Shown here: one piece after another, positions 1 through 28,909 of the stretch
How positions within the stretch are numbered: position 1 is the stretch's first letter
Layout: each line of letters begins with the position of its first letter
Source: Candidatus Woesearchaeota archaeon
GTDB lineage: Archaea; Nanobdellota; Nanobdellia; Woesearchaeales; DSVV01
NCBI GenBank assembly: GCA_016215305.1
Contig: JACRKI010000006.1
Coordinates: 1-28,909, forward strand
Reading direction: 5' to 3'
Length of the DNA stretch: 28,909 nt
Notes under the pieces: model-generated
Database searches by the model: none
What the model was told of the DNA's origin: nothing
What the model saw: the letters and a program-made list of their open reading frames with translations, nothing else
Made by a program: the position numbers and the translations under genes

Positions 1-246
1 AAGCGAGACAGCGGTTGGTGTTGGAGAACGATACGCATACGGGTATGCGCTAATAAGCTCCACCTCTAACAAACCATCCCATACTTTTTTTTGAGATATT
101 GAAATATATAAACCTTTCTGAAATAAAATTCTTGCATTCGGATTTCATCCTCATGGAGAATTTTATTAAAACATTGGCAAATTACTCCTCAGAGAGTTCA
201 TTCTTTTTGGAATATTTTTTGTTGAAATTATTCCTCTTCCATAACC

Positions 247-254
247 TTTATATA
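247..254 (+). promoter_or_regulatory. Archaeal TATA box (TTTATATA), leaderless promoter
   Basis: Starts 30 nt upstream of ATG 277; the same 30-31 nt spacing recurs at 2474, 8511, 11317, 16062, 17673, 19247 and 21269. Confidence 0.65.
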
Positions 255-276
255 CTGCTTCTTTTTCCATTGCCTC

Positions 277-825
277 ATGTTCAACGAACTGCAGGAAATC
301 AAACATCTTCGCAAAAAGCTGGGGTTAACGCAGGGAGAGCTCGCGAAATACGCAGGCGTGAGCCAGTCTCTTATCGCAAAAGTGGAAAGCGATTCCATTG
401 ATCCCACATTCACCAACGCGCAGAAAATATTCACTTCATTGCAGCAGTTGTCTGAAAAAGAAGAACAGAAAGCTGTTTCTGTCATGAACAAGAATCTTAT
501 TTATCTTGAACCAACTGATTCTCTTCGCGTCGCGATCCAGAAAATGAAAAAATACAGCATTTCTCAGCTTCCTGTTCTTGAACAGAAAAAAGCAGTAGGG
601 GTAATCTCTGAAACCGCGATTCTTGACGCGCTTATGAACAACAAATCCGCTGATACACCGCTTTTGGAGGTGATGAGTGAAGCGCCGCCGATCATTGACA
701 CCAACGCTTCTATCCATGTTGTTTCTCACTTGCTGAAATTCTATCCCATGATTCTTGTCGCGGAAAAAGGAAAATTACTTGGGCTTATTACAAAAGCAGA
801 TTTATTGCAGGTTGCGTATAAGTAA
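277..825 (+). CDS. XRE-type HTH plus tandem CBS domain transcriptional regulator (COG3620-like)
   Basis: N-terminal LRKKLGLTQGELAKYAGVSQSLIAKVE HTH, then two CBS repeats (ISQLPV..VGVISE; ILV..LLGLITKADL). Confidence 0.9.
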   Translation: MFNELQEIKHLRKKLGLTQGELAKYAGVSQSLIAKVESDSIDPTFTNAQKIFTSLQQLSEKEEQKAVSVMNKNLIYLEPTDSLRVAIQKMKKYSISQLPVLEQKKAVGVISETAILDALMNNKSADTPLLEVMSEAPPIIDTNASIHVVSHLLKFYPMILVAEKGKLLGLITKADLLQVAYK

Positions 826-860
826 TGGTTGTTTCAAATTGTTGTTTTTGCGTTAACGTT

Positions 861-1096
861 GAACCAGCCGCTGGCGCACGACGTGACAGGGGTTGTCCCC
901 AACCTTTAACAAAGGTTGACGAAAGGTGATGCGACAATTCTGTCGCATTTCCGTGACACTCTTGCAAAGAAAAGAGTCACGGAGTGGAGCTTCACGCTCC
1001 ACCTTGCGCGTCAACGGAGCGTAACCCGTTGCGGGATGTCATGCAGGGCAAAATTCCGCAGAATTTTGACCGTCGTGCCGCCGGCTGCGGCGGGTC
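861..1096. ncRNA. Candidate highly structured non-coding RNA, family unrecognised
   Basis: 135/236 GC (57%) in AT-rich surroundings; ends pair (GCACGACG 876-883 with CGTCGTGC 1071-1078) and enclose at least 7 hairpins; strand undetermined. Confidence 0.6.
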
Positions 1097-1166
1097 ATAA
1101 GATGTTATTATATTTCCAAATTAAGTAATCCACAACATTCAAAAATAACCTAAACATTTCTTTTCC

Positions 1167-2243
1167 ATGATTAAATTAAATGGCACCTTTCTCGAAGGCG
1201 GCGGACAAATGCTTCGCACTGCCCTTGCCCTTTCTGTCTTGACACAAAAGCCATTCACCATTGACAACATCCGCGCCAACAGAGCAGAACCTGGATTAAA
1301 ACAACAACATCTTGTTGGTGTTCGCGCAATCCGCGATTTATGCGACGGTGTTGTCGAAGGAGCGCAGATTGGTTCTTCACAGATTACTTTTTATCCACGC
1401 AAAATCGCGAAAGGTGTTGAAACAGCCATTGACATTGAAACTGCGGGAAGCATCACGCTTCTTTTGCAAACTCTGTTGCTTCCTTGTCTTTTTTCTGGCA
1501 AACGATTTCAATTGACACTAAAAGGCGGCACTGATGTTTCCTGGAGTCCGCAATATGATTATTTCGCGAACATTGATTTTCCTCAGTTTCTTCGGTATGG
1601 CGCAGGAACTATTTCTTTGAAAAAAAGAGGATATTATCCCAAAGGGCAAGGAGAAGTTCTTCTTGATGTCAAAAAGAAGATTTTATTTGATGATATTGCT
1701 TTTGGAGTCGCATCTGTTCGTCCTCTTTCTCTTCTCGAGCAAGGAACGCTTGTCAAAATTGCAGGCGTGAGTCACGCATCCACTGATCTTGCGGACAGCA
1801 GAGTTGCAGAACGGCAAGCGCAGGCAGCAACCGCGCATCTTATCAAATGGAAAGTGCCTGTCGAGATTGTCAGTAGTTATGGAACCACTGCATCAACGGG
1901 TTCAGGAATTACTCTTTGGGCAATATTTACTGGACAATCTCATGACGCTGATTCCATCAATCCTATTCGTCTTGGCGCAGATATTTTGGGAGAAAAAAAT
2001 AAGCGTGCAGAAATTGTTGGTGAAGAATGCGCATTGCAATTGAATGCTACTCTTTCTTCTGCTGCTCCTGTTGATAAACATCTTGCAGATCAGTTGATTC
2101 CTTTATTGGGAATTGTCGGTGGAGAAATTGCTGTACAGGAAATCACGAATCATACGCTGACGAATGTTTATGTTGTTGAGAAATTTCTGGATGTGAGGTT
2201 TGATGTGGATGAGAAATTGCGGATGATTAAAATGAGAAAATAA
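1167..2243 (+). CDS. rtcA: RNA 3'-terminal phosphate cyclase
   Basis: LEGGGQMLRTALALS, LKGGTDV, RGYYPKGQGEV and VDKHLADQLIP (catalytic His) motifs. Confidence 0.95.
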   Translation: MIKLNGTFLEGGGQMLRTALALSVLTQKPFTIDNIRANRAEPGLKQQHLVGVRAIRDLCDGVVEGAQIGSSQITFYPRKIAKGVETAIDIETAGSITLLLQTLLLPCLFSGKRFQLTLKGGTDVSWSPQYDYFANIDFPQFLRYGAGTISLKKRGYYPKGQGEVLLDVKKKILFDDIAFGVASVRPLSLLEQGTLVKIAGVSHASTDLADSRVAERQAQAATAHLIKWKVPVEIVSSYGTTASTGSGITLWAIFTGQSHDADSINPIRLGADILGEKNKRAEIVGEECALQLNATLSSAAPVDKHLADQLIPLLGIVGGEIAVQEITNHTLTNVYVVEKFLDVRFDVDEKLRMIKMRK

Positions 2244-2296
2244 TTGTTGATAATCATCTCTTTTACACGAACCAGTAAAAGCCTTACCTCAGGGGA

Positions 2297-2336
2297 CCCA
2301 ATTTTTCTATTTCAATTGTTCTCGAGAAAAATTGGG
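2297..2336. repeat. Perfect 12-bp inverted repeat downstream of rtcA
   Basis: CCCAATTTTTCT (2297-2308) / AGAAAAATTGGG (2325-2336), 16-nt loop. Confidence 0.6.
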
Positions 2337-2503
2337 ATATGTATTATTTTTATAATTTTAAATAATAAATATTGGACAGCGTGTTTTCTTTTGCTAGGCG
2401 ATTTAAAACAGCGAGTTCGTGTATTCTGTGAAACTTGATGATTCAGAGCGTTGCTCGCGCGTGTTCCAAAAACTTTAAATACTATGGCGAATTATAGTCT
2501 TCT

Positions 2504-2722
2504 ATGGCAACAACAATACAAGTCAGTGAAGAATTAGTCGAAGTCCTAAAAAAGAGAAAACTTGTGGAGAAAGAGAGTTATGAAGAGGTCATTTGGGATC
2601 TTTTAGAGGACACAGAAGCGCTTTCTGAAGAGACACTAAAAGAAATCGCAATTGCAAGACAAGAAATAAAAGAAGGGAAAACAAAAACACTTGAACAGAT
2701 TAAAAAGGAGTTGCGGTTGTAA
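2504..2722 (+). CDS. Putative antitoxin (RelB-like partner)
   Basis: 72 aa, MATTIQVS..ESYEEVIWDLLE and C-terminal KTKTLEQIKKEL typical of archaeal RelE partners; stop overlaps relE start. Confidence 0.8.
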   Translation: MATTIQVSEELVEVLKKRKLVEKESYEEVIWDLLEDTEALSEETLKEIAIARQEIKEGKTKTLEQIKKELRL

Positions 2723-2970
2723 TGTATGCTGTTGAATTTACAGAAACAGCTGAAAAGCAATTCAAGAAACTTCCAAATATGCTTCAAGAGAGAATCATTA
2801 AATCATTAGAAAGAATCAGGATTCGCCCAGAAGCATACATTGAAAAACTAGTTGGAATTCCTGGCTACAAATTTCGTGTTGGTGATTATCGCATTATTCT
2901 TGACATAGAAAATGATCGCTTGCTCATTCTTGTTATTAAAATAGGGCATAGAAAGAATGTCTATGGATAA
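2722..2970 (+). CDS. relE: RelE/ParE-family mRNA interferase toxin
   Basis: MYAVEFTETAEKQFKKL..YKFRVGDYRIILDI..VIKIGHRKNVY. Confidence 0.92.
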   Translation: MYAVEFTETAEKQFKKLPNMLQERIIKSLERIRIRPEAYIEKLVGIPGYKFRVGDYRIILDIENDRLLILVIKIGHRKNVYG

Positions 2971-2985
2971 ACCAAAAACTTTATA

Positions 2986-3063
2986 CATTTCGAAATACCA
3001 CCGGAGTGTACCTCCGGTGGACAAAGTCCACAATTGAAATTCGATAGGCGGTATTTCGTAATG
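2986..3063 (+). repeat. 78-bp palindromic element A, copy 1
   Basis: Terminal IR CATTTCGAAATACC/GGTATTTCGTAATG, inner hairpin CCACCGGAG/CTCCGGTGG; 59/78 identical to reverse complement of 7829-7906. Confidence 0.85.
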
Positions 3064-3141
3064 TGTCAAGAACCACAGGTCTCTCGAACTAGCAGACCGC
3101 TTCGCTTCATGCCACCGGTCTTTGACCGGTGGTTCTTGACA
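3064..3141 (-). mobile_element. Miniature IS200/IS605-end-like (PATE/MITE-like) palindromic element B
   Basis: 18-bp terminal IR with 1 mismatch (TGTCAAGAACCAC[A/C]GGTC); minus strand reads GTCAAGAACCACCGGTC-AAA-GACCGGTGG, resembling GTCAAnnACC-hairpin ends of IS200/IS605/ISC elements; no ORF. Confidence 0.55.
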
Positions 3142-3190
3142 TTTGAATTATCTTTAGTATAATTATACAAAATATAATTTGGTGAAAACA

Positions 3191-3415
3191 ATGGAATGCG
3201 TCGCAACAACAAGAAAATGGGGTAATTCATTAGGCATTACGCTGCCAAAAGAATTGGTCGAATAAGCACACATCAAAGAAAATGAAGAAATAAAACTTCT
3301 TATTGTCAAAAAAGACCAGAAAGCTGAACGCCTGTTTGGTATGTTCAAAGGGAAAATTGGCGCTTCTGGTCAGGAAATTAAAGATATGATTCGAAAGGAG
3401 CTTCATCATGGTTGA
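3191..3415 (+). pseudogene. AbrB/MazE-type antitoxin with internal in-frame stop
   Basis: GGTGA SD then MECVATTRKWGNSLGITLPKELVE*(TAA 3263-3265)AHIKENEEIKLLIV..ERLFGMFKGK..KELHHG*; not in the ORF track. Confidence 0.8.
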
Positions 3416-3461
3416 TTCATATTACTCCTTTTACACTATTGATTATGATGAAACCAAATAG
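3408..3461 (+). pseudogene. Possible truncated remnant of a VapC toxin start
   Basis: ATG overlaps the antitoxin stop (ATGGTTGA); MVDSYYSFYTIDYDETK* resembles a PIN N-terminal DxY motif but is only 17 aa. Confidence 0.3.
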
Positions 3462-5249
3462 TTACTCCAGCAAATCCAGCTTCAACATATTCTTTAATCC
3501 GACAATCTCATAATAAATCTCTTTTTTTCGCGGATTGCTGTCTGCAATTTGCGTATATCTCTGCATTAATCGATTAATATTTTTATTCGCTTCTTCATAC
3601 TCTTTATTCATAATCAACTGCTTTGTCGCAGTCATCAAATTCGTAATATCTCCTGAATCCACTGCTTTTGCCTCTGGCATTGATCGTACAGGCTGGAATG
3701 TTGGTTGGATGGGAACAGCTCTGATCTCCTGCGGCGCATACGCCTGCTGATTTGAAAACTTTTCTTCATATTCTTTGTATGCCAAACGAAGTCGCTCCTT
3801 GACTCTTGCATAGGTTTCTTCGACATCTTTCAACCGCTCCGCGGTCTTCTTCAATCTTTCAATGCGCGCAAACTCTGTCTCGACAAGCTTTTCTTTTCTC
3901 TTCATTCTCTCTTCACGATCATCCAAAAGTTGTGACTTTTCTTTCAGTTCTTTCTCTGCATTTCCAATCTCTTTGACAATATTTGTAAACTCTCGTGTTT
4001 TTGCACTAATCACTGCCCTGTCTTTGTCTAATTTTGCAACTGTCTTCGCAACAGCATCCTCTTCTTTTTCCAATCTTTTCTGGTCCGTTTCTAGCTTTTT
4101 TATTTTCGCGACAATCGCATCTTCTTCTGTCCTGATGCGCGTTTCTGTTTCCTGCGCGTCCTGAAGTTTTTGCTTTGCAGACGCTTCTTTTATTGCAATA
4201 TCATCTTCTTTTCTCCAAAGCGCCTGCATTTTTGGTTCATATTGCATGACATCTCGCTGTTTTTCTTGCAGTTCTTGTTTCATAATTTGCATCTTGCGCA
4301 TCTTTTCATTGATTTTCTTTTCCTGTACTTCTTGTTTTTTTAGCCATACTTGCGCTTCCTGCTGTTTCTTTTTGAATGTTGCTGCTGTTTTTTTTGCCTG
4401 CTGTTCCCATTGTTTCAATGCAGTCATGTGTTTCTTGAACTCAGCAGGTGATTTGAACTCTGATGCCTTGAGCATTGGCTTTTCCGGCATTTCTAACTCT
4501 TCAGAAAAGGATATTCGTGCTGTTTTTTGAATTGGTTGTATTGGTTCCATATATTCAAAGCCGCCTGTTTCAAAGCGATGTGTTTTTTCATATGCAGTCT
4601 GAAGATCGCGCGCGCCAACAGCAGTTTTTTCTTTTTCAAACTGCGCTTCCCTTTGAAATTCTTTTTGCGTTTCTAATTCTTTCTTTGCACCAAATTTGAT
4701 TTCTGCAAGGAAATCATGAATTGGTCTTTCTGTTTTCTGCTGTTTTTTTGCTTTTCCAGCCGGTAAAATTCTTGGAAGCGGCTTGCTTATTGGAGGTTCA
4801 ATATCCAACGTAAACTGAGGCAGCTCTTTTCCTATTTTTTGCGGCGGCAGATCAAGTTTGTCCAACTCATTCATCGCTCCCTGTTCCTCTTTGCTAAATG
4901 AAGTCAAGTCAACAGGTTCTCCATCAATCAGCTCCTTGTGCTCTTCTGCCTTTAATGGAGGAAGATCCAAATCCGCAAGCGAAGAAAATTCTTTTTGTTC
5001 TGCTTCCTGCTTTTTCTTGCCAAACAATCCAAAAAATCTTTTTTTCTCAAGTGGTTCCATCTTTTCAATAGAATTGATCTTTATTGGCGGAATATCCAGA
5101 TGAGAAAGATCGTCCATGGTGCTTTTCTTTGGCTTATCAAAAGAGATTTCTGTCTGCAATTTGTCTGCTTTCTTTTTTCCCTTGCCATAGATTTCCAAAT
5201 AGGCATCGTGAAACTCTTTTGTTGGTTTTGGCGGTTCTAAATCCATCAT
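3462..5249 (-). CDS. Hypothetical long coiled-coil protein
   Basis: Open frame of about 600 aa; LDxPP repeats in N-terminal third, K/E/Q-rich heptad region, helical C-terminal domain; start set at ATG 5249 (TTTAAA upstream), track start TTG 5318 also possible. Confidence 0.8.
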   Translation of the reverse strand: MMDLEPPKPTKEFHDAYLEIYGKGKKKADKLQTEISFDKPKKSTMDDLSHLDIPPIKINSIEKMEPLEKKRFFGLFGKKKQEAEQKEFSSLADLDLPPLKAEEHKELIDGEPVDLTSFSKEEQGAMNELDKLDLPPQKIGKELPQFTLDIEPPISKPLPRILPAGKAKKQQKTERPIHDFLAEIKFGAKKELETQKEFQREAQFEKEKTAVGARDLQTAYEKTHRFETGGFEYMEPIQPIQKTARISFSEELEMPEKPMLKASEFKSPAEFKKHMTALKQWEQQAKKTAATFKKKQQEAQVWLKKQEVQEKKINEKMRKMQIMKQELQEKQRDVMQYEPKMQALWRKEDDIAIKEASAKQKLQDAQETETRIRTEEDAIVAKIKKLETDQKRLEKEEDAVAKTVAKLDKDRAVISAKTREFTNIVKEIGNAEKELKEKSQLLDDREERMKRKEKLVETEFARIERLKKTAERLKDVEETYARVKERLRLAYKEYEEKFSNQQAYAPQEIRAVPIQPTFQPVRSMPEAKAVDSGDITNLMTATKQLIMNKEYEEANKNINRLMQRYTQIADSNPRKKEIYYEIVGLKNMLKLDLLE

Positions 5250-5413
5250 CTTTTTTGAGAAATTCCCCTTTAAATACTTTTGTTGTATTTCTGGAATAGT
5301 GACGAAAGAATGGTTCAATATTCAGTAGATCGGACTGAAGAAGCAATTTTTTGACCATTTTTCAAAATAATCGTCAAAATAAATAAAAAAAGAGAAGGAG
5401 AAGAAAAAATAAA

Positions 5414-7261
5414 TTAGAATCTAAACACGGTTGTTTGTTGTGGTGCCCTATACTCAGAAACAATGACAGGTGTTTCTATCATTCTTGGAAGCTGTATAAA
5501 CACTTCTGTTCCGAACGCTGGCGCAACAATACTCGTATATGTTCCATCTAATTTTGGAACTCCATCTCCAAATGTATATGCTTTCTGCTCTCTTTTTTTG
5601 TTCATCTCTCGCATCCATTCTGGAAGAGGCGCTCTCTCTGGTTCTGAATGTTGTATTTGATATCTTGCAACTTCCTGCATCCATGCAGGTCCTTTTTCTT
5701 CTACTTTATTGTCAATATCTTCATGAGAAGCGCCTGCTTGATGTACCTTCTTCGCAGTTTTTTGATGCGCTGCTTTTGCTCTATACGGTGTTTCTCCATT
5801 TGATTGTGCAGCTTCTGTTTCTCCATGATATGCTTCAACTACTTGCACTTGCGGCGCATATTTTCCAGAATGGGAATGGCTTTCTACAAAATCTTTCACA
5901 TTCGCACTAAATCCGCTCATCATCGCAGTAAGACCGCCAACTATTGCTCCTGCACTGACAACGGCACCGACAACTGCTGCTGCATATCCTACAGCTACCT
6001 GATACCATGGCGCAGGTTTATAGCTTGTTTCTTGTCTTGTTGCCTTTCCTTTTTCTTCAAGCGGTATTGCATAATACGCTGTACTGAGATGGTTCGTTGC
6101 GGTAAAGAAACGATTCTCTCTCCGTGTAAATGGCATTGCTGGAGAATAGGTCTCTGCAGGAGTTAGTTCTGTTGGACTCTCTACATATTCTTGCGCTGGT
6201 GTTCTTGCTGGTCTTGCCGCTGGAACCCATACTTTGTATTGTACTGGTTCTTCTCTTATTCGAGGAAGCAGTTCTCTGCCTTCTGCATCATAACTTATTT
6301 GATTTGTTGCAAGTGATCTGACTTTTCCTTTTGCATCTCTTTGCACAGGAACAAGTTGTTTTGGAGCATTTGCTTTTCCAGTCTCTCTCAATTCTTCCAC
6401 TAATTGTTCTATGTATGATTCTTCTTGACTTTCTGCAGAAATTTCTTCTTGCGGAGCATACAATACTGCAACGTGCGCTTGCATTTCATCGATATTATCG
6501 ATTGTATATCGCACTTTTGCTTTATACTGTTCAAACATTCCTACGGGTGTTTCTTTTTTCTGCACTGCAAGAAGAGTATACAACTCTCTTTTCACTTTGT
6601 TTCTTGTTCCATTTAGATTTTGATGGACAACTGCTTCTACTCTTTCAGAAAATTCATTTGCAAGTCTTACTTCATTATTTTCTCTTTCAATTTCATCATA
6701 CGCTTTCTTTGCCGCTTTTACGGCATATTTTTTTTGTAATGCTGTTCTGTTTGGGAATACACTCTTTACTGCTTCTTCCAATGGTTCTCCTATTGCAAGA
6801 CGTAATTTTACCTCATCATCTATTCCAAAATGTGATTTTACTTCTTTGTATATTCTTTGTTCTTCTTCTTTTCTCTGTGCGTGTACTCGGCTAACATATT
6901 GCTCTTCCAACGCATCAATATACATTGCTCTTTCTGAAGTGATTCTCCCTGTATACGCACGCATTTCTTCTGTTAATTTCGCTCTGAGCGCTTCTTTACG
7001 CGCTTTTGTGATTATCTTTGTTGGTTCTAAAAGCGCATATTGAGAAATCCAATCCTGATAGACTGATTCCATGTGATCTTTTATAGCATCCCATGTCACG
7101 CGTTCTTTTCGGTTTTTTGGAGCATCCGCTATTACTATTCTTTCTAAAGGAAACTGTTCCATTTCAATTCCTGCTACTGTGCCATCCATTGCCATTTTTG
7201 TTTCACTCTGTTTTTCCCCTCTTTTGAGGATTCTTAATCGTGCGTCGTATGTATTAACCAC
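5414..7261 (-). CDS. Hypothetical single-pass membrane protein
   Basis: 615 aa; helical charged N-half, Pro-rich linker, Gly/Ala-rich TM (VAVGYAAAVVGAVVSAGAIVGGL), short C-terminal beta-rich tail. Confidence 0.8.
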   Translation of the reverse strand: MVNTYDARLRILKRGEKQSETKMAMDGTVAGIEMEQFPLERIVIADAPKNRKERVTWDAIKDHMESVYQDWISQYALLEPTKIITKARKEALRAKLTEEMRAYTGRITSERAMYIDALEEQYVSRVHAQRKEEEQRIYKEVKSHFGIDDEVKLRLAIGEPLEEAVKSVFPNRTALQKKYAVKAAKKAYDEIERENNEVRLANEFSERVEAVVHQNLNGTRNKVKRELYTLLAVQKKETPVGMFEQYKAKVRYTIDNIDEMQAHVAVLYAPQEEISAESQEESYIEQLVEELRETGKANAPKQLVPVQRDAKGKVRSLATNQISYDAEGRELLPRIREEPVQYKVWVPAARPARTPAQEYVESPTELTPAETYSPAMPFTRRENRFFTATNHLSTAYYAIPLEEKGKATRQETSYKPAPWYQVAVGYAAAVVGAVVSAGAIVGGLTAMMSGFSANVKDFVESHSHSGKYAPQVQVVEAYHGETEAAQSNGETPYRAKAAHQKTAKKVHQAGASHEDIDNKVEEKGPAWMQEVARYQIQHSEPERAPLPEWMREMNKKREQKAYTFGDGVPKLDGTYTSIVAPAFGTEVFIQLPRMIETPVIVSEYRAPQQTTVFRF

Positions 7262-7310
7262 TAGTAAGTGGGTACTTATATATAAATGTTATGCAATATT
7301 TTGTCACTTT

Positions 7311-7628
7311 TTAGTGGTTATGATACCAGTCCACTGCTCTTGTTATATGTCCTGCAATTTCTCTTCCTTGTGTTTCCGCAAAGCTATCCCACTGCTCTGC
7401 CAGGAAATCATATCTTCTTGCCACTTTATCTCCTGCTTCTTTTGCCTGCGTTAGGATCCCTTTTCTTTGATAGGGTATGTCATCTCTTCCTTCTGGAATG
7501 TATGCATCTGCTATTCCCGATTCAGCATTTGCATTTCCAAACCATGCATCTTCCATTTCTCCAAACGACTGCACTATATCATCAATTATTCTTTCATCAA
7601 TTATTATTGGACTCGCGCCATCAGCCAT
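7311..7628 (-). CDS. Hypothetical acidic protein
   Basis: AAGGTGAG SD before ATG 7628; 105 aa; co-oriented with the 615-aa gene. Confidence 0.65.
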   Translation of the reverse strand: MADGASPIIIDERIIDDIVQSFGEMEDAWFGNANAESGIADAYIPEGRDDIPYQRKGILTQAKEAGDKVARRYDFLAEQWDSFAETQGREIAGHITRAVDWYHNH

Positions 7629-7828
7629 TTTGCTCACCTTTTTTATGCTCTATTTGAATTAATCTTAGAATAAGTAGCTGGAAACATTATTACTCATTTT
7701 CTGGAAACTGTGGAAACCAAGAGAATTTTATCGTCGAAATATTATCTTTTCTTAATCTTTTATCTTTGTCTTTTCAACAAAAACAAAAGTGTGCCTGAAC
7801 AGCACACAAGCAAACCCTGTGCCTCATA

Positions 7829-7906
7829 CATTGCGAAATTCCAGATTTCATTTTTTGATTGTGGACTTTGTCCACTGGTGAAACACACCAGTGGAATTTC
7901 GGAATG
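7829..7906 (-). repeat. 78-bp palindromic element A, copy 2
   Basis: Reverse complement CATTCCGAAATTCCACTGGTGTGTTTCACCAGTGGACAAAGTCCACAAT...GGAATTTCGCAATG aligns without gaps to 2986-3063. Confidence 0.85.
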
Positions 7907-8004
7907 CTTAAACTTCGTTTATTCATAAAATTTTCTTATCGAATTTCGCAATGTTTAAAAAGGAGTGCTTGTTTCGAAAGGATATTAACACTCATAGGTG
8001 ATTT

Positions 8005-8181
8005 ATGATGAAACAAGAACTCCATTGCATCTCCTGCAAAAAAAGCCAGACCAACAGCCAAGGCACTGCTGTCTTCGCGTGCCCGCAATGTTCAAAATTT
8101 CAAATTGTCCGCTGCCAGCACTGCAGAGAAATCGCTGCTCCTTTCACTTGCCCGGAATGCGGCTTTGTCGGACCAGCTTAA
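8005..8181 (+). CDS. Small Zn-ribbon protein (DUF1610/HVO_2753-like, COG2888)
   Basis: Frame missed by the track: MMKQELHCISCKK..FACPQCSKFQIVRCQHCR..FTCPECGFVGPA*; four CxxC; conserved neighbour of aEF-1beta in archaea. Confidence 0.92.
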   Translation: MMKQELHCISCKKSQTNSQGTAVFACPQCSKFQIVRCQHCREIAAPFTCPECGFVGPA

Positions 8182-8195
8182 TTCGGTGAATTCTC

Positions 8196-8471
8196 ATGGC
8201 ACTTGTTATTATTGAAATGAAAGTCATGCCTGTTTCTCCGGAAACTGATTTGACAAAATTGACACACGATGCTGAGAAAGTTGTCGTTGAATTCGGCGCA
8301 AAAGTGCATCAGCACAAAATCGAACCAGTCGCTTTTGGATTGAAAGCGGTTATTCTAACCATTGTCGCAGACGAAGACAAAGGCTCCACTGACGCCATGG
8401 AAGAAAAATTGACTGCATTGAACCACGTGGAATCTGTCATGGTCACCAGCGTCAGTCGAGCATTGGGATAG
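8196..8471 (+). CDS. ef1b: Archaeal elongation factor 1-beta
   Basis: MKVMPVSPETDLTKL..EPVAFGLKAV..DKGSTDAMEE..VESV. Confidence 0.95.
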   Translation: MALVIIEMKVMPVSPETDLTKLTHDAEKVVVEFGAKVHQHKIEPVAFGLKAVILTIVADEDKGSTDAMEEKLTALNHVESVMVTSVSRALG

Positions 8472-8541
8472 TTTTTCTTCACTCTTTTTTGTCATTAATT
8501 TTGGGTAATTTTTATAAATAAATGAATGTTTCTCTCCCTTT

Positions 8542-10032
8542 ATGATTCAAACGACAGATTTTAACCCCGTAATTGCAGATCCTGTATCTTACTCTCTTGA
8601 AGCACGTATTTCTGGAGCAGTTCACGAACAAAACCCTATTGCTCTTGCGCGGACAAAAGCGCGATTTCTTGTTGATTCTGCCTATCATTCTTTTGAAACA
8701 CAATATACTTCTCAAGAATTTGTTTCAAACTATACTTCTCTCAAACAAGAAAAAGTTGCTTCCTTGAAACAGCAACTAAAAGAACTTCGCGATACTGCAA
8801 CAGACGATGCTTCCAAAAAAGTATTTGACAATTATTATCGTGCAGCACAGCTTCAATTTGCCCAAAAAGAAAAATCACTTGAAAGAACTGTCGCTGTCAA
8901 TTATGCGCAGCCTGCTTCATATCAGTCAGATGAATATCTTTGCTCCACTGTTGTGACTGATCCCTCTTTTGGAAATGTTGCTGGCGCAATTGGCGCTTTA
9001 GGCATTGGCTTTGCGATGGCGGGCAAACGGAAGAGAAAAAAGAATAAGAGAAAAGAGGTTTCTGATAATAATCGTACTCCGCTTCCTGCTGTTGATGATG
9101 AGGTTATTGCAGGAGATGAAGATGAGGATTCAGATGATGCATCTGCTGTTTCAGGAGGAGTAAATCTTTCTCTTGCACGCACTGTTCCCTTAGATGAGAT
9201 CAGGAGTACTGCTATTCATGAAAATATTCTTCCTGAACCAAGCATTATTCATGTTGATGTTGATGCAAATCAAGCTCCCTCTCTTACACAACCATATACA
9301 GGAAGAATATCAGAGGTATACTTGTCTGCATCAAAACCAATTTCTGATTTTGCTGCAGAATCTCCAACAAATCCTGGTGTGCTAGGTACAAATGAAAGAA
9401 GAACTTCTCAAGTTACTGCCGCAATTCCAAGAAAGCCATCATTCTTCTCAAAAGCCGCATTGGCGGTTGGCGGCATAGTTATTGGGGCAGCAAGTGCAGT
9501 AGCTATTTCAGTAGGCGCGGCAACGTATGTTGTACAGCATTCTTCTCCTGAAACTGCTGCTCAAGCAGTATATTCTTCTCCGCAATCTGCTGCTCCGCAG
9601 ACAACCTATGCAAATCCTATTCCTGTTTCACAACCAGCAGCTCCAGTTGTTGAAAGACCACCAAATTTTCGCGGGATTTATTATTTTCCAGAACATGCAC
9701 CAAAAAATGAAACCGGCGGTAAAAAACTTTCTGCTGACTGGTATCAAATAGAACATGCTGCGCAAACTGTAGATTCTTTTATCCTTCAGATTGGCAATGA
9801 TGTTTCTTTAGATGGACGCGTTGCTCGATTTGGTATTGACACTGACGGAAATGGGAAAGCTGACAAAATAATCTATAAATCATTAGATCATCACTTGAAA
9901 TTACCTCTATCAAATGGAGAGACTGTTGTGCATGCAGGATTTGGTGTCAAATCAGATGCTGGATTTACCTATCTCGCTTCTGTTTCAAAAATGTCTGGTG
10001 ACATTCAGTATAGCGTTGTTTCTAAAAACTAG
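8542..10032 (+). CDS. Hypothetical membrane protein with two hydrophobic segments
   Basis: 496 aa; GAIGALGIGFAMAG followed by KRKRKKNKRK and an acidic tract; second TM AALAVGGIVIGAASAVAISVGAA; C-terminal beta domain with DTDGNGKAD. Confidence 0.8.
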   Translation: MIQTTDFNPVIADPVSYSLEARISGAVHEQNPIALARTKARFLVDSAYHSFETQYTSQEFVSNYTSLKQEKVASLKQQLKELRDTATDDASKKVFDNYYRAAQLQFAQKEKSLERTVAVNYAQPASYQSDEYLCSTVVTDPSFGNVAGAIGALGIGFAMAGKRKRKKNKRKEVSDNNRTPLPAVDDEVIAGDEDEDSDDASAVSGGVNLSLARTVPLDEIRSTAIHENILPEPSIIHVDVDANQAPSLTQPYTGRISEVYLSASKPISDFAAESPTNPGVLGTNERRTSQVTAAIPRKPSFFSKAALAVGGIVIGAASAVAISVGAATYVVQHSSPETAAQAVYSSPQSAAPQTTYANPIPVSQPAAPVVERPPNFRGIYYFPEHAPKNETGGKKLSADWYQIEHAAQTVDSFILQIGNDVSLDGRVARFGIDTDGNGKADKIIYKSLDHHLKLPLSNGETVVHAGFGVKSDAGFTYLASVSKMSGDIQYSVVSKN

Positions 10033-11081
10033 CTCCAAATTTTTTGTATTGTCTCTATCAATTCTTTTTCTTCCATTGTTGTTCTTATCCCATTTAACGA
10101 GAAATGTGTTCTTGCAACTTTGTGTCCTGCTTTCTGTATTGCGCCAAAGAGAATTTCATATTTTGGAATTTGCAGTTTTTCTCTCTTACAGATTGCATGA
10201 ATGTCGAAAAACCCGACTTGCGGAATTATCATCTCTCCCTGAATTGTCTTGAGAAGCTTTTCGCTTTCTGTTTCTTTTATTTTCATCTTTCCAACAAAAT
10301 TCTCATCCCACAATCTTCCCAGCCACATTGGACCTGCTGTTTGTTTGTCATAGGTGAACATCCCAATCTGATTCTGCACTTCCGTGACTTTTGTTTTGCC
10401 TTTTTCACAAAACAAAAACGCGCGCATGTAATGATCTTTATTGTAACTGAAAATTGGCGTGAGCGCCTTGTCATACTGCGCCGCGATTGTCTGGCATTTT
10501 GCGATGAGGATTCGCAGGCCAATTTCATGCATGATTGGTCCGTGCATCGGCATTGCACTGTATTTTCTTCTGCACGCGTCTGGAAACGCGCCAGCTAACG
10601 CGCTCGTATCTGTTGCAGTCACCGCAAGAATTCCTTCTCTCGCTAATCTTTTTGCCGCTGCGTCGAGAAATGGAACTGGCGTGCCAAAGGGATCCACGTC
10701 AATATAATCAAATCCGTTGGATTGCAAGAGAAACAGGGTTGCTTCTTTTTTAGTGATTTTGATTCGCTTATCTTTTTGCAATTTGTTTTGCTTGAGATTT
10801 TGTTTGAGCTGCTTCATTGCTTTTGCGCTGTAATCATTCGCTGCAATCAAATCAATTTTTCTTTTTGGGAGTTCTTTCAAAAATCTGATTGTTCTCACCC
10901 CAGACGCTGCAAAAAGGTCTGCAACCTGAAGATGATTTCTATTCCACGCTTTCAGCACTGCAACACTCAAATCTCTATTTGTTTTCATGACTGGATTGTA
11001 GAAGACTTCCAAATCTTTTGAAATCTTTTTTTCATCGTGGACAGTAATGATTGCTTTTCCTTCACGGATTGTTTTGTTCAT
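10029..11081 (-). CDS. trm1: tRNA (guanine-26-N2)-dimethyltransferase
   Basis: VFYNPVMKTNRDLS, DLFAASGVRTIRF, FDYIDVDPFGTP, LAVTATDTSAL, GPMWLGRL, RTHFS. Confidence 0.95.
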   Translation of the reverse strand: MNKTIREGKAIITVHDEKKISKDLEVFYNPVMKTNRDLSVAVLKAWNRNHLQVADLFAASGVRTIRFLKELPKRKIDLIAANDYSAKAMKQLKQNLKQNKLQKDKRIKITKKEATLFLLQSNGFDYIDVDPFGTPVPFLDAAAKRLAREGILAVTATDTSALAGAFPDACRRKYSAMPMHGPIMHEIGLRILIAKCQTIAAQYDKALTPIFSYNKDHYMRAFLFCEKGKTKVTEVQNQIGMFTYDKQTAGPMWLGRLWDENFVGKMKIKETESEKLLKTIQGEMIIPQVGFFDIHAICKREKLQIPKYEILFGAIQKAGHKVARTHFSLNGIRTTMEEKELIETIQKIWS

Positions 11082-11179
11082 GGTTGTTTTCGTTATTTCT
11101 TAGAAGATGATCTTCTCGTATATATCTTTTCTGTTCTCTTTCTTTTAATCTCTCTTAAAAGATAATAACTAAAAATTAC

Positions 11180-11257
11180 ATGAAGATACTTTGGGCTTTG
11201 CTCAAAGGATTACTAAACGCAGCGTTTAGAAATACCTACGTCTTTCTTAGTTCGTGT
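11180..11257 (+). repeat. Dispersed intergenic repeat family C, filled copy C1
   Basis: First 37 nt identical to 19084-19120; then variable hairpin, TTAGAAATACCTA, TAGTTCGTGT. Confidence 0.9.
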
Positions 11258-11346
11258 TTTGTGTTTCTTTTTGTGTTTTTTTACTTCATATGATTTTATC
11301 AAAATTCTCGCAAACATTTAAAATAACCTCATTCTTTTTCTCTCTC

Positions 11347-13128
11347 ATGATCCGCAAACCACTCATCACGATTCTTGGCCACGTTGACCACGGCAAAACA
11401 CGCCTTCTCGATACTATCAGAAATACCACTGTCATTGACAGAGAAGCAGGCGCAATCACCCAGGCAATCGGCGCAAGCATTGTTCCCCAAGAAACAATTT
11501 TGCGCACCTGCGGAAAATTGCTTGAAAAAACCGGCATGAACCTTCTTGTTCCCGGACTTGTTTTTATTGACACTCCTGGCCACGAAGCATTCACCCATTT
11601 GCGAAAACGCGGCGGCAATCTCGCAGACATCGCGATCGTTGTTATTGACGCAAACGAAGGACTTATGCCGCAAACCATTGAAGCAATTGAAATCCTCAAA
11701 AAGTTCAAAACTCCCTTTATTATTGCACTCAATAAAATTGATTTGATTCGCGGATGGCAGGAGCAGCACGGTCAGGATGCGGCAGGATTACTCGAGCGGA
11801 TTTCACGCCAAAGTCCTGACACTGTCCAAATGCTCGAAACAAAAATGTACAGCGTTGTGGAACAGGTTTTCAAGCTTGGTTTTGAATCTGATCGCTTTGA
11901 TCGCGTGGGTGATTACACCAAACAAATTGCCATTATTCCCATCAGCGCAAAAAAAGCAATTGGCATTGCAGAATTATTAATGGTCTTAACTGCACTTGTG
12001 CAGAAATATCTCGCAAAGCAACTTGAGGTCGAAGTCAAAGGTCCTGCAAAAGGAACTATTCTTGAAATCAAAGAAGATAAAGGACTTGGCAAGACGCTTG
12101 ATGTTATTCTCTATGACGGCATGCTTACTGTCGGTGATACTCTTGTCATTGGAACGCTTGGCGAGCCTCTTGTCACAAAAGTCAAGGCATTGTTTGTTCC
12201 TGAACCGCTCAAAGAAATGCGCGATGTCAAAGGAAAATTTCTCTCTGTCAAACATGTTACTGCAGCGACAGGAGTCAAGGTTGCCGCGCCAGATCTTGAT
12301 GGCGCTGTTGCTGGCATGCCTCTTCAAGGCGCAACTGCCGCGACACTCAATCATGTGAAAGCTGAAGTTACGCAATCTATTGAAGAGGTTGTTGTTGAAA
12401 CAGATGGAGAAGGAATTGTGGTCAAGGCAGACGCAATTGGTTCTCTTGAGGCAGTGCTTGTCCTTCTTCGTTCTAAAAATGTCAAAATTAAACGAGCAAC
12501 CATTGGCATGGTTTCCAAAAAAGATATCATGGACGCAGAAGCGAATATGGCAAAGAATCCCGCAGCAGCAGTCATTCTTTGTTTTAACGTTGGACTTGAC
12601 AATGATGCGCAGCTTGCTCTCGCTGATTCTCACGTCAAGGTTTTTGAGAACAAAGTTATTTACCAATTGCTTGAGGAGTTTGAAAAATGGTTTATAGCAA
12701 AACAAAAACAAACAGAGTCCTCTGGTCTCGAGGAATTGCATCGCCCATGCAAATTGCAGGTGATGCCCAACCATATTTTCCGTAAAAATAATCCCGCTGT
12801 TGTTGGCGCGGACATTTTAGCCGGCAAACTCAAAACAGGACAGCGTCTAATGAATAAGGAAGGAGCTCCTGTGACATTTGTTAAATCTATGGAACATGAG
12901 AAAAAAAGTGTCAATGAAATTGATGCAGGCAAACAACTTGCTATCTCTCTTCCTGACATCACTATTGGCCGTCAAGTGATGGAAGGAGAAATATTGTATA
13001 GTTTTCATCCTGAAAGCGAATTTTTGGCACTCAAAAAATTCAAGAAATTTTTATCCCCTGCTGAAATTGAAACTATGAAAGAAATCGCGGAAATCATGCG
13101 AAAGGAACATCACACCTGGGGAATGTAA
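11347..13128 (+). CDS. infB: Translation initiation factor aIF5B (IF-2)
   Basis: MIRKPLITILGHVDHGKT, GAITQAIGA, FIDTPGHEAF, NKID; start moved from 11254 to ATG 11347 (TATA at 11317). Confidence 0.97.
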   Translation: MIRKPLITILGHVDHGKTRLLDTIRNTTVIDREAGAITQAIGASIVPQETILRTCGKLLEKTGMNLLVPGLVFIDTPGHEAFTHLRKRGGNLADIAIVVIDANEGLMPQTIEAIEILKKFKTPFIIALNKIDLIRGWQEQHGQDAAGLLERISRQSPDTVQMLETKMYSVVEQVFKLGFESDRFDRVGDYTKQIAIIPISAKKAIGIAELLMVLTALVQKYLAKQLEVEVKGPAKGTILEIKEDKGLGKTLDVILYDGMLTVGDTLVIGTLGEPLVTKVKALFVPEPLKEMRDVKGKFLSVKHVTAATGVKVAAPDLDGAVAGMPLQGATAATLNHVKAEVTQSIEEVVVETDGEGIVVKADAIGSLEAVLVLLRSKNVKIKRATIGMVSKKDIMDAEANMAKNPAAAVILCFNVGLDNDAQLALADSHVKVFENKVIYQLLEEFEKWFIAKQKQTESSGLEELHRPCKLQVMPNHIFRKNNPAVVGADILAGKLKTGQRLMNKEGAPVTFVKSMEHEKKSVNEIDAGKQLAISLPDITIGRQVMEGEILYSFHPESEFLALKKFKKFLSPAEIETMKEIAEIMRKEHHTWGM

Positions 13129-13130
13129 TC

Positions 13131-13595
13131 ATGCAAGGAAAATTTTTAGCTAAAAAAGAAATCCGTCGAATCCTTGAGCAGTTGGAAAAACAATGGGGAT
13201 TTACTTCAGAGCTTGATTATTTATTTTTTTGCAACAATAAAAATCGCATTTCTCTTATGAACCGCGACTTTGGCCAGCTTGATCTCGCAAAACTTCGCTT
13301 GAACAGTGTTGGACTCTATTTTTGCGAAGTCATGGAGAATGGAGAGATTCGATTAAGCATTGAAGGTTCGCAGCTTGTTGGACCGACTGCCACAAAGAAT
13401 GTTATTTCTGTTGATTTTGATTCTGCGCGAAAATGGATGTATGGACAAGATCTTGAAATTGGTTCTGAATCTATTCCTGAAACTGGATTTGTGATTTTGA
13501 AACATGATGATTTCTTCATTGGCTGCGGCAGATTCAAGAACGGCATTATCAGCAATCACGTCAGTAAAAATAGGAGAATTGGGACGCTGAGTTAA
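13131..13595 (+). CDS. Stand-alone PUA-domain ribosome biogenesis protein (NOL1/NOP2/NIP7-like, COG3270-like)
   Basis: GLYF..IRLSIEGSQLVG..W.YGQDL..GFVILK..IGCG. Confidence 0.8.
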   Translation: MQGKFLAKKEIRRILEQLEKQWGFTSELDYLFFCNNKNRISLMNRDFGQLDLAKLRLNSVGLYFCEVMENGEIRLSIEGSQLVGPTATKNVISVDFDSARKWMYGQDLEIGSESIPETGFVILKHDDFFIGCGRFKNGIISNHVSKNRRIGTLS

Positions 13596-13730
13596 ATATT
13601 TTTATACGAACACGTTGCTTTGATTCGCTTGAATGCTTTGGTAGAACTAAGAGAAACTTTGGCAAGTCCTATAATTATTTTAATTTTTTTTGATTAATTA
13701 TTCTAAAGATATTCTCAAAAATAAATAATA

Positions 13731-13787
13731 ATTACATGAAGATACCTAAGTGATGCTAGTTCCTGTATTTTCTTCCTTAGTTCGTGT
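13731..13787 (+). repeat. Repeat family C, empty copy C3
   Basis: ATTACATGAAGATAC-CTAAGTGATGCTAGTTCCTGT...TAGTTCGTGT, lacking the two-hairpin insert of C1/C2. Confidence 0.7.
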
Positions 13788-13838
13788 GTTAGCGATGTTA
13801 GGCGATTCAGAAAGCTAATTTATTCATGAGAAAATAAA

Positions 13839-13912
13839 TGGGCCCGCCCAGATTTGAACTGGGGACCTTTTCCACGTCAAGGAAACGTTATACCGGGCTA
13901 AACCACGGGCCC
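13839..13912 (-). tRNA. tRNA-Val(GAC)
   Basis: Cloverleaf GGGCCCG..TTTCC-TTGACGT-GGAAA..CCCAG-TTCAAAT-CTGGG-CGGGCCC-A; CCA not encoded. Confidence 0.95.
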
Positions 13913-14010
13913 AAGGATTATTCATTAAAAATAATCGTTGTTTTATATAGATTGTGGTCAATTCTTTTGTAAACATTTTTAAAAAGTGGATAAGTTTTTA
14001 GCAGAACTCT

Positions 14011-14083
14011 GCCTCCGTAGCATAGTAGCTATTGCGTTACCTTGGTAAGGTAAAGGTCGTGAGTGCAACTCTCACCGGAGGCT
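14011..14083 (+). tRNA. tRNA-Thr(GGT)
   Basis: GCCTCCG..TTACC-TTGGTAA-GGTAA..GTGAG-TGCAACT-CTCAC-CGGAGGC-T; U73 discriminator; non-canonical A18 and G55. Confidence 0.9.
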
Positions 14084-14136
14084 TATTTTAATTTTTCATC
14101 ACAACCTTTTTATTCCTGTTCCTCTCTTTCTTTTTC

Positions 14137-15309
14137 ATGAAACAACTTTCCAGTCGCGCTCTTGGTGTGCAGGAAAGCGCAACCCTCGCAATTGGCGCTC
14201 AGGCAAAAGCACTCAAAGCCGCAGGAAAACACATCATTGATTTCTCTCTTGGCGAACCTGATTTTCCTACGCCTCGTTTGGTTAAAAAAGCTGCGCAATA
14301 TGCGATCAAACACAATTTTACCTATTACACTGCTTCAGGAGGTATTCCAGACCTCAAAAAAGCGGTTTGCATGAAATTACAACGTGATAATAACCTTTCA
14401 TATACTCATGAGCAGATTTTGATTTCCCACGGCGCGAAACATAGTTTGATGAACATCTTTTTCACTCTTCTCAACAAAGGCGATGAAGTGATTATTCCAA
14501 CTCCTTACTGGACAAGCTATCCGGAAATGGTCAAACTCGCTGATGGCGTTCCTGTTTTCTGCGAAACAGACGCCGCATTTCATTTGACTGCAGCAGCGCT
14601 TGAAAAAAAATGCACAAAAAAAACAAAACTGCTTCTTGTAAATTCTCCCTCTAACCCCACGGGCGCTGTTATTCCAAAAGAGGAACTGGAGAAAATCGCG
14701 GCGCTTTGTGTCAACAAAAATATCTTTGTTATTTCTGATGAAGTCTATGAATTTTTTTGTTATGATTCTCATACCCATTCCAGCATTGCGTCTTTTGGGA
14801 AAGAGATATATAATCGCACTTTTACTGTTAATTCAGTTTCCAAAACTTATTCCATGACTGGCTGGCGCATTGGATATCTTGCAGGTCCACAAGAGCTTGT
14901 CAAAAAAATGGACGCGCTCCAAAGTCAGATGACTTCCTGCCCGAACTCCATTGCGCAAAAAGCAGCTGTCGCAGCGCTGACTTCTGATCAGCAATGCGTT
15001 CAGGAAATGCTTCACGCATTTACTCTGCGACGAGATTATATCTCCAAACGTTTGAACGCAGTTGCTGGACTTTCTCTTCTTCCTCCAGAAGGCGCGTTTT
15101 ACGCGTTTGTCAAATTTTCCTATCCGCTTTCCAGTTCAGATTTTTGTTTACAATTATTGAATGATGGACTTGCTGCAACAGTTCCAGGCTCTGCGTTTGG
15201 CGCAGAAGGATATTTTCGTATTTCTTATGCGACAAGCATGAATGTGATCAAAGAAGGGTGTGATCGGATGGAGAAGTTTTGTGTGAGATTTTCCTCCAAA
15301 ACTCCCTAA
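14137..15309 (+). CDS. aspC: PLP-dependent class I/II (aspartate) aminotransferase
   Basis: FSLGEPDFPTP, YTASGGIP.LK, NSPSNPTG, ISDEVYE, NSVSKTYSMTGWRIGY, EGAFY. Confidence 0.9.
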   Translation: MKQLSSRALGVQESATLAIGAQAKALKAAGKHIIDFSLGEPDFPTPRLVKKAAQYAIKHNFTYYTASGGIPDLKKAVCMKLQRDNNLSYTHEQILISHGAKHSLMNIFFTLLNKGDEVIIPTPYWTSYPEMVKLADGVPVFCETDAAFHLTAAALEKKCTKKTKLLLVNSPSNPTGAVIPKEELEKIAALCVNKNIFVISDEVYEFFCYDSHTHSSIASFGKEIYNRTFTVNSVSKTYSMTGWRIGYLAGPQELVKKMDALQSQMTSCPNSIAQKAAVAALTSDQQCVQEMLHAFTLRRDYISKRLNAVAGLSLLPPEGAFYAFVKFSYPLSSSDFCLQLLNDGLAATVPGSAFGAEGYFRISYATSMNVIKEGCDRMEKFCVRFSSKTP

Positions 15310-15480
15310 AAACCCCACAATCAGACAAAACACATTTAAAGAGGGAGGTTTTTTATGGCTTCATACAGGAAAACTTGTTCCTTGGAATGCCTTGGAATGA
15401 GTTGATGTAGAAAAGTAAGAAAAAATATCTGCAGTTGTGAACAACGACTGTACGAATAGAATGAATAGGAGATGAATAGA

Positions 15481-15693
15481 ATGGGATTCGGTGGAGACAG
15501 AGGATCAGATCGAGGATTTAGAGGTGGCGGTGGCCGCGGTGGTGGCTTTAGTCAAGGCCCACGAGAAATGCACACAGTAACATGTTCCTCATGCGGACAG
15601 GAAGCACAAGTTCCTTTCAAGCCAGCAGAAGGACGACCAGTCTACTGCAAAGATTGTTACAGAAAACAAAAGGACTCACAACAGTTCAATTAG
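15481..15693 (+). CDS. RGG-rich CxxC-x17-CxxC domain protein
   Basis: CSSC-GQEAQVPFKPAEGRPVY(17 aa)-CKDC; Gly/Arg-rich N-terminus; AGGAG SD fits ATG 15481 better than 15472. Confidence 0.9.
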   Translation: MGFGGDRGSDRGFRGGGGRGGGFSQGPREMHTVTCSSCGQEAQVPFKPAEGRPVYCKDCYRKQKDSQQFN

Positions 15694-15787
15694 TTTTTTT
15701 ATTTTATTTTTTTTATTTTATCTTCTTTATTTTATCTTTTTTGACGCTTTTTCTCTCAGATAATATTTTAATTATTTATCAGAATTA

Positions 15788-15956
15788 CGTGTTCCTTAAC
15801 GGAACACGAACACGCCTGTGCTTCGGAATAAAAACCTCAGCACAGGCGTGTTCCTCAATTGATGCTCCTCGCGTTGAGCGAGGAGCATATCTCGCGAGAA
15901 AGAATGCGAAACAATAACTCTGGTGCGAAATTTTATGTGAGCACCAGAGTTATTGT
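15788..15956. repeat. Cluster of four adjacent perfect hairpins
   Basis: Stems of 8 bp (15788-15808), 15 bp (15808-15852), 11 bp (15861-15887) and 16 bp (15911-15956), plus palindrome TCTCGCGAGA (15889-15898). Confidence 0.85.
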
Positions 15957-16091
15957 AGTTCTATTTTATCTTTCTTTTATTTTTTAGACTGCAAATATCT
16001 TTAAATTATCTTTTCAATATCATAAACAAAATTTGCACAACTTCTCTGTCACAAATAAACATTTAAACTCTTCTCAGTTCTGTTTTTCTTC

Positions 16092-17570
16092 ATGACAACG
16101 TCATTTATCTCCCGCACGATGTGCACACAGCATCCAGACAACATCTCTCTTCCTTTTTTTGCCCAAAACGCTGTGCTTGCAGGCGATGATGAAATCAAAG
16201 AAGCATTCTACTCCTTCAGCCACATCGGCAGCAACGAACAGCTCTGGGATTGCGAGGGAAAAGAGGTAGACAATTTTGTCGTCAAGAAATTATTGACTTC
16301 CTACGAACCATATTTTCGCAGGCATGTGCTCGGAAAAGATAAACATCTCACGATTCGCGTTCCAAACCCCGCAGTTGAAAAAAATGAAGCAAAGATTGTT
16401 CTTGAAGTTCTTGAAAGTATTCCCCGCAACTTTGATGTGAACAACGCGTTTTATCAGGATGACACTCCTCCCATTACAGAAGTTTTTGTTCCCATGGTCA
16501 CGAAAGCAGAAGACGTGATTCGCATGAAAGAATATTACAAGCGGTTTGTTGTTGGCAAAAAAATACTGCCAGTTACTACAGGAGACATTACTGTCGGCGA
16601 ATGGATCGGGAAATTTAAACCAGACGATATTTCTGTCACTCCTCTTCTCGAAGATAAAGAAAGCATGCTCAACGTTGCTTCCATTGTTGAGAAATATGTG
16701 ACTTCTCAAAAGATTACTGGTCATCAACGCGTCTGGTTTGCGCGCAGCGATCCCGCACTCAATTATTCTTCCACCGCAACTGTGCTTATTGAAAAAATCG
16801 CGCTCCAACGGCTTCATCAGTTACAAGAGAAACTCTCTGTTGATTTTTATCCCATTCTTGGTTGCGGGAGCGCGCCATTCAGAGGGAACATGCGTCCTCA
16901 AACTGTCGCGAGCACGCTGAAAGCATATCCAAGCGTGCAGACATTTACCCTGCAGTCTTCATTCCGCTATGATCATCCTATTCGCGAAGTCCGAGATGCT
17001 GTTGATATCTTAAATGAAACAAAACGCAGCCACCCTCTTCTTGTCGAAGAAGAGAAAATACTTGCACTTATTGAGAAAATGGAAAAAGCGTATCAAAAAC
17101 AAGTTGCATTACTCGCGCCTATGATTAACAAATTGTCTGTCCATGTTCCTTCCCGTCGAAAACGAAAACTTCATGTTGGATTGTTTGGATATTCCCGCAG
17201 TCAAGGATCTCTCCAGTTACCCCGCGCAATTCCTTTTGTTTGTTCTCTTTATTCTGTCGGACTTCCTCCAGAAATTCTCGGGCTCGACGCTGTGGATTCT
17301 AAAGATGTGGAAACTATTGAAACAGTCTATCCTTCGTTTCAGAAAGATTATCAGTCTTTCATGCCCTACTTGAATGAAGACAATCTGAAATATTTGCCGC
17401 GTGAATTCGCTTCTGTTGTTGCACATGTCAAAAAATTGTTTCCCTATGAAGAGAATCATGCGCACAAGAAAATCACTTCTATTATCATGCAGGATCTTGG
17501 AAACGAAAATATGCAGCTTGTCAAAGAGAACATGGAACGCGCCGCGTTTGTCCGCGGATTTTTGGGTTGA
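16092..17570 (+). CDS. ppcA: Archaeal-type phosphoenolpyruvate carboxylase
   Basis: MCTQHPDN, RVWFARSDPALNY, GCGSAPFRG, RKRKLHVGLFGYSR, PRAIPF; 492 aa. Confidence 0.95.
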   Translation: MTTSFISRTMCTQHPDNISLPFFAQNAVLAGDDEIKEAFYSFSHIGSNEQLWDCEGKEVDNFVVKKLLTSYEPYFRRHVLGKDKHLTIRVPNPAVEKNEAKIVLEVLESIPRNFDVNNAFYQDDTPPITEVFVPMVTKAEDVIRMKEYYKRFVVGKKILPVTTGDITVGEWIGKFKPDDISVTPLLEDKESMLNVASIVEKYVTSQKITGHQRVWFARSDPALNYSSTATVLIEKIALQRLHQLQEKLSVDFYPILGCGSAPFRGNMRPQTVASTLKAYPSVQTFTLQSSFRYDHPIREVRDAVDILNETKRSHPLLVEEEKILALIEKMEKAYQKQVALLAPMINKLSVHVPSRRKRKLHVGLFGYSRSQGSLQLPRAIPFVCSLYSVGLPPEILGLDAVDSKDVETIETVYPSFQKDYQSFMPYLNEDNLKYLPREFASVVAHVKKLFPYEENHAHKKITSIIMQDLGNENMQLVKENMERAAFVRGFLG

Positions 17571-17703
17571 TTGATACTGTCTTTTCTATCCTTATATATT
17601 CCTGCTTTTCCTTAAAGGTGTAGGATTTTCTTTATAGTTTCTCTTTGTTTTTCACTACCGCAGGGTGTAAAATTTATATATTACTTATGTTCTCTATTCA
17701 TTT

Positions 17704-18441
17704 ATGACTACCCCGCATCCTTATTTAATTGAGCAGGTTTGTTCTGGTGAGATTCCTGTACTTCCTCCAAGCAAAAAAAAATATGCTCTTCTTATTCGTT
17801 CAGGATCAACAATGGGCGGTGCATCTCTTTCCTCCACAATTCTTAACTTAGTCAGTCATCATGATTATCACAATATTGAAATTATTGAACCTTGTGGAAG
17901 TCCAGGTTTTGATGGGAGCGGATTTGCTCAACGTGTCGCATATATTCCCCGGCTTTGCGAAAGAATTCGCGAATTAGCAAAAGATATTGCAGAGGATAGT
18001 ATTCTTCAGATTTCTTATTTTGGTCCTCTCGTGAGAGATGGTTCAGATTTTATTATTCCCTCTTCTGATGGAAATGTTCGAGGACGTGATTTAATTTCTT
18101 CATTGGCTTTTGTCGCTTCCCATTCTAATATTCATTATGTCGGCTCAGAGGGTCAATATGCAGGGAACTTTGCCCGACTCATCGCAGGAATAGAACATGC
18201 TGATCTTGGAGCGCGCCATATTGCTGTTTCTCCTTCTATTCCAGATGCAGTTGATGAAGCATATTATTCTCGACGTGCTTTTCACGAACAATTTTTTGGG
18301 AGATCACGCCATAGTTCTCTTGATGCGCGTTTTCGCGCTTCTGCACAAAAACAAGCAGAAGCAGCTTTTTCTCATGGATTGCCTTCTTCTCATGCGTATC
18401 TTGCATATGGTCAGGTTTCTCCACTCCATGCTTGTCTTTAA
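17704..18441 (+). CDS. Hypothetical protein, possible inactive caspase/legumain (clan CD) fold
   Basis: Motif order KYALLI..LQISYFGPL..FIIPSSDG..YVGSEGQYAGNF..IAVSPS..AF resembles C14/C13 but lacks the His-Cys dyad; TATA at 17673. Confidence 0.45.
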   Translation: MTTPHPYLIEQVCSGEIPVLPPSKKKYALLIRSGSTMGGASLSSTILNLVSHHDYHNIEIIEPCGSPGFDGSGFAQRVAYIPRLCERIRELAKDIAEDSILQISYFGPLVRDGSDFIIPSSDGNVRGRDLISSLAFVASHSNIHYVGSEGQYAGNFARLIAGIEHADLGARHIAVSPSIPDAVDEAYYSRRAFHEQFFGRSRHSSLDARFRASAQKQAEAAFSHGLPSSHAYLAYGQVSPLHACL

Positions 18442-18998
18442 TTCTCCAGAACTTTCTTCGCCAGCGCTAATCCCAACGGCGTGACCAAATCTGTATTTTG
18501 TTTCTTCAACTGCTCTTCTGCGTCTTTCCAGGAATATTCAAAGACAGAAAGCGTTTCCAACTCGTCCAATTTTGGTTCACTTGTCTTTTCACATTCTTCC
18601 GCGAGAAAAAAATGATAGTAATGCGTGAGTCGTCCTGGTGATCCTGCGAATTTTCCTAATGGCGTCCATTTTTTTGAGGTGTAGCCTGTTTCTTCCTGCA
18701 ATTCTCGTTTCGCTGCAGCAAATGGCTCCTCTCCTTTGTCAATGTAGCCGCAGGGAAGCTGGAGAATTTCATGCTGGACTCCATGCTTGTATTCTTTGAC
18801 TAACACTACTTTCTTCTCTTTCTTATTTTGTTCTTCTTTTTCTTTTGTGATTGCAATAACACAACTCACATCCTGAATTTCCATGACATAATATTCGTCA
18901 ATCTTTTTTCCTGTCTGCGTGATGCAGCTTTCTTTTCGCAGCGCAATCCAATTATTTTTTTCGAGATATTGTGTTGTTAGGGTTTTCCATTTGGTCAT
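18438..18998 (-). CDS. NUDIX hydrolase (ADP-ribose pyrophosphatase-like)
   Basis: Nudix box GYIDKGEEPFAAAKRELQEETGY; start moved to MTKWK (ATG 18998). Confidence 0.92.
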   Translation of the reverse strand: MTKWKTLTTQYLEKNNWIALRKESCITQTGKKIDEYYVMEIQDVSCVIAITKEKEEQNKKEKKVVLVKEYKHGVQHEILQLPCGYIDKGEEPFAAAKRELQEETGYTSKKWTPLGKFAGSPGRLTHYYHFFLAEECEKTSEPKLDELETLSVFEYSWKDAEEQLKKQNTDLVTPLGLALAKKVLEN

Positions 18999-19083
18999 AG
19001 TGTTGAAATTCCTTTCCTCTTTATATTGTTTCTTTATTTTATTATTGACCACAATAATTATTTTTTGATATAATAATAATAAT

Positions 19084-19159
19084 ATGAAGATACTTTGGGC
19101 TTTGCTCAAAGGATTACTAACGTGTTCGTTAGAAATACCTATGCGATGCTAGTTCGTGT
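19084..19159 (+). repeat. Repeat family C, filled copy C2
   Basis: ATGAAGATACTTTGGGCTTTGCTCAAAGGATTACTAA identical to C1; ends TAGTTCGTGT; extra GTTCGTGT at 19173-19180. Confidence 0.9.
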
Positions 19160-19276
19160 ACTTTTTCTGCAAGTTCGTGTGAAAAAATTTAGTTTGTGAA
19201 AAGAATCCACATCAAAAATCCGCACAACTCCAATCAGTTACTAAAATTTATAAACCACTCCACAGAACTACACTCC

Positions 19277-19954
19277 ATGAAACTCTACAAAACATCATAT
19301 CAAGGAAATCCTAATGTTGGTCTTTATGGTTTTGCGACAGACAATTATTGTCTGCTCGCTCCAGAATTTCCGCCAGAACAAGTCAAAAAAATAGAAGAAG
19401 CACTCCACGTTCCCGCCTATCAAATCCGCGTTGCAAACAGTTCGCTTCTCGGCGCGCTTGTCACAGGAAACGATACTGTGCTTCTTATTCCATCCATTGT
19501 TCGCGAGGATGAACTTTTCCGTCTCAAACAACTCAAAATCCCATATCATATCATTTCCACAAAATTGACTGCTCTCGGCAATAACATTTTATGCAACAAC
19601 AATGGCGCGCTTGTCAATCGCGATTACAGCGCTGACACCAAGAAAATTATTCGTCAAGCACTCAACGTCACGCTTCATCCTGGAGAAATTGCGGACACGA
19701 CAGTTCCAGGAAGCTGCGTTGTGCATAACAAAAAAGCCGCTGTCATCCACGCTTTTGCAACTCAAGAACAAATCAAAGAAGTTGAAGATTTGCTTGGCGT
19801 GACTTGCGTCAAAGCAACAGCGAACTTTGGAAGCCCCTATCTCCGCAGCGGCGTTATTGCAAATTCCTTTGGAATGGTTATTGGCGAGAATTCTACAGGA
19901 ATTGAAATTGAAAACATTTATGAAGCTTTAGGATTCTTAGACCAGAATGAATAA
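19277..19954 (+). CDS. eif6: Translation initiation factor aIF6
   Basis: GNPNVGLYGFA, SSLLGAL..GN, TALGNNILCN, TANFGSPYLRSG..NSFG.V.G..TGIE; start moved to MKLYK (ATG 19277, TATA at 19247). Confidence 0.95.
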   Translation: MKLYKTSYQGNPNVGLYGFATDNYCLLAPEFPPEQVKKIEEALHVPAYQIRVANSSLLGALVTGNDTVLLIPSIVREDELFRLKQLKIPYHIISTKLTALGNNILCNNNGALVNRDYSADTKKIIRQALNVTLHPGEIADTTVPGSCVVHNKKAAVIHAFATQEQIKEVEDLLGVTCVKATANFGSPYLRSGVIANSFGMVIGENSTGIEIENIYEALGFLDQNE

Positions 19955-20876
19955 TCCAATCATTTTTGTCACGTTCTTCATTTCTTCTATCGGACTCTTT
20001 ATAGGAAGCATTATTGATCTCAAGACTCGTGAAATCCCTGATATGCTCAGCTTTGGACTTCTTGCGCTCGGATTTGGAATTTCTATCATTGCTTCTCTGT
20101 TTTATGTGGATTTTTCTTATATTATTTCTTCTCTGCTTGGCTTTTTATTTTGCTTTCTTTTTTCGCTCATTATGTTTTACACCGGACAGTGGGGCGGCGG
20201 AGACGCGAAAATGCTCATGGCATTAGGCGCATTGATTGGATTTTCTCTCCAAGATGTTCTTTCGCTTTTCTCTTTTTCTTATTTTTCTTCTTCACTTTTG
20301 TTTTCTTCATTTTCTGTGTTCCTTACTTCTTTTCCGTTTCTCGTTGTTTTTCTCTTGCTTGTCTTTTTTGTTGGAGGATTGTATGGTCTTGTCTGGCTTC
20401 TTGCACTCCTTCTTATTCATAGAAAAACATTCTTTCCAAAATACGCTGCTTTTCTTCTTTCCTCTGCTCAAAAAAAACAGCAGTTGATTTTATGGAGCAT
20501 TGCAATTATTCTTGTTCTTTCTTCTTTTTTCTTCTTTGATCTCTCTTTTTTCATTGCATTCCTTGTCTGCCTTTTCCTTGTTTTGTTTCTCTCTTATGCG
20601 TATCCCATCATTAAAATTCTCGAAGAAATCGCGTTTGTCAAAGAAATTCCCGTTTCTTTGGTTACAGAAGGCGACTGGCTTTCTGAAGATGTTATTGTTC
20701 ATGGAGAAACTATCGCCAGAAAAAGAGATCTTGGCATTTCTTCTGAACAGCTTCAACGGCTGCACGTTCTTGCTCATGAAGGCAAAATCAAGAAGGTGAA
20801 AGTCAAGTATGGGATTCCATTTGTGCCGAGCTTTTTTATCGCGTTTATCGTTTGTGTTTGGTTGTTTTTTTTCTAA
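19947..20876 (+). CDS. A24-family prepilin/class III signal peptidase
   Basis: DLKTREIPD, GGGDAK, GIPFVPSF, multiple TMs; read directly on the + strand (ATGAATAATCCA at 19947, TAA 20874-20876) although the track labels it minus. Confidence 0.9.
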   Translation: MNNPIIFVTFFISSIGLFIGSIIDLKTREIPDMLSFGLLALGFGISIIASLFYVDFSYIISSLLGFLFCFLFSLIMFYTGQWGGGDAKMLMALGALIGFSLQDVLSLFSFSYFSSSLLFSSFSVFLTSFPFLVVFLLLVFFVGGLYGLVWLLALLLIHRKTFFPKYAAFLLSSAQKKQQLILWSIAIILVLSSFFFFDLSFFIAFLVCLFLVLFLSYAYPIIKILEEIAFVKEIPVSLVTEGDWLSEDVIVHGETIARKRDLGISSEQLQRLHVLAHEGKIKKVKVKYGIPFVPSFFIAFIVCVWLFFF

Positions 20877-20890
20877 AGTTCTCTAAAAAA

Positions 20891-20973
20891 AACACGCACA
20901 AGGAAAAGCGCAAATACCCTAACTTGCATCACGAGATTGGAACAAGCATCGCTGAAGTATCTTTATGTAATTA
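20891..20973 (-). repeat. Repeat family C, diverged copy C4
   Basis: Minus strand TAATTACATAAAGATACTTCAGCGATGCTTGTTCC...TTCCTTGTGCGTGTT aligns with C3. Confidence 0.65.
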
Positions 20974-21299
20974 TTAAAAAAACCAAAAAAATAAATAAAA
21001 ATTATTGTGTTCGCCGGGCGATGCGTGTTCTACCTACGCAGCGAGGTGAATCAAAAGTATTCAGTTCATGAGAAAGCAACGATAAGTGAAAAATAATCTC
21101 ATTTAACCTTTAGAATTGGAGATAATTATACATTTAGAATCCCAAAAGAGTTCACGCAACAGGTGAGCAAAAGAAAAATTGAGATCATTCCTTTGGGCGC
21201 TAAAGAATTTTGTGCGTCTGTGGAATAATAAGGAAATCTAAGAAAATAATGTTTGTGATGAGTAAAACTTTATATATAACTTTATGTTACATGCAGTAT

Positions 21300-21509
21300 A
21301 TGGAAGCAATGACAAAGACGAGGAAGATAGGCGGATCTTTGATAGTTACCATTCCTCAACTTATTGTAAAACATGAAAGTTTAAGAGAAAATCAAATTAT
21401 AACAATTGAGGTAAAGAAAATAAAGAAGAGCGGGTTTGGAATCTCACGCGGATTATCTCCTTTTTCTAAAGAAGACAAGTTTAGAGGACAGTTAGAAGAC
21501 AATGGCTAA
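21300..21509 (+). CDS. vapB: AbrB/MazE-type antitoxin (VapB)
   Basis: MEAMTKTRKIGGSLIVTIP..ENQII.IEV..GFG; start moved to ATG 21300 (TATA at 21269). Confidence 0.85.
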   Translation: MEAMTKTRKIGGSLIVTIPQLIVKHESLRENQIITIEVKKIKKSGFGISRGLSPFSKEDKFRGQLEDNG

Positions 21510-21891
21510 ATTTGTCATAGATGCATATGCTTGGGTTGAATATTTTAATGGAACTACTTTAGGTGAAAAAGTAAAAAAGATAATCGAAAATCCATCTCAT
21601 ACTATTTATACAAATATCATTACTATTGCTGAATTATCAAGTTATTTTGGGAAGCGTGGATATAGTTTTGAAGAACCTAAAAAAATACTTCTTTCTTTAT
21701 CTACTATTTACACTCCTACTGTAGAATTTGCAGAAGAAGTTGGAGCGCTTCATGCAACTATTAAAAAAGAGAGAAAACATATAGGATTGGCAGATATTTT
21801 TGTTTTATCAACTGCAAAAAAGTTAGAAGCAAAGGTAGTTACAGGAGACGAAGATTTTCGCGGATTGAAAGAGGCTCTTATGATAAAATGA
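21502..21891 (+). CDS. vapC: PIN-domain toxin
   Basis: FVIDAYAWVEY, TIAEL, GLADIFV..A, VVTGDEDF; overlaps antitoxin stop. Confidence 0.92.
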   Translation: MAKFVIDAYAWVEYFNGTTLGEKVKKIIENPSHTIYTNIITIAELSSYFGKRGYSFEEPKKILLSLSTIYTPTVEFAEEVGALHATIKKERKHIGLADIFVLSTAKKLEAKVVTGDEDFRGLKEALMIK

Positions 21892-22134
21892 GTTAACCAC
21901 ACTTCTTAATTCTTCTTTTCCTTCATAGGTTGTTGCCACTCGTGGCGTTCCAGTTATCTCCGCAACAACATATCGGTCTAAACCAAACTCAAAAAGTTGT
22001 CTGAATTCGTCAGTAGGATCTCCTGCTTCTGTTTCTTGATGTCCTTTTTCGTGTTTCATATTTCTCTTATTCCGCAAAAATAAAATATGACGTCTCAAAA
22101 CTTCCAAAATATTATATTTTAGTGCATTTACAGT

Positions 22135-23829
22135 TCACGCCAACCCAATCTGTTCCATGACCTTTTCCTTGTCAAACGGCTGCAGATCATTATATCCCTG
22201 TCCTGTGCCGATGTATATGATCGGTTTCTTGGTCACATAACTGATAGACAATGCAGCGCCGCCTTTCTCGTCGACATCCGCCTTCGCAAGAACTATTCCA
22301 TCAATCCCAATCGCTTCATGAAATTTTCTTGCCTGATCCACACAATCATTTCCTGTAATTGCTTCTCCAATGAAGATTTTGAGATCTGGTTTTGTGACTC
22401 GAATTATTTTTTTCATTTCATCCATCAAATTGACATTGCTATGCAGTCTTCCTGCTGTGTCGATAAGAACGCAGTCAACATTATGCGCTTGCGCGTATTT
22501 AATTGCGTCAAATCCAACTGCAGCTGGATCTGAACCATAATCATGTTTAATCATTTTAATGTGCAATCTGTTTGCGTGCTCTTCAAGCTGCTGAATCGCC
22601 GCTGCGCGGAAGGTATCTCCTGCTGCAATCACGCAGCTCAAGTTATTCTCCTTTAACTTATGCGCCATTTTTGCAATCGTAGTTGTTTTTCCAGACCCGT
22701 TAATGCCGACAAAAACAATAACAAACGGCTTTTTCTCTTTTACTCTTTCTATAAAGTCAATGCCTGGCACGTCAAATGTCTGCTCCACAGATTTTTGCAA
22801 TGATCTGAGGATAATATCATTGATTTCTCCTCTTAAAATCTTCTTTTCCACAAGGTCTTTTTTGAGGTTCTGCTTCATTAATTCTATAACCTCCACCGCG
22901 ACATTATTTTCGAGGAGCACCATTTCAAGCTCCCAGAATAACTCCTCAAATTTTTCCTCTGACAATGATGTTTTGAATATGGTATTTTTTAATGCGCTAA
23001 AAAATCCTGATTCTTCTTTTTCTTCTTCGACAGTTTCTCTTTTTGTTTCTTCATGATTTGTCCCTGGCTTTTCCTGAATCTCAAAAATTGTTTCTCCTTC
23101 TTCAGTTTCTGTGACGACAGGGATTATTTCCTCTTCTGGTTCTTCTTTCGCTGCTTTTTCTTCCTGCTCTTTCTTTTCTTTAAACGCTTCTTCAAATTCT
23201 TTAAGTTCATCCTCTGATGTCTCAAATGGTTTTGCTGCACTTTCCTTTTCTTCTTCTCTCTCTTCTTTTGCGGTAAACTTCTCTTTTAATCGCGCAAAAA
23301 ATCCTTTCTGTTCCTCTTTTGATTTTTCTTCCATTTGAAACTCTTTCTGAGTTTCTACTGCAGTGCGAACCTTTGATTTGGAATGTTTCTTCTCTTCTTT
23401 TTGTTTTATTTCTTTACTCTGTTTCTCTGCTTTATTCTTTGTTTCCTTCTCCTCTGCTTTTTTTGCAGTTATTCTTTCTATCTCTTTCTCCCCTTCTTTA
23501 ATTTTCCTTGCAAGAACTTCTTTCTGAACTTCTTTCCTTTCTGCTTGAGCTGGAAATTTTTCCTCTACTTCTATTTTCTTTTCTACAACATCAACATGTT
23601 TCTTCTCGAGAATAACTTCTTCCTTTGGTTTTGGAACTTCTTTCTCTTTTGTAAACTTTTCTTTAAGTTTGCTGAAAAATCCCTTCTTTTCTTCCTTTTC
23701 TTTTTTTATCTCTTCAATGATTTCTTTCTTCTGCTCTTCTGTCGGTTCAACTTTCTCTGTTGCTTTGTCTACTTCTTTCGTGAACTTCTCAACAGTCTGC
23801 TTCAGCTTTTCTTTCAAAAATCCAAACAT
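22135..23829 (-). CDS. ftsY: SRP receptor FtsY with long charged N-terminal extension
   Basis: GINGSGKTTTIAK, AAGDTFRAAA, DTAGR, KADVDEKGG, GTGQ.YNDL. Confidence 0.97.
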   Translation of the reverse strand: MFGFLKEKLKQTVEKFTKEVDKATEKVEPTEEQKKEIIEEIKKEKEEKKGFFSKLKEKFTKEKEVPKPKEEVILEKKHVDVVEKKIEVEEKFPAQAERKEVQKEVLARKIKEGEKEIERITAKKAEEKETKNKAEKQSKEIKQKEEKKHSKSKVRTAVETQKEFQMEEKSKEEQKGFFARLKEKFTAKEEREEEKESAAKPFETSEDELKEFEEAFKEKKEQEEKAAKEEPEEEIIPVVTETEEGETIFEIQEKPGTNHEETKRETVEEEKEESGFFSALKNTIFKTSLSEEKFEELFWELEMVLLENNVAVEVIELMKQNLKKDLVEKKILRGEINDIILRSLQKSVEQTFDVPGIDFIERVKEKKPFVIVFVGINGSGKTTTIAKMAHKLKENNLSCVIAAGDTFRAAAIQQLEEHANRLHIKMIKHDYGSDPAAVGFDAIKYAQAHNVDCVLIDTAGRLHSNVNLMDEMKKIIRVTKPDLKIFIGEAITGNDCVDQARKFHEAIGIDGIVLAKADVDEKGGAALSISYVTKKPIIYIGTGQGYNDLQPFDKEKVMEQIGLA

Positions 23830-23967
23830 TAAAAAAATTCATGCATTCGAACAGCGGCTTGGGGCAGTTCACTTCGTTCCTGCCTGATACGTGTTCTCAT
23901 GAAGAATTTTTCACCTCTCCAATTTTTTTCTTTCATTGTATTTTTATTCATTCTTCTTCTTAACTTC

Positions 23968-24432
23968 CTATTCTTCTTTTGTCAATGCCATTAACTCTGT
24001 CTCTATTCGCTGCTGATGAATAAGGAGGATTTGTATGTTTTGCTGCATTGTCTTTTCATATCCATTAATTTCATTCTGCTGCTTTTGAATTAACGCGACC
24101 GCGTCCTTCATATTTTTCGGGACAACAACATTGTCGCCTACATTCATCAGCACTTCATTTGTCTCTTTAATCTCTGCCTTAACAAAAATACCTGAACTAA
24201 TCGGGACAAACATTTCACTTCCGACTTTTGTCTCCTGAATCGCATGAACTGCTTCTTTTAATGTTTCAAGTTCTTCTGTCTGTTTTTTAAGCGTTTCACT
24301 CTGCTCGCTCATCTTTCCTAATTGTTCCTGCAGCATTTGATACTCCATATATTTTTCCTGCAATGCCTGCTGGAGCTCTTCTTGTGATTGTTTCTGTTTT
24401 GTGATTTCTTCTTTCTTTGTCTCTTTTTTCAT
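23968..24432 (-). CDS. pfdA: Prefoldin alpha subunit
   Basis: Coiled coils flanking EMFVPISSGIFVKAEI..EVLMNVGDNVVVPK; conserved neighbour of ftsY. Confidence 0.93.
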   Translation of the reverse strand: MKKETKKEEITKQKQSQEELQQALQEKYMEYQMLQEQLGKMSEQSETLKKQTEELETLKEAVHAIQETKVGSEMFVPISSGIFVKAEIKETNEVLMNVGDNVVVPKNMKDAVALIQKQQNEINGYEKTMQQNIQILLIHQQRIETELMALTKEE

Positions 24433-24511
24433 GATTGTTCCCTCGATGTTCTTTTTCTTATTTTCTTTTCTAGTGCGTGAGTTGTACGAGTGCCATAAAA
24501 TAGTGACTTAC

Positions 24512-25882
24512 TCATTTCATCTGAAGATTACCAAGCCCAGGAATCTTTCCTCCCATTCTTTTCATCATCTTTTCCATGCCTTTCGCAGACCCTGCGCCGC
24601 CAAACATCTTCGTCATCTTCTTCGCCTGACGATACTGCTTGAGCAGCTCACTCACTTCAGTTGTCTCTGTTCCAGATCCTTTCGCAATCCGCTGCATTCT
24701 ACTGCTATCAAGCAACTCTGGATCTTCCAACTCTTTCTTCGTACAACTATTAAGTATATACTTCCATTTCTTTAATTTCTTTTCCTGAACACTAATCATA
24801 TCCTTTGGCAGCTGCAACTGCCCCATGCCCGGAATCATTTCCATCAGCTTTCCAAGCGATCCCATCTTGCCCATCGTTTCCATCTGCTGATATAAATCTA
24901 CAAGATTAAATTTTCCACTCAAGAATTTCTTGCTCATGTCCTGCGCGTCTTCTTCTGTCACCGCTTCTTTTGCTTTTTCGAGAAGCGCTTCAAGGTCTCC
25001 CATGCCCAATAATCTGCCGACGAAATTCTTCGGCTTAAATTCCTCAAACGCATCAATCTTCTCTCCAACGCCAATAAATTTGACTGGCGCTCCTGTAACC
25101 GCGCACGCAATCAAGGAACCTCCGCCTTTCGCAGTTCCGTCGAGCTTTGTAATTATTACTCCAGTCACTTTACAGGTCTCATGGAACGCATGCGCCTGCT
25201 TCTCTGCTGCCTGTCCAATATCGCCGCTCATCACTAAAAGCGTTTCATCTGGCTGGACAAACGCATTCATTTGCTTTAATTCATCAATAAGATCTTCGCT
25301 GAGCGCGTCTCTTCCCGCAGTATCCACAATCACTAAATCGTATTTCTTTAACTCTGGTTCAAATATTTTGTAGATTTTGATCGCGTCTTTTTCATTCTTC
25401 ATTCCAAAGACATCCACATTAATCTGCGCGCCAAGTTGTTTGAGCTGATCATACGCAGCAGGACGCCAGGTGTCTGTCTGGATAAGCGCAACTTTGTTCC
25501 CCCGCTTCTGAAAAAACTTTGCAAGTTTTCCTGCTGTTGTTGTTTTTCCATTTCCAAACAATCCGCAGAGCATAATCTTGAACGGTTTTTTATTGACTTC
25601 AATTTTATGTCCTTCTCCTCCCAAAAATGCAGCAAGTTCTTCATAGACAATGTTAATGAGAAATTCTTTTTTTGTCAGACCTGCAGGAGGTTCTTGCTTT
25701 AATGCTCGCTCTTTAATTTTATTTGAAAGTTCAAAGACTAATTTGACATTGACATCAGACTGCAATAATGATCGCTGGATGTCTTTGACGAGTTCATTGA
25801 TTAATTTTTCATCGACAAACATTGCTCCTGCAATCTTTGACAATGTAGACTTTAATGACTCGCCGAGTTTTTCAAGGACCAT
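24512..25882 (-). CDS. srp54: Signal recognition particle protein SRP54
   Basis: LLQSDVNVKLV, GLFGNGKTTT, DTWRPAA, DTAGR, TKLDGTAKGG, M-domain MEMIPG..SRMQRIAKGSG. Confidence 0.97.
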   Translation of the reverse strand: MVLEKLGESLKSTLSKIAGAMFVDEKLINELVKDIQRSLLQSDVNVKLVFELSNKIKERALKQEPPAGLTKKEFLINIVYEELAAFLGGEGHKIEVNKKPFKIMLCGLFGNGKTTTAGKLAKFFQKRGNKVALIQTDTWRPAAYDQLKQLGAQINVDVFGMKNEKDAIKIYKIFEPELKKYDLVIVDTAGRDALSEDLIDELKQMNAFVQPDETLLVMSGDIGQAAEKQAHAFHETCKVTGVIITKLDGTAKGGGSLIACAVTGAPVKFIGVGEKIDAFEEFKPKNFVGRLLGMGDLEALLEKAKEAVTEEDAQDMSKKFLSGKFNLVDLYQQMETMGKMGSLGKLMEMIPGMGQLQLPKDMISVQEKKLKKWKYILNSCTKKELEDPELLDSSRMQRIAKGSGTETTEVSELLKQYRQAKKMTKMFGGAGSAKGMEKMMKRMGGKIPGLGNLQMK

Positions 25883-25921
25883 ATATCGTCAGAAGCAAGA
25901 ATGATTTTTAAAGCTATTGTA

Positions 25922-25977
25922 AAATTTTGAAAGAAATCACTTTTTGAAAATCATTCTGGTGATTTTTTTCAAAATTT
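25922..25977. promoter_or_regulatory. 19-bp inverted repeat (1 mismatch) in the divergent srp54/phosphoesterase promoter
   Basis: AAATTTTGAAAGAAATCAC (25922-25940) / GTGATTTTTTTCAAAATTT (25959-25977). Confidence 0.5.
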
Positions 25978-26019
25978 GAATCACAACTTATTTTAACTTC
26001 TTCACTCTTTCTTCTTCTC

Positions 26020-26784
26020 ATGCAAATCCTTCCTGACATTGAAATCGTCGATCTTGGTCTTTATTTTGTCAAACAGGATCTTCTCGCTCTTGGCGATGTC
26101 CACATCGGCTATGAAGAAGCACTCAACAAACAAGGAATACTTGTTCCAAGATTCGCGTTCAAGGAAATGATGGAAAAACTCGGGCAGATGATTCTTGCCA
26201 CGCTAGCTCTTTCCAAAAAACAGAAAATCTCGACTATTCTTGTCAATGGAGACCTGAAACATGAGTTTGGAAAGATCAGCGAAACAGAATGGCGGCACAC
26301 TGTTCGCTTTTTGAAATTATTACGGCAATATACTGATCACATTGTACTCGTCAAAGGAAATCATGACAAAATTCTTGAGCCGATCGCAAAAACAAAAGGA
26401 TTGGATCTTGTTTCCTTCTATCAAGTTGCTGATGTTCTCTTTTTGCACGGTGATGTTGTCCTCGATGCCGCTTCTGAGAAATCGGTGAAGATTATTGTCA
26501 TTGGACACGAACATCCTGCAGTTTCTCTGAATCAATGGCCGCGAACTGAAAAATACAAAGCATTTTTGCTTGGTAAATGGAGAAAGAGTAAGCTTACCCT
26601 TTCTTCTAAAAGAATAATTGTCATGCCTTCTTTTAGCTTAGTTACTGAAGGAACTGATGTTTTGAAAGAATCATTGTTGAGCCCATTTCTTCGCGGACAA
26701 AATCTTTCTTCTTTTGATTGCTTCATTATTGGAGATCAGTCGTATCACTTTGGGAAGTTGGGGAATCTGAGGAGAAGAAAATAG
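26020..26784 (+). CDS. Calcineurin-like metallophosphoesterase (COG1407-like)
   Basis: GDVHIGYE, NGDLKH, KGNHD, LHGD, IGHEHPA, VMPSF. Confidence 0.93.
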   Translation: MQILPDIEIVDLGLYFVKQDLLALGDVHIGYEEALNKQGILVPRFAFKEMMEKLGQMILATLALSKKQKISTILVNGDLKHEFGKISETEWRHTVRFLKLLRQYTDHIVLVKGNHDKILEPIAKTKGLDLVSFYQVADVLFLHGDVVLDAASEKSVKIIVIGHEHPAVSLNQWPRTEKYKAFLLGKWRKSKLTLSSKRIIVMPSFSLVTEGTDVLKESLLSPFLRGQNLSSFDCFIIGDQSYHFGKLGNLRRRK

Positions 26785-26839
26785 AAAGAATAAAACAAGA
26801 AAAAATCAAAAAAGAAATCAACAAAAGCTATTCTTCACT

Positions 26840-28096
26840 TCAGCCGTTTGCGTAACCATCTTTATATCCTTTAATGTAATATCCTCTCTGATATCTAATT
26901 AATTTCGCGTAATCAAGCTCCTGCGTGGTTGTCGTATATCGTGAGGATTTCCATGTATACGTATATGGATTGCTTCTTTTTCCTGCTGCCGCATCTGCCG
27001 CGCCAACATCATATCCAATCTGATAAATATACTGCGCATCTGTCAATTCTGTTGTTCTTTTTCCATTCTTTTCTCGTACTCCAATTTCATATCCTGCACG
27101 GTATCCTTTGATATATGATGCCTTGTCCGCGTGCGCCTTTTGCACGTCGCTTTTCTCGATCCCTGTTGGCAATTTATACCAGAAATTACTCTGATACTTT
27201 CCTGTATCATCATAGCGCGCATTTAAAATCCAATCGTAATTCAAAATGGTTTGCGGATTGCTTGCTTTTCCATCCAACGCATCACTGTATCCAAATTTAT
27301 ATCCTGTATCATACGCATTTTTCTTCTGCTCTGTTCCTGAAAGCTGTGAAGGAAGCGTACTTGTTTGCTTGGATGTTGTTTCTGTTGTCTTTGTTGGTTT
27401 TTGTTCATTCAAATAATATTCATATCCTTCTTTGTACTTCGCAATGAATGTTCCTCTGTTTTCAAGAATCCATTCATAGACATCTCTCACTGAACGTGAT
27501 TCGTCTTTCGCAAGATCAGACATGATTTTCAACGGCGCTTTTGGATTGCCTTTGCTCGCGTCAGTATATCCAATTTGATACGCAAGATTTTCTATGCCTT
27601 GACTTGTATCCAATTCATCGAGATTCCATTTTGTGTATGTCACTATATTTGATTCAGTTATAGAACTTTCCTTGATAATTCCATATTCAGTCATGAAATC
27701 AGTGCTTACTTCTCTTTCTTTTTTATCATGCGAATCAACATATCCAATTTTGTATCCTGTCACATAACTTCCTTTATACAAATACGCCATTCCTGAGCAA
27801 AAATAATCAGGGTCATCTGTGTTCACACGCTTGTATTTTTGGAGAATGCTCAAAGGCGCGGATGGTTTATTATCTTTTTGGTCATCATAGCCGTTTGTAT
27901 ACCCGCAGTCATACGAAACATCTTCTGCGATTCCTCTGCTTCTGATCTCATTTAAAGATTCATATTCCACAGCAAACGCTGCTGCCGCAGTCATTAAAAG
28001 AAGAAGGAATATACTTCCCACAATTACCGCTACTTTTGTTTTTGCTATTTTGACCACCTTTACCTTGTTTTTTGTCTGCTGGTTTGAACAGGACAT
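26840..28096 (-). CDS. Secreted or membrane-anchored protein with YxxGYxxG repeats
   Basis: N-terminal basic plus hydrophobic segment (VAVIVGSIFLLLLMTAAAAFA); eight GY-motif helices; exact start uncertain. Confidence 0.8.
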   Translation of the reverse strand: MSCSNQQTKNKVKVVKIAKTKVAVIVGSIFLLLLMTAAAAFAVEYESLNEIRSRGIAEDVSYDCGYTNGYDDQKDNKPSAPLSILQKYKRVNTDDPDYFCSGMAYLYKGSYVTGYKIGYVDSHDKKEREVSTDFMTEYGIIKESSITESNIVTYTKWNLDELDTSQGIENLAYQIGYTDASKGNPKAPLKIMSDLAKDESRSVRDVYEWILENRGTFIAKYKEGYEYYLNEQKPTKTTETTSKQTSTLPSQLSGTEQKKNAYDTGYKFGYSDALDGKASNPQTILNYDWILNARYDDTGKYQSNFWYKLPTGIEKSDVQKAHADKASYIKGYRAGYEIGVREKNGKRTTELTDAQYIYQIGYDVGAADAAAGKRSNPYTYTWKSSRYTTTTQELDYAKLIRYQRGYYIKGYKDGYANG

Positions 28097-28218
28097 ATTA
28101 ATTTGCTTCAGAAGATTGAGGCGACGCTTCTATATAAAGATTATCTTTCACTCGGCTTTCTTTGATTTCTCTCTAAAACGCAATGTTTATATATTAAAAG
28201 CCGCCAAAAAACATCACG

Positions 28219-28909
28219 ATGAAAAAGAGGGTGATTGGTTTCTGGATTTTATTGCTTCTGCTACTCTTTACGCTTTCTGTTTCTGCAAAACTTCTCATCA
28301 CGAGTTATTGCGATGTCTCCTTAGAAACATGCAAATCACAGGATCAGGCCCTTGTTCTTCTTCAAAAGGATTATCCTTCTGACATTAAAGTCAATTATTT
28401 ATATTATTTTGACACCTCGAACGCAAAAAGTTCCCTCGCGCAAATTGCTCTGGAATGCGCGAATCGTGAAAGCATGAAAGACGCGTACAAAACCTATCTT
28501 CAAGATCATCTCGGTGAAAAAGAAATTTCCCGAGACTCTCTCAAAAACTCTGCAGACGCAGTTGGTCTGGCCGCTGCAAATTTTACCTTTTGCCTAGATA
28601 CACAGGAGACTGCATACGATGTTCTTGCAGAGATTGAGAACGCAGAAGAAGAAGGCGCAACAACTGTTCCATCTATTCGTTTTGGCACGGATATCTATAC
28701 TGGTTCTCAAACCTATACCTCTTTACACACGCTTGTGAAAAAATATCTTGGCTTGACTGAAGCTGAATATCCAAAAGAGACAACGACAGAAACATCCTCT
28801 TCCACAGCATCAAGCTCTTCTGAAGCCCCTGCATCTTCAACTGAACAAACAATTCCATCAGGTTCTGAGACAAGTTCTGGAACAAAAGAGATGCAGAACA
28901 TTGAACAAC
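28219..28909 (+). CDS. Partial DsbA/thioredoxin-fold secreted protein (runs off window)
   Basis: Not in track; MKKRVIGFWILLLLLLFTLSVSA signal peptide, ITSYCDVSLETC, ALECA, FCLD, GATTVPSI (cis-Pro loop), Ser/Thr-rich linker; TATA at 28186. Confidence 0.75.
   Translation, partial: MKKRVIGFWILLLLLLFTLSVSAKLLITSYCDVSLETCKSQDQALVLLQKDYPSDIKVNYLYYFDTSNAKSSLAQIALECANRESMKDAYKTYLQDHLGEKEISRDSLKNSADAVGLAAANFTFCLDTQETAYDVLAEIENAEEEGATTVPSIRFGTDIYTGSQTYTSLHTLVKKYLGLTEAEYPKETTTETSSSTASSSSEAPASSTEQTIPSGSETSSGTKEMQNIEQ

Follow-up and report, generated by a model that had tools for sequence, protein, structure and literature searches.

The GC-rich island at positions 861-1096 of the window, the whole 28,909-nucleotide stretch of Candidatus Woesearchaeota DNA that was analysed, is one dispersed structured repeat nested inside another and not a dedicated RNA gene. 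An outer unit of ~105 nt forms a three-way junction, and an inner unit of ~131 nt with five hairpins (the H element) is lodged in the loop of its P2b arm. Both families are dispersed and multi-copy, their folds are under selection, and their presence varies between close relatives. The island thus probably combines two repeat families of Woesearchaeota-type DPANN archaea, one nested in the other, that are non-coding and structured, vary in copy number and are selfish or semi-domesticated. A single 236-nt RNA gene, as proposed in the initial annotation, is not supported, since the island is a composite of two unrelated repeat families.

The island and its gene context

The stems listed in the initial annotation were all recovered where it had placed them within 861-1096, and its GC content, given there as 57%, was measured at 57.2%; the window as a whole has 39.4% and the spacer in front of rtcA 23%. 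The + strand folds with a minimum free energy of -113.1 kcal/mol, compared with -81.9 +/- 4.3 kcal/mol for 200 dinucleotide-preserving shuffles (z = -7.2), none of which folded equally well (0/200). The fold of the - strand is nearly equal in strength (z = -6.2). The minimum free energy structure includes the closing stem, all five inner hairpins and the hairpin at 1049-1068. The composite lies between the stop codon of a gene for a CBS-domain protein and the AT-rich upstream region of rtcA, and the features of this region are as follows.

277-825, + strand: upstream gene, HTH and CBS-domain protein (Pfam HTH_3 and CBS)
839-860, + strand: remnant 3' tail of element A (TTGTTGTTTTTGCG...); window 839-899 is 83% identical to the element A/three-way-junction boundary on contig C15
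864-871, + strand: P1a 5' strand, outermost closing stem, pairs with 1087-1094 (A866.G1092 mismatch)
872-883, + strand: P1b/P1c 5' strand (UGGC and GCACGAC), pairs with 1072-1083, C1079 bulged
884-888, + strand: P2 5' strand (UGACA), pairs with 1037-1041, covarying in the family
889-895, + strand: unpaired motif GGGGUUG (family consensus GGGGWYG)
896-900, + strand: P2b 5' strand; UCCC at 896-899 pairs with GGGA at 1033-1036
901-1031, no strand assigned: inner H element, ~131 nt, in the outer P2b loop
901-917: H1, inner hairpin
929-948: H2, inner hairpin
950-983: H3, inner hairpin
984-1002: H4, inner hairpin
1004-1011: linker UUGCGCGU between H4 and H5
1012-1031: H5, near-invariant terminal hairpin CAACNG-AGCGUAAC-CNGUUG
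1032-1045, + strand: P2b and P2 3' strands and J2/3 (GGGA 1033-1036, UGUCA 1037-1041, GCA 1043-1045)
1046-1071, + strand: P3 hairpin GGGCAAAAUUC-CGCA-GAAUUUUGACC, preceded by a GUAG-like tag
1072-1094, + strand: P1c, P1b and P1a 3' strands, with bulged C1079 and a 3-nt bulge at 1084-1086
1167-2243, + strand: downstream gene rtcA, RNA 3'-terminal phosphate cyclase (Pfam RTC, 248.7 bits, and RTC_insert)

Element A is a third structured repeat module, closed by CAAAAACAACAAC / GTTGTTGTTTTTG, of which the window keeps the 3' tail only. A complete element A lies directly upstream of a three-way-junction element on contig C15 of the same genome (G000; L006:1625-1760, - strand), and further copies occur in two relatives (G001 and G002), often in the same tandem order with the three-way-junction element.

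The outer family and its three-way junction

The outer unit in the window consists of 864-899 and 1032-1094. A BLAST search with the island found a second copy on C15, in which query positions 8-45 and 178-246 are contiguous and both arms are joined without the inner ~131 nt; identity to this copy is 92% over 862-899 and 76% over 1032-1100. The ~105-nt unit occurs many times in relatives, and 18 short members align as a three-way junction made up of P1, P2 with the motif GGGGWYG, P2b, and a GUA junction with P3. Across the family, P1 has a conserved UGGC-GC / GC-C-GCCA core with a bulged C and a 3-nt bulge, P2b follows the pattern YCCC-loop-GGGR, and P3 reads GGRCAAA...UUUGNCC. In the 18-member alignment 92.8% of the cells are paired, compared with 78.6% in column shuffles and 37-57% with slid partners, and 22 pairs show changes on both sides.

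A pattern of the conserved positions gave more than 119 matches in species-representative genomes. Among the matches listed, nearly all are in metagenome-assembled genomes (MAGs) labelled Woesearchaeota, Nanoarchaeota or Nanoarchaeia, or in TPA bins labelled Methanosarcinales that have contigs in common with the window's genus; a few are chance matches or mis-binned bacterial contigs. A covariance model (R1) identified 120 copies in 100 of the pattern-matched loci, and in their consensus the unpaired GGGGWYG and GUA are kept at 91-100%. Because G.U pairs outnumber A.C combinations by 243 to 45, the outer fold belongs to one strand. R1 has no span for the 131-nt insert and mis-aligns the window copy (28.7 bits), so the membership of this copy rests on the BLAST matches of its arms and on the long homologues. 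Two outer-family members (98.6 and 79.4 bits) are found on short bacteria-binned contigs, labelled as a Thioploca MAG (L064) and as Roizmanbacteria (L074), respectively; mis-binning is likely in these cases, and transfer is possible. A viral origin was rejected, as the patterns of both the outer and the inner family are absent from IMG/VR viral contigs.

The closing stem described in the initial annotation is present, and its outermost extent is now refined to 864-871 / 1087-1094 with one A.G mismatch. Double changes are seen in eight of the ten outer-stem pairs in the family alignment, and the UGGCGC / GC-C-GCCA core with its bulged C is kept in both the 18-member and the 120-member sets. In the family as a whole, the closing stem spans 18-30 bp and falls into discrete terminal subfamilies (CCGCCGC, AACAACAA and GCAGCAACAA). 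P2 covaries across members (GGCA/UGCC, GACG/UGUC, CACC/GGUG and others). The GGGGWYG motif that follows it is 96-100% conserved among the 120 members, and alignment position G46 is 97% conserved though it lies outside the search pattern. J2/3 is GCA in the window (1043-1045), the family consensus being GUA, and in P3 the GG-R-CAAA...UUUG-N-CC positions are conserved while the upper stem covaries.

In short members, P2b is capped by a loop of 3-4 nt, as in the same-genome short copy (UCCC-UUC-GGGA), and in the window the inner element takes the place of this loop. The GGGG/CCCC hairpin previously drawn at 889-900 is a possible alternative pairing, but its GGGG is better read as part of the unpaired GGGGUUG bulge. 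Most sequences fit both arrangements, and the covariation to CUCC/GGAG in one relative (G012) favours the pairing of CCCC with GGGG in P2b, as judged from the aligned sequences. In four other members (L033, L025, L011 and L009), the position after GGGGNNG is likewise occupied by hairpin-rich inserts, which are unrelated and 45-70 nt long, indicating that the outer P2b arm is a recurrent site of insertion or expansion.

Copy number, sites and neighbours of the outer family

Searches of 61 relatives with the model found 0-41 outer copies per genome, with the highest counts at 41, 22, 22, 16, 12, 12 and 12, and none in two congeners and three single-contig genomes. The outer copies are intergenic and enriched in divergent and tandem spacers; in the tandem spacers, 23 elements have the same orientation as the genes and 19 the opposite one. 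No TATA-like motif peaks at any fixed distance upstream of the outer copies. When copies are adjacent, they are head-to-head in every case (16/16 pairs), either 1-24 nt apart or overlapping by ~21 nt, and the two partners differ in sequence.

The site on C15, between two divergent promoter regions, is filled differently in close relatives. It is empty in G003, holds ~320 nt in the window's own genome (another module and the outer element), and contains ~230 nt of different hairpin modules in G002. No target-site duplication was detected for the outer family at this one clean filled/empty site, which holds a mosaic and not a single insert. Between two species, an orthologous outer copy retains 96% identity, more than its flanking genes (89-91%) or the spacers (67-81%). 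Together with the near-invariant unpaired nucleotides across the order, this suggests function beyond selfish spread, and a host function or a dedicated binding protein for the outer family is possible.

The link to rtcA raised in the initial annotation did not hold up, given that the neighbours vary between copies and congeners with the same CBS-to-rtcA order lack the element. The genes next to other copies include those for an Obg-like GTPase, ribonucleotide reductase, eRF1-like proteins, a glycosyltransferase, a secretion ATPase and Fic, and rtcA is adjacent to none of the other copies examined. Two congeners, G003 and G004, keep the CBS-to-rtcA gene order, but their spacer is element-free and consists of other DNA containing ORFs; the arrangement of the CBS gene and rtcA is different in G001 and G002. 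In G003 the spacer is ~1 kb long and has an ORF on the opposite strand; in G004 (L163, G004:C91) it measures ~840 nt, including a scaffold gap and two small ORFs. The CBS-rtcA spacer is a variable accessory slot. With unrelated neighbours, mixed orientation, variable sites and a congener spacer without the element, the adjacency to rtcA is incidental.

Fold and preferred strand of the inner unit

The support for the inner hairpins was scored on ten full-length inner copies. Paired cells reach 84% in H1, with some compensatory changes, 90% in H2, where six of eight pairs show double changes, 93% in H4 and 92% in H5. The lower stem of H3 is supported by compensatory changes in the RNAalifold register. 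A two-state fold had been proposed on the basis of a long competing helix between 915-928 and 1000-1015. This helix can form, at a cost of 6.7 kcal/mol (-105.6 vs -112.3 kcal/mol), and it is partly conserved with weak comparative support: its UUGAC/GUCAA core is paired in 76% of cells in the ten copies, and its AAGGUG/CACCUU half in 65% with zero double changes. The hairpin fold is the better supported of the two, because the hairpins pair in 84-93% of cells and the competing helix in 65-76%. The two-state idea is reduced to a GUCAAC segment that is able to pair with either of two GUUG segments.

The variable pair of H5, read on the window's + strand at 75 listed sites, is T/A at 32, C/A at 30, C/G, G/C and T/G at 4 each, and A/A at 1. 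Standard pairs are therefore formed at 44 of 75 sites on the + strand and at 70 of 75 on the complementary strand, a count that is indicative, as copies from the same genome are not independent. From these sequences, the inner and the outer unit appear to prefer opposite strands. The apparently opposite best-folding strands of the two families further argue against a single 236-nt RNA.

The inner family and tRNA genes

A 139-nt query (898-1036) aligns over its full length, at 70-75% identity, to two copies in G002 and to homologues in G256, G083 and G100, and further full-length homologues occur in G103, G199 and G125. For the 3' third of the inner element, matches of 86-100% identity extend to many further genomes of the order. 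The exact 22-nt H5 motif is present in 38 of 401 sampled genomes of the order, with 1-15 copies each, and a reversed control of this pattern is found in 0 genomes. A metagenome scan with a pattern from the 5' part of the inner element gave no match.

When tRNA genes are predicted with introns allowed, 15 of 42 distinct inner sites fall inside a tRNA gene or no more than 150 nt from one, and 12 of these 15 are opposite in orientation to the tRNA. Exact direct repeats of 16-32 nt flank 9 of the 42 sites, compared with 4 of 210 control positions. The inserts between these repeats are 63-160 nt in length, and most of the repeats correspond to the first 15-19 nt of the adjacent tRNA. Six of the repeat-flanked loci are at tRNA genes (L193, L196, L188, L208, L216 and L226), where the repeat sometimes also includes the upstream TATA-like region; the resulting order is a tRNA 5' fragment, the 63-160-nt insert and the intact tRNA gene. 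The other three (L197, L202 and L225) are at non-tRNA loci, and the L197 repeat spans the promoter and 5' leader of an ATP synthase subunit-like gene. In another genome, a tRNA-Arg(UCG) gene (L185:1460-1596, + strand) has an intron of ~62 nt at position 37/38 that is the H4-H5 module on the opposite strand, with a canonical bulge-helix-bulge motif and outer and inner helices of 5 bp. For the window's own genome, ARAGORN run with introns allowed predicts introns in 12 of the 30 tRNA genes that it identifies.

The inner element of the window has no flanking direct repeat. A bulge-helix-bulge motif (two 3-nt bulges and a 4-bp helix) was not found at the boundaries of the insert on either strand by a test that recovers the motif in the tRNA-Arg control, and excision of the insert by this route was rejected on these grounds. 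The composite of outer and inner units is also present in another family of the order (L182 and L183). Two composites in G002 have P2, the insert and P3 in common and differ in their outer stems; modules are therefore exchanged, as they are in mosaic repeats. The inner and outer units have the same relative orientation in every long composite, and the composites could thus have arisen from one insertion that has been maintained as a unit.

Known RNA families

The initial annotation's description of the island as unrecognised agrees with Rfam 15, which returned no match in the island at gathering thresholds and none on either strand of 780-1200 at E <= 10. Archaeal RNase P RNA (RF00373) has no match at 780-1200 even at E <= 10, and archaeal SRP RNA (RF01857, with the helix 8 core) has no covariance-model match in the island. 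That the island is neither of these RNAs, as the initial annotation had stated, is confirmed by the genome's own RNase P RNA (C79:3938-4241, 120 bits) and SRP RNA (C184:4701-4969, 110 bits), both encoded on other contigs. 5S rRNA (RF00001) was rejected with no match in the window; a 5S rRNA gene was not detected in the window's genome, an 83%-complete assembly, and two congeners with 12-16 three-way-junction copies also possess an ordinary 5S gene. A Y RNA/Ro system was likewise rejected, since the genome (83% complete) has no match to the TROVE protein and Rfam gave nothing resembling a Y RNA. Searches on DPANN structured RNAs and MITEs turned up neither repeat family in the literature they covered.

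Origin and possible roles

The reading of the island as two nested repeat families would have both spread as selfish or semi-domesticated DNA, probably via folded single-stranded intermediates recognised by a putative enzyme, by analogy with REP/REPIN/BIME and MITE repeats. The closing stem of the outer unit would act like terminal inverted repeats. The composite in the window would most likely be a passenger between the CBS stop codon and the rtcA promoter region, serving at most as a generic stable hairpin cluster that protects transcript ends or insulates, with no specific link to the RNA 3'-phosphate cyclase. No mobilising enzyme for either family was identified among the Y1/RAYT candidates. 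Y1_Tnp is found in 11 of the 23 genomes that carry the element and in 10 of the 38 that lack it, a comparison limited by the incompleteness of MAGs, and it is absent from genomes with 41, 22, 16 and 12 outer copies. The outer element nearest to a Y1 gene is 4-12 kb away. A RAYT/Y1 transposase was accordingly rejected as the mobiliser, given the weak co-occurrence and the absence of a flanking arrangement. The window's genome has one IS200/IS605-type Y1 transposase gene (G000:C153:1239-1604, + strand, 104 bits), which is not close to either of its three-way-junction copies.

Three other explanations can be weighed against the same data. The three-way-junction elements may be functional RNAs, either multi-copy genes or processed pieces of longer transcripts, in which the GGGGWYG bulge and GUA junction bind a putative DPANN protein and the window copy is an expanded variant. 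The strong covariation, the near-invariant unpaired nucleotides, the strand-specific G.U bias, the orthologous copy that is better conserved than its flanking genes and the spread of the outer family over many families of one order all agree with such a role. It is nevertheless unlikely, given that copy number varies between 0 and 41 and that congeners and complete genomes are among those without any, that there is no promoter-like signal at a fixed distance, that head-to-head pairs 1-24 nt apart or overlapping by ~21 nt leave promoters no room, and that orientation is random relative to neighbouring genes and sites are filled or empty among congeners. A stand-alone ncRNA gene was rejected on the lack of a positional TATA-like peak, the unrelated neighbours and the patchy presence. 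Less probable again is a role as domesticated cis-acting hairpin clusters, namely 3'-end stabilisers, terminator aids or promoter insulators, which here would separate the CBS gene from rtcA. Such clusters would account for the intergenic position right after a stop codon and before the AT-rich region upstream of rtcA, as well as for the enrichment in divergent and tandem spacers, and have a precedent in the roles proposed for REPs (PMC3733652). However, the elements in tandem spacers run antisense to the neighbouring genes in half of the cases, the same spacer in congeners lacks the element, and a plain hairpin would suffice, yet the three-way junction and its unpaired bases are kept.

The least probable explanation, to which we attach very little weight, is a single novel RNA coupled to RtcA in repair or circularisation, in one version of which the inner part would be excised as a bulge-helix-bulge intron and circularised. 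The island adjoins rtcA, and in a tRNA-Arg gene of another genome the H4-H5 module does form a canonical bulge-helix-bulge intron, at position 37/38. Against this, the insert boundaries lack the motif on both strands of the window while the tRNA control is positive, the adjacency to rtcA is absent from the other copies examined and not conserved in congeners, and the 83%-complete genome has no Ro/TROVE protein and the island no Y-RNA-like Rfam match.

A more far-reaching form of the nested-repeat reading is offered tentatively, as something that we rather doubt. It would make the outer unit an RNA or single-stranded DNA ligand of a putative DPANN-specific protein, and a new class of structured archaeal mobile element without any known transposase. 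The inner unit would be a miniature element targeting the D-loop region of tRNA genes, whose insertion duplicates the promoter-proximal 16-32 nt and which may be converted to a bulge-helix-bulge intron. In that case, the inner unit would offer a contemporary example of the origin of archaeal tRNA introns and of tRNA 5' fragments.

Implications

GC-rich, strongly folding islands in DPANN genomes resemble new RNA genes, and at least two abundant, order-wide families of them, neither of which is in Rfam, are dispersed repeats. Such islands should therefore be masked or modelled before ncRNA discovery. The preservation of the three-way junction and its unpaired motifs in hundreds of species without a known transposase points to a putative recognition protein. 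The inner family ties the spread of a repeat to tRNA genes, both as an intron and beside duplicated tRNA 5' ends, and thus bears on a long-standing question, the origin of split tRNA genes and of tRNA introns in archaea.

Comparison with known systems

The island shares a long 5'/3' closing stem and a size of 100-300 nt with RNase P RNA, SRP RNA and the Y RNAs encoded beside bacterial rtc operons, and with the last of these also the adjacency to an rtc gene. It differs from all three in having no Rfam match at E <= 10. The inner element alone can be compared with archaeal tRNA introns and with the disruption of tRNA genes by integrating elements, as proposed in Caldiarchaeum (Sugahara et al. 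2012, PMC3293823). As in these systems, its H4-H5 module serves as a canonical intron of a tRNA-Arg gene in one case, and other inner copies have a duplicated tRNA 5' fragment on one side and an intact tRNA gene on the other, as in the Caldiarchaeum arrangement. Unlike the integrating elements, the inner insert is only 63-160 nt and encodes no recombinase, and the window copy resides in a repeat element and has neither a bulge-helix-bulge nor a direct repeat.

By analogy, the closest counterparts of the outer and inner families are the bacterial REP/BIME/REPIN and MITE repeats. REP/BIME/REPIN sequences are repetitive extragenic palindromes tagged with GTAG or CGTC (Di Nocera et al. 2013, PMC3733652; Nunvar et al. 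2010, PMC2817692), and head-to-head is the predominant arrangement of REPs (PMC3733652). The outer family is similarly extragenic and GC-rich within an AT-rich genome, has a high and variable copy number (0-41 in the 61 relatives), forms head-to-head heterodimers (all 16 pairs, with differing partners), is joined with other modules into mosaics, has a strand-specific fold, and carries a GUAG tag before the P3 hairpin and CGUC after it. The units themselves differ, as a REP is a tagged hairpin of 20-40 nt, whereas the outer unit is a ~105-nt three-way junction with a 20-30-bp closing stem and a conserved 7-nt bulge, of which only the P3 arm resembles a GTAG-tagged hairpin. The outer family also differs in its DPANN archaeal host and in lacking a flanking or well-correlated RAYT/Y1 transposase gene.

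MITEs resemble the two families in their size of 100-240 bp, non-coding content, filled and empty sites among close relatives and discrete terminal-sequence subfamilies, with the closing stem corresponding to terminal inverted repeats. For the outer family, no target-site duplication was seen at the one clean filled/empty site, which is a mosaic, and the direct repeats of the inner element are variable in length (16-32 nt). A difference is that compensatory changes preserve the internal structure of these elements, which simple MITE decay does not predict.

Follow-up and report, generated by a model that had tools for sequence, protein, structure and literature searches.

A gene-less 156-bp double palindrome in a Candidatus Woesearchaeota genome with features of a non-autonomous IS200/IS605-type transposon

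RESULTS AND DISCUSSION

Two palindromes in a contig of Candidatus Woesearchaeota

The window, by which we mean the whole stretch of 28,909 nt analyzed here, is contig C57 of the metagenome-assembled genome (MAG) G000, a 1.18-Mb assembly in 186 contigs with a GC content of 39% and a completeness of 83%. The host, which comes from groundwater, is archaeal, as marked by the aEF-1beta gene at positions 8196–8471 of the window, and the contigs related to the window are labelled Woesearchaeota or Nanoarchaeota. Two copies of a 78-nt palindrome lie in this stretch, one on the plus strand (2986–3063), close to a RelE-like pair (2504–2970), and the other on the minus strand (7829–7906). The copies align without gaps and are identical at 59 of 78 positions. 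Three base pairs differ between them on both sides (12/67, A-T versus T-A; 17/31, C-G versus T-A; and 20/28, A-T versus T-A), and positions 5 and 74 are unpaired in both (T.T versus C.C), all as an earlier note on this DNA had described. Furthermore, the 15-mer GTGGACAAAGTCCAC occurs exactly twice in the window, against an expectation of 0.02, and both copies fold as single strands far better than shuffled sequences (z = −4.5 and −5.2). The earlier observation therefore concerned a real feature, but one that was seen too narrowly: the palindrome, designated “module A” below, is the left half of a longer element (A+B) that recurs in the host genome. The features in the window are as follows.

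2980..2985, plus strand: target hexamer TTTATA at the left end of the element, outside the inserted DNA and kept in the empty site of the congener G004 (contig C68)
2986..3141, plus strand: complete element A+B, 156 bp, the mobile unit; exactly missing in G004 between conserved flanks, with a fixed A-to-B order, a depth spike, and loose ends
2986..3063, plus strand: module A copy 1, with a 14-bp terminal stem containing T.T at 5/74, inner hairpin 1, and the hairpin GTGGAC-AAA-GTCCAC; proposed left end (LE)
2995..2998, plus strand: proposed guide ATAC, directly upstream of the LE hairpin, whose foot it overlaps; complementary to TATA in the order known from IS608
2998..3020, plus strand: LE hairpin CCACCGGAG-TGTAC-CTCCGGTGG, with compensatory changes at 16/32, 17/31, 18/30, and 20/28 among 26 copies
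3064..3141, plus strand: module B, a 78-bp palindrome, TGTCAAGAACCAC...GTGGTTCTTGACA; proposed right end (RE)
3112..3141, plus strand: RE hairpin CCACCGGTC-TTT-GACCGGTGG and then the 9-nt tail TTCTTGACA, with which the element terminates; the part best conserved across genera
7829..7906, minus strand: module A copy 2, of the ATTCC subfamily, with C.C at 5/74; solo, without module B
7940..7953, minus strand: truncated module-A arm CATTGCGAAATTCG, 14 nt; adjoins TTTAAA, read on the plus strand as the TATA-like box TTTAAAAA that precedes the Zn-ribbon/aEF-1beta genes

A bipartite repeat family in the host genome

An iterated nhmmer search of G000 detected 30 loci of the 78-bp module A, together with solo ends and internally deleted relics, so that what had been taken for a two-copy element is a family with approximately 30 loci in a 1.18-Mb MAG. 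In 23 of the 26 full-length copies, module A is followed directly, in the same orientation and without a spacer, by a second palindrome, module B (consensus yGTCAAGAACCAC...CATGCCACCGGTCTTTGACCGGTGGTTCTTGACr). The earlier view that 78 bp constituted the whole unit must accordingly be given up; the repeat unit is approximately 156 bp long, and copy 1 of the window continues into a module B at 3064–3141. The three other copies, window copy 2 among them, are solo A copies that terminate exactly at AATG. Module A occurs in two subfamilies, one with ...GAAATACC and T.T at 5/74, and the other with ...GAAATTCC and C.C. Contigs assembled from the source run provide an independent mark of the same element boundaries: their depth rises from approximately 6 to 80–90 over positions 2981–3165, and unrelated sequence starts at 2980 and 3141. 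These reads yielded contigs only, among which no joined (excised) form was seen.

Hairpins of the type CCACyrGTs are present at both ends of the element in direct orientation. They are alike, the first lying 12–14 nt from the left end and the other 9 nt from the right end, and each module also has long inverted arms. The generic family shows an imperfect terminal inverted repeat of 8–9 bp (TGTCAGAA / TTCTTGACA). At 156 bp, the gene-less element is too short for a transposase gene. Its copies are all intergenic, and their orientation to the neighbouring genes is spread over four configurations (7, 6, 4, and 3 copies). Approximately 0.4% of this tiny DPANN genome consists of this one structured repeat family, and related mosaics take up more; such repeats interrupt the assembly of MAGs and might be taken for RNA genes in error. 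Other repeat families adjoin the element copies, with the motif GTATCTTCATG preceding five of them, and nested units also occur. In four copies (G000:C22:21194–21480, C40, C143, and C14), A+B is enclosed by a larger repeat with the inverted ends AGAGArytTTGAA; these units have the appearance of small elements that became nested and now travel as one.

Structure and covariation

When the structure proposed in the earlier note was laid on the alignment of 26 copies, 94.4% of the cells were paired, compared with 36–44% when the partners were slid. Eight pairs had changed on both sides, none of 500 shuffles reached the observed covariation score, and RNAalifold recovered the same helices. These results uphold the proposition that the pairing is under selection. 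The core hairpin GTGGAC/GTCCAC, in contrast to its earlier description as invariant, itself covaries within the family (GTAGAC/GTCTAC, GTGAAC/GTTCAC). At the other end of the element, the RE hairpins of 55 cross-genome copies comprised 28 distinct inner stems, with 460 Watson-Crick, 18 G.T, and 7 A.C pairs. In our own count on the A-to-B strand of module A in the 26-copy analysis, there were 27 G.T pairs versus 8 A.C pairs. An excess of G.T over A.C suggests that one particular strand, the A-to-B strand, is the one that folds; in this MAG of 186 contigs, the asymmetry is the sole, and an indirect, sign of strand-specific activity.

Empty sites in congeners

Orthologous loci in congeners were compared in search of sites without the element, as the earlier note had proposed, and one such site was resolved to the base. 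The congener G004 carries the relE-like and abrB-like genes in the same order, without exactly positions 2986–3141: its spacer reads ...AAAAACTATTTATA|TCAGTTATCTTT..., where the window has ...AAAAACTTTATA[156 bp]TTTGAATTATCTTT.... Because TTTATA is kept in the empty site, the hexamer is the target and not a part of the element. On the same ground, a promoter reading, in which the TATA box belongs to the element, was rejected. There was no target duplication at the empty site of G004:C68, the one base-precise site, and a family-wide scan found no flank-to-flank identity beyond the subfamily structure, in agreement with what had been reported for the two window copies. The best signals of the scan proved to be covariation, by subfamily, of the flank with the element’s own end and not duplications. 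For a second copy, at C22:21258, what G002 lacks is a larger nested unit that contains the copy and has inverted ends of its own. The sites on C112, C26, and C153 also have counterparts without the element in congeners, in spacers too diverged or rearranged for base-precise boundaries. These observations indicate that the element behaves as mobile DNA and not as a gene-linked RNA.

The same comparisons bear on the suggestion, also made earlier, that the palindrome might be a small RNA or a switch. If the copies were small structured RNA genes or cis-regulatory RNAs, their covariation would reflect RNA folding, and the covarying stems, the mutually exclusive hairpins, the strong fold z-scores, and the TATA-like hexamer before every copy would all be in keeping with this. 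However, the hexamer is the target and pre-exists in the empty site, and a transcript starting approximately 25 nt downstream of it would begin within hairpin 1. Moreover, the orientation of the copies to the neighbouring genes is random over the four configurations given above, copies are often truncated, and they are present in one congener and missing in another. A scan of the window against Rfam 15 at the gathering threshold matched two tRNAs only. We therefore consider it very unlikely that the family consists of RNA genes or regulatory RNAs.

Directly downstream of the element in the window, an AbrB/MazE-like ORF (3192–3265) reaches a stop after 24 codons where its G004 homologue reads on. 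This ORF may be a decayed antitoxin gene beside the RelE-like pair at 2504–2970.

Target preference and pairing of the flank with a putative guide

Left ends with a clear first hairpin were taken and near-identical flanks removed; the 39 left ends that remained were independent and came from 36 contigs or loci. Their left flank has the consensus T(−6) T(−5) n A(−3) W(−2) A(−1), i.e., TTnAWA. In 38 of the 39 left ends, flank position −2 and the base directly preceding the CCAC foot of the hairpin were Watson-Crick complements (22 A-T, 15 T-A, and 1 C-G; the last was T.G). None of 5,000 permutations reached this value, where it should be noted that permutation values overstate the independence of the copies because those within a subfamily share ancestry. 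Three further C-G cases had the flanks caca, gaca, and taca with ...ATG|CCAC. Target and guide correspond in the same 5′-to-3′ order in all of the combinations, namely TATA/ATAC, TAAA/ATTC, AAAA/TTTC, and nACA/ATGC. For copy 2 of the window, the flank on the element strand is TTTAAG (plus strand, 7907–7912), which matches the guide ATTC.

The right flank, used as a control at 60 sites, was unconstrained. At the right end of the element itself, the majority class, CATG|CCAC... with the tail GACA, fits the guide rule; guide covariation was not seen there among the 55 cross-genome copies, in which the triplet varies (ATG, ACG, or ATT) and the tail GACA is constant. The target TTnAWA resembles an archaeal TATA box, and owing to this likeness insertions land beside promoters. 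Target choice by guide–target pairing is thereby put on a comparative footing, with three Watson-Crick states in many genomes, for a gene-less element of an uncultured archaeal order.

The absence of duplications and the form of the target also bear on whether A+B could be one or two ordinary MITEs, mobilized by a DDE transposase through recognition of the 13–14-bp terminal inverted repeats of A and B. Each module does have clean terminal inverted repeats, the solo A copies end precisely where module A ends in AATG, and the genome has four DDE_Tnp_1 matches and one rve match. However, the ends of all five of these loci are unrelated to A or B, no target duplication occurs at the empty site or family-wide, and neither the complementarity of flank and guide nor the excess of G.T over A.C would be expected if terminal inverted repeats were recognized in double-stranded DNA. 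We give this explanation very little chance of being correct.

Spread among relatives

The last 35–42 nt of module B are 90–97% identical across genera and families, and the conserved 35-nt right end can serve as a simple marker for tracing the element. The pattern CAAGAACCAC-N45-70-GTGGTTCTTGAC was present in more than 112 contigs of the species collection, essentially all of them from Woesearchaeota or Nanoarchaeota, plus one labelled Aenigmatarchaeota. A similar module-B pattern was found in 46 of the 401 genomes sampled from the order, representing 40 of 257 genera, and its reversed control in none; the B pattern had no match in viral contigs. In other genera, module A differs in sequence and in length (43–110 nt) but keeps its plan, the common arrangement being a TGTCrGAAA-arm, one or more hairpins, an arm-TTTCyGAGCATG, and then module B. 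The spread of the element in Woesearchaeota is thus wide but patchy. Full-text searches of the literature returned nothing on such repeats in Woesearchaeota.

Transposase candidates

G000 has one Y1 transposase gene (C153:1212–1643), which is intact and encodes 143 aa. The product, TnpA, is an IS200 equivalog (112 bits versus a cut-off of 55) and falls below the cut-off for REP_Tyr_transpos (33 bits versus 80). The gene is flanked by hairpins of its own, CCCCGCCCC-TT-GGGGCGG. Before its left hairpin, this IS reads GAAAATACC, compared with GAAATACC in module A, so that the two share GAAA(A)TACC at this place. Approximately 60 nt upstream, there is a candidate left end, CTCTATG|CATTTG, and module A begins with CATTTCG after TATG or TATA; the IS would thus have a TATG target and, like module A, start with CATTT. 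This link of the element to the enzyme is suggestive and not proof. The hairpin stems and the right end of the IS differ from those of A and B.

The earlier note had named tnpA, RAYT, TnpB, or IscB genes flanked by the motif as something to look for, and none were found: A/B motifs were absent beside the Y1 gene of G000 and at 37 TnpA loci of relatives. A near-match at locus L147 was located inside a coding sequence and was dismissed as chance. Order-wide, Y1 genes were present in 56 of 151 sampled genomes and TnpB in 7. A Y1 gene accompanied the element pattern in 11 of 19 pattern-bearing genomes, compared with 45 of 132 other genomes (odds ratio, 2.7; one-sided p, 0.04, uncorrected for kinship). 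Among the 41 nearest relatives, 8 had both the element and TnpA, 8 the element only, 8 TnpA only, and 17 neither; TnpA was thus undetected in 8 of the 16 element-bearing relatives, whose MAGs are incomplete. A TnpB/omega-RNA reading was rejected, since PF07282 had no match in G000 and so few genomes of the order carry TnpB.

With TnpA undetected in half of the element-bearing genomes, TnpB as rare as 7 in 151, and element ends only loosely like those of the local IS200, the element might be the substrate of an as yet unrecognized hairpin-specific recombinase or nuclease, either another kind of HUH enzyme or a novel protein that element-bearing Woesearchaeota have in common. On the other hand, no candidate gene was identified, the MAGs are incomplete, and known Y1 chemistry already explains the target–guide logic, and this possibility appears distinctly unlikely. 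A bolder proposal also builds on the half of the carrier genomes that show no TnpA: rather than passive relics of IS200, the A+B elements would be an autonomous kind of “double-palindrome” mobile DNA in DPANN archaea, directed to TATA-box-like hexamers by DNA–DNA guide pairing and moved by an enzyme other than the canonical TnpA. We hold this to be unlikely; if it were true, A+B landing beside promoters could rewire transcription in reduced genomes.

Two solo hairpin units that are almost identical to the right end of the G000 IS200 (ACCCCGCCCCTTGGGGCGGTTGGGAGATTCATTT) are present in G004, at L217 (G004:C138, approximately 9870–9915) and at L218 (G004:C120, approximately 235–275). G004, which carries these two units, has no detectable TnpA.

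Comparison with known systems

In IS608, recognition of the tetranucleotide at the cleavage and target site falls not to the protein but to 4 nt located 5′ of the hairpin foot, with which it pairs. The left cleavage site is 19 nt away from the foot of its hairpin, the right one is 10 nt past its hairpin, and the element inserts 3′ of its target without duplication (PMC3201880). A+B shares with IS608 the insertion 3′ of a specific short sequence without duplication, a target complementary, in the same 5′-to-3′ order, to the bases 5′ of the left hairpin foot, a right hairpin approximately 10 nt from the right end, the stem irregularity, and the strand asymmetry. In contrast to IS608, A+B has no internal transposase, its left spacing is 12–14 nt rather than 19, its right-end guide pairing lacks covariation, and its target is a 6-mer resembling an archaeal TATA box.

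Palindrome-associated transposable elements (PATEs) of Haloquadratum walsbyi are derived from IS605-type transposons (PMC3119063). They have no terminal inverted repeats, and they are characterized by near-terminal palindromes, absence of duplication, a 4–5-bp 5′ targeting sequence, and a longer spacing at the 5′ end (PMC3119063). Common to PATEs and A+B are similar near-terminal palindromes at both ends, the lack of target duplication, a short 5′ targeting sequence, a palindrome set farther from the end on the 5′ side than on the 3′ side, core deletions, and nested arrangements involving other small repeats. A+B differs in that each half is a long palindrome with 13–14-bp terminal inverted repeats, which are absent from PATEs by definition, in that no parent IS with the same ends was found, and in that the host is a DPANN archaeon. 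Its terminal inverted repeats are a likeness to the SMR-A repeats of the same Haloquadratum paper, which are approximately 110 bp long and have strong inverted ends, no duplication, and an unexplained mobilization (PMC3119063). The PATEs of Haloquadratum are the closest described systems, and A+B mixes traits of PATEs and SMR-A.

A further comparison is with the bacterial REP, BIME, and REPIN repeats associated with RAYT (TnpA-REP), which, like A+B, are high-copy extragenic palindromes that form inverted doublets and mosaics, and which share with it the probable handling by a Y1 HUH enzyme acting on hairpins (PMC8266576, PMC3733652). On such a reading, the family would be domesticated, i.e., structured DNA maintained by the host, spread and kept by a single-copy RAYT-type transposase, and serving in termination, mRNA stability, or DNA topology. 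The many intergenic and mosaic copies adjoining other repeat families would fit, as would the single Y1 transposase gene of the genome. The Y1 protein, however, scores as an IS200 equivalog and well below the REP_Tyr_transpos cut-off, and the hairpins that flank its gene are its own and not A or B, so that a repeat-flanked RAYT-type gene is missing. Neither a GTAG nor a CGTC tag appears in the alignment of 26 copies, and at 78 + 78 bp the units exceed the 20–40 bp of a REP unit. The patchy distribution (46 of 401 genomes) suits a parasite better than a host function, and the defined insertion target and the empty site point to ongoing transposition, unlike in REP, BIME, or REPIN repeats. Domestication of this kind is improbable here.

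We favour, with moderate confidence, the interpretation that the A+B family is a non-autonomous, PATE-like transposon of the single-strand IS200/IS605 type in DPANN archaea. Module A would then be the left half of a 156-bp gene-less element that belongs to, or imitates, the IS200/IS605 “peel-and-paste” class. One DNA strand of A+B would fold, and a Y1 HUH transposase (TnpA), supplied in trans, would bind the near-terminal hairpins CCACnnnnn/nnnnnGTGG, of which the one in module A begins 12–14 nt from the left end and the one in module B stops 9 nt short of the right end. The 3–4 bases just 5′ of the left hairpin (ATAC, ATTC, TTTC, or ATGC, depending on the subfamily) would pair with the final nucleotides of the target (TATA, TAAA, AAAA, or nACA), and through this pairing the element would be cut and pasted 3′ of TTnAWA without target duplication. 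As extra features, the family has the long outer stems of both modules and the mismatch conserved at 5/74. Whereas the copy number, the covarying stems, the single base-precise empty site, the preferred target, its complementarity to the bases beside the hairpin, and the patchy distribution are observations, the single-strand mechanism and the identity of the enzyme are what we infer, the mechanism by analogy with IS608. The earlier note’s proposal of a REP/PATE-type substrate for a HUH Y1 transposase gains in substance from the insertion 3′ of a short target without duplication, the target–guide pairing, and the IS608-like hairpin spacing. The proposed mechanism is borrowed from a known family, and the comparative evidence for a putative guide-directed targeting of TATA-like hexamers is neat.

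Observations at neighbouring and related loci

Copy 2 of module A sits at the right edge of a stretch of approximately 2.6 kb (window 5320–7949) with the ORFs 5414–7261 and 7311–7637, both on the minus strand; in G001, G002, and G004, the same flanking genes enclose nothing that corresponds to this stretch. In the adjacent spacer upstream of the Zn-ribbon/aEF-1beta genes (window 7907–8004; L184, L185, and L186), a different palindromic element is present in G001 and in G002, which gives the spacer the appearance of a hot spot for insertions. On the lower strand of G001, G002, and G004, CATTG precedes the TATA-like box TTTAAAAA and may be an old remnant of module A.

A region of G000:C22 (approximately 21020–21200; L190:17830–18010) contains at least three ORB-like boxes (GAGTTCCAyAGGAAAt..GGGGTT), which are conserved in G001:C4 and G002:C12, and this region is probably a replication origin. 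Beside the boxes, in G000 only, lies a copy of A+B nested in a larger inverted-repeat element. For the element itself, readings as an integron attC site, an H/ACA RNA, or an ORB box were rejected, since core motifs, copy number, and orientation do not fit. Positions 1–1142 of G002:C22 are 100% identical over 1,142 bp to G000:C22:19812–20953, in genomes that are otherwise 70–80% alike; this identity could stem from mis-binning, a recent transfer, or shared strain DNA. A copy of A+B on the same G002 contig is 95% identical to copy 2 of the window.

Follow-up and report, generated by a model that had tools for sequence, protein, structure and literature searches.

The four short repeats that a sequence-only reading had picked out in a window of 28,909 nucleotides from a groundwater archaeon (Candidatus Woesearchaeota) are a small visible part of a genome-wide, modular, hairpin-bearing family, here called family C. 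We scanned the assembly that holds the window (G000; 1.18 Mb, 186 contigs, 39% GC, 83% complete, the window being contig C57) with a position weight matrix of the conserved 23-nt head, AAATAATAATTAC followed by ATRAAGATAC. At a score of at least 16 there are 105 heads of this first type, versus 3 in a reversed-sequence control; the scores of head sites are bimodal, and ATGAAGATAC ranks among the commonest non-trivial words of the genome. A second type of head, AATAATTATTG, leads about 62 further arrays with the same downstream modules and is directly followed by TGTTCGCCARRGC, GCCTTGCCAGAGC, TGGTCAAG or GACAACG. Together, these make about 170 half-elements, nearly all of them intergenic, and about 100 of the 676 intergenic regions of at least 30 nt (roughly 15%) contain two modules or more. 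The best reading of these data is that family C resembles bacterial mosaic repeats in its behaviour, and not a regulatory switch that controls genes for translation factors. Elements of this mosaic kind are essentially undescribed in Archaea. The members found in the window, with their partners on the opposite strand, are the following.

2364-2470, + strand: additional family member; type-2 head AATAAATATTGGACAGCG, then GGCGATT, GTTCGTGT and GCGTTGCT modules.
11167-11284, + strand: C1 half-element; AT-box 11167-11179, head ATGAAGATAC 11180-11189, insert 11190-11235, then a single T-rich module with core GTTCGTGT at 11250-11257 and a T-rich tail.
13604-13679, - strand: divergent partner of C3, read directly from the sequence; type-2-like head AATAATTATAGGACTTGCCAAA (- strand), followed by modules GTTCTACC, GCGAATCAA and CGTGTTCGT.
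13723-13810, + strand: C3 half-element, without insert; AT-box, head 13736-13745, module cores at 13759, 13780 and 13801, spaced by exactly 21 nt.
19045-19062, - strand: head-only type-2 remnant AATAATTATTGTGGTCAA, back-to-back with C2.
19071-19199, + strand: C2 half-element; AT-box, head 19084-19093, two-hairpin insert 19094-19138, GCGATGCT at 19143, cores at 19152 and 19173, degenerate core at 19192.
20884-20979, - strand: C4 half-element; AT-box 20967-20979, head ATAAAGATAC 20957-20966, GCGATGCT module, core GTGCGTGT 20892-20899, T8 run 20884-20891.
20993-21072, + strand: divergent partner of C4; type-2 head AAATTATTG-TGTTCGCC, followed by modules GCGATGCGTGTTC, GCAGCGAGGTGAATCAAAAG and CAGTTCATG.

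All four copies of the earlier reading lie where it had placed them (C1 at 11180, C2 at 19084 and C3 at 13736 on the + strand, C4 at 20966 on the - strand), although four greatly understated the size of the family. Its description of their structure also held. C1 and C2 share 37 identical nt and then a hairpin that differs between them yet pairs in both (CTAAACG-cag-CGTTTAG in C1, CTAACG-tgtt-CGTTAG in C2), after which come TTAGAAATACCTA and TAGTTCGTGT, while C3 and C4 run from ATRAAGATAC straight into YTMAGYGATGCTWGTTCC with nothing between. The sequence that C1 and C2 have in addition is an insert of 46 and 45 nt respectively, with two hairpins, bounded by ATAC...AAATAC. C1 stands alone, its upstream partner array being absent, and the promoter and ATG of a NUDIX gene follow directly after the head-only remnant that accompanies C2. 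A literature search returned no published description of the family. Rfam 15, with its gathering and E-value thresholds, recognized in the window two tRNAs only, and gave no credible match in ten loci of two sister species. Scanning public metagenome contigs with a 19-mer yielded one true additional copy, in a contig from Hainich groundwater; 16-mer scans of public genome and viral contigs gave single chance matches only, the pattern being too short.

Four parts make up a half-element: an AT-box, the short and highly conserved head (TTAC followed by ATRAAGATAC, or else AATAATTATTG with about 12 nt more), optional hairpin cassettes exactly at the ATAC junction, and then 1-4 modules of 21 nt, for both types of head. 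The module follows the formula X8-N-GTKCGTGW-ATTT, in which GTKCGTGW is an 8-nt core with variants GTTCCTG and GGCGAWT, and the 13-nt spacer between two cores consists of ATTT plus either GCGWTGCT or a T-rich octamer. Cores are spaced by 21 nt in 50 cases, by 20 nt in 24 and by 22 nt in 21, against a flat control distribution. Further cassettes, such as CTAAAGCAGCGAGTTCTACCAAAGC, combine freely with head and modules, and the mosaics observed are head+A, head+K, head+H+A and head+H+K. Conservation is far higher in the 23-nt head than in the arrays. We found no terminal inverted repeats, since the head bears no relation to the distal end of the array and the arrays are not followed by a reverse head, nor any distinct 3' terminal module in the elements made of a head plus 1-4 modules. 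Half-elements are usually paired back-to-back round an AT-rich centre. In this sense, 75 of the 105 type-1 heads have opposite-strand modules 50-170 nt upstream and forward modules at +20 to +120, with almost no reverse modules downstream, and in 7 units two type-1 heads stand head to head, 31-37 nt apart.

The two arms of a unit might be expected to form a giant hairpin or a bidirectional intrinsic terminator. This idea was rejected: cognate arms pair with -41.7 kcal/mol versus -44.2 kcal/mol for non-cognate ones, each being only about 8 kcal/mol better than composition controls. A likeness of GCTGGTGCGTG to bacterial Chi or uptake sequences was also considered and dropped, because the arrays are intergenic only and follow no replication-strand logic.

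The period and the symmetry of the units bring to mind DNA-level, iteron-like binding sites for a sequence-specific DNA-binding protein, which might help to organise the nucleoid, mark a domain boundary or block transcription in both directions. An 8-bp core strictly phased at 21 +/- 1 bp, that is two helical turns, a symmetric layout round an AT-rich centre and a placement independent of gene orientation would fit such a role, as would a core 13-mer conserved across three species whose aIF5B orthologues are 76-77% identical. On the other hand, the covariation of the hairpins, with its G.U bias, points to a single-stranded form rather than a duplex, no candidate binding protein was found, arrays occur in only about 15% of intergenic regions, two congeners (G003 and G004) do without the family, and slippage of tandem units could also give a 21-nt period. 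We therefore regard duplex binding sites as unlikely. Iterons of theta-replicating plasmids are direct repeats of about 21 bp, phased by two helical turns beside an AT-rich stretch, and serve here as an analogy only. They belong to one origin, whereas family C occupies about 100 chromosomal loci, has no adjacent rep gene and carries arrays that run outward on both sides.

The insert of about 46 nt is present in 16-17 copies in the genome, always directly after the ATAC of the head and ending in AAATAC, and on its 3' side the sequence resumes exactly as it does after a bare head. It had been proposed to be a nested micro-mobile element with a 4-bp target duplication. The pattern of filled and empty copies is indeed reproduced, at the same junction throughout; transposition and a target duplication of ATAC go beyond what these copies demonstrate. 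ATAC...ATAC brackets the insert in every filled copy, and AAATAC may belong to the insert itself. The genome-wide repeat search brought up many further copies, and the concern that the ATAC repeat might be confined to C1 and C2 falls away because 16-17 filled copies exist, all with the insert directly after ATAC and ending in AAATAC. The insert was not found away from the ATRAAGATAC head, so that a head with insert may simply be a subfamily. It may be an ATAC-targeted insertion or, equally, the mark of such a "long-head" subfamily. At C150 the same layout (hairpin, AGATT, hairpin, AATAC) is built from unrelated stems. Logan contigs of the source runs, about 5x deep and broken at the repeats, were too fragmented to be informative; no clean presence/absence polymorphism or empty-site junction appeared, and neither excision nor insertion was observed.

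Sharp junctions appear at other places too. At the loci C142 and C62, 133 nt (-123 to +9) are shared with 100% identity, and the two sequences part immediately after ATAC; the identical block extends from the distal edge of an opposite-strand type-2 head to the last base of ATGAAGATAC, and outside it the arrays are merely similar on both sides. A separate element of 78 nt, with 13-bp terminal inverted repeats CATTWCGAAATAC and about 22 copies, adjoins the other edge of the head (GAAATG directly followed by CATGAAGATAC) in six loci, and in a seventh with the variant head CATGAATATAC. Its neighbour has inverted ends GTCAAGAACCAC with CATGAAG...GCGGTCTGCTAGTTCGAG inside. Such nested MITE-like families, distinct from family C, adjoin the head or have its motifs. 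The junctions at C142 and C62, together with the joins of the 78-nt element, indicate that both edges of the 10-nt head are places where cassettes are joined.

The hairpins of the insert have been kept as structures. In a covariation alignment of 14 copies, 98.1% of cells show standard pairing, which drops to 20-56% in slid controls. The covariation score is 0.117, versus 0.062 +/- 0.008 for shuffled alignments, and none of 500 shuffles reaches it. Compensatory change affects 3 pairs (6 cells), one position occurring as U-A, C-G and A-U, and one position shows a paired indel, both arms having or lacking the base in the same copies. Moreover, a G.U pair is retained in 13 of the 14 copies; on the other strand it would be an A.C mismatch, and the structure is therefore kept on the strand that runs from head to array, as RNA or as single-stranded DNA.

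A possible explanation is that each half-element is a small non-coding RNA gene in its own right, with transcription leading away from the AT-rich centre. The RNA would have a conserved 5' tag AUGAAGAUAC, optional 5' hairpins, a G/U-rich body of GUUCGUG sites and ends in U-runs; to serve an RNA-binding protein as platform or sponge would be one conceivable role. The structure of the head-to-array strand, with its conserved G.U and compensatory changes, would agree with it. So would the bases at -1 and +1 of the head (C/T and A), which match those where leaderless genes of this genome begin, the T-runs after arrays (T8 after C4, for instance), a head much more conserved than the body, and the elements that G001 and G002 have conserved at orthologous loci beside intergenic DNA that cannot be aligned. 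However, a BRE/TATA model built on 162 promoters of G000 gives no match of at least 6 bits that would place a start near the head, no Rfam family matches, T-runs within the arrays would end many transcripts early, and copies go from 1-2 to 105 between congeners, at sites that are not orthologous. Small-RNA genes thus seem to us rather improbable, short of being dismissed.

Genes of G000 are largely leaderless: in 222 cases an in-frame ATG is preceded, 29-31 nt upstream, by the start of a TATA-type octamer, and the averaged promoter has an A-rich BRE at -36 to -33, TTTATAAA at -30 to -23 and a pyrimidine at -1. The tRNA genes have the same TATA-type box. At the heads, matches of the BRE/TATA model of at least 6 bits occur in only 1-2% of loci, at offsets of +8 to +15, and a TATA regular expression has no peak at -30. 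No canonical promoter precedes the head.

Leaderless genes would also suit another reading, namely that the head opens micro-ORFs (ATG AAG ATA C.., read as MKI..) for small hydrophobic or Cys-rich peptides, all the more as stops are few in the G/T-rich arrays and open frames of 20-40 codons follow many heads. Nevertheless, 22% of the heads have ATA instead of ATG, and the linker after ATAC varies by 3-5 nt, which sets the same modules in different frames; for these two reasons we reject the coding reading, whose chance of being right we consider negligible. The frame of C3 would end after 5 codons, conservation is at the level of nucleotide and structure, and the TATA at -30 is lacking.

Concerning the neighbouring genes, the earlier reading had correctly named aIF5B (IF-2/GTP_EFTU domains) and aIF6 (eIF-6) next to C1 and C2, the divergent genes being Trm1 and the NUDIX protein. 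It had suggested that the element is a cis-regulatory module shared by the genes for these initiation factors, at which C1 and C2, lying upstream, do point. This suggestion finds no support, since aIF5B (ATG at 11347) and aIF6 (ATG at 19277) each have a canonical BRE/TATA of their own, with the TATA about 30 nt upstream of the ATG and downstream of the C element. Three congeners, including ones without the element, have retained the aIF5B promoter; in G004, Trm1 and aIF5B keep their arrangement with no element between them. C3 points at a tRNA gene on the other strand, and C4 at a peptidase gene, from its 3' side. Tabulating flanking genes gave no link with their orientation either. Of the type-1 heads, 30 lie between tandem genes both on the opposite strand, 29 between tandem genes both on the same strand, 21 between convergent and 12 between divergent genes; arrays are present in 13.7% of tandem, 13.5% of divergent and 20% of convergent intergenic regions; and in tandem regions 73 modules share the strand of the genes and 77 do not. 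The back-to-back architecture accounts for the lack of an orientation bias toward genes, and placement is random with respect to gene orientation. With 105 copies of this kind, a module dedicated to initiation factors is very improbable, and the element is neither promoter nor regulator of the adjacent aIF5B and aIF6. The GTG at 11254 proposed by the ORF finder lies inside the C1 element and is not the start of aIF5B.

Comparison with relatives denotes a family remodelled from species to species. In a comparison of 41 genomes drawn from the genus, the family and the order, both the exact head and the exact pair of cores spaced by 21 nt turned up in G000 only. The module TTGCTGGTGCGTG is present 16 times in G000, 23 and 25 times in its sister species G001 and G002, and is absent from the two other congeners, G003 and G004; in 56 further genomes there was one chance-level match in each of two. 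ATRAAGATAC with GCGWTGCT was counted 36 times in G000, once in G001, twice in G002 and never in G003 or G004. Conversely, GGGTCCCCCTGACA (with at most 1 mismatch) occurs 64 times in G001 and 68 times in G002, versus none in G000, G003 and G004. Different heads have therefore been amplified reciprocally in sister species. In the congeners, aIF5B orthologues share 76-77% identity with that of G000. The usual head of G001 and G002 consists of AATAATACCCC, a hairpin, GGGTCCCCCTGACA, about 9 nt and TTGCTGGTGCGTGT; the stems of its hairpins are very different and always pair, and some heads form inverted doublets about 90-105 nt apart.

The element is retained at 7 of 7 orthologous loci of G001 and G002 and is there more conserved than the adjoining intergenic DNA. 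Changes at such loci are instructive: L221/L205 carry a compensatory stem change, at L227/L240 the whole head has been swapped before an unchanged module, and L223/L202 have complementary partial deletions of the head. At the sites orthologous to C1 and C3, no element is present in G001, G002 or G004. Head swaps and partial deletions thus occur at orthologous loci, and the C1 and C3 sites of G000 have no element in the relatives checked.

We also looked for the enzymes that could move such elements. G000 has one IS200-type Y1 transposase (C153 1212-1643, 143 aa, with HFH and Y...Q motifs), bordered by its own GC-rich ATACCCCGCCCCTTGGGGCGG hairpins and not by family C, with two miniature derivatives. 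G002 has a different IS200 Y1, with 28% identity to that of G000, and no Y1 gene was detected in G001 (an 86%-complete assembly with 64 hairpin heads), G003 or G004. ATAC stands at the foot of both end hairpins of the C153 IS200, and ATACCCC...GGGT is common to these ends and to the hairpin heads of G001 and G002; the likeness ends there. Several partners were considered and discarded. A RAYT/REP system does not apply, as the Y1 gene is an ordinary IS200 with its own ends and G001 has none. A TnpB/omega-RNA partner was ruled out by the lack of any match to TnpB (PF07282) in the five genomes. The DDE_Tnp_1 (4 copies), rve (1) and tyrosine-recombinase genes of the 83%-complete assembly have unrelated ends, and the genes lying between hairpin heads in G001 are only housekeeping ones (SIMPL, Mur ligase, S15, aIF1A). 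Among the DDE, rve and Y1 genes of G000, whose ends were checked, there is no related autonomous IS with matching ends and no mobilising enzyme tied to family C. In Archaea only the ordinary IS200 subclass is known, RAYTs being bacterial (PMC6006769).

Of the known systems, those of the REP/BIME/REPIN type (PMC2817692, PMC3116915) resemble family C in having more than 100 extragenic copies, mosaics of short motifs, alternating or back-to-back units and compensatory hairpins beside conserved single-stranded motifs. They also share vertical persistence with lineage-specific amplification, and the inverted doublets of G001 and G002, about 90-105 nt apart, add to the likeness. In contrast, about 88 of the 105 copies of family C lack a palindrome (hairpins occurring in only 16-17), the 5' tetranucleotide tag GTAG or CGTC is absent, no single-copy RAYT (class 2 TnpA-Y1) flanked by repeats exists in G000, and nothing in REPs corresponds to the 21-nt tandem modules. 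BOX elements of streptococci (boxA-boxB(n)-boxC) are composite and intergenic, with about 100 copies, no known transposase and module sets that differ between related species (PMC3049150). In family C, the head with 1-4 modules at a 21-nt period recalls their conserved terminal module with a variable number of tandem internal ones. Nevertheless, there is no sequence similarity, no equivalent of boxC was found in family C, which belongs to an archaeon and has modules that recur every 21 nt instead of every 45 nt, and the TIRs and target duplications of BOX are not seen here. The miniatures of IS200/IS605 (PATEs) recall the insert, which has two hairpins and no inverted ends and lies always 3' of ATAC, a position that IS200/IS605 elements also take relative to their target; G000 does have a Y1 transposase gene, and ATAC is found at the foot of its IS200 end hairpins. 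However, the insert stems are unrelated to the IS200 end stems, the insert is at no other ATAC, and G001 has 64 hairpin heads without a detectable Y1. From MITEs, family C differs in having neither terminal inverted repeats nor a matching autonomous IS.

Taking all this into account, the explanation to which we give most weight, with about even confidence, is that family C is the branch amplified in G000 of a lineage-specific superfamily of mosaic repeats in intergenic DNA, similar in kind to BIME, BOX and REPIN elements and dynamic on an evolutionary time scale. It is favoured because of the high intergenic copy number, the indifference to orientation, the cassettes with sharp junctions, the hairpins kept on one strand, the reciprocal bursts of heads and the turnover of sites. 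Copies would spread and reshuffle by copy-and-paste or by recombination, with breakpoints probably at the two edges of the 10-nt head, chiefly just after ATAC, and the process would act on a single-stranded nucleic acid bearing the hairpins. The sole candidate enzyme seen is the IS200-type Y1 (HUH) transposase, which might act in trans. The strong conservation of the head and the conserved orthologous elements of G001 and G002 mean that a host function or recognition by a protein fits as well as selfish spread.

In this regard, we tentatively put forward, as a possibility of limited probability, that the half-elements form an undescribed archaeal system whose conserved 23-nt head, optional 5' hairpins and 21-nt-phased GUUCGUG/GTTCGTG arrays have a host protein as their reader. 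The half-elements might be outward small RNAs or bidirectional chromosomal binding platforms, and the type of head would co-evolve with its reader in each species (105 ATRAAGATAC heads versus 64-68 hairpin-GGGTCCCCCTGACA heads).

Roughly a tenth of the intergenic DNA of G000 is a modular, partly structured repeat family, and annotation should take care that its elements are not misread as promoters or turned into spurious 5' extensions of genes, as with the 11254 GTG of aIF5B. REP/BIME/REPIN-type systems and their domesticated transposases are regarded as bacterial, and the host of family C is an archaeon. A family remodelled independently in sister species provides a compact system in which the origin, spread and upkeep of repeats can be followed where no RAYT is recognisable. 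Another question that it poses is whether elements of this sort serve as RNAs or as protein-binding platforms in archaea whose transcription is leaderless.

In the source genome (G000), a 78-nt element present in about 22 copies is almost always joined to whichever element comes next; it occurs in the window, as does a mini-element:

2986-3063 and 7829-7906: 78-nt element
3064-3141: mini-element whose inverted ends (GTCAAGAACCAC..) span about 17 bp

The 78-nt element has 13-bp terminal inverted repeats, CATTWCGAAATAC, with a covarying hairpin inside, and behaves as a MITE. Its right end directly adjoins CATGAAGATAC in six loci, to which a seventh with a variant head can be added, and its GAAATAC terminus agrees with the 3' terminus of the two-hairpin insert found in family C, the dispersed modular intergenic repeat of this genome. 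On the minus strand, the interior of the mini-element at 3064-3141 reads CATGAAG, 11 nt and then GCTAGTTCGAG: a family C-like head followed by the first module. The genome also carries other mobile or structured repeats, and one more was found in the sister species G001:

G000, contig C153, 1151-1690 (locus L257): complete IS200-type element
G000, contigs C34 (~3380-3500), C2 (~14690-14760) and C60 (~3410-3470): structured repeat of ~120 nt (GGGAACTCGGCGAAAGCCCCGCACTTCAGTGCGGGGATGAAGCC ... GATAATCCCGACGGCAAAGCCCACGCTTTTAAGCGGGGGATACGCCGTCTGGGATTATC)
G001, loci L195 (2215-2370) and L228: hairpin-pair repeat

The IS200-type element encodes a 143-aa Y1 transposase, is flanked on both sides by ATACCCCGCCCCTTGGGGCGG hairpins and has miniature derivatives on contigs C25 (~1100) and C163 (~1890-1975). 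The ~120-nt repeat forms insertions beside family C and R2 elements. The G001 repeat, composed of TATAGCTGAGGYGATTTA..TATCRCCTCAGTTG and then GAATGCGC..GGCGCATTC, occupies the site that in G000 holds C3, a family C copy, 3' of the gene following that of the translation initiation factor aIF5B.

R2 is a second repeat family, distinct from family C, with ~60-70 copies across the G000 genome. Two lie in the window:

~121-163 (+): R2 copy
~23832-23909: R2 copy

Its copies are imperfect palindromes in which AAAATTCTTGCATTCG and CTCATGAAGAATTTT enclose a variable GC stem and loop, and it has CATGAAGA in common with the family C head. Many copies, read on the gene strand, open with an SD-like GGAGRGTGA and stop just short of an ATG, and thereby make up an SD-hairpin-ATG 5' leader. 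In contrast, the majority of genes across the whole genome appear leaderless (for example at window 11300-11347 and 19240-19277), with a BRE and TTTATAAA at -37 to -23 relative to the ATG, a pyrimidine at -1 and no Shine-Dalgarno.

A tRNA gene adjoins the aIF5B operon:

G003 (another congener), locus L196, 3771-3865: tRNA-Thr(GGT)
G000, window 14011-14083: tRNA-Thr(GGT)

The G003 copy contains ~24 nt inserted immediately 3' of the anticodon, which looks like a canonical intron; the G000 copy is without it. For aIF5B itself, the longest ORF starts at a GTG at 11254, and its reading frame from there to 11346 passes through a family C element; the gene in fact begins with the ATG at 11347. The G/T-rich family C arrays hold few stop codons and therefore generate spurious N-terminal gene extensions.
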